From Halorussus marinus (lineage in GTDB: Archaea > Halobacteriota > Halobacteria > Halobacteriales > Haladaptataceae): a stretch of 64,000 nt of DNA. Made by a program: the position numbers and the translations under genes. The stretch spans positions 1-64,000 of the forward strand of contig NZ_SBIV01000006.1 in NCBI RefSeq assembly GCF_004765795.1, in the 5' to 3' direction. The notes under the pieces were generated by a model that ran no database searches, had not been told where the DNA came from, and saw only the letters and a program-made list of their open reading frames with translations. Below, piece after piece: positions 1 through 64,000 of this stretch (position 1 is the stretch's first letter; each line of letters opens with the position of its first letter).

Positions 1-209
1 CTTTGAGCAACCGGTACAACCTCCCCGATGAAGCGGGAGATTTGCGTCATGGTCAACGGAACTCTCCCGCTTCAACTCCTTTGATTTAGCGGCCTACCTC
101 TCTGCCGTATGGCGATTCAACACAGCCCCGTGAAGGGGTTAAGGTCTACGATACCACGAACGCGGCAAAGTATTGGTTCGTAAACGGCAGTTGGGTATAG
201 ATTCACGGC

Positions 210-1187
210 GTGGCGTCAGCAGGCCGCGTGTTCAATCTGGCGGGAGATACGCCAGTCAAACTCCAGAACGTCCGCATCAAGAATATCGACTTGTCAAACC
301 AGACGGGGCAACGCGGTACCTTCGACATAAACGCGGCAATCTCCCGTCTTGAACTCCAGAACGTCGAGTTCGCCTTTGAGACAGTCACCGGTATGGGATC
401 GAACAAATACAAGGCTGTTAACGGAGGGGGAAGCAACACCGTTGGCGTATTCCGAGCAGAATCGTGCGATGTGACCGGAGCGATAACGACCAACCGAGCG
501 ACTCGCGAGTTTTTCAACGCCTTCTCGGTGGACGTGGCGAGTTTCGGCGTTGTCACGGACTGCACTTTTGACCGGCTCGACCAGTACTGCACGTTCCTGA
601 ACGCGAACGGTGAGGGGGCAACGGTCATCGTGAGCGACAACGCGTCGCTGCGGTGCGGGAACGGCGACCAGTTCAGGGCCGGGTCGAAGGGCAATGGCGA
701 GATTGTCAAAATCGAGGGCAACACCGTCAGCGGGACGGCAAACACCGCCGATGTTGGAGCGGATGCGGACATTCACGGCGACCGTGGCATCATTATCCAA
801 GGGACCGGGACGACCGATGCCGTGACGGTTGCGGACAACACCGTCCGGGGCGTTCTGGTCGGGTTTGACATTCAGCGGGGCGTGCGGTCGCTCATCGTCG
901 AAGGAAACCACATTTACAACTGTGGTCACTACGACACGGCGAACCAGTCCCGTCCCGGTATTCTCTCCCGGACGAACGTGCGGAATAACGGGTTCGTGAA
1001 GGTCAACGGGAACCACGTCATCAACGAGACGGTAGACCGAGCGATGGAGCCGGGTATCGAGGTGCGAGAGACGGACGGGAACAGCACTGAGGACGCCACC
1101 GTGACGGAGAATTCCGTGAAGGGCTACGAGACGAACGGCGTGGTCGTTGCGGCGACTACGCAGGACGTGCGGGACAACACGACGTGA
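210..1187 (+). CDS. Right-handed parallel beta-helix (pectin-lyase-like) protein, possibly 5'-truncated
   Basis: 325 aa rich in N/G/T/V with recurring 'V-x-x-N-x-V' turns (IEGNTVSG, VADNTVRG, VEGNHIYN, VNGNHVIN, VTENSVKG); GTG start follows an in-frame TAG at 198-200. Confidence 0.6.
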   Translation: MASAGRVFNLAGDTPVKLQNVRIKNIDLSNQTGQRGTFDINAAISRLELQNVEFAFETVTGMGSNKYKAVNGGGSNTVGVFRAESCDVTGAITTNRATREFFNAFSVDVASFGVVTDCTFDRLDQYCTFLNANGEGATVIVSDNASLRCGNGDQFRAGSKGNGEIVKIEGNTVSGTANTADVGADADIHGDRGIIIQGTGTTDAVTVADNTVRGVLVGFDIQRGVRSLIVEGNHIYNCGHYDTANQSRPGILSRTNVRNNGFVKVNGNHVINETVDRAMEPGIEVRETDGNSTEDATVTENSVKGYETNGVVVAATTQDVRDNTT

Positions 1188-1233
1188 CCGTTCCGATACA
1201 CTAATAGACGGTTCGTGGGTTAACAGGCAAATA

Positions 1234-2727
1234 ATGGGCTACCAGTTACGGAACATCTGCACAGACAGTACCGAAAAATTCTGGTACTTGGTCTGGATTC
1301 TCCCGGCAAGTGCCGTTCTCCCACTCCTCTTTGCACCTTTACTCATCCAGTACCGTGCAACCCGGGAAGTCGCAGGCTACTACCAAGCTCTCGCGTTTGC
1401 CCACGACGGACTCCAGTCATTCTCCTACCTCACCCCAAGAGAGAGCTTTAGTTCCCTCCACCTCTCAAGCCTCCTCACTGCACCATTCGCACACCTGGGT
1501 TTCGGCATACGGCTCGTCAGCATCACTGCCGCAATCGCCGCAACAATTCTCATCGGCCAGCTCGCATGGCACCGGTTCGGACGAACCGCAGGACTTCTCG
1601 CCCCACTATTCCTCTGGGCGCACCCGCTGTTCCTCCGCTTCTCGTATGGCGTCTTCCCGGAGGCACTCAGCATCGTACTCACGACGGGCGCAGTTGCCGC
1701 TATGTGGCGGTTCGTCGAGACTGATCATGACTGGTTATTCGGCCTTTCAGTTGCACTCCTCGTTCTCGCAATGGCGAATCACTTCTGGGAAGCCGTCATC
1801 GGCTTGCCGCTCTTCGTGATTCTCATCACCCGGCGGTACTACCTGCACGCACTCCTCCTGTCGCTTGTTACTGCCGGGACGGCCGGAACAATCTGGATGA
1901 TTCGTCGCGTCCTCGGTCCCGTTGAATCCGGGAAACTCCTCGAACGCGGAACCATCGTGACTGACCCGGGGCTTCTTGTGTCTAGCGACTACTGGCTCGC
2001 CCACCTCCAGTCGATTCACCCGGTCGACCTCATGTTTACGCTGACCCTTCCCACCGCACTTCTCGCGCTCGCGGGCAGCCTCCGCTGGTGGCTGGTATCG
2101 CGTGAGGAGCGCGCTCTTGTCCTCGCGGCATGGTTGACGAGCGGCCTCGTCATTCCGATTGGAATCCCGCCCGGGTATCTCACCCACGATTACTATCTGT
2201 GGGGCGTCCTCGCACCGCTCGCGCTCGCAGGCGGCGTTTTCGTGCAATACACTACAGGACGACTACGAGATCGGGGGCATCCACGGCTGGCAGGCCACAC
2301 GGTCCAGGCCGTAATCGTGCTACTCGTGTGTTCGGCATTCGGCTTCGGCCTCATTGTTGATGGGGGACTGCTCTCCGGCACGGGCGTCCCGGTTGCGGGC
2401 GAGTTCGACGGTCAATTAAGCGACCGGGATGGAATCGCGGTCAGTGAGCTGGCCGTCGCCGGGGAGGAAGTTGACCGCGCGGACGTGTCGGCAGCGAACG
2501 AGATCGTGTTTGTCGGAGACTGGAAACGCGGGTATTCTGGGCCAGTCGGAGTTGTTCTCGCGCAGACGGACGTATTAGTGAAGGGGTGGGAAGATCCACG
2601 GTACGAGCATCGGGGACGCCACGGTGCGTTTTCGCCACGGTTCGCTGATACTCCAGCGGCGGTTGAGGACTGCGGCGTGCAAGTCGTTCTCCATAATGAC
2701 GATAGTGTTGTGGTCCAGAGTTGTTGA
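1234..2727 (+). CDS. ArnT/PMT (GT-C fold) family membrane glycosyltransferase
   Basis: Multi-TM protein with 'RLVSITAAIAATILIGQLA...GLLAPLFLWAHPLFLRFSYGVFPEALS' and 'HDYYLW', patterns typical of PMT_2/ArnT; ATG at 1234. Confidence 0.7.
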   Translation: MGYQLRNICTDSTEKFWYLVWILPASAVLPLLFAPLLIQYRATREVAGYYQALAFAHDGLQSFSYLTPRESFSSLHLSSLLTAPFAHLGFGIRLVSITAAIAATILIGQLAWHRFGRTAGLLAPLFLWAHPLFLRFSYGVFPEALSIVLTTGAVAAMWRFVETDHDWLFGLSVALLVLAMANHFWEAVIGLPLFVILITRRYYLHALLLSLVTAGTAGTIWMIRRVLGPVESGKLLERGTIVTDPGLLVSSDYWLAHLQSIHPVDLMFTLTLPTALLALAGSLRWWLVSREERALVLAAWLTSGLVIPIGIPPGYLTHDYYLWGVLAPLALAGGVFVQYTTGRLRDRGHPRLAGHTVQAVIVLLVCSAFGFGLIVDGGLLSGTGVPVAGEFDGQLSDRDGIAVSELAVAGEEVDRADVSAANEIVFVGDWKRGYSGPVGVVLAQTDVLVKGWEDPRYEHRGRHGAFSPRFADTPAAVEDCGVQVVLHNDDSVVVQSC

Positions 2728-2871
2728 GTTCGGCGCTCTACATACCGCGGCGTCCATTCTCTTCAGACCCTAATTGAACTATTCGTTCTTGTACAAGATA
2801 TAACTGAGTCCGACCAGTCTCAGCCTTGAGCATCGTCCCGTCGAACCAACTTCTGACATCCAGAGAGATCC

Positions 2872-5553
2872 ATGCCTGAACTCGGTACCAAAGACCTCGG
2901 CACGACCGAACTCGGAACGCCTAGTTCCCAGACCACCAGAACGCTCACCGCAACCGGCGCGCTCACTACCGCGTCTGGCGCCGGCGCAACCCTCACTACC
3001 ACCGGGACGCTCACCGCGACCGGCGCGATCGCGTCGACATCGCCCAGTGGCGCTGTCCTGAACATCGTCGACGAAACCACGTCCGAGCTCGGCGCTGGAA
3101 CGCTCGGCACCGGCGAGCTCGGCGTTGCCCCTAACCCCAACACCGTCACGCTGACGGCGCAGAGCACGACCGCGGACGCTCGCGGCGCGACCACGGATCT
3201 GCTCACCTCGACGACGCTGCTCGCGACCGGCGCGACCGCCAGGGTATCTACTCCTGGTGCGACGCTCAACACGATCTCGGGCGGCATCCTCGGCACCGGC
3301 GAACTCGGCGGTGGCGAGCTCGGCGTCGAGACTGGCACCTCGGGCGTGTTCATGTCCGCCGACGGAACGACCGCAGACGCATCGGGCGGTGGAAATGCGA
3401 AACTCATCTCGCTCGATCTGCCCGAGGTCGCGACCGGCAGTCGTGGCTGGCACGTCGAAATCGATCATCCATCCGGCCGCACGCTCTCGCCCGAGCTGCT
3501 CGACGACCCCCAGTTCACGCCCGTGCTGAACGGCCGACCGAGAGTGACGATCCCCGTCCCGCGCGACGAGAAGTGGCTGTCCGAGGCGTTCGACGAAGCA
3601 CGCCTCTCCGTCTGGAAGGACGGCCGGATCCTCCCGATCGACGAACTCATCTCGGTCCGCATGGAGCCTGGCCGGACGGTGCTCGTCGGACGGGGTGGAC
3701 GGGCGCTCGCTGGCCGGGTTCAGGCCGAGTACGACAACAAGCAAGCCCACGAGGCCGTCCGGGAGCTTGGCGAGGCGAACACTCCGTACGTGATGAACGT
3801 CGACGATCCCGCGACCTCGCTCCAGTCAGACCAGCTGATGCAGTCCGGCGACGACAGTAGCGAACTTCGCGGAGTACTTGTCGAGCCGATCGCGCCGACA
3901 GACCCCGTCGAAATCGTTGATGGCCAGCTGCAACTCCAGCAGTCGGCGGTCGTGAAAGAAGGCGAATCCGTCGCAGGGTTCTCGGTGAGTGGAGGAGAGT
4001 ATTCAGGTGGGGCTGCTGTCCAACACGAACTGCTCCCGAACACCTATACGTGGGATATCTCGTTCCTATACGACGTGGAGGCCGAACACGTCGGTATCGC
4101 CGTCCGGAACAAGATCGAAGATGGCTCCGACATCGAGGGCGTGAACTGGTACTTTAACGGCGAGCAGTTGGACTCCGTGACTGGCGGCTTCCTCCCGATC
4201 GAGTGGTCTGATTTCAGCGACGGCCCTCGATTCCAGGGCAGCGGATATAACGGCTACACTGGTGAAACATTAGAGGCAGGCGAGACGTACGAACTAGAAC
4301 TGGAGGTTGTCGACGACGGCTCTCCCGGCGGGTATCATGTGGATCTAGTTTCCGTCTACGACACCCGATTTAACTACACATGGGACAACGATAACGGCGG
4401 GAACGGCGGCTACCTTGATGGCCCCGAGTTGAAACCGGACGCGTTCGAGGTCGTGTTCGACGATGTCGCCTCTGCGTTCAACGTCGACACCGGACAGATC
4501 GATATCGGGATCGACGACACGTCCGGCGGGCAAGCGCTCGCCCTCTCAAACGACCGCGGAGGGTCGTACACCACGGCGTCAAACACCGACACGCTCGACG
4601 TCGACTTCCAGGACGCCGGGAGTACACTCCGCTGGAAAGTAACCCTCTCCCGGTACGGCAGTCGGACCGGCGAGACACCAAAACAGGGATTCAACAGCCA
4701 GTCACTAGATTCGTTCGAGCTCCGAGCAGACCTCGAGGACACGCCGGTGCTTACTCAGCAGACGTACGACGGTGCGCTCGTCGACGTCCTGAACCAGATC
4801 GCGGACTACGGTGACTTCATCTGGGAGTTCCGCCGTGAATCGCGCGACGAGTGGAGTCTCGAGTGGACGAAGCCCGGCCAGCGGACCGCGGACATCGACG
4901 ACGATATCGCGGACTATCAGGTGGAGAAGACAACTGAGCGCCGGTACGACCGCGCAATCATCAAGGGCGCGAACCAGCCCGTTCGCGGCGAGCGCTTCAC
5001 TGCCGTCGAAGGCTCGTGGGTGGACCTCAACCAGTCCTCTCTGGTGTCGGCGACGGAGACTGTGCGCGACCCGTCGAGCGGTGAGACGTTTGAACTCAAC
5101 CGCGATTTCGACCTCGACCGCCAGGAGGGCCGCATCCGAGTGCGGCCGGGTGGCGCGATGGCCGACGGCTCGGTCTATGAGATCGACTACGAATTCAAGA
5201 CCCGTGGATCGTACACTGCTGAGGACGCCGATGACGATCCGGACGAGATGGTGCGGACGATCTCGTCGATCACGTCGAACCGTGGCTGTGAGCAGGCGGC
5301 GCTCTACTTGATCCGCAACATCAAGGATCCGCTCTGGGAGGCGGAGGTAACCGTGTCGACAGCTGACGCAGGTCGGTCGCTGGTAGACGACCTCGCACTC
5401 GAAGGACTGCCGACGCGCGGTGAGCGGATGGAGATTCAGGAGATCCAGCAGACGCCCCAGGAGGTCGTGTTGCGGCTCGGGAGCCGGCAATCGGTTGGTG
5501 AGGTCGTCAACGATATTCAGTCCTGGATCAGCACGGTCAGCGAACGGGTCTAG
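2872..5553 (+). CDS. Large acidic protein with N-terminal ~69-aa repeats, resembling a haloviral tail/baseplate protein
   Basis: 893 aa, no signal peptide; C-terminal 'LVDVLNQIADYGDFIWEFRR...IADYQVEKTTERRYDRAIIKG' resembles tail hub proteins (impression, not searched). Confidence 0.45.
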   Translation: MPELGTKDLGTTELGTPSSQTTRTLTATGALTTASGAGATLTTTGTLTATGAIASTSPSGAVLNIVDETTSELGAGTLGTGELGVAPNPNTVTLTAQSTTADARGATTDLLTSTTLLATGATARVSTPGATLNTISGGILGTGELGGGELGVETGTSGVFMSADGTTADASGGGNAKLISLDLPEVATGSRGWHVEIDHPSGRTLSPELLDDPQFTPVLNGRPRVTIPVPRDEKWLSEAFDEARLSVWKDGRILPIDELISVRMEPGRTVLVGRGGRALAGRVQAEYDNKQAHEAVRELGEANTPYVMNVDDPATSLQSDQLMQSGDDSSELRGVLVEPIAPTDPVEIVDGQLQLQQSAVVKEGESVAGFSVSGGEYSGGAAVQHELLPNTYTWDISFLYDVEAEHVGIAVRNKIEDGSDIEGVNWYFNGEQLDSVTGGFLPIEWSDFSDGPRFQGSGYNGYTGETLEAGETYELELEVVDDGSPGGYHVDLVSVYDTRFNYTWDNDNGGNGGYLDGPELKPDAFEVVFDDVASAFNVDTGQIDIGIDDTSGGQALALSNDRGGSYTTASNTDTLDVDFQDAGSTLRWKVTLSRYGSRTGETPKQGFNSQSLDSFELRADLEDTPVLTQQTYDGALVDVLNQIADYGDFIWEFRRESRDEWSLEWTKPGQRTADIDDDIADYQVEKTTERRYDRAIIKGANQPVRGERFTAVEGSWVDLNQSSLVSATETVRDPSSGETFELNRDFDLDRQEGRIRVRPGGAMADGSVYEIDYEFKTRGSYTAEDADDDPDEMVRTISSITSNRGCEQAALYLIRNIKDPLWEAEVTVSTADAGRSLVDDLALEGLPTRGERMEIQEIQQTPQEVVLRLGSRQSVGEVVNDIQSWISTVSERV

Positions 5554-5731
5554 AGTTTAACCTACAGACTGGCCGGATCACGTCGCGGTGGTGGTTAAGA
5601 TCACGGACTCGCCGGTCGACATGTCCGACAAGGAGAGATAGAAAGATTATTTTCGCTAGAAAGCACTCCACTAAATCGCGTGACAGCGGCGCATCCGATT
5701 AGCAGCTCACGTTCAATCTCTCTCAGCACGA

Positions 5732-5872
5732 CTACGAATCGACATCGTAACCTCACTCGCGCAACTGCGCCGCGACCTCGTCGATGCGCCGTAGTCCCAC
5801 AAGCAGTGCGGCCTCCCGTAGGTCTGCCTTCCGAACTGACTTGTCGAGTTGCTTCTTGACCGACCTGAGCAT
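5732..5872 (-). pseudogene. Remnant of a small haloarchaeal plasmid-type protein
   Basis: Reads MLRSVKKQLDKSVRKADLREAALLVGLRRIDEVAAQLRE*GYDVDS*; internal TGA at 5753-5755 where Trp (TGG) would be expected. Confidence 0.3.
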
Positions 5873-6267
5873 CTCGCTTGGCGTCTAGTGCATGGATTAC
5901 GTGGGTTGACGGCCGAGGCTCTGATTGAGGTGTGGGAAGTATCCACAACCTATAGAAGATCACGATTGAGGCTAGATCGTGAGAGTGTTAGAGGTATCAT
6001 CCACCAGCACTAACGGGGTTGTACAGTCGTCTCAATCGTCGTAATATTAGATCCGCTGGTAATTAGAGTATAGCGTTTGGGAAAAACCATGGCTTCGCGC
6101 CGGATGACGGCGCGAAGTCCCTACCCATGGCAGGCACGCCGTCTGCAGTTTGAAACCAACCAAACCTGTTCAGGGCGTGCGATTGATGATAATAATACAA
6201 CATTTATAGTGTTTCTCATTTGTCTTGTATTATAGTTAATGAGTATTTCTTACTGACTTGAAAACAC

Positions 6268-6280
6268 AAAGCATTTAATA
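6268..6280 (+). promoter_or_regulatory. BRE/TATA promoter of the surface glycoprotein gene
   Basis: AAAGCA-TTTAATA within a very AT-rich stretch (6180-6300), about 115 bp upstream of ATG 6393. Confidence 0.5.
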
Positions 6281-6392
6281 CGATAGGATAATTGACGTGA
6301 TGTACCCCTACCCGACAGGCGTTGAGTAATGTTGCAGCCCTCCACGGGTATTCGCAACACAAAGGCCCTGTCACCCGAAACAAACGCAAACA

Positions 6393-8768
6393 ATGACAAC
6401 GACAAACGACAAGATCCGCAGTGTGGTGCTGTCTGCGCTAATGGTCATGTCCGTATTCGCGGGCGCGACCGCCTTCGCAGGCTCAGCCGCAGCGAATCAC
6501 GGCGCAGACTCAGCAGAGTCGCTGACGACTCCCAATTCATATTGGGATGGTGAAGAGCTTACAATTGACATTACTAACATTTACGACGACGCTGTCGCCA
6601 ACGACGACACTCTCGAACTGCGCGAGTGGGACGGTAGTGACGACGGCGTCGGCTCCCGCGTCACGCAGATCCCGCTCTCCGAAGGGACCGCCACTCTCGA
6701 AGAGGACGGTCTCGACGGCCAGTACGTCATCACGACCACTGGCCGGGAGCCGATCGTCTTCGACTCCGAAGAGGGTCCTTTCCTCTATGAGGACGCCGGA
6801 GACGTGACCGGAACTTACTCGGAAAGCGACGCTGTGTTCTCGTTCTCCGAGCAGGAGTTCAACGTGACTCCCGACAGTGTCAACGTGAGCTCTGGCAGTA
6901 ACTCGATCACGGATGTCGAGATCGACTCGAACCGTGGCCGCTACAAAATCAACGTTTCCGCCGACGGCGACCTGAGCGCAAACGAACTCTACGATGCGTT
7001 CTATGGCGAACTCCCAGGTGACGCAGACGATCCTGTGAGTGAAGACAACATCGAAAAGCACAGCGCCGACGACGGTAGTCACAGTGAGGCCGGCACGCAA
7101 AGTTCAATCATCATCTCCGGCGCGTCGACCGATTCAGTTTACAGCGCCGACTTCAGTGAGTTCGAAACCGACGAGTACGAACTCACGTACCAGGTCGTCG
7201 ACGCAGCGGGCGAAGACACGATGGACGTCAACGTCTCGGAAGCCGGCGACGCCGATGTCCGACTCCCGAACGACGTTGTCTCGAACGAGCGCGGTGACGA
7301 CATCGAGTTCAACGTCTCGTTCGAAAACACCGAGACTGCCGACTTCCAGTTCGGTGACACCGAAGCCAACTTCGTGACTCGGTTCCGGGTCACGCAGGGT
7401 GATGACTTCGAGACAGACAACGTCACGCTGACCATCGAAACGGACGAAATCACCGACCAGAACGATCCGACTGAGTTCATCAATGCCGAGTACGGCTCGG
7501 TCACTGCGCCCGGCTACGACAGCAGTGGTGACGGCGATTACTACGGTGTCTGGACGGGCGGCAACATCGAGCTGGAGAACGATGACGGATCTGCCGTCAC
7601 GGACGACAAGAGCACGCTTGGGTCCGCGATCGCGAAAGGGAACTACGATCTGAGCGCGTACCTCACGGACACGGCTGACGCGTATCAGGATCGGGCCGAC
7701 AAGACGAGCATCAATATCGCGCAGCGCTCGACTGACGCTGTCGATACGTGGGTTATCCCTGACTCCGGGTCGCCGGACGACCTCGATGCGCTCCTCGATA
7801 AAGTTAACAACAGCGACACGATCACGTCCAGCGGTATGCTCGTTGTCGAGGTCCAGGCATCGGGAATCTACGGCTACATCGACGATACGGGCGACTTCAC
7901 TGGCTCGGATAACAACGAGGTCGGCCACGATGCAGACGACTACCTCGAAAACAACGGTAAGAACGGCGTCTTCGTGAACGTCACGCAAGACGACGCGGGT
8001 CCGAACGCGGTGTCGTCCCAGTACTACGCGACCGCCGCTCAGCAGTACTACGAGGATGCGGAGAACAACACGTTCTACCTCACCTTCGATACCTCCAGCA
8101 TGGGTAACGGCGACGGTCTCGTGACTGGCAACTCCTACACCGCGAACTTCTCGGTGCTCGAGGAGTACAACGCGTTCACCGACGATAATGAGGAAGTGTC
8201 CTCGGAGTTCAACTACGAAGAGCAGGATGTTGAGCTCAGCAATCTGAACGACGATGACGAGCTCATGCTCCCGAACTCGGAGAACGCGACGATCGAGGGC
8301 ACGAGCAACCTCCCGCCGGGTACCGAGGTCGATGTTGAGGTCGAATCCTCGGGTAACTACTGGTCGGACAACCCCGAACTCGACGCTGATGGCGAGTTCT
8401 CGACGAACTTCGACCTCACTGAGCTTGAGAACGGGACTGAAGTCGACGTAACTGCGTCCGCTGGTAGTGCCGAGCACGAAGTGAGTGCGACTATCATGTC
8501 CGACTACGAGCAGGACGGCGGCGAGGACGAGACGACGACCGAAGAGACGACCGAAGAGACGACCGAGGAGACGACCGAAGAGACGACCGAGGAGACGACC
8601 GAGGAGACGACCGAAGAGACGACCGAAGAGACGACCGAGGAGACGACCGAAGCGACCGAAACCACGGAAGGTGACGGTGGCGACGGTGGCATCCCCGGCT
8701 TCGGCATGGCTGTCTCGCTGGTCGCGCTCATCGCGGCCGCGCTGCTGGCAGTCCGCCGTAGCAACTAA
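6393..8768 (+). CDS. S-layer-type cell surface glycoprotein (PGF-CTERM, archaeosortase substrate)
   Basis: Haloarchaeal surface-glycoprotein signal peptide (KIRSVVLSALMVMSVFAG), many N-x-S/T sequons, Thr-rich spacer, IPGFG motif, TM helix and RR tail. Confidence 0.9.
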   Translation: MTTTNDKIRSVVLSALMVMSVFAGATAFAGSAAANHGADSAESLTTPNSYWDGEELTIDITNIYDDAVANDDTLELREWDGSDDGVGSRVTQIPLSEGTATLEEDGLDGQYVITTTGREPIVFDSEEGPFLYEDAGDVTGTYSESDAVFSFSEQEFNVTPDSVNVSSGSNSITDVEIDSNRGRYKINVSADGDLSANELYDAFYGELPGDADDPVSEDNIEKHSADDGSHSEAGTQSSIIISGASTDSVYSADFSEFETDEYELTYQVVDAAGEDTMDVNVSEAGDADVRLPNDVVSNERGDDIEFNVSFENTETADFQFGDTEANFVTRFRVTQGDDFETDNVTLTIETDEITDQNDPTEFINAEYGSVTAPGYDSSGDGDYYGVWTGGNIELENDDGSAVTDDKSTLGSAIAKGNYDLSAYLTDTADAYQDRADKTSINIAQRSTDAVDTWVIPDSGSPDDLDALLDKVNNSDTITSSGMLVVEVQASGIYGYIDDTGDFTGSDNNEVGHDADDYLENNGKNGVFVNVTQDDAGPNAVSSQYYATAAQQYYEDAENNTFYLTFDTSSMGNGDGLVTGNSYTANFSVLEEYNAFTDDNEEVSSEFNYEEQDVELSNLNDDDELMLPNSENATIEGTSNLPPGTEVDVEVESSGNYWSDNPELDADGEFSTNFDLTELENGTEVDVTASAGSAEHEVSATIMSDYEQDGGEDETTTEETTEETTEETTEETTEETTEETTEETTEETTEETTEATETTEGDGGDGGIPGFGMAVSLVALIAAALLAVRRSN
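8535..8654 (+). repeat. 12-bp coding tandem repeat ACGACCGARGAG x ~10 (TTEE linker)
   Basis: Directly visible; encodes the Thr/Glu-rich spacer. Confidence 0.95.
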
Positions 8769-8780
8769 CGTCCGCTAACC

Positions 8781-8803
8781 ATCGAACCCTCACCGGGTTC
8801 GAT
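8781..8803 (+). terminator. Hairpin downstream of the surface glycoprotein gene
   Basis: ATCGAACCC-TCACC-GGGTTCGAT perfect 9-bp stem, T-tract near 8828. Confidence 0.55.
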
Positions 8804-9009
8804 TTGACGTGCCCCTCGCAGCTTCCATTTTTGCGGTAATTACCTTGCGATCCGAATTATTGAATCCTTTACTCCAATTTTAATACGGATGTGGTGTACT
8901 CTAAACGTCCTGGCAGGTCCAGTGTCCCACATATATACTTATGAAACTACTATATGCTATTAATATCTACATCTAACTTTAGATATGATATATATAATAG
9001 AAGGTGCGG

Positions 9010-9480
9010 GACACCGGTGCTCGTTGGCGTTGTCGAAGACGGCGATGTAGCGAGCGACGATACTGCTCCCACGCGTCCAGCCGTGATGGTCTTCGAGATG
9101 TCGGCGCGGTCGCGACCTCCTTCAGGATGTCTCGGACGCGGTTGTTCGAGATAGAGTCCGGAGAAGTCAGCTTGCAGAACCGGGGATCGCTGTCGTCGCC
9201 GGGATGGTCGTCGAGCTACTTCCGGGCGTAGAGGACCGCGAGGACGAGCACGGGCGATCGACGGCCAGTCTTCCCGTCGAGGGTGCCGTGGAGGCCGTAC
9301 TGGTGGTCGGTGGCTGCGCCAGCGGTTCGGTCGAAGAGATCGCCCGGCCGGGAGCCGAGGTCCCAGGCGAGCGCGACGAGTGTGCGGTCGCGGGAGTTGA
9401 GACAGGCATCGAGCATCGGCGGGGTGTCTTCGTCCCAGTGCAGCATGTCGGTCGGGTCCGGCGCGGGATCGTATTTGTAT
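9010..9480 (-). pseudogene. Degraded tyrosine recombinase/integrase
   Basis: Fragments YDPAPDPTDMLHWDED, RDRTLVALAWDLGSRPGDL, DGKTG and LEDHHGWTRGSSIVARYIAVF, with a stop, frameshifts and no HxxR segment. Confidence 0.85.
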
Positions 9481-9884
9481 CGGGCGTGTAAAGATCGGAT
9501 GTAAAGCCCTTCCCAAGCGTTTCTGGCGATCCGCCGAACGCTTACTCTCTAGTCCCGCGCCTTCGAGTCGGTATGCGACCCGTACGATGTGCCGCCTCGG
9601 ACCGCTCGGACCGATCGGCATCGGATACACGCGGCCTGAACTGACGAAGGCAACGCCTGATTACCTCGCGAACCGAGAGCGTAACCCCGCCGTACCGACT
9701 CGTCGATCGGCTCGCCGAAACCGGCGCAGAGTCGGTTCTAAATTTTATCGCGGCGCCTCGGACGGTTATGAAACGTTTCGGTTCCGGAGCGGTCGCGCTG
9801 AACTGATCTGAAATCGCGCTAACGCTCGTCGGCTTATAAGGTCTCGCTCGTGGTACGTGTCATCGCGGTCGAGGTGACCCCACG

Positions 9885-10178
9885 ATGCCCGAATCGTCCC
9901 TCCAACAGGAAAACGGCTCCGCCGTGAGTTCCCCTGCCGACGCTGGCGAAGCGACCGCAGGGCGTCACAAGCTCTCAGCGCTGTTCGAGCGGTACCACGA
10001 GCACGCGCTCACCACGCCGTTCGAGGTGCTCGGTTTCTGGGCGGCGGTCGCGCTCCCGTTTCTCTACCTGCCGCTCTTGCTCACCGGGCTCTCTACGGAC
10101 GCCGAACTGATCACGTTCCTCGGACTCCTCGCGCTCAACGTCGCGGCCCTCCTCGCCGGCCACGACCACAAGCGGTGA
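9885..10178 (+). CDS. Small two-TM membrane protein
   Basis: 97 aa with 'GFWAAVALPFLYLPLL...LLALNVAALLAGH'. Confidence 0.7.
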   Translation: MPESSLQQENGSAVSSPADAGEATAGRHKLSALFERYHEHALTTPFEVLGFWAAVALPFLYLPLLLTGLSTDAELITFLGLLALNVAALLAGHDHKR

Positions 10179-10258
10179 CGAGGCCGCCCGGGCCCCGTTT
10201 TCGTCGTCGACTCGCGGAGATAGACGCGTTTAACCGCCGGCCGGACGACGGTGTACGC

Positions 10259-11227
10259 ATGGGTCTGGACACGGTGTCGCTCGGGCGGACCGGCACGAAG
10301 GTCAGCGAACTCGCCTTTGGGACGTGGCGCTTCGGCCGCGAGAACGACGAGGACGACGTCGAGATCGGTAAAGAGCGCGCCCACGAACTCCTCGACGCCT
10401 ACGCCGCGGCGGGCGGCAACTTCATCGACACCGCCGACATGTACGGCGACGGCCGGAGCGAGGAGTACATCGGCGACTGGCTCGCCGACCGCGACCGCGA
10501 GGAGTTCGTGATCGCCTCGAAGATCTACTGGCCGACCCGCGAGGACCCGAACGGCTGGGGGCTCTCGCGCAAGCACCTCCGAAACAGCATCGAGGGGATC
10601 CTCGACCGGCTCGGCACCGACTACGTCGACCTGCTCTACGTCCACCGGTGGGACGACGACACGCCGGTCGAGGAGTTCATGCGGACCCTCGACGGCTTCG
10701 TTCGCGACGGCAAGGTCAACTACCTCGGCGCCTCGACGCTCGAACCAAACGCCTGGAAAGTCGCCAAGGCGAACGAGATCGCCGACCGGCGCGGCTACGA
10801 GCCGTTCAAACTCGCCCAACCCCGCTACAATCTCGCCAACCGCGAGATCGAGGGCAACTACCTCGAGATGTGTACGGACTACGACATCGGCGTGGTGCCC
10901 TGGAGCCCGCTGGCCGGCGGCTTCCTGACCGGCAAGTACGAGCGCGACGCCGAGCCGCCGGAGGGGACCCGGGGTGCGACCGACCAGCAGTTCCGTGAGT
11001 CGTATCTCACTCCGGAGAACTTCGACGCGCTGGAGGCGGCCGAAGCGATCGCCGACGCGGTCGACGCCACGCCCGCGCAGGTCAGTCTGGCGTGGCTCGT
11101 CCACCACGGGCGGGTCACCGCGCCCATCGTCGGCGCTCGCACGGTCGACCAGCTAGAGGAGAACCTCGCGGCCGCCGAGATCGACCTCACCGCCGACCAG
11201 TTCGACCGACTGGCGAACGCGAAGTGA
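10259..11227 (+). CDS. Aldo/keto reductase
   Basis: LGRTGTKVSELAFGT, FIDTADMYG, RLGTDYVDLLYVH, PWSPLAGGFLTGKY. Confidence 0.95.
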   Translation: MGLDTVSLGRTGTKVSELAFGTWRFGRENDEDDVEIGKERAHELLDAYAAAGGNFIDTADMYGDGRSEEYIGDWLADRDREEFVIASKIYWPTREDPNGWGLSRKHLRNSIEGILDRLGTDYVDLLYVHRWDDDTPVEEFMRTLDGFVRDGKVNYLGASTLEPNAWKVAKANEIADRRGYEPFKLAQPRYNLANREIEGNYLEMCTDYDIGVVPWSPLAGGFLTGKYERDAEPPEGTRGATDQQFRESYLTPENFDALEAAEAIADAVDATPAQVSLAWLVHHGRVTAPIVGARTVDQLEENLAAAEIDLTADQFDRLANAK

Positions 11228-11253
11228 GCGGCTCGGCCGACTCGTTTTCCCCG

Positions 11254-11448
11254 CTATCGGCTCACGACGTACGCCACCACCAGCACCGCGACGGCGAGCA
11301 CCGAGATCGCGGGATGGGAAAGCGTCTCGACGCTCAAGAAGTACAGTGCGGCGTTGGCGACCGCGACGCCCGCACCGGCGGCGAACAGCGCCTCGGTTCG
11401 GGCGTCGGCGCCGGTCGCCGGCGGGTCGCCGACCGTCCAGTCGTTCAT
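11254..11448 (-). CDS. Small membrane protein
   Basis: 64 aa, two hydrophobic segments. Confidence 0.5.
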   Translation of the reverse strand: MNDWTVGDPPATGADARTEALFAAGAGVAVANAALYFLSVETLSHPAISVLAVAVLVVAYVVSR

Positions 11449-11488
11449 CCCGGAGTGGTGGCGACGGCGCCATCATAGTCCTTCCGGA

Positions 11489-12415
11489 CTACCGTCGAGT
11501 GATCGCGGCCCGGATTCGGGGGAGTTCGCGGGCGAGCGCCCGGCGCTTCAGCAGGCAGAACCCCGCGAAGATGACGAGGAAGCCGACCGCCGTCGCGGGG
11601 GTGACCTGCTCGTCGAGGAACCACCACCCCGAGAGCGCGGCGAAGACGGGCGCGACGTACGACACCAGATTGATCTCGATCGGGCCGAGTCGGTCGAGGA
11701 GATCGAAGTACACCAGAAAGCCGAGCGCGCTCGCCGCGACCGAGAGGTACGCCATCGCGGCGATCGACTCGGGGGTCCACGCGACCGCCGACAGCGACTC
11801 GGTCGGCAGGGCGGCGCTGGCGGCGTGCATCAGCCCCGCGCCGAGGAGCATCGACCACGCCTCCATCGTCTCGATCGGGAGTTCGGCCTCGATCCGCCGG
11901 GTCAGCACGCTCCCGAGCGCGAACGCCAGAGCGGCCGCGAACACCAGCCCCTTCCCGACCACGTCGGCGGCGAGCAGGTTGTTGGGATCCGGTCGGCTTA
12001 GGACGACGACCCCGACCAGCCCGAGCGCGAGCCCCGCCGTCCCGGCGGCCGTCAGGCGTTCGCTCGGTAGCAGTAGCCGCGCGAAGCCCGTCGTCAACAC
12101 CGGGCTGAGGCTCACGATGACCGAGGCCGTTGCGCTCGTGGTGTGTTGCTCGCCCACGAAGAGGAAGGCGTGATAGCCCGCGATCAACAGCGCCCCGCCG
12201 ACCGCGACCAGCGACCACTCGCCGCGGGTCCGGGGCCGCCAGCGCTCGGTCGCGTACACCGCGTAGCCGAGCATGATGACTCCCGCGATGTCGTAGCGGA
12301 TCGCGGCGAACAACACCGGCGGAAAGTACTCGAGTCCGGCCTTGATGGCCATGAACGCCGACCCCCAGACGGCCGCCAACACGACGAACAGCGCGACGTT
12401 ACGGTATCTGCTCAC
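11489..12415 (-). CDS. EamA/DMT family transporter
   Basis: WGSAFMAIK, about 10 TM, duplicated EamA pattern. Confidence 0.92.
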   Translation of the reverse strand: MSRYRNVALFVVLAAVWGSAFMAIKAGLEYFPPVLFAAIRYDIAGVIMLGYAVYATERWRPRTRGEWSLVAVGGALLIAGYHAFLFVGEQHTTSATASVIVSLSPVLTTGFARLLLPSERLTAAGTAGLALGLVGVVVLSRPDPNNLLAADVVGKGLVFAAALAFALGSVLTRRIEAELPIETMEAWSMLLGAGLMHAASAALPTESLSAVAWTPESIAAMAYLSVAASALGFLVYFDLLDRLGPIEINLVSYVAPVFAALSGWWFLDEQVTPATAVGFLVIFAGFCLLKRRALARELPRIRAAITRR

Positions 12416-12472
12416 GCCGACACATCACGGGCCGGGTGGGGTCAACGTTTCGAAGCGCGCTCTGCTTGCCGG

Positions 12473-12964
12473 TTAGTCGGCGCGTCGTTCGTCCCGGATC
12501 GCTCGCAGTACGTCTTGGCGCGCGACGATGCCGACGAGTTCGCCCTCGCTGACGACCGGCAGTCGGTTGATGTCCCGGTCGTCGTCGGCGAGCAGGTCGA
12601 GGATCGCGTCGAGGTCGGCGTCCGGGTCGACGGTCACCACGTCGTCGGTCATGATCGTCCGGACGGGCTTGCCCGCGTGTTTCAGCAGGTCGAGTTCGGC
12701 GTCGAGTTCGTCCCACGAGAGGTCGATCGCGTATTCGATGGTCTCTAAGAACGGCGGGAGCCCGACCGGGATCCAGAGGGTGCGGTCGCTCGGCTGGAAC
12801 AGGTGGACGAGGTCGTGTTGGGTCACCATGCCGACGACCTCGCCGTCGTCCACGACCGGAAAGCCGTTGAAGTCGACTCGGGCGAGCCGGGTCAGGACCT
12901 CGCCGATCTCGTCGTCGGGACTGACCGTCTCCACGTCGGTCGTCATCAGATCGCGGGCGTTCAT
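12473..12964 (-). CDS. CBS domain pair protein
   Basis: ARDLMTTDVETVSPD...GFPVVD...RLPVV..GELVGIVARQD. Confidence 0.92.
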   Translation of the reverse strand: MNARDLMTTDVETVSPDDEIGEVLTRLARVDFNGFPVVDDGEVVGMVTQHDLVHLFQPSDRTLWIPVGLPPFLETIEYAIDLSWDELDAELDLLKHAGKPVRTIMTDDVVTVDPDADLDAILDLLADDDRDINRLPVVSEGELVGIVARQDVLRAIRDERRAD

Positions 12965-13056
12965 GTCGGTGCCGAGGGCCGCCCGGCCCGTATGCGTTCC
13001 GATGGCGGGCTCGGGCGGCGAGAGGAGTTACGGTCCGCGAGCCCGTCTCGGTTCCC

Positions 13057-13158
13057 ATGGCGGATCAGGACGGCTACGTCTGTGAGGCCTGTGGCGACGA
13101 GTTCGAGTCCGAACGGGCGCTCCGCGACCACGTCGACAGGGTGGGGCTGGTGAGCTGA
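13057..13158 (+). CDS. 33-aa zinc-finger-like micro-protein (not in the ORF track)
   Basis: Manual translation MADQDGYVCEACGDEFESERALRDHVDRVGLVS*. Confidence 0.65.
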   Translation: MADQDGYVCEACGDEFESERALRDHVDRVGLVS

Positions 13159-13175
13159 CCGGGAGCCGCCCGCGG

Positions 13176-13811
13176 TCAGTCGCTGGCTCGGCGGTCGGCT
13201 CTGGAGGGCGGCGGGATCTGGGCCTCGCTCGATCCGATGTCTTCGGGGAGCAGACACCGCTCGGAGCCCGCGTTGACGTGTGCGTACTCGCTCGGCGCGT
13301 TCGCGAGCGCGTGGGCGGGGTTCGTGTCGCTCCCGACCACGGCGGCCCGTAGCTCCTCGAACCCGCAGATGCGCGCACGGATCCCGCGCCAGTGGTTCCG
13401 GTCGGCGGTCGGGATCCGCAGCTCTCTTGGGGGCGATCGGTCGCTCCGGCGGGTCGCCAGCGACGCGCTGTTGACGTTCGCCGCGAGGTCGTCGTGGTCG
13501 ACCACGACGCCGACCCGGGCGTCGGCGGGCGCCCGCTCGGCCAGCACGTCGAGCCCGAGGTGGAGCGCCCGGTACTCGGCGGCGTTGTTGTCCGCGACGG
13601 TGTCGTCCGGGAGCGCGATCCGTTCGACCCGTCGGCCGTCGCGCGTCTCGATGATCGCGCCGAGCCCGCCGCCGCCGCTGTCGAGGTCGTAGGAGCCGTC
13701 GGTGGCGACGTAGAAGTCCCGGTGGTGGGTTCGGGGCGGGTGGGCGATGTGGGGCGTGGGCGATTCGTCGAACAGTGCCCGGAGGGGAGCAGACCGGCCG
13801 TGAACGGCCAT
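13176..13811 (-). CDS. Ribonuclease HI-like protein
   Basis: VATDGS...GLGAII...DNNAAEYRAL...VVVD...N-x-A-x-x-LA acidic motif spacing of the RNase H fold. Confidence 0.8.
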   Translation of the reverse strand: MAVHGRSAPLRALFDESPTPHIAHPPRTHHRDFYVATDGSYDLDSGGGGLGAIIETRDGRRVERIALPDDTVADNNAAEYRALHLGLDVLAERAPADARVGVVVDHDDLAANVNSASLATRRSDRSPPRELRIPTADRNHWRGIRARICGFEELRAAVVGSDTNPAHALANAPSEYAHVNAGSERCLLPEDIGSSEAQIPPPSRADRRASD

Positions 13812-14030
13812 ACGCTCGCTTCGGTGTCCGATCCCTTAAGTGTACGGCCGCGAGCCCCATCGCCGCGTCGAACGCCGCCGTCCGATGCGGACCCGTCCGC
13901 CCGCCGACACACGGTTTCGATCGTCCGTCTCCGGGCGAGTCGGGCGGTACCCTTATGTCGATCACCGTGGTCGTAATCGGACGGAACGGCGCCCGGCCGG
14001 ATCGGTTCCGGGCGCTCGGTCACCTCCACT

Positions 14031-14435
14031 ATGAGCCACGACCACTCCGGGGAGACGGACGTCTCGGCTCCCCACGCTCCGATGCAGGACGTACTGCCGA
14101 TGACCGGCGAGAGCGAGCGCCTCGACGCGGTGTTCCGGGCGCTCGCGGACCACCGCCGCCGATGGGTGTGTCACTACCTCGCCCGCCGGGACGGCCCCGC
14201 CTCGGTCGACGAGCTCGCCGAACTGCTCGCGGCCTCGACGACCGAGAAGCGCCGGGCGGTGCTCACCGCCGCCGAAATCGAGAAGACCCGAGCCGAGCTC
14301 CTCCAGATCCACCTCCCGAAGCTCTCGGAGGCCGGCGTCCTCGACCACGACACTGAGGCGAGTCGGGTCCGGTTCGCGGCAGACGACGACGTCGAGGACG
14401 TTCTGGGGGTCGCCTCGGAGACGGACTTCGAGTGA
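14031..14435 (+). CDS. Haloarchaeal winged-helix (ArsR-like) protein
   Basis: FRALADHRRR...L-x-x-x-HLPKL-x-x-AG. Confidence 0.75.
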   Translation: MSHDHSGETDVSAPHAPMQDVLPMTGESERLDAVFRALADHRRRWVCHYLARRDGPASVDELAELLAASTTEKRRAVLTAAEIEKTRAELLQIHLPKLSEAGVLDHDTEASRVRFAADDDVEDVLGVASETDFE

Positions 14436-14453
14436 ATCGCGGGCTCGCGAACG

Positions 14454-16712
<2,259 letters not shown>

Positions 16713-16801
16713 GGCGCGACAAATCGCGCCCGTCCCTAAAAAACTATGCGAACCCGTCGAAATTGATTTCGACGAACGACGAACTCACGGGGTCGACTCG
16801 C

Positions 16802-17905
16802 TCACTCCTCGACGACCAGCACGTCCGGGCGCGAGACCGCGGCGTCGACGCCCTCGGCCGACACCTCGGTCGTCGGCCACCGGCCGGTGTCGGTCAGCAC
16901 CTCGAAGCCGCCGTCGGCCACCACCACCGTGTCCTCGCTCTTCGCGCCCGCGACCGTGGGGTTCCACGCGTAGGCCATCGGCGCGGTCACCGCGTGGTCG
17001 GCGTCGGGCCTCGCGATCCACTCGCGGCCGGCGAACCCGGCCGCCCCGCCCTGATGGTGTCGCCGCCACTCCCCGGGGTGGCCCGCCCGGTCGTAGGCGT
17101 CCCGAATCGCGTCGAAGACGTCGCCGGCGGTCCCGCCCCGCTCGGCCGCGTCCCGGGTCGCGCCGAGCGCCGCGACCTCGACCGCCCGGGCGGCCTCGTG
17201 GCGGTCTCGCAGGTCCGCGAGCGCCCCGTCGGCCAGCGCCGACTCGAAGGCGACCGTCCGGGTCGCGCTCGCGTGCAACCCGCCGCGCTCGGCGGTCACC
17301 GACACCAGCGCGTACCCGCCGAGTTCGGCGTCGGTCGGGGTGTAGTGGCGGTAGGTACGGGCGCGCTCGGCGCCGCCGACCAGCGCGACCGGCGCCTCGA
17401 TGTCGCGGGCCGACAGCGCGACCCGGAGCGCGGAGGCGACCTCGGTCTCGGCGTCGCCGGGCCGGAGCTCGCGGCAGACCGCCTCCAGCGCGCTCGCGGT
17501 CTCGCGGCCGAGTTCGCGGTAGCGCGCGACGTCGTCGTCGGTCAGCGGCTGGCGAACCCGGCGGGGCTCGATCGACTCGAACCCCGGCACCTCGAAGTCG
17601 GCCGCGGCGGGCTCGGGCGCGCGGTCGGCCACCGCGGCCGCGAGCGACGTCTCGTGCCACGCGAACGACGACACCGAGACGCCCGCGTCGAGTTCCTCCT
17701 CGCGGAGCCGGTCGGCCTCGATGTTGCTGGTCACGACCTCGAGGCCGTCGCCGTCGTAGCCGACCGCGGCGACGCCGACTTCTGCCTCGCGGTCGACGAC
17801 GTTGCTCGCGCCGGTCAGCCACGCGAACGCGTTCGGCCGGCCGAACCACACCGATTCGAGGTCCCGGTCGTCGAGGGCGGCGTCGAGGCGCTCGTGTTTG
17901 GTCAT
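16802..17905 (-). CDS. M24 family (Xaa-Pro) metallopeptidase-like protein
   Basis: HHQGG..G...REW, AWNPTV.GAKSEDT. Confidence 0.85.
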   Translation of the reverse strand: MTKHERLDAALDDRDLESVWFGRPNAFAWLTGASNVVDREAEVGVAAVGYDGDGLEVVTSNIEADRLREEELDAGVSVSSFAWHETSLAAAVADRAPEPAAADFEVPGFESIEPRRVRQPLTDDDVARYRELGRETASALEAVCRELRPGDAETEVASALRVALSARDIEAPVALVGGAERARTYRHYTPTDAELGGYALVSVTAERGGLHASATRTVAFESALADGALADLRDRHEAARAVEVAALGATRDAAERGGTAGDVFDAIRDAYDRAGHPGEWRRHHQGGAAGFAGREWIARPDADHAVTAPMAYAWNPTVAGAKSEDTVVVADGGFEVLTDTGRWPTTEVSAEGVDAAVSRPDVLVVEE

Positions 17906-18080
17906 GCGTGGTCGGTCGCCGGCGACCGCCTTGAAGGGCGCGGCTTCGACGGCCGCGGGCGGCGTCCGCCTCCGAGCCGCGGTCGGACAACTCTAAGTGC
18001 GACCGGCCGAAACGTCCGATGAGGGGAGTTCAAACCGTGCAACTCAACACACGATTCGCGTCGACGGGAGGGCCGCGCTG

Positions 18081-18557
18081 ATGGTTCGATTCCGACACCT
18101 CGCGGCGGTCACCACCGGGCTGACGTTCTCGCTCATCCTGCTTGGGGTCTACACCGCCGCGATGGGCGCGGGACTGTCGTGCTCGGCCCAGTGGCCGCTC
18201 TGTGACGGCGGCGTGCTCCCGCAGACGTTCCCGAGCTTCGTCGAGTGGTTCCACCGCCTCGTCGCGATGATCACCGGCTTCTTCATCATCGCCACGACGG
18301 TCGGCGCGTGGAAGTACCACGCCGAGCGCCGGATCCGCGGGGCCGCGACCCTCGCGCTCGCGGTCACGCCGCTCCAGATGGTGCTGGGCGGGGCGACGGT
18401 CTTCGTCTACACCCCGGTCGTGCAGGTGGCCCACCACGCCGCCGCGCTCACCATCTTCGGGTCGCTTATGGCGACCACGCTGTGGTCCTACGAGAGCGAG
18501 CGCGCCCCCGAGAGCCGGTCGACCGACGCGGCCGCGGGCTATCCGAGCGACGACTGA
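18081..18557 (+). CDS. ctaA: Heme A synthase (COX15/CtaA family, short form)
   Basis: GLSC..QWPLCDG, EWFHR, Q..LGG.TV, conserved His. Confidence 0.85.
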   Translation: MVRFRHLAAVTTGLTFSLILLGVYTAAMGAGLSCSAQWPLCDGGVLPQTFPSFVEWFHRLVAMITGFFIIATTVGAWKYHAERRIRGAATLALAVTPLQMVLGGATVFVYTPVVQVAHHAAALTIFGSLMATTLWSYESERAPESRSTDAAAGYPSDD

Positions 18558-18648
18558 CCCTGATTTTAGCGGCTCTCCCGTCCGAATTTCGACCTTTCAG
18601 GCCAACGGTTATGTGTGACCGTACTGCACGTAGTACCGGGGGAAACAA

Positions 18649-19554
18649 ATGAACGTAAACAGACGGACGTTCGTTCGGGGGAGCGCAGGCATCGTCGGCG
18701 GACTCACGCTCGGGGGCGTGGCCGCCGGACAGGACGACGAGACGATCCGGATCGGCTCGGACATCCCGTACAATCCGTTCGAGTACCGCACCGAGGACGG
18801 GACGCTGGTGGGGTTCGACGTCGACGTAGCCGAGGCCGTCTTCGCCGAGCAGATGGACAGGGAGTACGAGTTCGTCCAGACCGGCTTCGACACGATCATC
18901 CCGAGTCTCAACAACGGGAACTTCCGGATCATCATGTCGGCGATGACGATCAACGAACAGCGCGCCGAGCAGGTCGACTTCTCGGACCCGTACTTCATCG
19001 CGTTTCAGACGGTGGCGGTGCTCGAAAGCGGGGACGTCCAGAGCCTCGAAGACCTCCGGGGCCGGACGGTCGCCGTCCAGAAGGGGACGACCGGAGAGGC
19101 GGCCGCCCAGGACCTCCAAGAGCAGTTCGACGGCGAACTCACGATCGACAGCTACGACCAGATCACCGGCGCGTTCAACGCCCTACGCAACGCCCAGGCG
19201 GTCGCGGTCATCAACGACAACGCGGTCAACCTCCAGTACGTCGACGAACGCGACTCCGTCGTGATGCTGGAGGGCGAGGGCCAGGCCGCCGAGGAGTTCG
19301 ACGACGCGCCGCCGTACCTCACGCTCACCGTCGAGCGCTACGGCATCGCGTTCAGGCAGGACGACGACGAGTTCCGCGAGCAGGTCAACGAGGCGCTCGC
19401 CGCGGTGATCGAGAGCGGCCGGTACGCCGAAATTTACCGCGAGTACTTCCCGGGCGACCCGCCGGCGGGCATCGTCGGCGACGCCGGGACGACGACGGCC
19501 GACGGCGAGACGACCGACGAGGCGCCGACCGAGACCACCGCCGACGGCGGGTAG
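18649..19554 (+). CDS. Polar amino-acid ABC transporter substrate-binding protein
   Basis: Tat motif NRRTFV; PYNPFEY, GFDVDV, VDFSDPYF, VQKGTTG. Confidence 0.93.
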   Translation: MNVNRRTFVRGSAGIVGGLTLGGVAAGQDDETIRIGSDIPYNPFEYRTEDGTLVGFDVDVAEAVFAEQMDREYEFVQTGFDTIIPSLNNGNFRIIMSAMTINEQRAEQVDFSDPYFIAFQTVAVLESGDVQSLEDLRGRTVAVQKGTTGEAAAQDLQEQFDGELTIDSYDQITGAFNALRNAQAVAVINDNAVNLQYVDERDSVVMLEGEGQAAEEFDDAPPYLTLTVERYGIAFRQDDDEFREQVNEALAAVIESGRYAEIYREYFPGDPPAGIVGDAGTTTADGETTDEAPTETTADGG

Positions 19555-19560
19555 CTCGCG

Positions 19561-20427
19561 ATGGGGGAGACGTACGCCGACGACGCGTCGGTCGAGGAGA
19601 CCGCCGGAGACGGCCTGCTGACCGACGAACGCGTCAGGATCGCGGGGCTCGCGGTCGCGGTCGTGTTCACCCTGGCCGTCGCGGGCTTCGTCGGGCTCGT
19701 GTTGGTCGACTACGTCGACTACGACCTGCTGGCCGCGGTCTTTCCGCGATTCGTGTTCGCGTTTCTCCGGGTGCTGATGGTCGTGGTCATCTCCAGCGTG
19801 CTCGCGGTCACGGCCGGGGTGTTCGTCGGCCTCGGTCGGGTCTCCCGGACGTCGCTGACCTACTCGATCGCCACCGCGTACGTCCAGTTCTTCCGGGGGA
19901 CGCCGCTCCTGTTCCAGCTTTTCATCATCTATCTGGGCATCCCGTCGCTGTGGCCGCCGGGCCAGTTCCCGATCAGCCAGAGCTGGACGGTCGTCCCGGG
20001 CGTCCTCTCGATCGACTGGAGTTTCATCACGGCGGTCGTCGCGCTCACGCTGAACCACGCCGCCTACGTCGGCGAGGCGGTCAAGGGCGGCATCAACGCC
20101 GTCCCGGAAGGCCAGATGGAGGCCGCCCGATCGCTCGGGATGTCGTACGTCGACTCGATGCGCGAGATCGTCCTGCCACAGGCGTGGCGCAACGCGCTTG
20201 CGGCCATCGGCAACGATCAGGTGATCCTGGTGAAAGACACCTCGCTTCTGACCGTCATCGCGTTCCCAGAGATACTCACCGTCTTCCGGGAGGTCAACTC
20301 GAACCAGTTCGACGCGTGGACGCCGATCGTGCTGGTCGCGGTGACGTACCTCGCCATCACGCTCCCGCTGATGTGGCTCGTCCAGTACCTCGAAGACCGC
20401 GCCGAATGGGGGGCCGACCGTGCGTGA
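19561..20427 (+). CDS. Polar amino-acid ABC transporter permease
   Basis: [25 protein letters not shown]. Confidence 0.95.
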
Positions 20428-21160
20428 CTCGGCCCCGGCGGTCGCCTTCGACGGCGTGAACAAGTACTTCGGCGAGACCCACGTCCTGAAAGACGTCGAC
20501 CTCGCGGTCGAGGACGGCGCGGTCGTCGTGATCGTCGGCCCGAGCGGCTCGGGCAAGTCGACGCTCCTGCGGTGCGTGAACCGGCTGGAGGAGGTCCAGT
20601 CGGGCGAGGTCCGGATTCAGGGGGAGTCGATCACCGACCCCGACGTGGACGTCAATCGGCTCCGCCAGCGGGTCGGGATGGTGTTCCAGCACTTCAACCT
20701 CTTCCCGCACAAGACCGCTCTGGAGAACGTCACGCTCGCGCCGATCCGCGTTCGCGGGCTCCCGGCCGAGCAAGCGATCCGGCGTGGCCGAGACCTGCTC
20801 GCGGAGGTCGGGCTGGCCGAGCAGGCCGACTCGTACCCCGCCGAGCTGTCGGGCGGCCAGCAACAGCGGGTCGCCATCGCCCGGGCGCTGGCGATGGACC
20901 CGAGCGTGATGCTGTTCGACGAGGTCACCTCCGCGCTCGACCCCGAGCTCGTCGGGGAAGTGCTCGAAGTGATGCGGGCGCTCGCCGACGAGGGGATGAC
21001 GATGCTGGTCGTGACCCACGAGATGGGGTTCGCCCGCGAGGTGGGCGACCGCGTCGTGTTGATGTCCGACGGCCGGATCGTGGAGTCGGCGCCGCCCCCG
21101 GAGTTCTTCGAGCGCCCCGAGACCGACCGGGCCCAGCGGTTCCTCTCGCGGGTTCGGTGA
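20420..21160 (+). CDS. Polar amino-acid ABC transporter ATP-binding protein
   Basis: [36 protein letters not shown]. Confidence 0.96.
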
Positions 21161-21228
21161 CGCCCGACGCTGTCAGCGCCGCCGTCGCGGGCGGGCTGTT
21201 CCGGAGTCGCGCTCGGGCAGAGGTTCGG

Positions 21229-21891
21229 TCAGGCCTCGCTGACCGTGCGTCGCTCGCCCGCCGGAAGCGTCGGCTCGTCGCGCCCGTCGTCGAGCGTCTC
21301 GTTGGCCACCTCGCGGCCGACCCGGTCGTCGAACCGATAGAGGTCGCGGGCCCGCGTCGAGAGGTTCCGAGCGCGTTCGAGGTCGACGTCGTAGGTGTCG
21401 CGCATCACTTCCGGGAGCGTCTCGGCGGCGCGGACGGTCCGATTGGCCCGGACCTCGACGCCGCGGGCCCGGATCACGAGCTCGGAGACCGACGACCGGT
21501 ACTCGCCCGCCGACAGCTCGTGTGCGTCCCGAGCCTCGGTCAGGTTGGCTCGGATCGCCTCGAGACGCTCGACGTACGCCTCGATGGTCCCGACCTCGTC
21601 GGCGAGGACCCGCGCGCGATCGGCGTCGCCGGTCGCGTTCGCCAACCGCTCGGAGAGGCTCCGGTTCCAGAGTTCGCCCTCGACGGTCGCGCCCTGCGCG
21701 CCGACCGCGCCGGCGAGATGCTGGCCCGGCGCGACGGTGGTGTTGTTCTCGCTGGTCGTCTCCTGGCCCGGCCACTCGGGGTCGGCCCACGGCTCGTCGC
21801 CGTCGGGCTCGGTCGGTCGGTCGGCGGCCGCGACCGGGGCGATCGACGCCATGACCATCACGCCCGCAATCGCGATTACCGCGGCTTTCAT
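21229..21891 (-). CDS. Secreted helical hypothetical protein
   Basis: Signal peptide MKAAVIAIAGVMVMASIAPVAAA, 'PGQHLAGAVGAQ' motif, coiled-coil-like body. Confidence 0.7.
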   Translation of the reverse strand: MKAAVIAIAGVMVMASIAPVAAADRPTEPDGDEPWADPEWPGQETTSENNTTVAPGQHLAGAVGAQGATVEGELWNRSLSERLANATGDADRARVLADEVGTIEAYVERLEAIRANLTEARDAHELSAGEYRSSVSELVIRARGVEVRANRTVRAAETLPEVMRDTYDVDLERARNLSTRARDLYRFDDRVGREVANETLDDGRDEPTLPAGERRTVSEA

Positions 21892-21971
21892 CGATCGTTT
21901 CCACGGCCCCAACCGCCAATAAGCCGCCGTTACTGAACCCGGATTAACCCGAATTAAGCGGCGTTCACCCC

Positions 21972-22943
21972 TCAAAGCTCCTCCTGCGGGAGCGCGAGGA
22001 CGTTCTCGCGGCCGAGCCGGAAGCTCTCTATTTTCCCCTGCTCGCGGAGGCTTCCAACCACCTGACTCGTCTTGGCCTCGGTCCACCCGAGCTCTTCGAC
22101 GATCGCCTTCTGTTTGACGCGCCCGCCGCGGCGTTCGAGCAGTCGCAACACCCGCTCTTCGTTGCTCAACAGTTCCTCGGGCATGTCGTCGTCGGGGTCG
22201 CCGACCTCCTCGCGGCGGTAGAGCCACCAGCCGCCGGCGACCGCGGCCCCGAGAACACCGAGCGCGCCGACCGCGGCGCCGACCGCCCGCCACGGCACCT
22301 GCGGGCCGGTCGCGGGCGGCGCGACCACGATCCGGGGCTCGTCGCGGCCGAAGGTCAGTTCGCCGATCCACACCGCGGTCCCGTTTCGCTCCTCGTCGGG
22401 CGGCGGTCGAATCGCCGTCGCCTCGTAGCTCTGGGGCCACGAGATCAGCAGTCGGGTCTTGTCGTCGAGCGGGAGCCCGCCGATCGCGTCGCCGATCCGG
22501 AGCCGGTCGCCCGCCGTATCGGCGAACTGGTGCCACTGGAACGAGTAGGTGACGACGCCGTACCGCTGGGGGAACTGGCGGATCTCGGCGTCGACGGTGT
22601 AGTTCTCGCCGGTCATGTTGCGACCGGTGGCGCGCTCGGCGCTCGCGATCGTGCTCGCCATCCGATCGGTGAACTGGTCGGTGTACTCTGTCGAGTTGTT
22701 CTCGACGTCGTCTCTGAGACTCTCGAACGCGGCGGCGGTCTCGCCGTCGTCGAGTCGCGTCCGGTAGGCGACCGCCCACGTCGCGGTCCCGTTCTCGTGG
22801 ACCTGCACGTCGAGGATGATGGTGTCGGCGGTGACGTCCGGCGTCGCGGTCTGGGACGCGGCGGCCGTCACGCCGGGTCCACCGACGGCGGCCGTCAGGC
22901 AGACGACGACCGCCAGCACCGCCCCGAACTGTCGAGCCCCCAT
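21972..22943 (-). CDS. Membrane-anchored protein with extracellular domain and C-terminal winged HTH
   Basis: Signal peptide, TM helix, then LLSNEERVLRLL...GRVKQKAIVEELGWTEAKTSQVV...LGRENVL. Confidence 0.8.
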   Translation of the reverse strand: MGARQFGAVLAVVVCLTAAVGGPGVTAAASQTATPDVTADTIILDVQVHENGTATWAVAYRTRLDDGETAAAFESLRDDVENNSTEYTDQFTDRMASTIASAERATGRNMTGENYTVDAEIRQFPQRYGVVTYSFQWHQFADTAGDRLRIGDAIGGLPLDDKTRLLISWPQSYEATAIRPPPDEERNGTAVWIGELTFGRDEPRIVVAPPATGPQVPWRAVGAAVGALGVLGAAVAGGWWLYRREEVGDPDDDMPEELLSNEERVLRLLERRGGRVKQKAIVEELGWTEAKTSQVVGSLREQGKIESFRLGRENVLALPQEEL

Positions 22944-23186
22944 TCGTCGTGAGTCTCCGACGCGCACGAAAAAATGGGTTGCGCTAATTAGGATCGACTT
23001 ATCGAGCGCGTGTCTGTTCCACGCCCCGTTTCTCGATAGTATCGGCTCCTTACTCGGAGTATGGGATCGATACGACGCTAAATTCGCGGTGAATTCGGCA
23101 CAACCCGGACCCACCTCCGCCAATCGGCTTTCAGGGTTTCGGGGGTTGAAACCGCTGTCAGTCCAAGGCGAAATCGGCGAGACACA

Positions 23187-23504
23187 ATGTCGAAGACCGA
23201 AACGCAGCCGACGAACGCGACAGAGTACGACCGCGAGACACGACAGGCGCCCCTCCGGGTGCAGGCCGACTGGTCGGGTACCGAGACCCTCGACTCGGCG
23301 ATCACCTGCGCGATCTCTCGGGCGACCGGCGACGCGGTCACCGAGCTGGCGCCCCTCTACGAGTACATGGACCCCGACGCGCTCCACGCGTTCGTCGCGT
23401 CCATGCGCGACCGGGAGACGGAGACGAGCATCACCTTCGAGTACGAGCGCCACGACGTCACCGTCCGCGGGGACGGCGAGATTCTGGTGTGGCCCCGGAG
23501 CTAG
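23187..23504 (+). CDS. HalOD1 output domain protein
   Basis: PLYEYMDPDAL...F-x-Y-x-x-x-x-VTV-x-x-DG. Confidence 0.85.
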   Translation: MSKTETQPTNATEYDRETRQAPLRVQADWSGTETLDSAITCAISRATGDAVTELAPLYEYMDPDALHAFVASMRDRETETSITFEYERHDVTVRGDGEILVWPRS

Positions 23505-24952
23505 CCGAAGTCGGTCAGCCCCGCCTGGGTGTCGTCGGTCCCCCCGTCGTCGCCCGCCGACTCCTCGGCCCCAGACTCGGCGTCGTCGGACGCCTCGCTC
23601 TCGTCCGCGCCGTCGCCCCCGTTCGACTGTGAACCGAAGCTCCCCTCGAACGCGCCGCCCGAGTGTTCGACCGCCCGCTCCTCGCGGAGCGTCTCGGCGT
23701 CGGCCACGACGTCCTGTACCTTGTTCGTGTCTTCGCCGCTCCCCGTCACGAACGAGACGTGTTCGGCGTCGAGGTCGTACTTCGCGGTCATCGCCACGGT
23801 CAGCTCGCGGTTCTTGCAGTGGTGGGTCATCGCCGCCAGGAACGGGAGCATCTCCCGGCGGGCGGTCGACATGCTCACGCCGTCGGCCGCCGCGATCTTC
23901 CGGGCGACGTAGTCGCGCTTCTTGCGGTTGCCCTTCGAACTCCCGAGTTTCCGCCAGTAGCTCGGCGGGCCGTAGCGGGTCCACCCGCCCTTCTCCCCGC
24001 GGCGGGCGGCGGCGACCCCGCCCGCGATGTTGTCGCCGGCGTAGCGCCAGTACGAGTAGTCCTGGGAGGCCCGGACTCGGCCGAGCCACTTGTCGGCGTT
24101 CGCGAGAAAGTCGTACGCGACCGCGAGCTCCTCGCCCTCGTAGTCTTTCGGGACGTTGTCCTCGACCCAGTTCAGCATGTCGTCGGGCGTCTCGTCGACG
24201 TCGTAGGACTGCCTGAGCGCCCCTCGGGCGTCCTCTTCTTTGAACAGCGCGTCGAGGAAATCGAAGATGCCGCTGGTGTCGTCGCGCTCGCCGGTGACCT
24301 CCACGTCGGCCTCGGTCAGGCGCTCGCTTGTCTCGGCGACCGCCTGGAGGTCGTTGACCGCCGAGCGCAGGTCGCCGCTGTTCTTGTCCGCGATCGCCCG
24401 GAGCGCGTCGTCGTCGAACTCGACGCCCTCCTGCCGGCAGATGTCCCGGAGGACGGGCACGATCGACCGGGCGGACACGTCCCGGAACTCGATCGTCTCG
24501 CAGGCGTTTCGAAGCGATTTCGACATGTCGTAGAACTCGTTTGCGATGAGCACCATCGGCTGGCCCGCCGCCCGGACCACGTCGCCGATCGCCCGCGAGC
24601 CGCCCCGGTCGACGTTGCCGTGGAGGTTGTCGGCCTCGTCCATGACGATGAGCTGGCGGCCGTCGGCGCCGCCGGTCAGCGCCCGATTCTGTGAGGCCCC
24701 GCCCGCGAGCTTCTCGACCACGTCGGCGGTGCGCTGGTCGCTGGCGTTGAGTTCGATGGTCGGCCACCCCATGTCGGCCGCCAGTGCGTGGGCCGCCGAG
24801 GTCTTGCCGACGCCGGGACGCCCGTGGACGATGACGGCGTCCCGGTGGTCGTCCCACGTCTCGGCCCACTCCTTTAGCTGGTCGCGGGCCTTGTTGTTCC
24901 CGCGGACCTCCGAGAGGGTCGAGGGCCGGTACTTCTCGGTCCAGTCGGTCAT
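23501..24952 (-). CDS. rfcL: Replication factor C large subunit
   Basis: WTEKYRP, GRPGVGKT, IELNASDQR, DEAD, GDLRSAVNDLQ; 483 aa. Confidence 0.96.
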   Translation of the reverse strand: MTDWTEKYRPSTLSEVRGNNKARDQLKEWAETWDDHRDAVIVHGRPGVGKTSAAHALAADMGWPTIELNASDQRTADVVEKLAGGASQNRALTGGADGRQLIVMDEADNLHGNVDRGGSRAIGDVVRAAGQPMVLIANEFYDMSKSLRNACETIEFRDVSARSIVPVLRDICRQEGVEFDDDALRAIADKNSGDLRSAVNDLQAVAETSERLTEADVEVTGERDDTSGIFDFLDALFKEEDARGALRQSYDVDETPDDMLNWVEDNVPKDYEGEELAVAYDFLANADKWLGRVRASQDYSYWRYAGDNIAGGVAAARRGEKGGWTRYGPPSYWRKLGSSKGNRKKRDYVARKIAAADGVSMSTARREMLPFLAAMTHHCKNRELTVAMTAKYDLDAEHVSFVTGSGEDTNKVQDVVADAETLREERAVEHSGGAFEGSFGSQSNGGDGADESEASDDAESGAEESAGDDGGTDDTQAGLTDFG

Positions 24953-24995
24953 TGGGCGTCGGTAGGGGCGAGCGGCGTTTAGTGGTTGCGGAGCG

Positions 24996-25370
24996 TTACT
25001 CCTCGTTCTCCGCTTTCAGGTCGAGTCGCGGAGAGAAGTCTTCGTACGTACGGTCGCTGGAGACGATAGTGTCGCCATCAGATTCGACGAGGTGGAGCGC
25101 GTCGAACGGGGCGAATCCGTGATCTTCGACGTACGTGGCCGCCGCGACGACCGTATCCAAATCGCCACGAACTTCGACGAGGTTTGCGGCGTTCGTGACT
25201 ACCCGTTCTGTGTCGCGGTCCTCGCGGTAAGCCACGAAGAGAAGTTCGATGAGCGTGAACTGCGACGTCCACAGCTCGTCTCTGTGGTCGCGGTAAACCG
25301 CTTCGGCGGTGTCTCCGAGCCAGTCTTCGTCTTTGATGAGGGCCAGCAAGAAATCTGTTTCAGCGTACAT
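24996..25370 (-). CDS. PIN-domain (VapC-like) toxin
   Basis: MYAETDFLLAL...E...FDALH...IVSSD. Confidence 0.85.
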   Translation of the reverse strand: MYAETDFLLALIKDEDWLGDTAEAVYRDHRDELWTSQFTLIELLFVAYREDRDTERVVTNAANLVEVRGDLDTVVAAATYVEDHGFAPFDALHLVESDGDTIVSSDRTYEDFSPRLDLKAENEE

Positions 25371-25601
25371 TTAGCGCCCAGCTTCGTCCAGTGTCGCTTC
25401 ACGTGCTTCCGCTCTGAGTTCCTCTGGCGTCTTCTCGACCTCGGAAAACTCGTCTCGCAGCGCGTCAAGAGGGTCGTCTGCGACCGGAATCAGTTTGATT
25501 CCGTCGTGGAGGTCGACGACGTGGTAGTGGTCTCCGTATCGTTCTCGAATCTCCTTCGGGAGCGTCAGCCGTCCCCGGTCGTCGAGCGTCGCATCGGACA
25601 T
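25371..25601 (-). CDS. AbrB/MazE-type antitoxin
   Basis: MSDATLDDRGRLTLPKEIRERYG; abuts the PIN gene. Confidence 0.85.
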   Translation of the reverse strand: MSDATLDDRGRLTLPKEIRERYGDHYHVVDLHDGIKLIPVADDPLDALRDEFSEVEKTPEELRAEAREATLDEAGR

Positions 25602-25806
25602 ACGCTCTCCTACGATGGGTAAGCGTAAAATATTTCCCCAAAATCGCTCGTTCACCCACCAAACCACCCACCGGGGGTGTACCGCATAGAGTGGTGATAC
25701 TGGTTGCGGACTGCGAGACGCTCTCCGTTGCAGCGACGCCCGATGGCCTGCCACGCGCTCGCACGCACGGACAACGCTTTTCTCCGGGCGCTCCGACGCT
25801 CCGGAC

Positions 25807-26409
25807 ATGTTCCCCGAGCGCATCGAGACCGAGCGGCTCGTCCTCGAACCGCTCACGACCGAAAACGTCGACGTACTGGCGCTCTACCGGCACTGCTCGC
25901 ACCACAATCCCCACATCGAGGAGATCACCGAGCACATCTCGTGGGAGCCCCACGAGACGCCCAAAGAGACCCTCGAGTTCGTCGAAGCCCAAGAGACCGC
26001 GCGCGCGAACGGCGAGGACGCGACGTACGTCATCCGCCCGAAAGCGGGCGAGGACGGCGCGGGCGAGATCGCGGGAGCGACCGGGCTCCACCCCGAGTGG
26101 GACCGCCGGACCGGGGTGCTCGGCGCGTGGCTCCGCAAGCCCTTCTGGGGTCGGGGGTACTCCGGCGAGCGCGCCGCCGCGCTGATGGAGGTCGCGTTCG
26201 ACCGACTCGACCTCGAACTCGTGGCGGTGACCCACCACGCGGGCAACGAGAAGTCCCGGCGGGCGATCGAGAAGTACGTCGAGGCCCACGGCGGCCAACA
26301 CGAGGGACGGCTCAGAAACTACCACCCCGACCCCGACGGGCCGGCCGACGCCCACCGCTACACCGTCACCCGCGAGCAGTGGGCGCAAAACCGGGGTGAC
26401 GAGGAGTGA
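25807..26409 (+). CDS. GNAT (RimJ/RimL-type) N-acetyltransferase
   Basis: IETERLVLEP, FWGRGY, N-x-x-S-x-R. Confidence 0.9.
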   Translation: MFPERIETERLVLEPLTTENVDVLALYRHCSHHNPHIEEITEHISWEPHETPKETLEFVEAQETARANGEDATYVIRPKAGEDGAGEIAGATGLHPEWDRRTGVLGAWLRKPFWGRGYSGERAAALMEVAFDRLDLELVAVTHHAGNEKSRRAIEKYVEAHGGQHEGRLRNYHPDPDGPADAHRYTVTREQWAQNRGDEE

Positions 26410-26636
26410 CCGGCGAGGTCTTCGACGTTCACGACCACCGCCACGCGCTCAAGCTCCACCGCGACACCGGCGAGCGCGAGCTCTGGGAGAACCGCAAGGG
26501 GCTCGACTGTCCGGCCTGCGAGGAGCCGTTCGCCGACCTCCTCGTCTCCGAGCGTCGGCACAACAGCTTCGAGCGCCCCGACGGGCGGTTCTGCGTGGTT
26601 CGCGAACCCGACCGACTGTTGGTGTTCTCCCACTGA
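26406..26636 (+). CDS. Small Cys-containing (CPAC) haloarchaeal protein
   Basis: 76 aa, GTGA overlap with the GNAT gene. Confidence 0.75.
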   Translation: MTGEVFDVHDHRHALKLHRDTGERELWENRKGLDCPACEEPFADLLVSERRHNSFERPDGRFCVVREPDRLLVFSH

Positions 26637-26679
26637 CCGAGCCACAAACTATTCACCGGACCGGTCGGTGGCCCCGACT

Positions 26680-27270
26680 ATGTCGGTAACTGAGGACCGT
26701 TCGGCCGTTCGCGGCGTGTTCACGCGCGGGCGACTCGCCTGCGGCGCGATGGCGGGCGTCACGGCGTGGCTCGCCGGGTATCTGGTGGCGTACGTCTGGA
26801 AGGCCGCCGAGGTCTCGGAGGCGTTGCGGGGCGTGGGATTCGTCTCCCAACTGCTCGGCGGCGGGAGCGTCCCGGTCTGGAAGGGGGTCTCGTGGCTCTT
26901 TCTGAACGCCCACTTCGTCGACGTGCGCTTTCCGACCGTGGCGGGCGGGAGCCGGATGGTCAACTTCGTGACCGGCGGCGACGGGCCGATCGCGCTCGTC
27001 GCGGCCCCCGCGCTGGCGCTCGCGGTCGCCGGCGCGTTGGTGGCTTACGACCGGCGGGGGAGCCTCCTCGACCGCGCGACCGCCGGCGCGACCGTCGTCG
27101 CGGGCTACCTCCCGGCGTCGGTCGCGGTCGCGTTCCTCGCGACCCACGCCCTCGGCGACACCGGCGCCGCGATCGCGCCCGATCCGGTGACCGGCGTCCT
27201 GCTCGCGGGACTGGTCTACCCCGTCGCATTCGGCGCGCTCGGCGGCGCCGCGACCGCCGCGCTGGACTGA
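26680..27270 (+). CDS. Membrane protein of unknown function
   Basis: Several TMs, 'FLNAHFV', 'GYLP', 'AGLVYPVAFGALGG'. Confidence 0.75.
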   Translation: MSVTEDRSAVRGVFTRGRLACGAMAGVTAWLAGYLVAYVWKAAEVSEALRGVGFVSQLLGGGSVPVWKGVSWLFLNAHFVDVRFPTVAGGSRMVNFVTGGDGPIALVAAPALALAVAGALVAYDRRGSLLDRATAGATVVAGYLPASVAVAFLATHALGDTGAAIAPDPVTGVLLAGLVYPVAFGALGGAATAALD

Positions 27271-27284
27271 GACGAGCGTTTTTC

Positions 27285-28532
27285 TCACGACGCGTTCGAG
27301 GCCGCCAGCCGTCGCCGGACGACTCGATACACCGCGTCCGCCCGGCAGTAGTCGGGATCCGAACGCTCGAACAACGCCTCTCCGAGCGCCCGCCGGCGGG
27401 TCGCGTCGGGGTCCGCGTCGGGTCCGGCCGCCGCGGCGTCGAGCGTCCGGTCGAGCGCCGCCAGCAGTTCCGGGAACGTCCGGGCGACCGGTCCCGGCGT
27501 GACCGCCTCGTAGTCGAAGTAGAACCCCCGTTCGGCGCGGTACCGATCGAGGTCGAAGGCGTAGAACGCCACCGGCCGGTTCCGGAGGAGGAAGTCGAAG
27601 TACACCGACGAGTAGTCGGTGACCAGCGCGTCGACCGCCCGGAGCAGGGGGTAGACGTCCGTCGGTTCGGGGAGCGCCACCACCCGCGAGAGTCCCTCCG
27701 GGAGGTCGAGGCTCTCTTTCGGGTGGGGCTTGACGACGAGGTAGGCCTCGCGCTCGGCGAGGAACTCTTCGAGCGCCTCGAAGTCGACGTTCGCGGCGAT
27801 CGCCCCGGGGTCCCACTCCCGATACGTCGGGAGGTAACAGACCACTCGATGGTCGGCCGCGATCGACCGGACCCGCGCGAGCGCCGCCGCGTCGGTGCCC
27901 AGATCCTCGCCCGGGATCGACCCCAGTAGCGCGTCGTTGCGGGGGTAGCCCGTCGCGACCATCTTCGGGCGGGCGACCCCGAGTCCGGACTCGAAGGGTC
28001 GGATCGTGCCGTCGCCGGGGACGGTCAGGAGGTCGAACGCCCGAGCCATCGCGGCGTGGCCGGCCCGGACCGGCGCGGGCGCGTCGGCGAACCCCGCGTC
28101 CCACGAGACGTGTTTCAGGGGAATGCCGTGCCACAGCAGTACCGTCAGTGCCCCGGCACAGCAGGGCATGGCGAGGTCGCGGTGGCCCTGCGTGAGGAAC
28201 ACGGCGCCGGCCCGGAGGTTGACCGCCAGCCCGCGAAGCGAGTAACAGTGGTACGCCTCGTAGCCGGCCCGCCGGAGCTCCGCGACGACCGCCCGGTCCT
28301 TCGAGAGCCAGACCGGCCGGATATCGGGGTGATCGGCCGCGACGCGGAGAAAGAGGTACTTGCTGTTGTCCGCGAACGCCTCCCCGCCGCGCGCGCCGAA
28401 CGCCCACAGCCGGTCGTCGCGCTCCCAGAGGGGCGAGAGGGCGCTCACCGCGACGTAGAGCATCCACTGCGCGAGAAACGAGAGGTGGTCGGCGACCGCG
28501 AGCGCTCGCTCGCGGAGCGCTCTCACGTCCAT
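27285..28532 (-). CDS. CDP-glycerol glycerophosphotransferase (TagB/TagF) family protein
   Basis: DNSKYLF, LWHGIPLK, TGYPRND, YLPTYR, KPHP, LVTDYSSVYFDF. Confidence 0.93.
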   Translation of the reverse strand: MDVRALRERALAVADHLSFLAQWMLYVAVSALSPLWERDDRLWAFGARGGEAFADNSKYLFLRVAADHPDIRPVWLSKDRAVVAELRRAGYEAYHCYSLRGLAVNLRAGAVFLTQGHRDLAMPCCAGALTVLLWHGIPLKHVSWDAGFADAPAPVRAGHAAMARAFDLLTVPGDGTIRPFESGLGVARPKMVATGYPRNDALLGSIPGEDLGTDAAALARVRSIAADHRVVCYLPTYREWDPGAIAANVDFEALEEFLAEREAYLVVKPHPKESLDLPEGLSRVVALPEPTDVYPLLRAVDALVTDYSSVYFDFLLRNRPVAFYAFDLDRYRAERGFYFDYEAVTPGPVARTFPELLAALDRTLDAAAAGPDADPDATRRRALGEALFERSDPDYCRADAVYRVVRRRLAASNAS

Positions 28533-28742
28533 CGCTCGGGACTCCCGGCGCTTCGTTGGTCCGTCCGACGCGGCCTCGACAGCGAGGTCACCGATGCGTA
28601 CAGCATCCGCCGATCCGACGACGGGGGCCGGCAAAAAGGTCCTGCCAGAGAGTGGGGGTTGGTACCGACCATCGTGAGGACTGTTCGCGATCGCTCTGGG
28701 CTTTAGCAGGGGTTTTACCCCGCCGCCGCCACTCACGGCCTA

Positions 28743-29936
28743 ATGAGCTACAAGATCGGACTGGTCGGGAAACCGTCCGTCGGAAAGTCCACGTTCTTCA
28801 ACGCCGCGACGATGAACGACGTGCCCGAGGGCGCCTACCCCTTCACGACCATCGACCCCGCGGTCGGCGAGGCGTACGTCCGGGTCGACTGCGCCGCCCC
28901 GGAGTTCGACGAGGAGTGCACCCCGAACGTGGGGTTCTGCGAGGACGGCACCCGGTTCGTCCCGACGAAGCTCGTCGACGTGGCCGGGCTGGTCCCCGGC
29001 GCCCACGAGGGCCGCGGGCTCGGCAACCAGTTTCTGACCGACCTCAACGAGGCCGACGTGCTGGTCCACGTCGTCGACTTCTCGGGGACGACCGACCTCG
29101 AAGGCGAGCCGGTCGAGGACCACGACCCCCGCGAGGACATCGACTTCCTCGAAGGCGAACTCGACATGTGGTATCTCGAAGTGCTCGAGAAGGGGATCGA
29201 GCGCTACGAGTCGGGCTACGACGGCGAGGACGACGAGATCGAGGTCGAACTCGCCGAGCAGATGAGCGCGTTCCGGATCAACAAAGACGAGATCAAACGC
29301 GAGATCCTCTCGCTCGACCTCGAACTCGACCCGGCGACGTGGGACGAGACCGATCGGGAGGACCTCGCCCGCGCGATCCGCACGGAGACGAAGCCGATGG
29401 TGATCGCGGCGAACAAGATGGACACCCCCGAGGCCCAGGAAAACTACGAGGCGATCACCTCCGACCCCGACTACGAGCACCTGACGGTGGTCCCGGTCAG
29501 CGCCCACGCCGAGAAGGCGCTCAAGAAAGCCGACGAGCAGGGCGCGGTCGACTACCGGCCGGGCGACGGGGAGTTCGACATCGTGGGCGACGTCTCGGGC
29601 GACCAGCGCGAGGGGCTCGAAGCCATCGAGGGGTTCGTCGCCGAGTACGACGGCACCGGCGTCCAGCGCGCGCTCGAAACCGCGCTGTTCGACGAGCTCG
29701 GGATGGTGCCGGTGTTCCCGGGCGGCGCGAACGGGCTCGGCAACGAGCGCGGCGAGGTGTTGCCCGACTGCTTTCTCCTGCCTGAGGGGTCGACCGCCGA
29801 GGACTTCGCCTACCACATCCACTCGGACCTCGGGGAGGGCTTTCTCCACGGCATCGACTGTCGGAGCAACCGCCAGGTTGGCGCGAACACCCGGCTCGAC
29901 GCCCGGGACGTCATCGACATCGTCTCGACGAACTGA
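28743..29936 (+). CDS. ychF: YchF/Obg-family translation-associated NTPase with TGS domain
   Basis: GKPSVGKST, YPFTTIDP, DVAGLVPGA, ANKMD, IHSDLG. Confidence 0.93.
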   Translation: MSYKIGLVGKPSVGKSTFFNAATMNDVPEGAYPFTTIDPAVGEAYVRVDCAAPEFDEECTPNVGFCEDGTRFVPTKLVDVAGLVPGAHEGRGLGNQFLTDLNEADVLVHVVDFSGTTDLEGEPVEDHDPREDIDFLEGELDMWYLEVLEKGIERYESGYDGEDDEIEVELAEQMSAFRINKDEIKREILSLDLELDPATWDETDREDLARAIRTETKPMVIAANKMDTPEAQENYEAITSDPDYEHLTVVPVSAHAEKALKKADEQGAVDYRPGDGEFDIVGDVSGDQREGLEAIEGFVAEYDGTGVQRALETALFDELGMVPVFPGGANGLGNERGEVLPDCFLLPEGSTAEDFAYHIHSDLGEGFLHGIDCRSNRQVGANTRLDARDVIDIVSTN

Positions 29937-29968
29937 AATTTAAGTGGAGTGGGGCCGTCGGGTCGCGT

Positions 29969-30172
29969 ATGGCGACCGACCCGCGCTGTCCCGACTGCGG
30001 CGTGACGATGGAAGGCGTCGACGTTCGAACTGGCGGCGGCTACGAACTCAGCGTCCAGACCGACGAGAAGCGCGAGGGCCTGCTGGGGTCGCTCGGGATG
30101 AACGAGTCTCTCGACGTCTCGCCGCGGCTCTGTCCGGAGTGTGGCCTCGTGCGGCTCTACGCCGACCTCTGA
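29969..30172 (+). CDS. CPxCG zinc-finger small protein (copy 1)
   Basis: CPDCG...CPECGLVRLYA. Confidence 0.85.
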   Translation: MATDPRCPDCGVTMEGVDVRTGGGYELSVQTDEKREGLLGSLGMNESLDVSPRLCPECGLVRLYADL

Positions 30173-30228
30173 GCCGGACCGTTCCGAACACCGACACGTT
30201 TTTCGCGCCGCGTCGACGACCAAAGCGT

Positions 30229-30429
30229 ATGGCAGGCGACCCGCGCTGTCCGGACTGCGACGTCGCGCTGGAGGACGCCGAACTGTTCACGGGGCAGGGC
30301 GAACTGCGGGTCAGGACCGAGGCGGACGGCGACGACGTGCTCGCGGCGGTTGGGCTCAAGGAGGCGCTCGACGTGACGCCCCGGCGGTGTCCGGACTGCG
30401 GGCTGGTGCGGTTCTACGCGATCGAGTGA
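30229..30429 (+). CDS. CPxCG zinc-finger small protein (copy 2)
   Basis: CPDCD...CPDCGLVRFYA; ATG at 30229. Confidence 0.8.
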   Translation: MAGDPRCPDCDVALEDAELFTGQGELRVRTEADGDDVLAAVGLKEALDVTPRRCPDCGLVRFYAIE

Positions 30430-30468
30430 GGACCGACAGACCCCGCCGTCGGAACCGAACCGGCGGGA

Positions 30469-30474
30469 TTTAAG
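30469..30474 (+). promoter_or_regulatory. Probable native sucCD TATA box, stranded at attL
   Basis: TTTAAG at -32 to -27 from ATG 30501; the same motif starts at -30 before rps17e (52460). Confidence 0.65.
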
Positions 30475-30500
30475 CGACCGGCGGACGCCGTTTCGAGTGC

Positions 30501-30514
30501 ATGAAGCTCCACGA
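30501..30514 (+). repeat. attL: ATGAAGCTCCACGA (original sucC codons M-K-L-H)
   Basis: 13/14 identical to 41064-41077. Confidence 0.9.
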
Positions 30515-30575
30515 TTTTCATTCATAGGTTGCACGGAACTTTTTTGATTCAGCAGACCGTGTGTGACTTAGCGTC

Positions 30576-31889
30576 ATGACAGCCACGCCCCAAAGCGAAC
30601 TGAAAAGCCGACTTACCACGCTCGCGGAGAGCGCAGAAGACGGCGAAATCGACACTGACGACCACGACGCCATCAAGTCATTCATCGCCGCCTACAACCC
30701 AAACGACCTGCTGGAAACGCCGCCCGGCAACGACTCGACTCTGAAAACCGGAACCTGCAACGTCTACATCTCCCGTCTCACCGAAGCAGCCCGACGAATC
30801 ACGCTCACTGACGCTACCGCTGACGACGTGAACGGGATTCTTCAATCGCTCAGCGACGCTGACCGCTCCGAGTGGACCGTTCACGGCTATTCAACGGCCT
30901 TCCGCAAATTCTACACTTATTACGAGGGCGGACCTGACCCTGACGAGATTACTATGATAGACACGCCGAACGAAAGTGCGTTTAGCCCTGACGATATGCT
31001 TACGCCCGACGAAATCCACGAGTTACTCAACAGCGCCGATAATCCGCGCGACCGCGCCGTATTCGCGCTGCTCATATACACCGGAATGCGGAACAACGCC
31101 CTCCGTACACTCCGCATTGGCGACGTTTATCCACAGGAAGGCGAATGGCAGGTCAACACCGACCGAACAGACGGCCTGAAAGGCGTTGAAAAGTACGGAC
31201 AGCGGCGGCCGCTGTTAGCTGCTGTCAAACCCGTCCGCGACTGGCTTTCCTACCATCCGGAGAGCGACAACCCCGACGCCTACCTCATCACGGGCCGACC
31301 AAAGTACGGGAAGTCTGACCCCTCCAGCCCGGTCGCCGGGTCAACTATTCGGCGCGTCGTTGACCGCCTTGTTGACGCCGCCGACAATCCGTCCATCAAC
31401 CGCAAGCCGACGCACCCACACATGATGCGGCACAATTTCGTCACCATATGTAAGAGAGATTATGGTCTGCCCGACGAAACAGTCAAACATTTTATCGGTC
31501 ATTCGCCCAGCTCGCGGGTCATGGAAACGACCTACTCCCACCTGTCGGATGAAGACCACATCGAGCGCGCCGAGGTGGCGGCAGGACTCCGCGAGCCGTC
31601 CGAGGACGACTCGCCGCTCACGCCCAAAGGTCCGTGCCCGACCTGCGACGAGCCACTTGCTCCCGGCGCGAAGGCGTGTCCCAACTGTGGGCAGGTGTTC
31701 ACTCCCGATGCGAAGGCTATTGAAGACAAAATCGATACCGACCTGAAACAGTCCTACGCCCGAGTGGACCCAGACGACGAAAGCACACAGGAAGCGCTTA
31801 ACGCCCTCGACACACTCACTCAACACCCTGACATCCTTAAGAAGCTCACACAAAACTCTGAAACAATAGAAAAACTCCGTGATAAATAG
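30576..31889 (+). CDS. Tyrosine integrase with C-terminal double zinc ribbon
   Basis: RDRAVFALLIYTGMR, LKG, HPHMMRH, IGH, TTYSH; CPTC...CPNCG. Confidence 0.95.
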   Translation: MTATPQSELKSRLTTLAESAEDGEIDTDDHDAIKSFIAAYNPNDLLETPPGNDSTLKTGTCNVYISRLTEAARRITLTDATADDVNGILQSLSDADRSEWTVHGYSTAFRKFYTYYEGGPDPDEITMIDTPNESAFSPDDMLTPDEIHELLNSADNPRDRAVFALLIYTGMRNNALRTLRIGDVYPQEGEWQVNTDRTDGLKGVEKYGQRRPLLAAVKPVRDWLSYHPESDNPDAYLITGRPKYGKSDPSSPVAGSTIRRVVDRLVDAADNPSINRKPTHPHMMRHNFVTICKRDYGLPDETVKHFIGHSPSSRVMETTYSHLSDEDHIERAEVAAGLREPSEDDSPLTPKGPCPTCDEPLAPGAKACPNCGQVFTPDAKAIEDKIDTDLKQSYARVDPDDESTQEALNALDTLTQHPDILKKLTQNSETIEKLRDK

Positions 31890-31910
31890 AATGGGAGAAG
31901 AGTGACGGGC

Positions 31911-32192
31911 TCAGTCGTCCGCTGCCGTCTCGGCGAGGTACCAACACCTCCAGCAGGCCAGCAGCGCGTCGTGGTCCGACTCGGCCAGCGCGTCCCCGTC
32001 GTTGCGGTCACACCGCGCGCCGTGGTTGAGCCCGAGCGCGTCCGCCCGCTCGACCGCGTCGAACGCCGCCGCGCCGGGCTCCGTCTCGTCGGCCCGCCTG
32101 CCGTCGTCGCGCGGCTCGGGCGCCGCGTCGCGCGCCATTGCCGCCCGCTCACGCCGGTACCCGCGCCGGAGCTCCGCGAGCTCTCGGTCCAT
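31911..32192 (-). CDS. Hypothetical protein (His/Cys, CWRC)
   Basis: 93 aa directly downstream of the SWIM gene. Confidence 0.55.
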   Translation of the reverse strand: MDRELAELRRGYRRERAAMARDAAPEPRDDGRRADETEPGAAAFDAVERADALGLNHGARCDRNDGDALAESDHDALLACWRCWYLAETAADD

Positions 32193-32193
32193 C

Positions 32194-32619
32194 TCAGTCG
32201 TCCCCCTCGACGGTCACACGCCCGCCGTCAGTCGCCACAGCGCCCGTCTCAGCCGTCGCCGCGACCGCCGCCTCGACCCGCGCCCGCCGCTCGTCAAACC
32301 GAGCGATGAGGCGCTCGTCAAACGCGCGCTCGTCGTCCGCCGCATCGAGCACGGCGCCGAGCTGCGCGTCGCGGGCGCCGGTCCAGAATTGGACCCGTCG
32401 GACGTGCTTGCAGCCGCCCTCGGGCGAGCGGTGCTGGTAATCGGGGCAGGTGCAGCGCCCCTCAATGTGGTCGACCTCGTACCGCGTGCCCTCCTCACTG
32501 TAGATTTCGTACACGCCGCCGCCGACCGCGTGGGGCAGCAGGTGCTCGGTGAGAGCGCGCACGTCGCGGGCGTCGAGATTTTCGAGCGTTTCAAGTTCGT
32601 CGGTGGTTTTCTCGCACAT
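32194..32619 (-). CDS. SWIM zinc-finger protein
   Basis: CTCPD-x8-GCKH; ends with 'ATDGG'. Confidence 0.85.
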   Translation of the reverse strand: MCEKTTDELETLENLDARDVRALTEHLLPHAVGGGVYEIYSEEGTRYEVDHIEGRCTCPDYQHRSPEGGCKHVRRVQFWTGARDAQLGAVLDAADDERAFDERLIARFDERRARVEAAVAATAETGAVATDGGRVTVEGDD

Positions 32620-32855
32620 GGGTTCTCAGCTCCGTGAGAAGCCCACCCGGCCGGGCGTGCCAGCGCCCGGGCGTTTTCCGTACCGCCACGCCCCGAGGGC
32701 CGTGTGTTCTCCTCATTTAATTCGTACGTGCGTATTTACCTTAAACCCTGATATCGGCTTCGAAGGATGTTCTTGTGCAATTAGTACGTTTGTGCGAACA
32801 AAGTAATAGGGCGTACATACGAACATTTTTCTGTTTATCGCTCATTCGTGTAAGC

Positions 32856-33131
32856 ATGGGAAACGGGGACCCCGAGAGTAGTAGCGGCCGCCCGCGCCGC
32901 GTCAGCGACGACGACATTCTCCACGCCGTCCGCGAGGTCGCCCGAGAGGACCGCGTCGCCACAACCAGCGAGGTCGAGGACCGCGTCGCTCTCTCCCGCC
33001 GCGGCGTCCAAAAACGCCTACGCGACCTCCACGAGCGCGGCAAAATCCAGAGCAAAGAGGTTGGCGCACGAGGGCGCGTTTGGTGGGTTGAAGATAGTCA
33101 CTTGCCCGACAACGAGGATAACACTGAGTGA
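32856..33131 (+). CDS. Winged-HTH regulator (probable repressor)
   Basis: TTSEVEDRVALSRRGVQKRLRDLHERGKIQSKEVGARGRVWW; divergent from the SWIM gene across an AT-rich spacer. Confidence 0.85.
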   Translation: MGNGDPESSSGRPRRVSDDDILHAVREVAREDRVATTSEVEDRVALSRRGVQKRLRDLHERGKIQSKEVGARGRVWWVEDSHLPDNEDNTE

Positions 33132-33176
33132 GAAGTTAGTCGGGTCGAAAAGGGTCTACCGTCGTCTTCTTACGAT

Positions 33177-33488
33177 TTAATTCTCAGACGTAGCTGATTC
33201 GGGCTCGTGGAGTGTAATTGTTCCATCAGTCTCAACCTGAACAGTGTAACTGTCGTATTTAAACTGGACTTGACCATCTGTGGTACGGGGTATTCCGCTT
33301 GACCGAGGGCCGAAAAGCGCGTCGAGAGCCTCTGGGTCAATGAAATTCGAAAGAACCGCCAACTCGGCCGGTTCAGCATCATTCAATGCGGCAACAGCGG
33401 AGATGAGTTCCTCGCTTACGGATTCTTCTTCGGGATTGCACGTTGTCTGATACGTCGTTGAATTTTCTGTGTTCGAGTCGTTAGTCAT
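33177..33488 (-). CDS. HalOD1 output domain protein (element-borne)
   Basis: IDPEALDALF...VQFKYDSYTVQVETDG. Confidence 0.85.
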   Translation of the reverse strand: MTNDSNTENSTTYQTTCNPEEESVSEELISAVAALNDAEPAELAVLSNFIDPEALDALFGPRSSGIPRTTDGQVQFKYDSYTVQVETDGTITLHEPESATSEN

Positions 33489-33499
33489 GGGGGCTGATA

Positions 33500-34565
33500 C
33501 TCACAGACATAAGTACGTGAAGACATCTGGAACTTCGATCCGATTGAGTGCAGAGAGCGCAGCATCACGAAGATCGTCGAGTGTGTCGAACAGACGGTTT
33601 CCAAGTTCTTGATCGAGTTGTCGCCAGCACTCTTCCGCGGGGTTCAGCTCTGGTGAACCCCGCGGAAGGTAACACAGTTCGATCGGCGTGTCTTCGACGA
33701 ATTCCTGCACTGCGTTGGCCGTAAAATACGAGGCGTTGTCCAAGACAACGCAGATTTTCTCGCCGAACTCGGTTTGGAGGGCGTCTAGCAAGCGAATCGT
33801 CGTGTCGCTGTTGAAGTTCTCGGCACAGGGGAGAAAGAACGTTTCTCCGGAATCGCTGACCGCACCGAGCAGCTTGATGCTGTCCCACGCGCCCGTCACC
33901 GGCAGTGACGGGCGCTCTCCTTCTGGAAACCACGCATAGATCAGCGTCGAGAGTACCTGGCGCGTCTGATCGATGGTCAGGATCGTGTATTCATCGTCCA
34001 AGTTGTCGCGCTTTTTTTGAACCCTTCCTGCCAGGCTTCTTGGGCCCTTTCGTCGGATTTGTAGAACTCCGGCCGGGCTGTCTTCCAGGACAGCCCGGCC
34101 TCAGACATCAATCGTCGGACGTGGCGTTCACAGTACTCAACATCGAATTCTTCGGCAAGGTAGTGACGAGCTAGTGGAACAGACCACGCGGGCGCATCTA
34201 GCCCAGCTTCCTCGGGTGATTCGTGGAGTGCCTCAACGAACTTGTCGTGCTGTTGGCCAGAGAGCTCAGACGGTCTCCCGGAACGGTGTTCGTCGTAGAC
34301 AACCTCCTCGAACGGCTCGTCGGCGAGCCGTTCGAGTCGGTCAAGCCAGCGTGAGAGCCAGCCAGCAGTGTATCCGTAGCGTTCAGCAACATCTTCCATC
34401 GTCGCTTCGTCTTCTTCGAGGGAGTTGATCGCCGCCATAACCCGCTGTGTCGGCTTTTTCCCCTCGACCTCTGCCAAGACCTGGCGGAGGTCGTCGGTAG
34501 ATACGTCGTTGAGGGAAGCCATATCAGAACAACGTCTTCCTATTTGAAAAAGATTCAGCCGTCAG
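33500..34565 (-). mobile_element. IS630-family insertion sequence
   Basis: TA on both sides (33498-99, 34566-67), imperfect ends CTCACAG / CTGACGG, split transposase. Confidence 0.85.
33501..34522 (-). CDS. IS630 transposase in two ORFs joined by a probable programmed -1 frameshift
   Basis: ORF A HTH (33977-34522); ORF B DDE (IDQT, LDNASY, SPELNPAE); A7G slippery site at 34011-34018. Confidence 0.88.
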
Positions 34566-34914
34566 TATGATTACGAGATAGTTAGTTGGCTAATACAAAT
34601 CCATCGGTGATTTTCGCTCAGAATTCTTTTTGATAAAGTGAACGATTTCCTCAAACGCTCACGGTGCGGCATTACTCATCCTCGGCAGCACCCAGCGGCC
34701 ACTCCCCGCGGGCCTTCAGTGTTCACGCGCGGCTCGACCCCGGCGCGGCCCGGTCTGCTCACGCTCAACCCCCGGGGTCCGGCCGCCCGTCACGGGGCTC
34801 GCGCCGCCGCAGTCAGCCGAGTATCCGTCTCGGCGTCCCCGCGGTCGGCGTCGGCGCACCACCGCCGACGCCACCGCCACCACACCACCGCCGCCCCCCG
34901 CCCGAGAGCCGCGC

Positions 34915-35589
34915 TCACGCGCCCGAGGCGTGGTCGCCGAGCGTTGTCTGCCGTTCGAACCGTTCAAGAATATTATACCGCTCACCGCGCGTCACGCTCG
35001 TCGTGTCGACGCTCTCGACCCCGAGCGCCTCAGCCCACGCCAGCGCGTCCGCGAACCCCGCCGCCGGCGGCCGCCCGATATGTACCGACAGCCCCGCGTC
35101 GTGGGCCGCCTCGGTCAGCTCCTCGGCGTGCGACAGCTTCCAGCGGTCCGACCCGCCGATGAACACGGTCGCCGCGTTCACGGCCTCCGCGAGCGCCAGC
35201 ACCCGCGCCGGCGTCATCCCGTCCTGTGCCGCGACCGCTCGGGGCAGCGTCGAGCTCCCGAGCCCCCGCGCGTCGAGCCGCTTCGCGAACGTTCGGGTTC
35301 GCAGCTCCGACGCGTCGGCGTCGCCGACCACGTCCGGCAGCACCACAAACTCCGGCTCGCGCCCGTTCGCGCGCTCCGGTATCTCCTCAACCCGCGACAG
35401 CCACGCGTCCGCCGACCACTCCTCGGGGCGCTCACGCGCCGCGAAACACCCGTTGTCGAGCGCGTAGGGCACGTTCACGCCCGCCGTGAATCGCTCCGGC
35501 AGCCACATCGCGCCGTGACAGTGCGAGGGCGCCGCCGCTCGACACTTCCGCAGCTTCTCGACCGTCGGCACGCCGTGTAAAATCAGCAT
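34915..35589 (-). CDS. TGT-fold transglycosylase, DpdA-like
   Basis: ALDNGCF, LPDVVGD, AQDG, FIGG, VHIG and SVDTTS appear in TGT motif order. Confidence 0.7.
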   Translation of the reverse strand: MLILHGVPTVEKLRKCRAAAPSHCHGAMWLPERFTAGVNVPYALDNGCFAARERPEEWSADAWLSRVEEIPERANGREPEFVVLPDVVGDADASELRTRTFAKRLDARGLGSSTLPRAVAAQDGMTPARVLALAEAVNAATVFIGGSDRWKLSHAEELTEAAHDAGLSVHIGRPPAAGFADALAWAEALGVESVDTTSVTRGERYNILERFERQTTLGDHASGA

Positions 35590-35600
35590 GGGGCGCCGGG

Positions 35601-36206
35601 TTATCGTCGGTCGCCCTCGTCGTCGTCGTCACCCGGCGGCCATTTCCCCCGGCGCTTGAGCCGCTTGCGCTCGCTCTCGTACGCCGGTCGACCGCGCCGA
35701 ACCATCCGCCCGTTCACGTTCAGACGGTCCGGCCCCTCGGGCTCGTCGCCGTCGCCGTCGTCGGCGTTCGCCGAGAGGTTCTCGCTGTATTGCTCCATCG
35801 TCCCATTAATCGCCGCGTCCGAGCCCGAGGCGTCGGCGTTCGCCGAGAGCGCGCCCGGGCCGTCGACGTTGGTCGCGCCGCGTTCACGCGCCGTCCCGGC
35901 GGGCATCCCGCCCGAGTCGTCGTCGCGGTCGAGCTCCTTGACGGCGTCGCGCGACGCCTTCGCGTGGGGGGTTCCGAACCCCGGGCCGGGGATGTCGTGG
36001 CCCGCGACCGCGTTCGCCGCCAGCGTGTTCACGTCGCCGCTCACGGGGCTCGCGCCGGTCATATCCGCCACGATGAGCGCCATATCCCGCAGCACGTCGG
36101 TATCGAACGTGCGGAGGGCGGCCTCGTCGCGGTCGGTGTTCGCCGCGATAGTCTTGATGAACGTCGCTCGCGTCGCGTCGTCGTCGTGGTCGTCGTCGTT
36201 CGTCAT
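35601..36206 (-). CDS. Acidic low-complexity hypothetical protein with basic C-terminus
   Basis: 201 aa from ATG 36206; TTATAA at about 36391 upstream. Confidence 0.65.
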   Translation of the reverse strand: MTNDDDHDDDATRATFIKTIAANTDRDEAALRTFDTDVLRDMALIVADMTGASPVSGDVNTLAANAVAGHDIPGPGFGTPHAKASRDAVKELDRDDDSGGMPAGTARERGATNVDGPGALSANADASGSDAAINGTMEQYSENLSANADDGDGDEPEGPDRLNVNGRMVRRGRPAYESERKRLKRRGKWPPGDDDDEGDRR

Positions 36207-36425
36207 GGTAGTGTCGTGGTGTCGAGGCGCCGCCGGTGCCCGCCGCTCTCGTCGTCGCGCTCGTCGCTGCTCGCGGCTCGGCTCGTCGTCGCTCAACCGC
36301 TGGAGGGCACGCCGTCGCACTCTATCGGGGTGTTACCGCGCCTCAACCATCAGTGTTCCCCACAGAGCCCCGCAGAAACGCCTACTTGCGTTATAACCGC
36401 GTTAAATCCCTTCGTTCAGCTCAGC

Positions 36426-36701
36426 TCAGACCGACAGTAACTCCTCAATATCCTCCTGGTCGAGCTCACCGTCCCGAATCCGCTCCCCAATCGCCTCCGG
36501 GTCGTGTCCACGCGCCCGCAGCTCGCCCCGCACCTCCCGCGGCGCGAACGGCAGTGACTCCGCCAGCACCCGCCACGGCGCGCTCCGCAGCCGCGCCGCA
36601 CGCCGCTCCGACTCGTCCGACGGGTCGAACGCCAGCCGCCCCTCATCGTCTAACAGCGCGCTCCCACTCCCGCTCTCGTCGCCGCTGTCACGGTTACTCA
36701 T
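36426..36701 (-). CDS. Hypothetical protein
   Basis: 91 aa acidic, GAGGTG RBS-like sequence upstream. Confidence 0.6.
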   Translation of the reverse strand: MSNRDSGDESGSGSALLDDEGRLAFDPSDESERRAARLRSAPWRVLAESLPFAPREVRGELRARGHDPEAIGERIRDGELDQEDIEELLSV

Positions 36702-36777
36702 ACCCGCCGCTCACACCTCGACCCCATTGATTCTTCCCCACCGCCGCGAACGTCCGAGCGCCACGCTCACGCCCTTC

Positions 36778-37656
36778 TCACGCGCCCTCGCTCTCACTCT
36801 CGCTCCCGTCCTCGACCTCGGCCTCACCCGCCTCAGCGTCGAGTTCCACGTCGTCGTCGCTCGCCGCCGGCGGGTCCAGCAGCGTCGCCCGGTCGCCCTC
36901 GTTCACATCATCGTCTGACAACCACAACGCGAGCTGCCCGCGCGCTACGTCGTCCTCAATCACATCTGCCGGCGCCTCACCCCGCTGCGCCCACTCCGGC
37001 GGCTCGTCCGGAATCTCCACGTCCGACTGGTCCTCCACGATGGTTTTCCGCGACCGCCACCGGCTAATCTCCCCCACGCGCTCCAGCGCCGCGTCCAGCT
37101 CCTCCGCGTCCCACTCTCCCGACCCCAGCCCACTGTGCTCACGGTCCCCGCTCCCGCCGTGTTCACGCGCCCCTCGGCCCCCGACGCTGTCGCCGCCCCC
37201 GTCGAGGTCGGCGTCGAGCCCGAGCACGTCAGCCCACGCCCGCGCCTCTTTCCCCGCCTTCTCCAACGCCCGCCAATCCTCCTCGCCCGCGTCGAGCAGG
37301 CCACGAACCACTCGGTTCCGTACCACCGACAGGTCCGCCACGAAGTCCTCACGGTCTACGTTCTCCGCGAGATACGTCCGGAGCCGCTTCTTGTCCTTAC
37401 AGATGGTTGCCGCCGACACGTCACACTCCTCTGCCCATCGTGACGGGCTCACGTCGTCCACCGTCGTCGGCCCCGACTCCGACAGCACCAACTCCAGCAG
37501 GTACGCCCGGCGCTCACGCCACCCCATCTCCGCCGGCGCCTTGTCGCCCGGCACGCTCACCTCCATGTAGTCCACACGCGGTCCCTCACCGCCGTCGTCG
37601 TCATCGTCGCTATCGCTCCCGCTCGCCGTGTTCGTGGTCGTGTTCTTCGCCGTCAT
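36778..37656 (-). CDS. HTH-containing protein of haloarchaeal mobile elements
   Basis: ERRAYLLELV...SPSRWAEECDVSAATICKDKKRL followed by helical and acidic regions. Confidence 0.7.
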   Translation of the reverse strand: MTAKNTTTNTASGSDSDDDDDGGEGPRVDYMEVSVPGDKAPAEMGWRERRAYLLELVLSESGPTTVDDVSPSRWAEECDVSAATICKDKKRLRTYLAENVDREDFVADLSVVRNRVVRGLLDAGEEDWRALEKAGKEARAWADVLGLDADLDGGGDSVGGRGAREHGGSGDREHSGLGSGEWDAEELDAALERVGEISRWRSRKTIVEDQSDVEIPDEPPEWAQRGEAPADVIEDDVARGQLALWLSDDDVNEGDRATLLDPPAASDDDVELDAEAGEAEVEDGSESESEGA

Positions 37657-38211
37657 ACTAAACCGATATTTACCGTTTACCGCTCCCGCTCCTTGGGGTT
37701 TCCGCCGCGAGCGGAGCCCACACGCTAAAATTCAGGCATCCCAACGCCGACGAAAGGAGCTCACGATTCCCGCGAATCTATCGTATCCTGCGGCTATTGG
37801 CAGCTTAGGCCCTCATCGACCACTTCAAACTCCAGAGAAAGACATTCAGTGCAGGCAGGGTCGAAAGGTAGCACTTCACCGCTCTTTAAGCGTGCTCTCC
37901 GAGTTTCCCCGCATTGGACACATTCAATCGTAATGACCGTCACTGTTAGACCGTGAATCGCTCGGGAATTATAAATCCGCAGTTGTATTGCGACAGTTGC
38001 ACGGGCAATTCTGACTAATGAAGCCGTGCTACCAATTACGTTTAGTCACACGCTGCGCCCCCGAGCCGCGCGACCGCCTCGACCGCGACCACCACCCACC
38101 CGGAGCGCGAGCAGGAGTGGGGCCAAAGCGCGCTGGCAGGGTAAGATAACCCCGCAGATTTCTCAGCGAGCGCGAGCGGCCCTGAAACGCCGCTCCAAGT
38201 AAGTACAGCAC

Positions 38212-38393
38212 CCCATGCGAAGAACCCATAACTGGCTCCCGCCTCGACCGCTCTCGACCCGGACGCAACCGCCGCGAGAACGGCCACACGCCGCCAGAGA
38301 GCGGCGTGAACACGCCGCGACCCCCGGCGTCTCAAACACGCCACCACCACATTAAGAGAGCTAAGCGGCCCATGCGAAGAACCCCTTACTGGC
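38212..38393. repeat. Two 25-bp direct repeats, candidate origin region
   Basis: CCCATGCGAAGAACCC(ATA/CTT)ACTGGC at 38212-38236 and 38369-38393. Confidence 0.75.
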
Positions 38394-38602
38394 CTCGGTA
38401 CCCGGCCCGCTCGACGCCGTCGACTCGTCGAAACACCCCACACAGAATATGGAATCTCACCGAGCATCTCACTCGACAAACGTGAATCGGCCGAGCAGTT
38501 CGAGCACCCGACACTCTCGACGTGTTCACACGCCGCGCCGAACAGCGCCGCCGCTCGCGACCGCACCGCGTCGAGCCCGGCCGGGGTCACGCGCCCCCGG
38601 CG

Positions 38603-40237
38603 TCAATCCGCCGGCGGTGACTCGACCGGCGGCGGGTCTTCCGGTATCTGCGCCGGCCGCGGCCGCCCGAGCTCCTCCCACTCCTCGCGGGCCTCCCGCA
38701 GCGCGTCGAGCGTCGCGTCGTCACGCGCCTCGACCCACGACTCGTCGCCGAGGTACTCGTCGGCCTCCCACATCGGCCGCAACTGGCCGCGACAGCGGGG
38801 CGCCGAGGTCGAGGTCGACTCAGCGTCGGCCTCGCTCTCGTCGCCACTGCTCGCCCCTGTGGGGTCGTCAACGAACGCCGGCCGATGGTCGCTTCCCGCC
38901 GGCACGTCCCACGCTCTGGACTGCGCCGAGGCGTCCCACGCCTCGGCCTCGGTCGCGTCGAGCTCGCCCGCCGGCGCGGGTGCGTCGTCGCTCCCGTTCC
39001 ACGTCGCCCGCGGCCCGAGGTCGTCGGGCGCCCGCCCGGTGGCAGTCACACCCGACCCCGACGCGACCCGGACCGCCGCCGGCGTCTCGGGTGTCGCGGG
39101 GTCGCGCGGCTCGGCGTCGGCGTCGGCGTGGTCGTGCGCGTCGGCGTCGGCGTCCTCGACCGGCGCCGAGCAGCGGGGTTCGGGAAACTCGACGCCGAGC
39201 ACGTCGGGCGCCGCGGACCGCAGCGCCGCCGTCGCCTCGGCGCGCACGTCGTCGTACGCCTCGAAATTCGCCACCTCACCGAATTGCCGGATTGCCGACC
39301 GAAACGCGCCGTCGTCGCCGAGCCGCAGCCCGGTGTGACTCACCGCGTACAGCGTCGCCCGCGCCAGCGCGACGAGGTCGCGGATAGACGTCGAGGAGTC
39401 CGGGTCGGCCTCGGTGATTCGCTCGACCACCACGCCGGTCTGCTCCTCTATCTCACGCGTCACAGCGCCGCCCTCAACCCAGTCCGAGACGGCGATAACG
39501 TGGAAGTGGGGCGCGTAGACCAGAAACTCGTCGCGGACGGCCTCCCACGTCCAGTCGTCGCTCTCGACCTTCCCGAGCACGTCCGCCCACGTCATATCGC
39601 CGTCGCCCGACTCGTGACCCTTCACCTCGCCGCGATACTCCTCGGTGATTCGCCACGGGTGATAGATTATCGTCCCCGTATCTACACTGATTTGCCGCAT
39701 CAGACGCTTTACGACCTGAAACCCGCGGTCGAGCGGGTCTTTGGCGTTCACGCGGAACCCGATTCCGGCGAGCGAAACCGTGAGGTGGTGTTTCTTGACG
39801 CTCCGGCCGGATTGGGCGCCCCACGTCTTCGCGAGCGACTGGGTTTTGGCGACCGGCTCGACCGCCCGCTGGAACGCCCACGACTGCCAGCAGCGCGGAC
39901 ACCGCGAGCGCCGGCATGTCCGGCCGACCGAGACGGGCTCCCCGCAGTCGCCACAGAACAGCGCCGATATCTCGTCGCCGCAGTCGTCGCCCTTCGCGCC
40001 CGAGCCCGGCGAGACGCCCTCGGTCAGCTCGTCGTCGTACGCTCGACCGTCCGGCTCGCTCACCTCAATCGCGTTCCACGTCTCCCGGTCCGGGTGGAGG
40101 GTCACGCGCCGCCGGTCGTGGTCGGCGTCCTCGGGCGCGTCCGTCTCGAAACACACTGCCGACGCGGTCGAGCTGTCGGCCGCGCGGCTCGACCCCGGCG
40201 TGTCCGGTACGCCCGCCGGCGTCCCCGGTGGGCTCAT
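38603..40237 (-). CDS. HUH-superfamily rolling-circle replication initiator with Cys-rich N-terminus
   Basis: CGDC-x8-C-x4-CPRC; motif I HLTVS, motif II PHFHVI, motif III YAVSH; GGAGGTGA RBS. Confidence 0.8.
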   Translation of the reverse strand: MSPPGTPAGVPDTPGSSRAADSSTASAVCFETDAPEDADHDRRRVTLHPDRETWNAIEVSEPDGRAYDDELTEGVSPGSGAKGDDCGDEISALFCGDCGEPVSVGRTCRRSRCPRCWQSWAFQRAVEPVAKTQSLAKTWGAQSGRSVKKHHLTVSLAGIGFRVNAKDPLDRGFQVVKRLMRQISVDTGTIIYHPWRITEEYRGEVKGHESGDGDMTWADVLGKVESDDWTWEAVRDEFLVYAPHFHVIAVSDWVEGGAVTREIEEQTGVVVERITEADPDSSTSIRDLVALARATLYAVSHTGLRLGDDGAFRSAIRQFGEVANFEAYDDVRAEATAALRSAAPDVLGVEFPEPRCSAPVEDADADAHDHADADAEPRDPATPETPAAVRVASGSGVTATGRAPDDLGPRATWNGSDDAPAPAGELDATEAEAWDASAQSRAWDVPAGSDHRPAFVDDPTGASSGDESEADAESTSTSAPRCRGQLRPMWEADEYLGDESWVEARDDATLDALREAREEWEELGRPRPAQIPEDPPPVESPPAD

Positions 40238-40371
40238 CTGCTCACCTCCCGGTCGCCTTGGTCACCGCGGTTGTGGTCGCTGTCGTCGCGGTCAACGTGG
40301 TTGTTGTCGTCCGTCTCGAAATAAATCGCGCTTCGCGTTGTCGGTCGCCTCCTCGTTATCGTGTCCGGCAT
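40234..40371 (-). CDS. 45-aa ORF overlapping the rep start (ATGA)
   Basis: MPDTITRRRPTTRSAIYFETDDNNHVDRD...; not in the ORF track. Confidence 0.45.
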   Translation of the reverse strand: MPDTITRRRPTTRSAIYFETDDNNHVDRDDSDHNRGDQGDREVSR

Positions 40372-40397
40372 CGACGCGCGCGGGGGGTTGCTCCAAC

Positions 40398-40541
40398 TCA
40401 CTCGTCCGCGACCTCCAATAGCACCTCGGCCACGTCAGAAGCTGGGAGGTCACTTTCGGCGAGGGCTTCGAGGTCTTCTCGGTGCTCGTTGATTCGTTCG
40501 GTGGCGTCGTTCGAGTCGTAGGCGTCGCTGGTCGTGTGCAT
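40398..40541 (-). CDS. 47-aa acidic helical protein
   Basis: MHTTSDAYDSNDATERINEHREDLEALAESDLPASDVAEVLLEVADE*; not in the ORF track. Confidence 0.65.
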   Translation of the reverse strand: MHTTSDAYDSNDATERINEHREDLEALAESDLPASDVAEVLLEVADE

Positions 40542-41063
40542 CTTAGTCGATAGACTGCTTGATAATCACATGACCCGACAGACGGAGGTCGCCCAAATGC
40601 TCAAGAAGCCGGAGATACGACTAACGAACGAACCTCAACCGGTGTCGGTTGTGGGTTCGTTGTCGTCTCCGACGAGCATTCCGCCCGTCTGGGGTCATCA
40701 CGGTGCTGAGCGTCGGGGTGAGGGTTAATCACCGCCACTACCCCGGCGCTTTCTTCCGTTCTGGCGTGTCCTGTTTTGAGAGACGGGTGGGCTCGCGTCA
40801 ACTAAAGCACTGCGCAAGATTCATGGCTCTCAAGGCCTGAGAACGCAGAAATCGCAACTTCGTTGCTAACGCCGTTATCGTATATGTGTCATTACTCTCC
40901 GATAGATTTCAGGAATCTCCATCCAGCAAAAGGACCGAAATGCTAACTTTGTTTGATTCCGGTTGTGGAGACGCCGAGGTAGGCTCGCTTTTGGGGCGTG
41001 GCCTCCTCGGCGGATTCCGATACTACTAACTCTCGTCCGAGGAAAATACCGTGCGAGCCACTA

Positions 41064-41077
41064 ATGAAACTCCACGA
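41064..41077 (+). repeat. attR: ATGAAACTCCACGA (replacement sucC start)
   Basis: Matches 30501-30514 with one synonymous change (AAG/AAA). Confidence 0.9.
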
Positions 41078-42209
41078 ATATCAGGCGAAGAGCGTCTTCG
41101 CCGACGCGGGAATCCCGACCCCCGCGTCGACGTTGGCGTCGTCCGTCGACGAGGTCGTCGAGGCCGCCGAGGAGATCGGCTACCCCGTCGCGGTCAAGGC
41201 ACAGGTCCACGTCGGCGGCCGCGGGAAGGCCGGCGGGATCAAGCTCGTCGAGGACCGCGAGGAGGCCGAGGCGGCGGCCGAGGACATCCTCGGGATGGAC
41301 CTCAAAGGCTACACCGTCGAGGAGGTCCTCGTCGAGGCCGCGGTCGACTTCAAAAACGAGCTCTACGTCGGGGTCACGATGGACCGCGGCGAGGGCAAGC
41401 CCGTCGCGATGGTCTCGACCAAGGGCGGGGTCAACATCGAGGAGGTCGCCGAGGAAGACCCCGACGCCATCGCCCGCGAACACGTCGATCCCGCGTTCGG
41501 GATGCACCCCTATCAGGCCCGGAAGGTCGTCTACGACGCCGGCGTCCCGGCGGCGGTCGCCTCCGACGTCGCGTCGGTCCTGCGGACGCTCTTCCAGCTG
41601 TGGGACGATCGGGACGCCAGCGACATCGAGGTCAACCCCCTGATGGTGACCGAGGACGACGAGATCGTCGCCGCCGACGCGGTCATGAACATCGACGACG
41701 ACGCCCTCTTCCGCCAGCAGGAGCTCGCGGAGATGGAAGAAGAGACCTACGAGGACGACCTCGAGCGCAAGGCCGGCGAGTACGGCTTCGACTACGTCCG
41801 GCTCGACGGCAACACGGGCATCATCGGCAACGGCGCGGGGCTCGTGATGACGACCCTCGACCTCGTCGACTACTACGGCGGCTCGCCCGCCAACTTCCTC
41901 GACATCGGGGGCGGCGCGAAGGCCGAGCGCGTGGCAAACGCCCTCGATATGGTGTTCTCCGACGAGAACGTCGACGCCGTCGTGTTCAACATCTTCGGCG
42001 GCATCACCCGGGGCGACGAGGTGGCGAAAGGCATCAACGACGCCCTCGAACAGTTCGACGAGATCCCCAAGCGCGTGGTCGTCCGGCTCGCGGGCACCAA
42101 CGCCGAGGAGGGCCGCGAGATCCTCAACGACGACCTCGTGACGGTCGAGGAGACCCTCGAAGACGCGGTCCAGCGTGCGGTCGAGTACGCCGAGGAGGTA
42201 GAAGCATGA
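41064..42209 (+). CDS. sucC: Succinyl-CoA synthetase beta subunit
   Basis: [50 protein letters not shown]. Confidence 0.98.
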
Positions 42210-43075
42210 GTGTGCTAGTCGACGAAGACACCCGAGTTATCGTGCAGGGCATCACCGGTGGGGAAGGCAAGTTCCACACCCAGCAGATGATGGAGTACGG
42301 CACCAACGTCGTCGCCGGCGCGGTGCCGGGCAAGGGCGGCCAGGAGGTCGCGGGCGTGCCCGTCTACGACACGGTCGAGCGCGCCGCAATCGAGGAGGAC
42401 GCCGACGCATCGGTCATCTTCGTCCCGCCGGCGTTCGCGGGCGACGCCGTCTTCGAGGCGCTCGACGCCCCGATCGACCTCGCGGTCGCCATCACCGAGG
42501 GCATCCCCACTCAGGACATGGCGAAGGTGAAAAAGCGCCTCTCGGAGGTCGACACCCGTCTTCTCGGGCCGAACTGCCCGGGCATCATCACCCCCGGCGA
42601 GTCGAAACTCGGCATCCTGCCGGGCAACATCTTCGAGTCCGGTAACGTCGGACTGGTCTCGCGGTCGGGCACCCTCACCTACCAGGTCGTCGACAACCTC
42701 ACCTCGCGGGGCATCGGCCAGACCACCGCGGTCGGCATCGGCGGCGACCCCATCATCGGGACGGACTTCATCGACGCGCTCGAACTGTTCGAGAGCGACC
42801 CCGACACCGACGCGGTCGTGATGTGCGGAGAGATCGGCGGCGAGGACGAGGAGGACGCCGCCGCCTACATCGCCGAGCACATGGACACGCCGGTCGCCGG
42901 CTTCATCGCGGGCCGGACCGCGCCGCCGGGCAAGCGCATGGGCCACGCGGGCGCCATCGTCTCCGGTAGCGGCACCGGCACCGCCGAGAGCAAGATCGAG
43001 GCGCTCAACGACGCGGGCGTCCCCGTCGGCGACACCCCGAACGAAGTCGCCGACCACGTCGAGGACTTCCTGTAG
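42206..43075 (+). CDS. sucD: Succinyl-CoA synthetase alpha subunit
   Basis: [31 protein letters not shown]. Confidence 0.98.
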
Positions 43076-43677
43076 CTACGCCGGCGAGTCGGCGGCGCCG
43101 TCGTCCCCCGAGGGGACGGCCGACCCGTCCGGTTCGACTCTCTTGGTCCATTTTTTCTCGACGGCGCTGTTGGCGACGACGACGACGTCGCCCGACTCGG
43201 TCTCGAATCGGCTCTTCCGGAGTTCGATGGTCCGGACGGTCCCGGTCACGTCGCCGGCGACCACCCTGTCGCCGGGAGCGAAATCGGGGTCTCGAAGGAG
43301 GTAGACGCCCGCGACGGTGTCGGCGAGCATGTTCGATAGCGCGTAGCTCACTCCGAGCGCGACGAACCCCGTCGCGGTGCCGAGGCTGGCGGCGATCTCG
43401 CCCATCCCGAGAATCTTCAGGAGCGCGAGCACGACGCCGAACCACAGGAAGACGCTCACGACGGTCCGAACAGCCCGGCGACGAGCTCGTCGTCGCCCGA
43501 GTACAGCCGATCGAGCGATCCCCTGACCAGCCCCATGACGAGCTTGATGGCGACGTACGCGGCCACGAGAAACAGTACCGCGGTCGCGAGCCTCGGAATC
43601 GCCTCGACGAACGTCGATCTGAGCTCCCGTATCGACGCCGCGAGGACGCCGGATAGGTCCGCCTGTCGGGGTCCCAT
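43076..43677 (-). pseudogene. MscS-family mechanosensitive channel, frameshifted near 43467
   Basis: N-terminal part (43456-43677) and C-terminal part (SLGTATGFVALG...DFAPGDRV...VVANS) lie in different frames. Confidence 0.8.
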
Positions 43678-43725
43678 AGCCGTGACACAAACGCGGAGGT
43701 GCCAAGAAGCTTCGGTCGGGTCGCG

Positions 43726-43950
43726 TCAGCGGGCGTCTTCGAGACCGACGAAGGCGTCGTCGCTCGCGGTGAGCCACGTCGACATGCGATCGACGCCCGA
43801 GAGGCCGCGGGGAAAGACCGTTCGTCGGTCCGGGCGGTCGTCGTACGAAACGACCACGGAGTCGAGGGCGGGATCGAGGCGATCGCCGGCGGCGGATCGC
43901 GACTCGTCGGGGCGGTCCGATTCGGTTCGGATATCGGGTTCGTTGCTCAT
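43726..43950 (-). CDS. Small haloarchaeal hypothetical protein
   Basis: 74 aa, 'PDRRTVFP...MSTWLTA' pattern. Confidence 0.7.
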   Translation of the reverse strand: MSNEPDIRTESDRPDESRSAAGDRLDPALDSVVVSYDDRPDRRTVFPRGLSGVDRMSTWLTASDDAFVGLEDAR

Positions 43951-44071
43951 GGTAGTCCGACCGCATCTATCGGTACCGCCCCGAGTGATTAAGCGTTTTC
44001 TATGAGAAATATATAGCGGTACCCGTCTCTCGGGACGGCTCCCCGTTCGCTCGCGGGCGAGTCCCCTCACC

Positions 44072-44419
44072 TCACAGCCACTCGTCGGCCCACTCCTCGA
44101 TCTCGTCGAAGACGGGACACAGCGACCGGCCCTTCTCGGTGAGACTGTAGTAGGTCGCGACCGGAGCGTCTTCCTCCAGTCGCCGGGTCACGAAGCCCGT
44201 CTCCTGGAGGTCGTCGAGCACCCGCGAGAGGGTCCGGGAACTCGCGTCGGTCGAACGCTTGAGTTCGTTGAACCGCTTTTCGCCGTCCTGGAGGTCGTGG
44301 AGCACGATGAGCCGCCACGTCGAGCCGATCTGCTCGATCGAGTCGATAACCGAACACGCGCTCTCGCTGTACTCGTCGTCGGAGTCGAGATCGTTAGACT
44401 GCTGGTCGCCTACTGCCAT
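44072..44419 (-). CDS. HxlR-family transcriptional regulator
   Basis: ACSV...IGSTWRLIVL...RFNELKR...YSLTEKG. Confidence 0.92.
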   Translation of the reverse strand: MAVGDQQSNDLDSDDEYSESACSVIDSIEQIGSTWRLIVLHDLQDGEKRFNELKRSTDASSRTLSRVLDDLQETGFVTRRLEEDAPVATYYSLTEKGRSLCPVFDEIEEWADEWL

Positions 44420-44628
44420 GATCGAGTCGAGGCGCTCGCGGCCCATATAGGTTCCTCTTCGAATCAGGTAACACGGTGAAACTGGCGACCGGCGCGGGCG
44501 ACGGCCGGATAACACGGGTGCCACCCGGTGACGCGGGCGTCCGCGAGCGCCTAAGTGGTTCAAGACCGAAGCAGGTATCACAGAGACACTGGCACCGCGT
44601 CACGCCGGCGCCAGTCTCCCCACGCACC

Positions 44629-45576
44629 ATGACCCACAACGTCAACGGCATCCACCACGTCACGGCGATCGCGAGCGATCCGCGAGCCAACGCACAGTTC
44701 TACACCGAGGTCCTCGGCCTCCGCCTCGTCAAGCGGACGGTGAACTTCGACGACACCTCGACGTACCACCTCTACTACGGCGACGAGACCGGGACGCCCG
44801 GCACCGTCCTGACGTTCTTCCCGTTCGGCGGCGGCCGGCGCGGCCGGCCCGGACGCGGGCAGGCGACCGCGACCGCGTTCGTCGTGCCCGAGGGGTCGCT
44901 CGACTACTGGGCCGACCGACTCGACGCCGAGGGCCTCGACGTCGGGGCGCCCACCGAGCGGTTCGGCGAGGCGGTCCTGCCGTTCGCCGACCCCGACGGC
45001 CAGCCCCTCGAACTCGTCGCGGGCGAGTCCGACGTCGCGCCGTGGAGCGGCGGGCCGATCCCGGACGAGCACGCGATCCGGGGCTTCCACGGGGTGACGC
45101 TCCACTCGGCCGACCCGGAAGTGACCGGGTCGGTGCTCGAAGCGATGGGCTACGAGTCCGACGGCGAGGACGGCGACCGGCGTCGGTACCGGACGGCGGG
45201 CGAGCGCGCGACAGTCGTCGACCTCCGGACCGACGACCGCGGCCCCCGCGGCGAGCCCGGCGTCGGCACGGTCCACCACGTCGCCTTCCGGACGCCGGAC
45301 GAGGAGTCCCAGTCGGCGTGGCGCGATCGCCTCTCGGAGATCGGGCTGTCGGTGACCTCCCAGAAGGATCGTCGGTACTTCCGGTCGATCTACGTCCGCG
45401 AGCCCGGCGGCGTGCTGTTCGAGATCGCCACCGACGGCCCGGGGTTCACCCGCGACGAGTCGGTCGCGGAGCTCGGTAGCGACCTCAAGCTCCCCGAGTG
45501 GCTCGAAGCCGACCGTGAGCGCATCGAGGCCGGGCTCGCCGACCTCGACGCCGCCGACCCGCAGGAGGCCGACTGA
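44629..45576 (+). CDS. Ring-cleaving dioxygenase (VOC, MhqO/PcpA-like)
   Basis: GIHHVTA, KRTVNFDD, GTVHHVAFR, DRRYFRSIY.REPGG.LFEIATD.PGF. Confidence 0.93.
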   Translation: MTHNVNGIHHVTAIASDPRANAQFYTEVLGLRLVKRTVNFDDTSTYHLYYGDETGTPGTVLTFFPFGGGRRGRPGRGQATATAFVVPEGSLDYWADRLDAEGLDVGAPTERFGEAVLPFADPDGQPLELVAGESDVAPWSGGPIPDEHAIRGFHGVTLHSADPEVTGSVLEAMGYESDGEDGDRRRYRTAGERATVVDLRTDDRGPRGEPGVGTVHHVAFRTPDEESQSAWRDRLSEIGLSVTSQKDRRYFRSIYVREPGGVLFEIATDGPGFTRDESVAELGSDLKLPEWLEADRERIEAGLADLDAADPQEAD

Positions 45577-45577
45577 G

Positions 45578-46219
45578 ATGGCGGGACCCCATCAGGGCCA
45601 GCCGGTCGCGGCGGCCGGTCCCGACCCCGAGGACGCCGCGGCGGGCGCCGTGCTGGTCCACGGTCGCGGCGCGCGCGCTCGGAGCATCCTCGGGATGGCC
45701 GGGGAGTTCGGCGTCGAGGACGTCGCCTACCTCGCGCCACAGGCCCGGCGCGGAAGCTGGTACCCCAACTCGTTCATGGAGCCGATGGACTCGAACGAGC
45801 CGGGACTCTCCTCTGCGCTCCGGGCGGTCGCCGACGCCCTCGAAACGCTCACCGACGCCGGCATCCCTCGCGAGCGCATCCTCCTGCTCGGCTTCTCGCA
45901 GGGGGCCTGTCTCGCCAGCGAGTTCGTCGCGCGCAACGCCGGGCGGTACGGCGGACTCGCGGCGTACAGCGGCGGCGTCATCGGCCCGGAGGGGACGCCC
46001 CGGGATTACGACGGCTCGCTCGACGGGACGCCCGTCTTCCTGGGATGTAGCGATCGGGACCCCCACATCCCGCTCGAACGCGTCCACGAGACAGCCGACG
46101 TGTTCGAGGAGCTGGACGGCGACGTGACCGAGCGCATCTACGAGGGGATGGGCCACACGGTCAACGACGAGGAGATCGCGTTCGTCGCCGACCTGCTCGC
46201 GGATCTGGTCGCCGAATAG
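45578..46219 (+). CDS. Phospholipase/carboxylesterase (alpha/beta hydrolase)
   Basis: HGRG, GFSQG, D-P-H-I, MGH. Confidence 0.92.
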   Translation: MAGPHQGQPVAAAGPDPEDAAAGAVLVHGRGARARSILGMAGEFGVEDVAYLAPQARRGSWYPNSFMEPMDSNEPGLSSALRAVADALETLTDAGIPRERILLLGFSQGACLASEFVARNAGRYGGLAAYSGGVIGPEGTPRDYDGSLDGTPVFLGCSDRDPHIPLERVHETADVFEELDGDVTERIYEGMGHTVNDEEIAFVADLLADLVAE

Positions 46220-46239
46220 CGCCGGTCCGGTTCCGACGG

Positions 46240-47253
46240 TCACAGCACCGCGTCGAGAACGTCGCTCGCGCCGGCCCGCCGGACCACGGCCCGGACGACG
46301 TCCTGTGCGCCCGCGAGGTTGTCCGAGTCGCCGTCCAGCACGAGGAGCTTCGCGGGCCGGCCCTCCTCGATCAGCCCGGCGTCGAGGCCCGCGATCTCCG
46401 CGCCGTTGCGCGTCGCCATCCTGAGCACCTCGCGGGCGCTCAAGTCGGCGAGCTTGGCGGCGAACTCCATCTCGCGGAACATCGACGGGCTGTTCAGCAT
46501 CACGTTGTCGGTCCCCAGCGCGACGGTCGTCCGCTCGGCGAGGTCGCGGATCGGCGGGACGCCGACGCCGGTGACGAGGTTCGAGCGCGGACAGACCACC
46601 ACCGGGATCTCGCTGTCGGCGACTCGGTCGAGGTGGAGCGACTCGGGGTGGACCATGTGGACGAGGAAGTCGGGGGCGAGGTCGAGCGCGGGGTTGATGT
46701 CGGTGGCGTCGCGCTCGCCGGCGTGGATGCCAAACAGCTTGCCTGCCCGGTCGGTCGCGGTGCGCTCGCGGCCGAACTCGGCGTCGCGGGCGCCGCTCGC
46801 GCCGAAGCCGTCGGCGGCCTCCATCGCCTCGACGGTCTCCCGGCCCAGGATGACGGGGTCGACGGCCAGCCGCTCGGCGGCCTCCCGGAGCGCGTAGACG
46901 CCCTCGACGCCGCCCTCCCGGAACTCGAGGAACGAGGCGGTGCCGGTCTGCTCCATGAACCGGATCGACCGCCGCATCGCCGCGACCTTCTCCTCGCGGG
47001 AGGCCTGCCGGAGCAGTCGGTGTTTCAGTCCGTCGGGCGGCGCGACCAGTTCGTCGAGGTCCAGCCCGCCGCCGGCCTCCTTGGCGATCGAGTCGCCGAT
47101 GTGAGTGTGGGCGTTGACGAACGCCGGGAGGATCACCTTCGAGGACTCGACCGACTCTTCTTCGACCGCGACGATCTCGCCGTCCTCGGCGACGACCCGT
47201 CCCTCGACGGGCTCGAACTCGGGGCCGCGCAGGACGGTACCCTCCACGATCAT
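46240..47253 (-). CDS. Amidohydrolase family protein
   Basis: NAHTHIGD, IHAGE, VHMVH, CPRSN, LGTDN. Confidence 0.9.
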   Translation of the reverse strand: MIVEGTVLRGPEFEPVEGRVVAEDGEIVAVEEESVESSKVILPAFVNAHTHIGDSIAKEAGGGLDLDELVAPPDGLKHRLLRQASREEKVAAMRRSIRFMEQTGTASFLEFREGGVEGVYALREAAERLAVDPVILGRETVEAMEAADGFGASGARDAEFGRERTATDRAGKLFGIHAGERDATDINPALDLAPDFLVHMVHPESLHLDRVADSEIPVVVCPRSNLVTGVGVPPIRDLAERTTVALGTDNVMLNSPSMFREMEFAAKLADLSAREVLRMATRNGAEIAGLDAGLIEEGRPAKLLVLDGDSDNLAGAQDVVRAVVRRAGASDVLDAVL

Positions 47254-47467
47254 AGTCGAGGATTATCGGGCGGGGCCTTCAATTCCGCTATTCGTTCACG
47301 GGGCTCTCGCCGTGCGATGTTCCCGACGAAGCGGACTACAGGTCGCGCCTGCGCTCGGCGACACAAACCACGGAACACACCGCATTCCGCCGCGACCGAC
47401 CGAAGGGAGAGCGGACCGAGGAGCCGTCGAACGAGCACCGAAGGTGCTCGTGAGGCGGTGACGACGT

Positions 47468-47528
47468 GTTTTTCATCGACGTTTTGCAAGGGCGCGCCGC
47501 TCGGGGCGCGCCCGCTGCAAAAGGTCGT
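47468..47528 (-). repeat. REP-like palindromic intergenic repeat (copy A)
   Basis: Minus strand CGACCTTTT-hairpin-GCCCTTGCAAAACGTCGATGAAAAAC, directly after the HD gene stop. Confidence 0.7.
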
Positions 47529-47529
47529 C

Positions 47530-48753
47530 TCAGAACTCGTCCAGCGTCGTCGGCGTCCCCCGGGTCCGGATCTCGCTGACGAGCGCGCCGTCGGTCTCCA
47601 GTTCGAGCACCGACTCGGCGGCCCGTCCGACCGACTCGGTCGCATCGGCGGGGGCGTACACGCCGAGGCGCCACTGCTCGCGCTGGACCCGTCGGAGCGC
47701 CGAGACCAGCGCCGACTGCCGGCCGAGCCCCCGGGTCTCGCCGTTGACGATGACCCGGGTCGAGGACTCGGTCATGCTCGGTCGGTCGAGCACGTCGACG
47801 ATGACCTCGCGGTCGTCGACGCCGGCCTCGGCCGCGATCTCGGCCTCGTAGTCGCGGATGTCGTCGTGGCCGGCGTCGACGACCGACTCGGGCACGTCGC
47901 GCATCTCGGCCCACACCGCCCGCTTGTAGAGGTCCCGATGGCCGAGCCGCCGGGCGAACTCCCGGGTGCCGTCGGCGCGCCGGAGCGCGGCGAACAGGTC
48001 GTGGTCGTCCATCCGGCGGAGCTCGGCGGGGGTCGTCTCGCCGTCGGCGAGCAGGCGCTGGCTGGCCCGCTGGAGCATCCCGCGACAGATCCGGGTGACG
48101 TGGTGGTTGTAGACGGTCGGGTTCATCAGCGCCCGCGCCAAAAGCAGGCTCTCGGCGGTCGGGACGTTGCCCTCGTCGAGCACGAGCTCGCCGTCGATGA
48201 GCGTGAGCTCCCGGACCAGCCGGGCGTGGTCGATGGTGCCGTAGGGGACGCCGGTGTGGTGGGCGTCCCGGACGAGGTAGTCCATCCGGTCGACGTCGAG
48301 TTCGCCGGCGACGATCTGGCCCAGCTTTCGCTCGCCTGCGACGAGGTCCGCGACCGCCCCGGGGTCGAGGTCGTGGTCGCGGAGCACCTCGCCGACCGCG
48401 TTCTCCGCGAGCAGATCGTGGACGTCGTCGTGGTACTTCCCGGTGTGGCGGTGGATGACCGCCTCGATGGTGTGGCTGTACGGCCCGTGGCCGACGTCGT
48501 GGAGGATGGCGGCCGCTTTCACCCGCTCGGCACGCGCGCCCTCGATGCCGAGGTGGTCGAGCGCCTCGCAGGCCAGATAGTAGACGCCGAGGCTGTGCTC
48601 GAACCGGGTGTGGTTCGCAGAGGGGTAGACGAGGTGGGCGGGACCCAGCTGCTTGATGCGCCGGAGCCGCTGGACTGCGGGCGTGTCGAGCAACGCCCGG
48701 GCCACGCCCTCGACCTCGATGTGGTCGTGGACGCTGTCCTTGATCGTCTTCAT
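47530..48753 (-). CDS. HD-domain phosphohydrolase (dNTPase-like)
   Basis: QRLRRIKQLG, HTRFEHSLG, LHDVGHGPYSH, DVDRMDYLVRD. Confidence 0.93.
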   Translation of the reverse strand: MKTIKDSVHDHIEVEGVARALLDTPAVQRLRRIKQLGPAHLVYPSANHTRFEHSLGVYYLACEALDHLGIEGARAERVKAAAILHDVGHGPYSHTIEAVIHRHTGKYHDDVHDLLAENAVGEVLRDHDLDPGAVADLVAGERKLGQIVAGELDVDRMDYLVRDAHHTGVPYGTIDHARLVRELTLIDGELVLDEGNVPTAESLLLARALMNPTVYNHHVTRICRGMLQRASQRLLADGETTPAELRRMDDHDLFAALRRADGTREFARRLGHRDLYKRAVWAEMRDVPESVVDAGHDDIRDYEAEIAAEAGVDDREVIVDVLDRPSMTESSTRVIVNGETRGLGRQSALVSALRRVQREQWRLGVYAPADATESVGRAAESVLELETDGALVSEIRTRGTPTTLDEF

Positions 48754-48843
48754 GCCCCCGGATTCGGCGGCTTCGTATAAAAACAGACGGACGCGGGCGC
48801 CGACAGCGCAAGCATTTACCCGTCCGAAGACGCACGTCGGGGT

Positions 48844-49851
48844 ATGACGACGTTTCTCTCCGGGGGCACCGGGACCCCGAAGCTCCTCGCCGGCGCCGAG
48901 TCGGTGTTCGACCCGGCGGCGGTCACCGTGGTCGCCAACACCGGCGACGACGTGGAGCTCGGGGGCCACCTGGTCTCTCCCGACGTCGACACCGTCCTGT
49001 TCGAGCAGGGCGACGTGCTCGACCGCGATCGGTGGTGGGGCATCGCAGACGACACGACCGAGACCCACGAGGAACTGGCCACCCTCGCGGAGGCGGCCGG
49101 CCTCGAATCGGGGCCGCGCTACCTGCCCGACGAGGCCCAGACCGCGGGCCGGGAGATCGCGCGCTGGCGGCGCTTCTCCGGGGTCGCGGAGTTCATGGAG
49201 ATCGGCGACCGCGACCGGGCGGTCCACCTCACCCGGACGGGGTTGCTCGACGAGGGCCACACGCTGACCGAGGCCACTCGGCGGCTCTGCGAGGCGTTCG
49301 ACGTGCCCGTGGACGTGGTGCCGATGAGCGACGATCCGGTCGCGAGCATCGTCCACACCACCGACGCGAGCGACTACCCCGACGAACTCCACTTCCAGTC
49401 GTTCTGGGTCGCCCACCGAGCGGCCCCGCCGGTCGACGACGTGGAGTTCCGCGGGGCCGACCGGGCCGAGCCGTCGCCGGCCGCGCTCGGGGCGATCGAG
49501 GAAGGCCCGGTCGTCGTCGGCCCCTCGAACCCCGTGACGAGCATCGGCCCGATGGTCGCCATCGACCGCCTGCGCGAGGCGCTCGACGAGACCACCGTCG
49601 TGGCCGTCTCGCCGTTCGTCGAGGACGAGGTGTTCTCCGGCCCGGCCGCGAAGCTGATGGAGGCCGTCGGCTACGAGCCCTCGACGCGGGGCGTCGCGGC
49701 GGCCTACCCGTTCGCGGACGCGTTCGTGCTCGACGAGGCCGACGGCACCGACCTCGACCGGCCGGTCGTCAGGACCGACACCGAGATGAACGACGAGGCC
49801 GACGCCGAGCGGGTCGCCCGCGCCGTCGCCGACGCGCTGGAGGTGGCCTGA
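48844..49851 (+). CDS. cofD: 2-phospho-L-lactate transferase (F420 biosynthesis)
   Basis: [48 protein letters not shown]. Confidence 0.95.
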
Positions 49852-50618
49852 TGTTCGAGCCCCGCGTCGCGCTCGCCAGCCTCAGCGGGCGGTCGGACGC
49901 CGCGTGGGCTCGCGCCGGCGAGTCGTTCGCTGGCGCGGCTTTCCTCGGCGGGATCGCGCTCGACGACCCGACCCGCGAGGCGGCCCGCCGGCTGGTCGCC
50001 CGGGACCGCGAGGAGTTTCTGCCCGACGATCCGGTGGCGTTCGTCGCCGACCAGCTCGACGACCTCGCGGACGCCGACCTCCGGCCCGGCGTCAACGTCC
50101 GGACGAGTTCGCTCGGCCCGCTTCGGGCGGTCGCCCGCGCCTGCGCCGACCGCGGGGCCGTCCTCGAACTCAACGCCCACTGTCGACAGGACGAGATGTG
50201 CGCCGCGGGCGCCGGCGAGGCGCTCCTCCGCGACCCCGACCGGCTGGCCGAGCAGGTTCGCGCCGCGGCCGCGGAGGGCGCCGCCGTGAGCGTGAAGGTC
50301 CGGGCCGAACTCCCGGACGTGGCCCTCCCGGCGGTCGCCCGGACGATCGCCGACGCCGGCGCCGACGCGGTCCACGTCGACGCGATGGACTCCGAGGGCG
50401 TGGTCGCCGAGGTCGCCGACGCCGCCGACCTGTTCGTGATCGCGAACAACGGCGTCCGCGACGAGGCCACCGTCCGGGAGTATCTGGCCTGCGGCGCCGA
50501 CGCGGTGAGTGTCGGGCGACCGAGCGACGATCCCCGCGTCCTCCGGCGCGTGCGGGCGGCGACCGCGTCGTGGTTCGCCGACGAACGCCCCGTCGACCGC
50601 GAGGGGGTGGCGCCGTGA
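49851..50618 (+). CDS. Dihydrouridine-synthase-like FMN TIM-barrel protein
   Basis: ELNAHCRQ.EM...GAGEALL, SVKVR, HVDAM, IANNGV. Confidence 0.85.
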   Translation: MFEPRVALASLSGRSDAAWARAGESFAGAAFLGGIALDDPTREAARRLVARDREEFLPDDPVAFVADQLDDLADADLRPGVNVRTSSLGPLRAVARACADRGAVLELNAHCRQDEMCAAGAGEALLRDPDRLAEQVRAAAAEGAAVSVKVRAELPDVALPAVARTIADAGADAVHVDAMDSEGVVAEVADAADLFVIANNGVRDEATVREYLACGADAVSVGRPSDDPRVLRRVRAATASWFADERPVDREGVAP

Positions 50619-51451
50619 CCCCCTCCGAGCACGCCCAGCTCGCGCTCTTGCTGGAGGTGGCGGGCACGCCCAAGCCCGGCAACGTCGACCGGGAGCGCGA
50701 CCTCCCGGACCTCCGGTTCGAGCACTTCCTCGCCGGGACCGTGGGCGCCGGCGAGGGACTCCGGTCGGCCGCCGACGGCGCGCCGGTCGGCGAGGCGTTC
50801 GAGCGGGCGGTCGAGGGGATGAGCCGCCAGTCTGGGGGCAACACGCAGTTCGGCGCACTACTGTTGCTCGTCCCGCTCGTCAGGGCCGCGGCGGCCGACG
50901 ATCTCTCGCCGGACGGCGCGACTCGCGTCGTCGAGGACACGACGGTCGAGGACGCCGCGAACTTCTACCGGGCGTTCGACCACGTCGACGTGTTCGTCGG
51001 CGACCCGCCCGAGGACGCCGACGCGCTCGACGTGCGCCGGGGGTCCGATGCGGTGCCGGCGGTCCGCGAGCGTGAGCTGTCACTGTACGACGTGCTCGCG
51101 CTGGGGGACGACGACGATGACGTGGCGGCCGAGTGGACCGGCGGCTTCGAGCGCACCTTCTGGGCGGCCGACCGGCTCGCGGACTTCGAGGGGCCGGCGT
51201 CGGGCCGGGCCGCGCGGGTCTACCTCGAACTCCTCGCGCGCGAACCCGACACCCTCGTCGCGACCAAGCACGGCCGGAAAGCCGCAGAGAGCGTCCGGGT
51301 TCGGGCGCAGGAGGCGCTCGAAGGCGGGCCGGCGGTCGTCGAGGCGTTCGCCGAGTCGCTGGTCGCCGACGGGATCAATCCGGGCACGACCGCAGACGTC
51401 ACCGCGGCGGCGCTGTTCGTCGCGCTCGCGCGCGGAGAGGTGTCGGTGTGA
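50615..51451 (+). CDS. Triphosphoribosyl-dephospho-CoA synthase (CitG) family protein
   Basis: LLEV..PKPGNV, GNTQFG, NPGTTAD. Confidence 0.9.
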   Translation: MTPSEHAQLALLLEVAGTPKPGNVDRERDLPDLRFEHFLAGTVGAGEGLRSAADGAPVGEAFERAVEGMSRQSGGNTQFGALLLLVPLVRAAAADDLSPDGATRVVEDTTVEDAANFYRAFDHVDVFVGDPPEDADALDVRRGSDAVPAVRERELSLYDVLALGDDDDDVAAEWTGGFERTFWAADRLADFEGPASGRAARVYLELLAREPDTLVATKHGRKAAESVRVRAQEALEGGPAVVEAFAESLVADGINPGTTADVTAAALFVALARGEVSV

Positions 51452-52059
51452 CCGACGCCGACCGCGCGCCCGACGCGGACGCCGGCGCCGACGCGTGGCC
51501 GATCGAGTTCCGGGGCGTCACCGAGTCGGTCGTGACGACGCTCGGCCCGAACGACCGGTGGAACGTCGCGGCGCTGGGGCTCCATCCGCCCGCGTCGCCC
51601 GGCGAGCCGGTGACGGCCCGGACGTGGGGCGACACCCGGACGCGACGGAACTTCCGGCGGCAGGGCGGCGGCTACGTCCAGTTCGTCCGGGACCCCGTGG
51701 CGTTCGTTGACGCCGCGCTCTCGATCTGGGAGGTAGACGAGCCGGTGCTCGACGCGGCGGACGCGTGGGCCGAGATCGGCGCCGAGCGCGTCGCCGTCGG
51801 CGAGTCGGGCGACACCGAGTGGGCCGAGTGGCGGCTCTCGCCCCGCGATACCGGGATCGAACGCGAGGTCGTCCCGACGACGAACCGCGGGTTCAGCGCG
51901 GTCGTCGAGGCGACGGTCGCGGCCTCGCGGCTGGGCGTCGAGGCGTACGACGAGGAGACGCTCCGCGAGCGGTTAGACTACTTCGAGGACGTCGGGCGGA
52001 CGTGCGGGGGCGACCGGGTGCGCGAGGCGTTCGACCGACTCGTCGACCGACTCGACTGA
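51448..52059 (+). CDS. DUF447 family protein
   Basis: ESVVTT...NVAALG...T..N...NRG..AVVEATV.ASR. Confidence 0.8.
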   Translation: MTDADRAPDADAGADAWPIEFRGVTESVVTTLGPNDRWNVAALGLHPPASPGEPVTARTWGDTRTRRNFRRQGGGYVQFVRDPVAFVDAALSIWEVDEPVLDAADAWAEIGAERVAVGESGDTEWAEWRLSPRDTGIEREVVPTTNRGFSAVVEATVAASRLGVEAYDEETLRERLDYFEDVGRTCGGDRVREAFDRLVDRLD

Positions 52060-52165
52060 GGGTCGAGACCGAATCACTTCACTGCTCTCGGAACGCCGAC
52101 CCGGGAGTCGGCTCTCCGTGGCGACGCCTCGATCGAAAAGCGCCCCGGCGACGCTCCGGGGCGGA

Positions 52166-52333
52166 TCAAAACTCGTCTTTGCGGTCGATGGTGACCGTCC
52201 AGTCGGGGATCTCGTCGGGGACGTATTCGAGCTCCCAGACGCCCTCTACCTCCTTTCCCTCCCCGAAGGATCGGAGGACGAGCGCTTCGAGCTCTTCTTT
52301 GAACGTCGGGTCCGCTGTGTCGTTGTGATCCAT
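52166..52333 (-). CDS. Small hypothetical protein
   Basis: 55 aa acidic, 'F.EEL..LV......G..VEG.W......PDW.V.I'. Confidence 0.6.
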   Translation of the reverse strand: MDHNDTADPTFKEELEALVLRSFGEGKEVEGVWELEYVPDEIPDWTVTIDRKDEF

Positions 52334-52489
52334 GGCTCTCAGAACGGCGCTCTGTGTCCGTACGATGAGGTCCGAAACCAAGTGTATTTATAGTTACGAA
52401 ACGCCCGAGTCGGCGCTCGGACCCGAGGCTCCGTCGCGCGACGACCGCGAACGAATGGGTTTAAGGTTCCCAACGGAAAAGTTGCTGGC

Positions 52490-52663
52490 ATGCCAATCAA
52501 GCCGGACTACGTCAAGAAGACGGGTACCATCCTGCTCGACCGATATCCCGAAGCGTTCACCGACGACTTCGACCAGAACAAAGAGAGCGTCACGAAGCTC
52601 ACCAACATCGAGTCGAAGGGCGTCCGCAACCGGATCGCGGGCTACGTCACCCGCAAGCAGTAA
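52490..52663 (+). CDS. rps17e: 30S ribosomal protein S17e (not in the ORF track)
   Basis: MPIKPDYVKK...FTDDFDQNK...SKGVRNRIAGYVTR; TTTAAG at -30. Confidence 0.96.
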   Translation: MPIKPDYVKKTGTILLDRYPEAFTDDFDQNKESVTKLTNIESKGVRNRIAGYVTRKQ

Positions 52664-52665
52664 CA

Positions 52666-52800
52666 CGACCTTTTACTGCGGTCGGCGCACGAACGCGCCT
52701 CCCTCCTAAAACGTCGGTGAAAAACCACCGGGAGAACAGCGCTCTCCCGGCGGTTTTGATCGAGCGTTTGCAAGGGCGCCACCCGCAACAAACCGTCGAA
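52666..52800. repeat. REP-like repeat, two inverted copies (B and C)
   Basis: CGACCTTTT...AAAACGTCGGTGAAAAAC, then 52748-52778, which matches the reverse complement of 59267-59297 at 30/31. Confidence 0.75.
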
Positions 52801-52838
52801 CCCAAACCGTTTTCCTACCGTAGCGCTCACCCACGACA

Positions 52839-53873
52839 ATGACAGTACGTGTCGGCGTTCTCGGTGCGACGGGCGCGGTCGGCCAGCGATTCATTCAGTT
52901 GCTCGACGGCCACCCCGAGTTCGAACTGGCGGCGGTAACCGCGAGCGAGTCGAGCGCGGGACGGACCTACCGCGACGCGGCCAAGTGGCGCATCGACGCC
53001 CCCATCCCCGAGGCGGCCGCCGAACTCACCGTACGATCGACCGACCCCGAGTCGGTGCCAGACGACGTCGACCTCCTCTTCTCGTCGCTCCCGTCGGGCG
53101 TGGCCGCCGAGGTCGAACCGGCGTTCGCCGAGGCGGGCTACGTGCTCTCGTCGAACTCCTCGAACGAGCGGATGGCCGACGACGTGCCCCTCGTGATCCC
53201 CGAGATCAACCCGGGCCACCTCGACCTGCTCGAAGTCCAGCGCGACGAGCGCGGCTGGGACGGCGCGGTGCTCAAGAACCCCAACTGCTCGACCATCACG
53301 ATGGTTCCGACGCTCGCGGCGCTCGCGCCGTCCGGGCTCGAACGAGTCCACGTCTCGACGCTTCAGGCGGTCTCCGGGGCGGGCTACTCGGGCGTCTCCT
53401 CGATGGAGATCCTCGACAACGTGCTCCCCCACATCGGCGGCGAGGAGGACAAGATGGAGACCGAATCCCGGAAACTGCTGGGTTCGTTCGACGGCGCGAC
53501 CCTCTCTCACCACGACGTGTCGGTCTCGGCGTCGTGCAACCGCGTGCCGACCATCGACGGACATATCGAGAACGTCTGGGCCGAGACCGACGAGGCCGTC
53601 TCGCCGACCGACGTCGAGGACGCGTTCCGGGGCGTCGAGAGCCTCGACCTGCCGAGTTCGCCCGAGCCGCTGATCCACGTCTTCGAGGACCCCGAGCGGC
53701 CCCAGCCCCGCCTCGACCGCCACGTCGGCGACGGGATGGCGATCGCGGCCGGCGGCGTCCAGGAGACCGACAGCGGCGTCCAGTACAACTGTCTGGCGCA
53801 CAACACGATCCGCGGGGCGGCCGGCGCGGCGGTGCTGAACGGCGAACTCCTCGCGAGCGAGGGGTGGCTGTAG
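52839..53873 (+). CDS. asd: Aspartate-semialdehyde dehydrogenase
   Basis: LGATGAVGQ, NPNCST, QAVSGAG, CNRVP..DGH, HNTIRGAAG. Confidence 0.97.
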   Translation: MTVRVGVLGATGAVGQRFIQLLDGHPEFELAAVTASESSAGRTYRDAAKWRIDAPIPEAAAELTVRSTDPESVPDDVDLLFSSLPSGVAAEVEPAFAEAGYVLSSNSSNERMADDVPLVIPEINPGHLDLLEVQRDERGWDGAVLKNPNCSTITMVPTLAALAPSGLERVHVSTLQAVSGAGYSGVSSMEILDNVLPHIGGEEDKMETESRKLLGSFDGATLSHHDVSVSASCNRVPTIDGHIENVWAETDEAVSPTDVEDAFRGVESLDLPSSPEPLIHVFEDPERPQPRLDRHVGDGMAIAAGGVQETDSGVQYNCLAHNTIRGAAGAAVLNGELLASEGWL

Positions 53874-53910
53874 GCGCGCCCGAGACGGCGTCGGTCTCCG
53901 GGGCGGGCAA

Positions 53911-54873
53911 TCAGACGACGCGGTTTTCCAGCGGCTCGCCCGCCGCCAGCCGATCCAGATTCGTCGCCACGATGTCGGCCTGCCGGGCGTAGTACTCGGG
54001 GGTGTGTCCGGAGCAGTGAGGGGTGATCAGGCAGTTCTCGAAGTTCCAGAGCGGGTGGTCTTCGGGCAGGGGTTCGGGGTCGGTCACGTCGAGGGCCGCC
54101 CCGCGGACGTACTCGCTCCGGAGCGCGTCGACCAGCGCGTCGGTGTCGACGACCGGGCCGCGGGCGACGTTGACGACGACCGACTCGGGCGGCAGGGTGG
54201 TGAACTCCGGGGCGCCGACGAGCCCGCGCGTGGTCTCGGTCAGCGGACACGCCAACACGAGGTAGTCGGTCCGGGCGAGCGCGTCGTGGAACTCGTCGGG
54301 GTCGAAGCCGACGACCTCGTCGGTCGGCCCGCCCTTCGAGGGGGTGTACCGGACGCCGATCGTGTCGACGCCGAACCCTTCGAGGCGCTCGACGACGGCC
54401 CGCCCGATGGCCCCTAACCCGACCACGGTGACGGTGCTATCCTGGAGTTCGTACGCCTGGAAGTGGCGCCACTCGCGGTTCCGCTGGCGGCGCCACCCCT
54501 CGTGGAGGCGCCGGGCGAACACGAGGAGGTTGCCGACGACGTGCTCGCCGATGTTCGGGCCGTGCACGCCCGAGGCGTTGGTGACCGCCACGCCCCGGTC
54601 TTCGAACGCGTCGAGGGGCAGGTGGCCTGTCCCGGCGTACGCGCAGGCGAACAGTTCGATCTCCGCTGCGTGCGCGAGCAGTTCCTCGTCGATCTCCATC
54701 CCGGTGACCACCGGCGCGCGCTCGATGAACTCGCGCTCCTCGGCCGGCGTTCGGGCGACCCGCACGTCGGCCTCGGGCAGGCGCTCGCGGAGCGCCGCGG
54801 CGTAGTCGCTCAGGGCCATTCCGTGGGTCGGCTTCCGCAGAACGAGCACGTCTGGCGTGTCGGCGTCGGACAT
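53911..54873 (-). CDS. D-2-hydroxyacid dehydrogenase
   Basis: GLGAIG, PLTETTRGL, NVARG, LDVTDPEPLP, ITPH. Confidence 0.94.
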   Translation of the reverse strand: MSDADTPDVLVLRKPTHGMALSDYAAALRERLPEADVRVARTPAEEREFIERAPVVTGMEIDEELLAHAAEIELFACAYAGTGHLPLDAFEDRGVAVTNASGVHGPNIGEHVVGNLLVFARRLHEGWRRQRNREWRHFQAYELQDSTVTVVGLGAIGRAVVERLEGFGVDTIGVRYTPSKGGPTDEVVGFDPDEFHDALARTDYLVLACPLTETTRGLVGAPEFTTLPPESVVVNVARGPVVDTDALVDALRSEYVRGAALDVTDPEPLPEDHPLWNFENCLITPHCSGHTPEYYARQADIVATNLDRLAAGEPLENRVV

Positions 54874-54951
54874 GTGGGGCGGTTCGGGAGCGAGTCCCAA
54901 AATAGCACTCCAATCGGCGAGGCGTCGGCTGAAGAATTAACGGCCTTAGAA

Positions 54952-55026
54952 TGCTCGCTAGGGGATTTGAACCCCTGTCATTGGCTCGAAAGGCCAATAT
55001 GATTGGCCGGGCTACACCAAGCGAGC
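54952..55026 (-). tRNA. tRNA-Glu(TTC)
   Basis: GCTCGCT acceptor stem, anticodon arm TTGGC-CTTTCGA-GCCAA, T-loop GGTTCAAATCC; TTTATAAG about 55 nt upstream. Confidence 0.96.
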
Positions 55027-55140
55027 TAGCTTTCGTTCGGGGACCGCCTCCGAACGTACTCTGACCGATGGCCTGCATACTTATAAACGCAACTAATTCG
55101 AGCTGTCCCCGTCCCCGATTCACCGAGTGGCCGTTCGTCG

Positions 55141-55827
55141 CTACCGCTTCGCCTCGAACAGAATCTCGACCGGCTCCTCGAACTCGATCGCGCCGTGATC
55201 TGCCCGCGGGTGACATCGGTTACAGAGCAACACCAGGTTTTCCGCTCGATGTGCGTCCTCTATCGCGAGTTCGTCGGCGCTACGAAAGACGCGAACTGGG
55301 ACGATGTGATGCACTTCGAGCCGACGGTCTGAGCCGCCGTGGCCGCAGTGCTGACACTCTTTGTCTCGCTCCCGGATACGCTCTCGCATCACTGACCAGC
55401 CCGAGCCGTATCGGTTGCTGTAGCCGCCGCGCCAGTTGGGGTTCGCATCACCGGCCGTCGATTCGCTCATTTTCCGGCGCGTCTCCTCGGATCGAACAGT
55501 CCCCGTGAGCGACTCGGAGATCTTCCCGCGAACTTCGGACGGAAGCTCGGTTCCTCGCTGAGACTCGGAAATCCGTCGGCGAGTTCGTTCGGAGACCGAG
55601 CGGTTTTCTAGCGACTTCGAAATCCGTTTTTTCACGTTCTCTGCTCGTTCTCGTCCGTACATCGGGTGATTCTCTCCGCGCATCTCGCGCGTCGGGATGT
55701 CGAACCGGTTCATGTACCGACGCACTTGTCTGACCGAGATCCCACACTCCTCGGCGATTTCCCGCTGTGTCAGGTTCTCCTCCCAGTACTTGATTTCGAG
55801 CCACCAGCCGTTCCGGTATCGCTTCAC
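55141..55827 (-). CDS. HNH endonuclease with HTH and NUMOD3-like repeats
   Basis: LTQREIAEECG; repeated S-E-x-T-R-x-K-I-S-E-S; NPNWRGG; CQHCG...VHHIVP...NLVLLCNRCH. Confidence 0.9.
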   Translation of the reverse strand: MKRYRNGWWLEIKYWEENLTQREIAEECGISVRQVRRYMNRFDIPTREMRGENHPMYGRERAENVKKRISKSLENRSVSERTRRRISESQRGTELPSEVRGKISESLTGTVRSEETRRKMSESTAGDANPNWRGGYSNRYGSGWSVMRERIRERDKECQHCGHGGSDRRLEVHHIVPVRVFRSADELAIEDAHRAENLVLLCNRCHPRADHGAIEFEEPVEILFEAKR

Positions 55828-55977
55828 GCGTTAGTTTAGGAGATATACCGATATAAATTTTAGATGGGGTGTTCTTGTTCCTGCTAATTGCGACCGAAAA
55901 GGAGACGGTCGAAATCGCGCCGCCCGAACCCGGGGTCCCTTACCGTCGACGGCGAGCCCCGACGGCGGTCGCTTCGC

Positions 55978-57957
55978 TCACTTCCCTTGGAAGTCGGGCT
56001 CGCCGTCGCCCATGAACGCCGTGACGCCCTCCATCAGGTCGTCGGTGTTCATCAGGTGGCCGAACGCCTGGGACTCGACTTCGAGGCCCGCGTCGGTGTC
56101 GTCCCGGCCCGCGAGCATCGCCCGCTTGGTGTACTTCTGGGCGATGGGCGGCCCCGCCGCGAGGTCGGCCGCGAGCTCGAACGCCCGGTCGCCGAACTCG
56201 TCGGGAGCGACGACCTCGTTGACGAAGCCGTACGACGCCATCGTCTCGGCGTCGAAGCGGTCTGCGGTGAAGATGATCTCTTTCGCGCGACCTTCACCGA
56301 CGATGTGCTTGAGCCGCTGGGTGCCGCCCCAGCCCGGCAACAGACCCAGATCGTGTTCGGGCTGGCCCAGCTCCGAGCGGTCGGTCGCGATGCGCATGTC
56401 CGCGCAGGTCGCCAGCTCCATCCCGCCGCCGAGACAGTAGCCGTCGATGGCGGCGACGACGGGCATCGGACACGCCTCCAGCTTGCCGAACGTCTCTTGG
56501 CCCTTCTTCGAGAGCTCGACCGCAGTGAGCGGGTCTCCGCCGCCAGCGGCCATGCTCTGGACGTCCGCGCCCGCGGAGAACGCCTTGTCGCCGGCTCCGA
56601 CGACCAGGAGCGCACGCACGTCCTCGTCGGCTTCGAGCGCGTCGACGGCGTCGGCGAGGTCGTCGAGCAGTTCCTCGCTGACCGTGTTCATCCGGTGGGG
56701 TCGATCGAGAACGACCTTCCCGACCATCTCGCCGGGCTTCTCGACCCGGATCGTGTCGAACTCGTAGGCGTCGCCGCCGTCGCCGTCGGCCTCGTCGCCG
56801 TAGAAGCCGCCCTCGTCGGCGGCCGTCCGGAGCGCGTCGCTCGGCTCGTAGCGGGCCGCGCCGGTCTCCTCGTGGAGTTTTTCGAGCGTCTCGACGAGGG
56901 CGTCGAGTCCGGCGTCGTCGGCCAGCTTCGCGGGGCCGTCGGGGAAGCCCGCCCCGAGCATGACCGCCTCGTCGATCGCCGCCGGGTCCGCCACGTCGTT
57001 GCCGACGAGCTTGGCGACCTCGTTGGCCATCACCGCCTGAAGTCGACGGACCGCGGCCTCGCTCCCGGCGTCGGTCGGGATCTCGACGCCGCCGTCCTCG
57101 TAGTCGTAGAACCCCTCGCCGGTCTTCTTGCCCAGCGTCTCGGCCTCGACCTTCTCGACCAGCAGGGGACACGGCTCGTAGGCGTCGCCCAGCACGTCGT
57201 GCATGTAGTCGAGGACGTGGTAGCCGACGTCGATGCCGACCTGATCGGCGAGTTCGAAGCTCCCCATCGGCAGGCCCATGTCGAACTTGGTGGCGCTGTC
57301 GACTTCGGCGACGGTGTACTCGCCGGATTCGACCATCCACGCCGCCTCGTTCATCAGGGGCACGAGGATCCGGTTCACGATGAATCCGGGGCTGTCCTTC
57401 CGGACCCGGACCGGGGTCTTGCCCATCTCCTCGGCGAGGGCCTCGGTCAGTTCGAGCACCTCGTCGTCGGTGTGGGCTCCGGAGATGACCTCTACGAGCT
57501 GCATCCGGACCGGCGGATTGAAAAAGTGCATCCCGCAGAACCGCTCGGGGCGCTCGGTGACCTCCGAGAGCTCGGTGATCGAGAGGCTGGAGGTGTTGGT
57601 GGCGAACACCGCGCTGTCGGGCGCGTACTCCTCCAGTTCGCCGTAGACGTCCTTTTTGATCTCCATCTTCTCGGGCACCGCCTCGATCACGAAGTCGGCG
57701 TCTTCGACCGCCTGCTCGAAGTCCACCAGCGCCGTCACCCGATCGAGCGCCGCGTCGGCCTCCTCGTCGGTGATCCGGTCGTTCTCCGCGAGCTTGCCGA
57801 GGCTCCACTCGATCTGGTCGTAGCCGTTCTGGACGAACTCCTCTTTGATGTCCCGGAGGTTCACGTCGAACCCCGCGAGGGCCGCGACCTCCGCGATGCC
57901 GTGGCCCATGTTTCCGGCGCCGAGAACTGCGACGGTGTTGATATCTTCGACTTCCAT
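55978..57957 (-). CDS. 3-hydroxyacyl-CoA dehydrogenase / enoyl-CoA hydratase fusion
   Basis: GAGNMGHG, EAVPE, TNTSSL, GMHFFNP; AFSAGAD, GGGMELA, PGWGGTQRL. Confidence 0.96.
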   Translation of the reverse strand: MEVEDINTVAVLGAGNMGHGIAEVAALAGFDVNLRDIKEEFVQNGYDQIEWSLGKLAENDRITDEEADAALDRVTALVDFEQAVEDADFVIEAVPEKMEIKKDVYGELEEYAPDSAVFATNTSSLSITELSEVTERPERFCGMHFFNPPVRMQLVEVISGAHTDDEVLELTEALAEEMGKTPVRVRKDSPGFIVNRILVPLMNEAAWMVESGEYTVAEVDSATKFDMGLPMGSFELADQVGIDVGYHVLDYMHDVLGDAYEPCPLLVEKVEAETLGKKTGEGFYDYEDGGVEIPTDAGSEAAVRRLQAVMANEVAKLVGNDVADPAAIDEAVMLGAGFPDGPAKLADDAGLDALVETLEKLHEETGAARYEPSDALRTAADEGGFYGDEADGDGGDAYEFDTIRVEKPGEMVGKVVLDRPHRMNTVSEELLDDLADAVDALEADEDVRALLVVGAGDKAFSAGADVQSMAAGGGDPLTAVELSKKGQETFGKLEACPMPVVAAIDGYCLGGGMELATCADMRIATDRSELGQPEHDLGLLPGWGGTQRLKHIVGEGRAKEIIFTADRFDAETMASYGFVNEVVAPDEFGDRAFELAADLAAGPPIAQKYTKRAMLAGRDDTDAGLEVESQAFGHLMNTDDLMEGVTAFMGDGEPDFQGK

Positions 57958-58007
57958 ACCCGTACGCTCACTTGCCGGCCGTTTCAACGTTTCCCTCTCG
58001 GAATAAG

Positions 58008-58024
58008 AAACTCTGAGTGAGTTT
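58008..58024. promoter_or_regulatory. Palindromic candidate operator between divergent beta-oxidation genes
   Basis: AAACTC-TGAGT-GAGTTT. Confidence 0.45.
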
Positions 58025-58071
58025 ATTTACGGTTACAAAGGAATTTACGGTCGGGTGTGCAATCGGCGCAC

Positions 58072-59226
58072 ATGGACTTTGGACTATCCGACGAGCAGAT
58101 CGCGATCCGCGACGAAGTGCGGAAGTTCGCCGAAAACGAGATCGAACCGGTCGCCGGCGAGTACGATCAGGCCGAAAAGTACCCCTGGGACGTGATGGAC
58201 AAGGCCGCCGAGATGGGCCTGACCGGCTCGAACATCCCCGTCGAGTACGGCGGCGCGGGCTACACGCCCCTCGAAACCGCCATCATCGTCGAGGAGTTGT
58301 TCGCGGTCGACCCCGGCATCGGGCTGTGTATCACCTCCGCGGCGTTCGGCGCGGACGCCATCCGGGAGTTCGGCACCGAAGAGCAAAAAGAGCAGTACCT
58401 CCGCCCGGTCGCGGAGGGCGAGGCCGTGATGGGCGCCGCCATCTCCGAACCCGACACCGGCTCGGACGTCTCGTCGGTCTCGACCAGCGCCGAGAAGGAC
58501 GGCGACGAGTGGGTGCTCAACGGCAACAAGATGTGGATCACGAACGGCTCGGTCGGCGACTACTTCGTCGTGATGTGCGAGACCGACCCCGAGATCGAAG
58601 ACCGGTACGCCGGCTTCTCCCAGATCGTCGTCGAGTCCGACCGCGACGGCTTCGAGGCCGACAAGATCACGGGCAAACTCGGCATCCGGGCGAGCGACAC
58701 CGCCGAGCTCATCTTCGACGACGTCCGGGTCCCCGAGGAGAACCTCGTGGGCCAGCGCGGGATGGGCTTCCCCCAGCTCATGCAGTTTTTCGACGAGACC
58801 CGCACGATGGTCGCCGCCCAGGGCGTCGGCATCGCCAAGGGCGCCTGCGAGCGCGCCCTGGAGTACGCCCAGGAGCGCGACCAGTTCGGCCAGCCGATCT
58901 CCGAGTTCCAGGCCATCCAGCACAAGCTCGCCGAGATCCACACCAAGACCGAGGCCGCGCGCAACCTCACCTACAAGTCGGCGTGGAGCATCAACAACGA
59001 GGACGACCAGCTCACCCAGCTCGCGTCGATGGCCAAGGAGTTCTCCTCGCGGGTCGCGGTCGAAGCCGCCGACGAGGCGGTCCAGATCCACGGCGGGTCG
59101 GGCTACGTCAACGACTTCGACGTCGAGCGGCTCTATCGGGACGCGAAGATCACCCAGATCTACGAGGGAACCACCGAGATCCAGAAGAACATCATCGCCC
59201 GCGAGCTACTGGGCAAAGGGTTCTAG
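58072..59226 (+). CDS. Acyl-CoA dehydrogenase
   Basis: [42 protein letters not shown]. Confidence 0.97.
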
Positions 59227-59232
59227 ACGACC

Positions 59233-59297
59233 GACGACCCTTTCGAAGGGCGGCGCATAAACGCGCCGCCCTTGCAAACGCTCCATCAAAACCGCCG
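59233..59297 (+). repeat. REP-like repeat (copy D)
   Basis: CGACCCTTT-AAGGGCGGCGC/GCGCCGCCCTT hairpin-GCAAACGCTCCATCAAAAC, just after the stop codon. Confidence 0.75.
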
Positions 59298-59527
59298 GAA
59301 GAGGGAAGCTCTCCCGAGCCTGCGTTCGCTCCGTTCACGCAGACACGGCGTTCCTCCCGCCGTTCGCTTCGCTCACTCTGGTCGTCGCTTGGTCCGCTCG
59401 CTCGTCGTGGTCCGAGAGAGCGACGCTCTCTCCTCATCACGAAAGGCGATGGCGTTCGAACGACGACGCTCCTCGCTCGCGGTGCGATTGCTGGTGCTCA
59501 CAGCATCGCACGACTACGGCATCGCGC

Positions 59528-60583
59528 CTACGCCCACGTCTCCCCAAGCACTCGAAGCCAGTTGTCGCGGGCGATCTTCTCCACTTCGTCCTCGTCGAAC
59601 CCCCTGTCTCGAATTGCGGCGAGCACGTCGGAGAGCCCGGTCGCGTCGCCGATCGGGTCGGGGATGGTCGCGCCGTCGAAGTCCGACCCGAGCGCGACGT
59701 GGTCGACGCCGACGCGGTCGGCGACGTACTCGACGTGATCGACCAGCGTCGCGATCGGCGTGTCGGGGTCGCTCTCGCCGTCCGGGCGGAGAAACCCCAC
59801 CGCAAAGGTGATTCCGACGAGCCCGCCCGAGGCGGCGATCGCGTCGAGCTGTTCGTCGGTCAGGTTTCGGCTCGACGGACAGATGGCGTGGACCGCGCCG
59901 TGGCTCACCACGAGCGGATCGGTCGACAGCGCCGCGACGTCTTCGAACCCGGCGGCGTTGAGGTGCGCGAGGTCGACGACGATCCCCCGGTCGTTGCAGG
60001 CCGCGACGAGGTCCCGACCGGCGTCGGTGAGTCCGGGACCCGCGTCGGGCGTCCCGGGGTACTCGAACCGGACGCCGTGGCCGAAGGCGTTCGGGCGGCT
60101 CCACACCGGTCCGATCGAGCGCACGCCCGCGGCGTAGAGGAGATCGAGGTTCGAGAGGTCGGGGGCGACCGCCTCGGCGCCTTCGAGGTGCGGGATCGCG
60201 GCGAGCGCGTCCGAGTCGAGCGCGGCGTCGAGGGCCTCGGCGTCGCCGACGATCCGGACCGCGCCGTCCGAGTCGGCCCGGATGCGGTGGAGTCGCGCCA
60301 GCGCGTCGTAGGTGAACGCCCTCGCTCGCTCGCGGTCGACCGCCGGCGGGAGGTCCATCTCGTAGCCCTCGGCGGTCGGCTCGCGGTCGTACTCGTGGTC
60401 GTCGTTCGGGACGAACACCGCGAACAGGCCGCCGGCGAGGCCGCCGTCGCGGGCCCGCGGGAGGTCGAGGTGGCCCGCCTCGCGTCGCTCGAAGAACGAG
60501 CGACCGCCCTCCCGGCCGTCCGCTCGGACGTCGAGGAGGGTGTCGTTGTGCCCGTCGAACACCGCGACCGGAGCGTTCGTCAT
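59528..60583 (-). CDS. Membrane dipeptidase (M19) family
   Basis: DGHND, HLEG, VDLAH, SHG, RNLTD, LGSDFDG. Confidence 0.94.
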   Translation of the reverse strand: MTNAPVAVFDGHNDTLLDVRADGREGGRSFFERREAGHLDLPRARDGGLAGGLFAVFVPNDDHEYDREPTAEGYEMDLPPAVDRERARAFTYDALARLHRIRADSDGAVRIVGDAEALDAALDSDALAAIPHLEGAEAVAPDLSNLDLLYAAGVRSIGPVWSRPNAFGHGVRFEYPGTPDAGPGLTDAGRDLVAACNDRGIVVDLAHLNAAGFEDVAALSTDPLVVSHGAVHAICPSSRNLTDEQLDAIAASGGLVGITFAVGFLRPDGESDPDTPIATLVDHVEYVADRVGVDHVALGSDFDGATIPDPIGDATGLSDVLAAIRDRGFDEDEVEKIARDNWLRVLGETWA

Positions 60584-60626
60584 ACCGGGTCGGCGTCCCG
60601 GAGACCTGTCAATCTGTCGACCGGGA

Positions 60627-61997
60627 TCAGGCCGAGTACTCGTCCTCGCGGAACTGGACGTACTTGCCGCCCCGGTACTTTCGCTTGGTGGTCTTGTACT
60701 TGGTGACCAGCTTCGCGCCGGTCAGCCCCGAGGAGAGCTTCCAGTCGAGGAGTTTGCCCTCGCTCTCGTCGGCGAGGATGTCGCTGGCGACCGCGAACGT
60801 CCGGTCCCAGTCGTCGGGGCCGTAGTCGGCGACGATGTCGGCGAACGCGACGTTCCGGAGTATCTCGTCGCCGATCGCGTCCTTCCAGCGGTCGTTGTAG
60901 CCGTCGAGTCGGCCCTTGCCGGCGAGTTCGCCCGCGATGGCGCCGGTGCGGGCCGCGACGTGGTACCCGCCCTCGTGAAACGCCGAGGTGGTCCCCATCG
61001 CGCCGCCGACCACCGCGACGTTGGCGTCGACCGGCGAGTCGATCGGCCGGGTCGAGGAGATCGGGTAAGTCTCGGTGCCGCCGGTCTTGCCCCGGTCCTC
61101 GACGCGAGGGAACTCCGAGAGGTCGTACTCGTCGCCGTACTCGCGTTCGAGCAGGCGGTCGATGTACTCGTTCGGTCGCGGGAGCGCCTCGTCGTCGTCC
61201 CGGAGCAGGTCGTACCCCGCCGGGTCGTCGACGTCGTCGAGGCGCATCCCGATCGGCATCGTGAGCCCGACACGGGCGACCGTCCCGTCGTTCGGGAACA
61301 CCCACGGGTAGGCGGTCTCGCCGGGCATCACGCCCCACCAGAACTTGAGCGCGTCGGGGTCGAACAGCTCCTCGGGGAACTCCCGGTACTCCTGGTAGGC
61401 GATGTGGTTGGCGGTGTCGGGCGACAGCACCTCCGAGATCGGGCGGTCGGCCGGGCTGAACCGGTCGAGGACCCGCATCGTGACCTGTCGCTGGGGGCCG
61501 TCTGCGAGCACGAGGTAGTCGGCCTCGATCGCCTCGCCCGACGAGAGCGCCAGTGTGTGGGTCGGCGCGCCGGTCAGGTCGGTCTCGACGTCGGTCACGC
61601 TGGTCCCGACCCGGTACTCGGCGCCAGCGGCCTCGGCGCGGTCGCGGAACCAGTCGTCCATCCGGGCGCGGTGGAAGGTGAACCCGAAGCCGTCGTACGA
61701 GGACTCGATGCCGGTGGCCCCGAGGACACACGACTCGGTCGGGCCGTAGAACTCCGTCCGGTCGAGTTCCCGGAGCACCACGTCGTCTGGGATCTCCTCG
61801 AAGGGGACGTCGAGGATGTCCACCCAGTAGTCGAGCATGCCGGCGGCGTCGGTCGAGTCCGGTCCCAGCGCCTCGCGGTCGGCGCGCGGGACGCCCTTCT
61901 CGACGAGGAGGGTCTGGGCCCCCTGTTCGGCGGCACAGCGGGCGGCGGAGGTCCCCGCGGGACCGCCGCCGACGATGGCGACGTCGACTCGCTTCAT
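60627..61997 (-). CDS. Geranylgeranyl-reductase-like FAD oxidoreductase
   Basis: IVGGGPAG, LADG, YPWVFP. Confidence 0.85.
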   Translation of the reverse strand: MKRVDVAIVGGGPAGTSAARCAAEQGAQTLLVEKGVPRADREALGPDSTDAAGMLDYWVDILDVPFEEIPDDVVLRELDRTEFYGPTESCVLGATGIESSYDGFGFTFHRARMDDWFRDRAEAAGAEYRVGTSVTDVETDLTGAPTHTLALSSGEAIEADYLVLADGPQRQVTMRVLDRFSPADRPISEVLSPDTANHIAYQEYREFPEELFDPDALKFWWGVMPGETAYPWVFPNDGTVARVGLTMPIGMRLDDVDDPAGYDLLRDDDEALPRPNEYIDRLLEREYGDEYDLSEFPRVEDRGKTGGTETYPISSTRPIDSPVDANVAVVGGAMGTTSAFHEGGYHVAARTGAIAGELAGKGRLDGYNDRWKDAIGDEILRNVAFADIVADYGPDDWDRTFAVASDILADESEGKLLDWKLSSGLTGAKLVTKYKTTKRKYRGGKYVQFREDEYSA

Positions 61998-62198
61998 ACG
62001 ACTACGGTTCCGCGCGGGGTATTAAATGCTTGACCTTCCCAATCCGTGAGACCTTCCGGCGCCGCGTTCGGCGACCGGCGCCGGAGTCGGCGGGGCGTTC
62101 CCGTTCGCGACCGCTCTCCGTCCGGACACGTCGCGGCGTCTCGGGTCCGACTGTTTCGAACCGAAATACTGATACTTCGATCGTCGCTGGTACGAGCC

Positions 62199-63395
62199 GT
62201 GAAAGCAATTGTCAACGGAACGGTCCACACTCTCACGGAGGCAGGGACCGTCGAGGACGGTGCGGTCCTGTTCGAGGACGGCGAGATCGTCGCGGCCGGC
62301 GCAGACGTGGACGTGCCCGACGACGCCGAGGTCGTAGACGCCGGCGGGCGCCACGTCACGCCCGGCCTCGTCGAGGCCCACAGCCACGCCGGGATGGGCG
62401 AGTGGGGCGAACCCGAGGACGGCGACGTCAACGAGGGGACCGACCCGATCACGCCCCACGTCAACGCGCTGGACGGCTTCCACCCCCGCGACGAGGAACT
62501 CCAGCACGCGTTTCAGGGCGGGGTGACGACCGTCAGCGCCCGGATGGGGAGCGGGAACGTCGTCGGCGGGATCATCTGCTCGATGAAGACCTACGGCGAC
62601 GTGGCCGACGAGATGCTCGTTCGCGAGGACGGGATGAAGGCCGCGATGGGCGAGAACCCAAAGCGGTTCCACGGCGAGCAAAAAGACCGGGAACCGGTCA
62701 CCCGGCCGGGCATCGCCGCCAAGCTCCGTCAGGCGCTGATGGACGCCGAAGACTACGTCGAGCGCCGCGCGAACGCCCGCGAGGAAGGCGAGCCGTTCGA
62801 CCGCGACCTCGGGATGGAGAACCTCGCCCGCGTCGTCGAGGGCGACCTCCCGCTTCGGGTCCACGCCCACCGCGCCGACGACATCGCCACCGTGTTCCGG
62901 ATCGCCGACGAGTTCGGCATCGAGGACCTCTCGATCGAACACGCCACCGAGGGCCACGTCCTCGCCGAGGAGTTCGCCGCTCGGGACGTGCCCGCGGTCG
63001 TCGGGCCGTCGATCTCGTCGGCGAGCAAGTACGAACTCCGAAACATCACCTTCGAGACGCCCGGCATCCTCCACGAGGCCGGCGTGAAAGTCGCGATCCA
63101 GACCGACGCGCCGGTGCTCCCCCAGGAGCACCTCGACGTCTGCGTCGGGCTGGCGGTCCGCGAGGGGCTCCCCGCCGAGGACGCGCTGGCGACCGTCACT
63201 CGCAACCCCGCCGAGATTCTGGGCATCGACGACCGAGTCGGCACGCTCGAAGCCGGCACCGACGCCGACGTCGTCGTCTGGGACGGCCCGATGTTCGATC
63301 TCGACTCGGACGCCCGACAGGTGTTCCTCGAAGGCGACCTGATCTACGACAGCGAGCGCGACGACGTCGACCCGCGCGAAGAGTACGCCTGGTAG
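62199..63395 (+). CDS. Amidohydrolase family protein
   Basis: PGLVEAHSH, KAAMGENPK, HAHRADDI, TDAP, NPAEILG. Confidence 0.92.
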   Translation: MKAIVNGTVHTLTEAGTVEDGAVLFEDGEIVAAGADVDVPDDAEVVDAGGRHVTPGLVEAHSHAGMGEWGEPEDGDVNEGTDPITPHVNALDGFHPRDEELQHAFQGGVTTVSARMGSGNVVGGIICSMKTYGDVADEMLVREDGMKAAMGENPKRFHGEQKDREPVTRPGIAAKLRQALMDAEDYVERRANAREEGEPFDRDLGMENLARVVEGDLPLRVHAHRADDIATVFRIADEFGIEDLSIEHATEGHVLAEEFAARDVPAVVGPSISSASKYELRNITFETPGILHEAGVKVAIQTDAPVLPQEHLDVCVGLAVREGLPAEDALATVTRNPAEILGIDDRVGTLEAGTDADVVVWDGPMFDLDSDARQVFLEGDLIYDSERDDVDPREEYAW

Positions 63396-63403
63396 CCGCC
63401 GGG

Positions 63404-64000
63404 TCACTCGACGCCGGTGATTTCGAACCGCGCGCCGCCGTCGGCCCCCTCGGTCACGCTGACGCTCCAGCCGTGGGCCTCGGCGACGTCCTCGACGATC
63501 GCGAGCCCGAAGCCCGTTCCGTCTCGGGCGGTCGAGAACCCGAACTCGAACGCGGCCTCGCGGTCGTCGGCCGGGATGCCCTCGCCGTCGTCTTCGACGT
63601 AGAAGCCGTCGCCGAGGTCGCCGATCGTGATCGCCACGCCGTCACCGCCCCGCTCGGGGGCGTCCTCGGGGCCCTCCGGGCGCCGTTCGTCCGTACCCCC
63701 GTGCTCGACCGCGTTCCGGACGAGGTTTTCGAGCAGTTGCTTGAGCCGGCCCCGGTCGGCCCGGACGGTCCGGTCGGTCTCGATCGAGAGCGTCGCGTCG
63801 GCCGTGTCGACGGTCCGCCAGCTCGCCTCGGCGAGGTCGGCGACCTCGATCGGCTCGGGGTCGGTCGCCGCCTCGCCCTCCCGGGCCAGCGTCAACAGAT
63901 CCTCGACGAGCGACTCCATCCGGTCGAGCGACCGCGCGACCGCGTCGAGGTGGTCGCTGTCACAGCTCTCGGTCGCGACTTCGAGTCGCCCCTGCGCGAC
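63404..64000 (-). CDS. Sensor histidine kinase, C-terminal part (runs off the window)
   Basis: LLENLVRNAVEHG, VEDDGEG, GTGFGLAIV, GGARF. Confidence 0.93.
   Translation of the reverse strand, partial: VAQGRLEVATESCDSDHLDAVARSLDRMESLVEDLLTLAREGEAATDPEPIEVADLAEASWRTVDTADATLSIETDRTVRADRGRLKQLLENLVRNAVEHGGTDERRPEGPEDAPERGGDGVAITIGDLGDGFYVEDDGEGIPADDREAAFEFGFSTARDGTGFGLAIVEDVAEAHGWSVSVTEGADGGARFEITGVE

What the first reader, a model, noticed from the sequence alone, without database searches (positions are those of the whole stretch)
30469..41077. Element integrates into the first codons of sucC, swapping the promoter of a TCA-cycle operon
Seen: ATGAAGCTCCACGA (30501) and ATGAAACTCCACGA (41064) flank the element, and both encode M-K-L-H. 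The left copy has a TTTAAG box at -32 but now reads MKLHDFHS* and points into the integrase (30576). The right copy starts intact sucC, with no canonical TATA at the equivalent position. The reconstructed attP, AATGAAA-CTCCACGAT-TTTCATT, is a perfect 7-bp inverted repeat around a 9-bp spacer, as expected for a tyrosine-recombinase core site. Established: most described haloarchaeal integrative elements target tRNA genes. Inference: integration puts sucCD under element-derived control and may drive int from the sucC promoter, and excision would restore native control, making a recombinational switch tied to central metabolism.
Basis: partly seen in the sequence, partly recalled or inferred. Interest (0 to 1): 0.88.

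Follow-up and report, generated by a model that had tools for sequence, protein, structure and literature searches.

The report
Mobile element inserted at sucC start
A 10.6-kb mobile element has inserted into the first 14 bases of the succinyl-CoA synthetase gene sucC of a salt-loving archaeon and rebuilds the gene's start with its own upstream sequence, but that sequence is the same kind that most related species carry naturally before sucC.

Summary
The 14-mer lies at 30501-30514 and, with one mismatch, at 41064-41077; 0.01 such matches are expected per window. The two copies bracket a 10,563-bp stretch of lower GC (0.643 against 0.699). A tyrosine integrase sits 61 bp inside the left copy, and intact sucC starts at the right copy. 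The element also carries an SNJ1-RepA-like rolling-circle Rep and a later IS630-type insertion.

Relatives show the empty site. G011 matches the window's left flank 56/60 upstream of its sucC ATG and the window's sucC 53/60 downstream. A 57%-identical integrase (L092) has the same core beside it.

The promoter swap is real in topology only. The sequence now before sucC (type B, CTAACTC motif) is the sucC upstream in 18 of 29 classified relatives, none with an integrase homologue beside sucC, several with gaps too short for one. The stranded left sequence (type A, TTTAAG at -32) occurs in the other 11. Across the class, type A is in 238 and type B in 46 of 401 genomes. So the element swaps one natural sucC leader for another. 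A metabolic switch is untested. Interest is moderate.

The parts
29944..30429 (+). Host flank: a 161-aa protein made of repeated CxxC zinc-ribbon units. It is syntenic with sucC in relatives.
   Evidence: Internal repeats D7, D9 and D19. Its DNA is found next to sucC in same-genus genomes. No Pfam family matched.
30445..30500 (+). Type A sucC promoter, host-derived, now stranded at attL. TTTAAG lies at 30469-30474, 26 nt before the ATG, a spacing typical of leaderless transcripts.
   Evidence: Sequence. The same block lies directly before sucC in 11 of 29 classified relatives, with G011 matching 56/60. The class-wide pattern is found in 238 of 401 genomes.
30501..30514 (+). attL core, which is the first 14 nt of the original sucC. 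It opens the 8-codon remnant ORF 30501-30527 (MKLHDFHS*).
30515..30575 (+). Integrase-proximal arm (P'). It holds the right half-site TTTCATT (30516-30522), the conserved GGTTGCACG, and the T6 run 30540-30545, which lies 30 nt before the int ATG.
   Evidence: Conserved beside the 57%-identical integrase in L092 (82% identity over 45 nt). GAACTTTTTTGA is also found in L141.
30576..31889 (+). Tyrosine integrase, 437 aa, with a C-terminal zinc ribbon. Candidate catalytic residues are R172, H282, R285, H309 and Y320; the ribbon cysteines span 354-371.
   Evidence: Pfam PF00589 at E 3.3e-18. phrog_1 integrase. PDB XerA/XerC-like matches. Residue positions.
31911..32619 (-). Two small ORFs of 93 and 141 aa with unknown function. 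The 141-aa product matches phrog_17897.
   Evidence: High GC3. PHROG match. No Pfam or NCBIfam match.
33177..33488 (-). HalOD1-domain protein, 103 aa.
   Evidence: Pfam PF18545 at E 3.3e-21.
33494..34506 (-). IS630-family insertion sequence inside the element. The transposase is split into two ORFs: HTH at 33977-34522 and DDE_3 at 33501-34001.
   Evidence: Pfam DDE_3 at E 1.7e-32 and HTH_33 at E 2e-18. Two further copies in the same genome at 88% and 83% identity. It is the only part of the element's interior with high depth in the four laid runs.
34915..38590 (-). Leftward block of ORFs of 224, 239, 91, 292 and 182 aa with unknown function.
   Evidence: High GC3. phrog_15826 and phrog_15023, both of unknown function. 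No Pfam or NCBIfam match.
38603..40237 (-). Rolling-circle replication initiator, 544 aa, related to SNJ1 RepA.
   Evidence: tblastn to SNJ1 and HJIV-1 RepA at E 2e-23 and to a Halobacterium litoreum 11.6-kb plasmid at 35.7% identity. BLASTP gives 30% identity over 352 aa at E 2e-36, aligning PHFHVI with PHVHLI and YAVSH with YALSH.
40971..41012 (+). Strong GC-rich hairpin at the element's right end, just upstream of the type B block.
   Evidence: Fold of 40960-41066: -44.7 kcal/mol, z -2.8, with 2 of 200 shuffles folding as well. Its role is unknown.
41006..41063 (+). Type B sucC leader, carried as the element's other arm (P). The conserved motif ends in CTAACTC at 41026-41032, and the left half-site AATGAAA lies at 41063-41069.
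   Evidence: This is the only part of the element interior that matches relatives (41001-41063, 79-90% identity). It is conserved before sucC in 18 of 29 classified relatives and in 46 of 401 class genomes.
41064..41077 (+). attR core, which is the start of the rebuilt sucC.
41064..43075 (+). sucC (41064-42209) and sucD (42206-43075), both intact.
   Evidence: Pfam ATP-grasp_2, Ligase_CoA and CoA_binding.

Best explanation
A 10,563-bp integrative element recombined with the chromosome inside the first 14 nt of sucC. The element encodes a tyrosine integrase and an SNJ1-type rolling-circle Rep, and later received an IS630-type insertion.

How the recombination most likely worked: the integrase recognises an imperfect dyad (xTGAAx ... 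xTTCAx) around the spacer CTCCACGA(T). Strand exchange took place within CTCCACGA, to the right of the single G/A mismatch.

The host allele was 'type A', a canonical TTTAAG promoter 26 nt before a leaderless ATG. It now sits at attL followed by an 8-codon stub and then int.

The element's other arm supplies a new upstream region plus ATGAAA, so sucCD stays intact. That supplied region is a copy of 'type B', a second and ancient natural sucC leader carrying the motif TTyCGryACTACTAACTC at about -52 to -32. Type B is what most of this genus has before sucC.

The element's attP was therefore probably built from a type-B host's sucC 5' region. Integration into this type-A host converted the sucC leader from one natural allele to the other.

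Shown: the junctions, the gene content, the empty-site homology and the allele distribution. Inferred: the exact crossover point, the origin of the arm, any change in expression, and whether the element can still excise.
For: 1. Junctions and composition.
2. Integrase lies 61 bp from attL and reads inward.
3. Empty-site homology breaks exactly at the 14-mer. G011's upstream matches the window's left flank 56/60 but the right flank only 32/60. Its downstream matches the window's sucC 53/60 but the element only 34/60. In G018 the zinc-ribbon gene, type A and sucC are contiguous (query 247-550).
4. The nearest genomic integrase (L092, 57% identity) has GAATCTCCACGTTCTTCAT followed by GGTTGCACG..TTTTTTG at the same distance from its start.
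5. The element is single-copy in the genome, and its interior is not found next to sucC in any of the 29 classified relatives.
6. Type B is native elsewhere. It stands before sucC in 18 of 29 classified relatives with no related integrase beside it. Gaps to the zinc-ribbon gene are only about 300-850 bp in several (coordinates). G012 (type A) and G008/G017 (type B) carry the same native genes upstream of sucC.
7. Class-wide, type A is in 238 of 401 genomes and type B in 46 of 401, against backward-pattern control hits of 2 and 1.
8. Other members of this integrase family abut the ends of protein-coding genes, several at start codons.
Against: - No circular form, empty-site contig or raw reads exist for this strain, so activity is unproven.
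- The second close integrase (L146, 59% identity) shows no sucC-like core anywhere in its 4,979-nt contig. The conserved core is therefore seen in only 1 of 2 close homologues.
- L092 has only 40 nt upstream of the core and no ATG there, so its state (attP or attL) is unknown.
- No second genome with an element at sucC turned up among the 41 relatives (integrase homologue at E <= 1e-10) or the 401 class genomes (only E <= 1e-60 homologues listed, and the upstream flank inspected for 29 of them).
- The host's AAG at codon 2 and GAA at codon 5 differ from the closest relatives, which have AAA and GAG. Both changes are synonymous and unexplained.
- The IS insertion suggests long residence and possible decay.
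- Whether types A and B drive sucCD differently is unknown.
Confidence: 0.78

Rival explanations
1. One reading: the element acts as a reversible recombinational switch. Integration and excision toggle sucCD between two control regimes, and int is driven by the sucC promoter.
For: - The integrase is intact and both att sites are near-identical.
- The type A promoter points at int from 75 bp away.
- The two leaders differ in architecture: TTTAAG at -32 against a motif ending at -32 with no TTTAAG.
Against: - Both leaders are ordinary, widespread sucC leaders, so sucCD is presumably expressed normally under either.
- The gene is never interrupted.
- No excised form was seen, and no directionality factor was identified.
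- A conserved T6 run lies between the sucC promoter and int. It could terminate read-through or be int's own TATA box (inference).
- An IS has inserted into the element.
Confidence: 0.1
2. Reverse polarity: type B is this strain's native leader. On this view the type A promoter plus 14 nt of sucC were carried in by the element, or arrived with the left flank, so the true element boundaries lie elsewhere.
For: - Type B is the majority allele in the genus, 15 of 19 congeners.
- A weak similarity (CGGCGG.ATT) exists just upstream of both blocks.
Against: - Recombination at a core next to int forces the arm distal to int (type B) to be element-borne, because the zinc-ribbon gene and sucC are both host genes.
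- The left flank, including 25 nt upstream of the TTTAAG box, is 92% identical to G011's native sucC upstream (56/60).
- G018 shows the zinc-ribbon gene, type A and sucC in contiguity.
- The core and P' arm are conserved beside L092's integrase.
- GC drops exactly at the 14-mers.
Confidence: 0.07
3. Fixed remnant: the integration is real, but the element is no longer mobile. The type B leader is on its way to permanent fixation and the rest of the element is decaying.
For: - IS630-type insertion inside the element.
- Single copy with no circle contig.
- Most cargo ORFs have no known family.
Against: - Integrase and Rep are full-length and free of stops.
- The att cores differ at only 1 of 14 positions, and that difference is explained by the position of the crossover.
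- GC contrast is still sharp.
Confidence: 0.3
4. Chance repeat: the 14-mer pair is coincidental and the low-GC block arrived by another route.
For: At up to 2 mismatches, 8 of 100 shuffles gave 2 or more matches.
Against: - At up to 1 mismatch the expectation is 0.01 per window.
- The copies coincide with both GC breaks, with the integrase, with the sucC start codon and with the breakpoints of homology to relatives.
Confidence: 0.02

Closest known systems
pTN3-type integration into the 5' half of a tRNA gene (Thermococcus). Source: passages of the review PMC8371274 read.
   Same: The element targets the 5' end of a gene and restores an uninterrupted copy. The recombinant gene is then expressed from element-borne upstream sequence rather than from the original promoter.
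   Different: - The target here is a protein-coding TCA-cycle gene, not a tRNA gene.
- The integrase here is a 'classical' one that is not split by integration.
- The supplied upstream sequence is a copy of a native sucC leader, not the integrase promoter.
Archaeal elements reported inside protein-coding genes, such as Halorubrum virus BJ1 in the HMG-CoA reductase gene. Source: review PMC8371274, section 19, read in full.
   Same: A haloarchaeal integrative element with a tyrosine recombinase that uses an attB inside a housekeeping ORF.
   Different: The review says none of these sites has been tested, and it asks whether they show dyad symmetry. Here the dyad is explicit and the site is the start codon region. 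sucC is not among the targets that section names.
SNJ2-type integrases of haloarchaeal pleolipoviruses (PMC5861418; passages read).
   Same: A haloarchaeal int plus att module that moves between unrelated elements, with target specificity tracking integrase subgroups.
   Different: SNJ2-type elements target tRNA genes in almost all cases, with three intergenic exceptions. SNJ2 did not appear among the 15 phage records matching this integrase at E <= 1e-5. The nearest named relatives are the Halorubrum tailed virus 27 integrase (42.5%) and a Haloferax volcanii pHV4 integrase (39%).
SNJ1 / pHH205-type rolling-circle RepA (annotation of AY048850.2).
   Same: The Rep is 30% identical over 352 aa, with the HxH and Y motifs aligned.
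   Different: None of SNJ1's capsid, packaging or other genes are present. SNJ1 is not described in that record as integrating.
Phage regulatory switches, or 'active lysogeny', such as the comK prophage of Listeria. Recalled; no call supports this.
   Same: A prophage in a host gene whose excision would restore the native arrangement.
   Different: In those systems integration inactivates the gene. Here the gene stays intact and only its leader changes, and no excision has been shown.

Membership tests
Tyrosine recombinase / phage integrase (PF00589) | Catalytic domain matching the family profile above its curated cut-off | tested here: met
   66.5 bits against a cut-off of 27.1, covering profile positions 2-170 of 172. 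phrog_1 integrase at E 2.5e-28.
Tyrosine recombinase / phage integrase (PF00589) | R..H-x-x-R..H/W..Y catalytic residues | tested here: inconclusive
   Candidates R172 (TGMR), H282/R285 (HPHMMRH), H309 (IGHS) and Y320 (TTYSH) were read from the translation. They were not verified by a structural or curated alignment.
Chromosomal XerA (NF040815) | Score above the equivalog cut-off | tested here: not met
   61.3 bits against a cut-off of 220. The protein is related to XerA but is not XerA.
Site-specific integrative element | Direct repeats (att cores) flanking the element, with int adjacent to one of them | tested here: met
   13 of 14 identical at 30501 and 41064, with int starting 61 bp inside the left copy.
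Site-specific integrative element | Uninterrupted target site in relatives, with homology breaking at the core | tested here: met
   G011, G010, G012 and G018.
Site-specific integrative element | Demonstrated excision or circular form | not testable with these tools
   No circle or empty-site contig in the assembly. Only contigs of other samples could be laid.
SNJ2-type integrase family | Sequence similarity to Int-SNJ2, accessory Orf2/Orf3, and a tRNA target | tested here: not met
   SNJ2 is not among the 15 phage records matching at E <= 1e-5. No tRNA gene lies at either end. Accessory factors were not searched for.
HUH rolling-circle Rep (SNJ1 RepA type) | Homology to RepA, including the HxH and catalytic Tyr motifs | tested here: met
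   E 2e-36. PHFHVI aligns with PHVHLI and YAVSH with YALSH. No Pfam model matched.
Phage regulatory switch (active lysogeny) | Integration inactivates the host gene and regulated excision restores it | tested here: not met
   sucC is intact from residue 1 after integration. Excision is untested.
Known structured RNA leader (Rfam) | Match to a curated covariance model in the type A or type B leader | tested here: not met
   0 matches at E <= 1 over 30300-41400. RNAalifold gave no consensus structure on 54 type B leaders.

The most novel reading that the evidence does not exclude
Integrative elements of this kind may act as vehicles that exchange promoter alleles of a core metabolic operon between haloarchaeal lineages.

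The sucC leader is dimorphic across the class. Its two forms interleave on the sucCD tree: 5 changes among 30 genomes, at least 4 of them forced by well-supported branches. Otherwise syntenic neighbours carry different forms; G012 against G008/G017.

The window may have caught the process in the act. An element whose attP carries a host-derived type B leader has converted a type A host. Later loss of the element body would fix the new leader.

More broadly, this integrase family may specialise in the start and stop codons of housekeeping genes and routinely supply replacement promoters. Examples seen here are rpa-like and rpoF-like 5' ends.
Probability: 0.2. Interest if true: 0.75.

Novelty: new variant of a known kind. 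Interest (0 to 1): 0.55.

Why it matters
Integration into the 5' end of a protein-coding gene is rare among described archaeal elements. The review read here lists only a few intragenic sites, all untested, and asks whether they have dyad symmetry. This case gives a clean example with the following features:

- an explicit dyad centred on a start codon;
- an essential-pathway target whose first 14 nt are conserved across the class, where 238 + 46 of 401 genomes match the start-codon pattern;
- an element that must bring a working promoter with it.

The case also exposes an unreported dimorphism of the sucCD leader in haloarchaea. One form is a canonical leaderless TTTAAG promoter; the other is a strongly conserved 19-nt motif. 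A plausible route for moving one form into the other's place now exists.

For annotation, the practical point is that the short MKLHDFHS ORF and the 'promoter' at 30469 are an attL scar, not a gene.

The metabolic-switch idea would matter if true, but it currently has no support beyond the topology.

Tried and rejected
- The repeat finder did not list the 14-mer pair among the families it displayed.
- Rfam gave no match in 30300-41400.
- A hairpin in the type B leader looked covarying by eye within the genus. RNAalifold on 54 leaders gave no consensus structure, so I dropped it.
- No relative has a related integrase next to sucC (0 of 40 relatives). None of the 29 class-level homologues whose flanks I read has a sucC-like start upstream.
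- The genome-contig scan gave 2 loci, the viral-contig scan 1 and the metagenome scan 6. Only L092 shows the core. L146, at 59% identity, does not.
- Apart from Int and Rep, the element's proteins found nothing in SNJ1, the Halobacterium litoreum plasmid, L092, L093 or L094.
- Sequencing runs: no RNA holder was listed. Four runs of contigs were laid.
  - The element interior was essentially uncovered except for the IS.
  - One 676-nt contig of run X1 is 99% identical to 29984-30506 and then continues for 153 nt that the output did not place. This is compatible with an unoccupied or differently occupied site in a close relative, but it is not shown.
  - No joint between 30514 and 41078 appeared among the 15 joints listed; 149 more were not shown.
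- G372 matched both leader patterns. Its type B hit lies before a small unrelated ORF in AT-rich DNA and was judged a chance match.
- Earlier-findings look-up returned nothing for this genome.
- Literature searches for a sucC or succinyl-CoA integration site in haloarchaea gave no relevant paper in the listings. 'sucC' was matched as a word start and so also hit 'success', which makes that search weak.

Full report
OBSERVATION

ATGAAGCTCCACGA lies at 30501-30514 and ATGAAACTCCACGA at 41064-41077. With up to one mismatch, 0.01 matches are expected per window and none of 100 shuffles gave two. With two mismatches allowed the expectation rises to 0.39, so the repeat alone is not overwhelming.

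Its setting makes the case. GC drops from 0.688 to 0.550 at 30500 and recovers from 0.546 to 0.666 at 41000. The 10,549 nt between the copies have GC 0.643, against 0.699 in the flanks.

The left copy is followed by TTTTCATTCATAG, which gives MKLHDFHS*. The ORF 30576-31889 is a tyrosine recombinase with a C-terminal zinc ribbon (Pfam PF00589, E 3.3e-18; phrog_1; XerA-like chains in the PDB).

The right copy begins an intact sucC. Its ATP-grasp_2 match starts at residue 2 (E 4.7e-65), and sucD follows. TTTAAG lies at 30469-30474.

AATGAAA (41063-41069) is the exact reverse complement of TTTCATT (30516-30522). The only tRNA gene in the window is far away.

WHAT THE ELEMENT IS

The unit is 10,563 bp. 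Besides int, it encodes a 544-aa protein on the minus strand (38603-40237) that is homologous to the rolling-circle initiator RepA of SNJ1 and of Haloterrigena jeotgali icosahedral virus 1. It is also homologous to a protein of an 11.6-kb Halobacterium litoreum plasmid. BLASTP against SNJ1 RepA gives 30% identity over 352 residues (E 2e-36), with PHFHVI aligned to PHVHLI and YAVSH to YALSH.

No other SNJ1 or plasmid gene has a counterpart in the element. The remaining high-GC3 ORFs have no Pfam or NCBIfam family. Three of them match PHROGs of unknown function, and one is a HalOD1-domain protein.

An IS630-family insertion sequence occupies 33494-34506, with a DDE_3 and HTH_33 transposase. It has two other copies in the genome at 88% and 83% identity. 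It is the only interior part that is abundant in the four laid runs.

The element is single-copy, and no contig carries a circular junction.

IS IT AN INTEGRATION AT THE sucC START?

Three lines of evidence say yes.

First, relatives show the uninterrupted site. I located sucC in 38 of 40 relatives and read the upstream of the 29 for which loci were returned. The other 9 were not classified in that step.

- In G011, the 60 nt before the ATG match the window's left flank 56/60 but its right flank only 32/60. The 60 nt after the 14-mer match the window's sucC 53/60 but the element only 34/60.
- G010, G012 and G018 behave the same way.
- In G018 the upstream zinc-ribbon gene, the TTTAAG block and sucC are contiguous, as on the window's left side (query 247-550).

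Second, the closest integrase found in 185,579 species genomes is 57% identical. It lies on a Salinarchaeum metagenome-assembled contig, L092. At the same distance from its start codon it has the string GAATCTCCACGTTCTTCAT, then GGTTGCACG and TTTTTTG (82% identity over 45 nt). The core and the integrase-proximal arm are therefore conserved together with the protein.

Third, the single mismatch (G on the left, A on the right) lies in the left half-site, outside CTCCACGA. That is where it should be if strands were exchanged within CTCCACGA.

Against this, the other close integrase (L146, 59% identity, metagenome) has no such core anywhere in its 4,979 nt. L092 also ends 40 nt upstream of its core, so its state cannot be told.

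THE PROMOTER SWAP, AND WHY IT IS LESS EXOTIC THAN PROPOSED

The 29 classified relatives fall into two sharply different classes.

- Type A: eleven relatives have the window's left-junction sequence directly before sucC, with GGGATTTAAGCG and the TTTAAG box 26 nt before the ATG. These are G010, G011, G012 and G018 in the genus; G020, G022, G023 and G024 in the family; and G029, G036 and G040 in other families.
- Type B: eighteen relatives have the window's right-junction sequence, with TTCCGATACTACTAACTC and then 31 nt to the ATG. These are 15 of the 19 congeners plus G027, G031 and G033 from other families.

The type B genomes have no related integrase near sucC. In several of them only about 300-850 bp separate the zinc-ribbon gene from sucC (coordinates). 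When the whole element interior was compared with all fetched loci, only its last 50-63 nt (41001-41063) matched.

G012 (type A) and G008/G017 (type B) carry the same native genes upstream of sucC. Only the roughly 60-nt block differs between them.

Class-wide pattern searches found type A spacing in 238 of 401 genomes (59 of 91 genera), with 2 backward-pattern control hits. They found type B in 46 of 401 genomes (14 of 91 genera), with 1 control hit. One type B hit, in G372, is a chance match. Both counts include the window's own genome.

Type A is a native sucC promoter, and it is this host's own. Type B is also a native sucC leader, and it is the commoner one in this genus.

By the topology of recombination at a core next to int, the type B block must belong to the element. 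The simplest account is that the element's attachment site was built from the 5' region of sucC of a type-B host. tRNA-targeting elements carry a copy of the tRNA end in the same way. In a type-B host the identity between attP and attB would extend over about 70 nt; in this type-A host it shrinks to 14.

Integration thus exchanged one natural leader for the other.

WHAT TYPE B IS

Fifty-four type B leaders share TTyCGryACTACTAACTC at about -52 to -32. A weaker CGAG lies near -10, and the sequence in between is variable.

Within the genus a hairpin looked plausible. RNAalifold found no consensus structure over the whole set, and Rfam has nothing there.

My reading is inference. The motif is a BRE/TATA-like promoter lying about 9 nt further upstream than in type A, which would give a short leader instead of a leaderless mRNA. 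It may also hold a regulator site, given how strongly it is conserved.

A strong hairpin (40971-41012; -44.7 kcal/mol, z -2.8) lies immediately upstream of the block in the element. It might insulate the block from element transcription.

int AND THE sucC PROMOTER

At attL the type A promoter points at int from 75 bp upstream. In the circular form the type B block would take the same position. Read-through into int is therefore conceivable in either state.

However, a T6 run at 30540-30545 lies 30 nt before the int ATG, and it is conserved in L092 (32 nt before its ATG) and in L141. It fits a TATA box for a leaderless int mRNA, and archaeal RNA polymerase also terminates at oligo-T. Both points are recalled knowledge, not tested here.

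A SWITCH?

Nothing tested here speaks for or against reversible excision. Three facts weigh against a regulatory role:

- sucC is never interrupted;
- both leaders are in ordinary use across the class;
- the element has picked up an IS.

I give the switch reading about 0.1.

WIDER CONTEXT

Homologues of the integrase at E <= 1e-60 occur in 47 of 401 class genomes, counting the window's own, all at 48% identity or less. I read the upstream flank of 29 of them.

- Nine share a junction at the 3' end of an opposite-strand gene ending ...IADFM*.
- Others abut the start codons of opposite-strand genes: an rpa-like gene beginning MGAIEDIYEDL (L077, L079, L081) and an rpoF-like gene beginning MSIFKTKLDEEY (L076). 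The metagenomic L141 sits next to MTIFKEKLDEEY.
- Others lie inside a radical-SAM gene (L075, L078).

The boundaries of those elements were not established.

Named relatives are the integrase of Halorubrum tailed virus 27 (42.5%) and one on Haloferax volcanii pHV4 (39%). SNJ2 did not appear among the phage hits.

According to the review PMC8371274, most archaeal sites lie in tRNA genes. It says a few lie in protein-coding genes (BJ1 in HMG-CoA reductase) and that none of these has been tested. It asks whether such sites have dyad symmetry. It also notes that pTN3-type elements target the 5' half of tRNA genes, so that the rebuilt gene is expressed from the integrase promoter (passages; section 19 read in full).

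The SNJ2 paper reports tRNA targets in almost all cases (passages). Its supplementary table was not read.

RECURRENT SWITCHING OF THE LEADER

On a maximum-likelihood tree of 1.9 kb of sucCD from the 30 genomes, the A/B label needs 5 changes. At least 4 of them are forced by well-supported branches, against a mean of 9.1-9.2 for shuffled labels. The window's genome groups with G010 (type A) and G006 (type B).

Kin share labels and sucCD may itself recombine, so this shows only that the alleles are not each monophyletic. Whether elements like this one cause the switches, or homologous recombination between species does, is open. No type-B genome shows a stranded type A block near sucC.

VERDICT

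The promoter swap is real, but it exchanges two native leader alleles, and the metabolic switch is unsupported.

This is a new variant of a known kind: a classical tyrosine-recombinase element that targets the start codon of a conserved protein-coding gene and brings a replacement leader with it. Interest is moderate (0.55). The shuttle hypothesis, and the family's apparent habit of sitting on gene ends, are the parts worth following.

Noticed in passing
window 30445-30500 and 41006-41063; relatives in loci L013-L042 and L103-L137: The sucCD upstream region of haloarchaea is dimorphic. One form is a leaderless TTTAAG promoter (238 of 401 class genomes). The other is a conserved TTyCGryACTACTAACTC motif 31 nt before the ATG (46 of 401). 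The two forms interleave on the sucCD tree, needing at least 4 changes among 30 genomes.
   Followed up: partly
L063-L091, L141 (integrase homologues): Members of this integrase family sit next to the ends of protein-coding genes. Nine lie at the 3' end of a gene ending ...IADFM*. Others lie at the start codons of rpa-like and rpoF-like genes on the opposite strand, and some lie inside a radical-SAM gene. The element boundaries were not determined.
   Followed up: partly
window 33494-34506: An IS630-family insertion sequence lies inside the element. Its transposase is split into HTH and DDE ORFs that overlap around 33977-34001. The genome holds two more copies at 88% and 83% identity, and related copies are abundant in halite and soil metagenome contigs.
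   Followed up: partly
window 29944-30429: The host gene just upstream of sucC encodes four tandem CxxC..CxxC zinc-ribbon-like units of about 130 nt each, 73-81% identical to one another. No Pfam family matches. The gene is syntenic with sucC through the genus, at varying distance (about 70 bp to 6.6 kb).
   Followed up: no
window 40971-41012: A strong GC-rich hairpin (-44.7 kcal/mol for 40960-41066, z -2.8) lies at the element's right end, directly before the type B leader. It could be an insulator, a terminator or an arm-type binding region.
   Followed up: partly
L146 (metagenome contig Ga0075134_101647): This is the most similar integrase found (59% identity), yet it has no sucC-like core within its 4,979-nt contig. 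Target specificity may therefore change even among the closest relatives.
   Followed up: partly
window 29984-30506 (run X1, record 3): A 676-nt contig from a public run is 99% identical to the left flank up to 30506, inside the 14-mer, and then continues for 153 nt that the output did not place. It may come from a close relative with an unoccupied site.
   Followed up: no
window 33177-33488: The mobile element carries a HalOD1 (halobacterial output domain 1) protein next to the IS.
   Followed up: no
L138 (G372:C6:20336-20381): A second match to the type B pattern in G372 lies before an unrelated small ORF (MSLHERLND...) in AT-rich DNA on a 29.7-kb contig. I judged it a coincidence.
   Followed up: yes

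Follow-up and report, generated by a model that had tools for sequence, protein, structure and literature searches.

The window analysed here, a 64,000-nt stretch of the Halorussus marinus genome, carries an integrated element of 10,562 bp (30516-41077; about 9.5 kb minus an IS630-type insertion sequence), which we read, with a probability of about one half, as an intact mosaic integrative rolling-circle plasmid, or "cryptic integrated element". As judged from its sequence, it has genes in common with head-tailed haloviruses, yet virion genes are absent. The element is present as a single copy, its genes are open and the IS insertion is intergenic. Its gene order is int, a divergent pair, the IS and then a leftward block of m47, m55, Rep, about 950 nt of non-coding DNA, p292, p91, p239 and a TGT-like gene. 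Translations, Pfam and PHROGs agreed with an earlier note on this DNA in the genes and order of int, control region and leftward block, and its estimate of about 9.5 kb without the IS held. The location it gave was also right, with the limits now moved from 30515..41063 to 30516-41077 by the att repeats, and the genes it listed were all present, with one, p93, missed. Searches with Pfam and PHROGs and a TM/P-loop scan found no virion, membrane, ATPase, capsid or transfer genes in the element, consistent with the note's claim that it has no TM spike, ATPase, capsid or conjugation gene.

The ends of the element are a 14-nt imperfect direct repeat matching the first 14 nt of sucC. The left copy, attL (30502..30515, ATGAAGCTCCACGA), was aligned with empty sites in two genomes of the same genus, G410 (C148) and G176 (C1), in which the sucC promoter is joined directly to the gene; the right copy, attR (41064..41077, ATGAAACTCCACGA), is the start codon plus the next 11 nt of intact sucC. 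The native sucC promoter region, whose TTTAAG box lies 26 nt before the ATG, precedes attL, and whatever promoter sucC now has is provided by the non-coding right arm of the element (40542..41063), which was delimited by the empty-site comparison and whose ORFs had no PHROG. The int gene (30576..31889, plus strand) starts 61 nt inside attL and encodes a 437-aa tyrosine integrase (PF00589, 3.3e-18, 66.5 bits vs a Pfam cut-off of 27.1) with a zinc ribbon after the catalytic domain (Zn_ribbon_3, 1.8e-5). Its nearest viral relative is that of Halorubrum tailed virus 27 (HRTV-27; 42.5% identity over 93%). Integrases with 41-43% identity were found in elements of two other genomes, G150 and G160, which are bounded by a 17-nt repeat within the 5' part of taw1 and span 9,281 bp and 33,369 bp, respectively, between the repeats. 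The position of this repeat shows that these relatives, too, enter a housekeeping gene at its 5' end. A clade of integrases that target housekeeping genes (sucC, taw1) at their 5' ends is a by-product of this analysis that stands alone.

The 544-aa rolling-circle Rep (38603..40237, minus strand) belongs to the SNJ1 RepA / IS91-like HUH family, with 29.6% identity to SNJ1 RepA over 56% of the query (E 2e-23) and 35.7% identity to the gene in the rep position of an 11.6-kb Halobacterium litoreum plasmid. Invariant Cys residues, the P-H-x-H motif (PHFHVI) and a Y..SH motif, the Tyr of which is presumably the catalytic residue, were kept in 8/8 aligned Rep sequences. Because this Rep family is a described one, the element can be assigned to a described group; the alternative offered in the earlier note, an integrative RCR plasmid of no assignable group, is supported as to the plasmid but not as to the lack of a group. 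A Rep homologue was present in 15 of the 400 other genomes of Halobacteria sampled and in none of six from the same genus. The closest ones lie on small contigs of 9,895, 5,884 and 5,545 bp; the 5,884-bp contig has an 89-nt terminal overlap, and on the 5,545-bp contig rep is split over the ends. This clade resides mostly on circular plasmids of 5.5-12 kb. Besides Rep, no gene was common to the element and the eight Rep-bearing genome loci and two reference records compared, and the "plasmid family" is therefore a module with no conserved backbone.

Two small ORFs on the minus strand precede rep. The putative micro-ORF m55 (40234..40401) overlaps the rep start and has no family in Pfam or PHROGs, and m47 (40398..40541) encodes a small acidic protein whose homologues (42-55% identity) also precede replication genes, at loci L063, L065 and L066. 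The non-coding region downstream of rep (37657..38602, minus strand) contains a candidate double-strand origin motif, CTTACCCTGCC, at 38135-38145 on the Rep-sense strand, as well as a pair of 25-nt direct repeats (38212-38236 and 38369-38393, 23/25 identical). The 11-nt motif, CTTAYCCTGCC in general form, lies downstream of rep in 7/8 elements and occurs once in the 3.76-Mb genome, which is consistent with a role as the nick site; hairpin energies around it beat shuffled controls in just 2/7 sequences. The repeats that had been announced for this region thus amount to one pair and one Rep-linked motif, which is modest. As a conserved candidate for the origin in the SNJ1 RepA family, the motif is of use on its own.

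The element resembles known replicons in several respects. Like SNJ1 (Simuloviridae) and small haloarchaeal RCR plasmids, it has a Rep with a Cys cluster and HUH and Tyr motifs, and like SNJ1-type replicons it has a non-coding stretch with CTTAYCCTGCC after rep. According to the available part of PMC12642351, SNJ1 replicates by rolling circle through RepA; unlike the element, SNJ1 is a virus that persists as an episome and encodes capsid proteins and a packaging ATPase; it has no integrase and none of the element's other genes. Cryptic integrated elements, described in the accessible text of PMC6563490 as integrated, with such a Rep and without virion genes, come closest: like these archaeal CIEs, the element combines an integrase and a replication gene of the same Rep family with short att repeats and no virion or conjugation hallmark. 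The thaumarchaeal NitAQ6f-E2, listed there as a cryptic integrated element with an SNJ1-like Rep, differs, as far as that text goes, in phylum, in the target (here the sucC start codon) and in cargo, which in our element comprises a DpdA-like enzyme and a packaging-proximal HTH gene of tailed viruses. Excision by the tyrosine integrase, followed by replication as a rolling-circle plasmid, is the likely life cycle of the element. Int would recombine attL and attR to give a 10.6-kb circle, Rep would nick at or near the 11-nt motif to start rolling-circle replication, and the divergent SWIM-like/wHTH pair would set the switch. The DpdA-like enzyme would swap guanines in the element DNA for a 7-deazaguanine derived from the host preQ0 pool, and this swap would shield the DNA in a new host.

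This enzyme (34915..35589, minus strand) is a minimal TGT-fold, DpdA-like transglycosylase of 224 aa that matches phrog_15826 (3.6e-28). For its structure model (pLDDT 92.7), the best 50 structural rows were all TGT (Z 15.4, rmsd 3.5, 210 residues aligned), and Foldseek placed transaldolases at the lowest E-values and TGT at the highest TM (0.59-0.64). Like the viral DpdA transglycosylases treated in the part of PMC10516641 available to us, it is a TGT-fold enzyme on a mobile element; unlike them, it has just 224 aa and is by HMM neither PF01702 (TGT) nor DpdA4 (DUF6610, PF20314), with no Pfam family at E <= 0.01. The link to DpdA runs through phrog_15826 and phage genes annotated as DpdA-like, and the nearest annotated relatives are in actinophages. 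Eight residues (D45, N46, D86, D90, Q122, D123, S193 and D195) are invariant in 37 sequences, the element's protein included, and are probably equivalent to the TGT catalytic Asp residues. Of 400 Halobacteria genomes sampled, 16 encode such an enzyme, and the host genome encodes QueC. Some archaeal viruses carry a singleton dpdA without synthesis genes (PMC10516641, same part). The enzyme may be the smallest type of DpdA, a by-product that likewise stands by itself.

Upstream of it in the leftward block lie three further genes on the minus strand. The p292 protein (36778..37656) consists of a wHTH and a helical hairpin, followed by a unique acidic C-terminal half; residues 25-150 are the family part (phrog_15023, 1.4e-14). 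In its model the wHTH has a pLDDT above 90 and the hairpin 60-68. Structure searches returned generic wHTH matches only, with TerS absent from the top 50 rows, and the phrog_15023 family had no TerS match in PHROGs. The acidic orphan p91 (36426..36701) has no family in Pfam, PHROGs or a third profile library. The acidic orphan p239 (35601..36320, or from 36209 if translation starts at the internal Met 38) also has no family, no relative in viral contigs and no TM segment or P-loop; the label "scaffold-like" given to it earlier found no support from any library searched. A plain plasmid reading leaves the virus-flavoured genes of the element (phrog_15023, phrog_17897, phrog_18890, the DpdA-like enzyme and the HRTV-27-type integrase) unexplained.

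Bacterial PICIs and SaPIs carry int at one end, divergent regulators, their own replicon and a TerS-like gene but no capsid genes, in about a quarter of the size of a tailed-virus genome. The element is like PICIs in its quarter-genome size, int at the end, divergent regulators, own replicon and possible TerS-like gene, and it has an integrase with att sites and a replication module with its motif but no full virion module; it is unlike them in having no homology, a rolling-circle Rep instead of a primase-helicase (pri-rep) and an archaeal host. That it is a helper-dependent, PICI-like satellite of a head-tailed halovirus is conceivable, with the odds somewhat against it. Upon induction it would be excised and amplified by rolling-circle replication; p292, in the role of a small-terminase-like or late-gene factor, would redirect the TerL and capsids of the helper to element DNA, and the DpdA-like enzyme would make the packaged DNA resistant to restriction; the element might thus hitch-hike in the capsids of a helper virus. 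The satellite reading is favoured by the position of phrog_15023, which is carried by six isolated tailed haloviruses: it lies directly before TerL (overlapping or <=9 nt apart) in four loci (L057, L058, L063 and L079), flanks TerL across the record ends in HSTV-1, and in 5/5 isolated tailed haloviruses with maps read shares the strand of TerL and precedes it by 0.1-2.5 kb. Furthermore, phrog_15023 and TerL are the only virion-related genes of the 33.4-kb G160 element (no portal or capsid gene was detected among 20 ORFs run against Pfam), and the 9.3-kb G150 element has int, a primase-helicase and the phrog_15023 HTH without TerL. The HRTV-27-like integrase, a DpdA-like family member 2.6 kb before TerL/portal/protease/MCP in provirus L112 and, as a lead only, ESM Atlas neighbours of the p292 HTH domain that are 69-88% viral point in the same direction, as does the statement in PMC10516641, in the part available, that DpdA is a hallmark of viral DNA modification. 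Contig C13, from the same genome, also counts in favour: this tailed (pro)virus of 42.7 kb has genes for TerL, portal, protease, a protein of capsid type and tail proteins. However, C13 has no phrog_15023 gene and no DNA in common with the element, there is no TerL in the window, and the TerS role of the p292 family is drawn from gene position alone. In HCTV-2, HHTV-2, Hardycor1 and PhiCh1, phrog_15023 is 1-2.5 kb away and not immediately upstream of TerL; phrog_21336, with weak TerS matches (1.5e-6), occupies the slot before TerL in HCTV-2-like genomes, and the PhiCh1 record gives the name terS to a different gene. The family is also found on circular contigs of 9.1 kb and 11.2 kb without TerL, a plasmid role being equally likely there.

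Satellites of archaeal viruses are so far known or proposed for spindle-shaped viruses only; our literature search found no report of satellites of head-tailed archaeal viruses. In the part of the 2025 preprint that we could draw on (10.1101/2025.02.15.638363), pSSVx and pSSVi are the only ones described before its own proposal of SRCE satellites of spindle-shaped haloviruses, which include RCR Reps. The element is similar to these in combining a plasmid-type replicon with a fragment of virus morphogenesis or packaging functions; they carry a spindle-virus ATPase or capsid protein, whereas the element is integrated and has head-tailed-virus genes. Hitch-hiking in helper capsids would, if the satellite reading is true, be new for tailed archaeal viruses, and the element and its G150/G160 relatives are concrete, testable satellite candidates in culturable haloarchaea. 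The wider claim, that the element represents the first PICI-like satellite known for head-tailed archaeal viruses, with p292-directed packaging and DpdA protection, and that its 8-11 kb haloarchaeal kin (the G150 element and the circular 9-11 kb contigs) are likewise satellites, is doubtful. We consider it unlikely that the element is a remnant of a tailed, pleolipo- or sphaerolipovirus provirus whose structural genes have been deleted. A Rep in common with the sphaerolipovirus SNJ1 and other genes in common with tailed viruses, the IS already inserted and the visible decay of the p292-like locus L059, whose methylase and replication genes are fragmented, would fit such an origin, but int, rep and all remaining ORFs are undamaged, as are the two att copies. 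The 20 ORFs drawn from the non-coding stretches of the element had no PHROG family match and thus no virion-gene fragment, and none of 50,697 phage records resembled the element at the DNA level. The hallmarks of pleolipoviruses and sphaerolipoviruses (membrane spike, capsid, NTPase) are absent, with no structural PHROG; none of the 14 assigned proteins has a hydrophobic 19-residue window >1.33, and an [AG]xxxxGK[ST] scan of them matched in the integrase only, leaving no TM segment or P-loop protein among them. Moreover, the same size and layout recur independently in the 9.3-kb G150 element and the circular 9-11 kb contigs.

The remaining genes lie between int and the leftward block. The acidic orphan p93 (31911..32192, minus strand), the additional gene downstream of the SWIM-like ORF, was recognised by codon-position GC (GC3 0.93) and has no PHROG. 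One half of the divergent control region is a 141-aa SWIM-like Zn-finger protein (32194..32619, minus strand; phrog_17897, 6.5e-14) with 37% identity to a gene on the resident tailed-virus contig C13; the earlier SWIM label comes from the CxC...CxH pattern of the translation, and Pfam calls no domain. The other half is a winged-HTH regulator (32775..33131, plus strand; phrog_18890 "transcriptional regulator", 1.5e-7) of 118 aa from a GTG, with an ATG 28 codons in and a homologue on the 9-kb plasmid L062. Next comes a cargo gene for a small HalOD1 / DdfA-family protein (33177..33488, minus strand; PF18545, 3.3e-21; NF053557, 79.4 bits vs a cut-off of 70). The IS630-type insertion sequence (33494..34568, minus strand; DDE_3 1.7e-32, HTH_33 2e-18) has its transposase split over two overlapping ORFs (33977-34522 and 33501-34001). 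Copies on contigs C19 and C20 are 83-88% identical over 33494-34506, and its right end lies between 34506 and 34568, with 34507-34568 recurring in other genomes.

We delimited the element by its two junctions. On the left, the sucC promoter runs into ATGAAGCTCCACGA followed by TTTTCA; on the right, ACTA is followed by ATGAAACTCCACGA and then ATATCAGGCG. In two genomes of the same genus (G410 and G176) the site is empty, and the promoter stretch joins ATGAAACTCCACGAGTATCAGG directly. The element therefore spans 30516-41077, having entered sucC at its first codons. The 3.76-Mb assembly has a single copy of it, no tRNA gene was found near it, and Rfam gave 0 matches over it. GC content is 65-73% in the flanks, 52-60% at 30500-34500, and higher again in the leftward gene block.

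The gene map draws on three HMM libraries together with ORF lists and GC by codon position. The integrase gene (30576-31889, + strand) is followed by p93 and a SWIM-like ORF (31911-32619, -), a wHTH regulator (32775-33131, +), a HalOD1/DdfA-family gene (33177-33488, -) and an IS630-type insertion sequence starting at 33494. The leftward block contains the DpdA-like gene (34915-35589, -), then p239, p91 and the HTH gene p292 (35601-37656, -), a non-coding stretch of 946 nt, and rep (38603-40237, -), with m55 and m47 upstream of it, to 40541. A non-coding right arm of ~520 nt separates m47 from sucC. The integrase, divergent control region and leftward block of micro-ORFs, Rep, HTH and TGT-like genes described in the earlier note were thus recovered with the same genes in the same order.

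The sequence gives good support for integration and for rolling-circle replication, but not for any particular route of spread. Rep matched a RepA that has been studied by experiment, that of sphaerolipovirus SNJ1 (29.6% identity, E 2e-23), as well as the HJIV-1 homologue of RepA and, at 35.7%, the first gene of a Halobacterium litoreum plasmid of 11.6 kb. Homologues at E <= 1e-10 occur in 15 of 400 other Halobacteria genomes, with none in the six of the same genus. The nearest relatives lie on a 9,895-bp contig (50% identity), a 5,884-bp contig with a terminal overlap of 89 nt (47%) and a 5,545-bp metagenome contig whose rep is divided across the contig ends; these contigs are small circular plasmids. 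No second gene was common to the element and eight Rep-bearing genome loci or two reference records. A viral-contig scan with Rep as single query gave no relative, and a PDB sequence search with it gave nothing meaningful. A Rep-Arvir (DUF7845) identity was rejected because Pfam gave no match and PMC13107129 treats Rep-Arvir as a separate family.

An alignment of eight Rep sequences showed that the Cys cluster, PHFHVI and the Y..SH motif are all kept. Furthermore, CTTAYCCTGCC lies 180-700 nt past the rep stop in seven of eight elements, the exception being locus L036. The copy in the window (CTTACCCTGCC, 38135-38145, Rep-sense strand) is the single occurrence in the genome, and the motif is a candidate nick site or double-strand origin. 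Hairpins flanking it were not convincing by energy: folding gave z values of -0.4 to -3.0, with one of +1.1, and two of seven beat nearly all shuffles.

The DpdA-like protein had no Pfam match and a PDB sequence search gave nothing meaningful, but it matched phrog_15826 and phage genes annotated 'DpdA-like tRNA-guanine transglycosylase', and it keeps the invariant acidic residues of a 37-sequence alignment. Its model (pLDDT 92.7) returned transaldolases with the lowest E-values and TGT with the highest TM in Foldseek; in a second look with VIA, all top 50 rows were TGT (Z 15.4, rmsd 3.5, 210 of 224 residues aligned). Because the host encodes QueC, a supply of preQ0 is expected. Sixteen of 400 other Halobacteria genomes hold a member of the DpdA-like family. 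In a C13-like provirus the gene lies 2.6 kb ahead of those for packaging, and elsewhere it adjoins ParA or replication genes. In the same-genus genome G176, a DpdA-like gene 52% identical to that of the window directly follows a gene (L097:8484-9332) homologous to that of a 429-aa protein with an HLHVV (HUH-like) motif, which stands after an m47-like gene at L065:7587-8876. The 429-aa protein and its homologue may represent another Rep family on sister elements.

Residues 25-150 of p292 belong to phrog_15023; in its model the wHTH is predicted with confidence, the helical hairpin less so. Foldseek with this model gave no match at E <= 0.001, and a wide VIA search returned nothing beyond generic wHTH and helical-hairpin matches (best Z 6.5). 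Viral-contig scans with p292 and p239 as single queries found no relative, and a word-based protein search with p292, flooded by acidic low-complexity words, returned no protein other than the query. Homologues were present in 14 of 400 other genomes (10 loci read with 10-kb flanks, four with 1.5-kb flanks), and a profile scan of genome contigs with a narrower alignment found at least six loci. Three of the homologues in these 14 genomes, and one on a further contig, abut the large terminase gene TerL: they overlap it by 4 nt (L057) and 8 nt (L063), or lie 9 nt (L058, with portal and MuF next) and 3 nt (IMG/VR contig L079) from it. Six isolated tailed haloviruses have a gene of the family, 0.1-2.5 kb upstream of TerL in all five whose maps were read.

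The integrase, PF00589 with a zinc ribbon, shares 42.5% identity across 93% of its length with its counterpart in Halorubrum tailed virus 27, and 41-43% with those of two elements in the 5' part of taw1, flanked by TGCTACAAGCACGCCTT / TGTTACAAGCACGCCTT, in genomes G160 (33,369 bp) and G150 (9,281 bp). In both, as in the window, the host promoter and a 5' gene fragment come first, then int, the element and the intact gene. Integrases of this clade direct their elements to the 5' ends of housekeeping genes. The G150 element (L066, G150:C2:2043086-2052367, 9.3 kb) carries int, an m47-like gene, a primase-helicase, a phrog_15023 HTH and five small orphan ORFs; its layout is the same as that of the element in the window, but its replicon is different. 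The G160 element (L063 and L078, G160:C1:1286844-1320213) encodes an integrase, m47-like protein, primase-helicase, HTH and TerL. Next comes a Dpd-like cluster: QueC, FolE and QueD, two homologues of TGT, a PLD nuclease and two large helicases (DEAD/MZB). No portal or capsid gene was detected among the 20 of its ORFs submitted to Pfam; a defence island is here carried by a terminase-bearing element in which no capsid gene was detected.

The reading we favour, at a probability of about 0.5, is an integrative plasmid of mosaic make-up that fits the class of 'cryptic integrated elements' described in PMC6563490. The integrative rolling-circle plasmid of the earlier note is supported, but not its view that the element cannot be assigned, given the fit to that class and the likeness of Rep to SNJ1 RepA. 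That membrane spike, ATPase and capsid genes are absent was borne out: among the 14 assigned proteins, no 19-residue window exceeded a hydrophobicity of 1.33, a P-loop-like string occurred only once, in the integrase, and no structural PHROGs family was found for the assigned genes or for 20 ORFs taken from non-coding stretches and overlapping frames. A decayed provirus is improbable, since all genes are intact and no fragment of a virion gene was found.

A satellite of a head-tailed halovirus, which we regard as a tentative alternative to the plasmid, would account for the virus-type genes of the element. Its relatives are suggestive, with the G160 element the strongest hint, but the argument is one of gene position. 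The slot before TerL would suit a small terminase, yet HCTV-2-like genomes fill it with phrog_21336 (weak TerS hits), hhalign found no similarity between the p292 family and the TerS-slot gene of L064 (phrog_21336 family), and the PhiCh1 record gives the name terS to another gene. In addition, the p292 family stands behind a primase-like gene, without TerL, on circular contigs of 9.1 kb and 11.2 kb, and in four loci (L051, L060, L073, L074) it precedes one or two tandem copies of a gene for an acidic 311-aa protein, for which no family was found. The predicted complex of G160 TerL with its adjoining p292-like protein scored 0.01, to which we give no weight either way. Loci L062 (G107:C15) and L072 (Halolamina salina NZ_JBHUDH010000044.1) are one ~9-kb circular plasmid, found twice in different rotations, with a primase-like 1167-aa gene, the phrog_15023 HTH, a 383-aa orphan and a wHTH of phrog_18890/15732.

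A candidate helper is contig C13 from this assembly (G000:C13, L069-L071; 42.7 kb, GC 63.5%), which as a whole resembles a head-tailed (pro)virus or plasmid-prophage. Its genes specify TerL, portal, protease, tail proteins and a protein of capsid type, besides an integrase, ParA, a PCNA-like factor and a SWIM-type protein of phrog_17897. C13 lacks a gene of phrog_15023 and shares no DNA with the element. A blastn look for CRISPR spacers with 34507-41063 in 400 Halobacteria genomes (at most two first-look candidates scored per genome) gave, among the matches listed, no perfect spacer-like match, only GC-rich acidic-repeat matches of <=92% identity, Rep homology and a 62-nt piece. Full-text searching for satellites of head-tailed archaeal viruses found only a 2025 preprint on satellites of spindle viruses, which gives pSSVx and pSSVi as the only archaeal satellites known earlier (10.1101/2025.02.15.638363). 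A 2026 preprint names an Asgard satellite.

Integration (30440-30575 and 41000-41077) has severed sucC from its native promoter; that promoter and the former start codon now face int and open an 8-codon mini-ORF (ATG AAG CTC CAC GAT TTT CAT TCA TAG). sucC must now be driven from the right arm, in which a TTTAAG-like box at the native distance is absent. Directly left of the sucC promoter lie two small tandem Zn-ribbon paralogues (29969-30172 and 30229-30429), with a 57-nt repeat of 81% and 54% protein identity; the Zn-ribbon gene and sucC are not always neighbours in relatives.

The 62-nt piece right of the insertion sequence (34507-34568) was the sole match of 34507-41063 to plasmids by blastn, and phages gave no match. 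Copies with 84-90% identity were seen in at least four other genomes and in a Halopenitus plasmid, whose annotation places the piece within an ABC permease gene; the piece may be the true end of the insertion sequence or a small mobile repeat. Two further copies of the insertion sequence (83-88% identity) lie in the same assembly. The insertion sequence is 6 nt upstream of the start codon of the HalOD1 gene, whose product exceeds the NCBIfam cut-off for DdfA (disk-determining factor).
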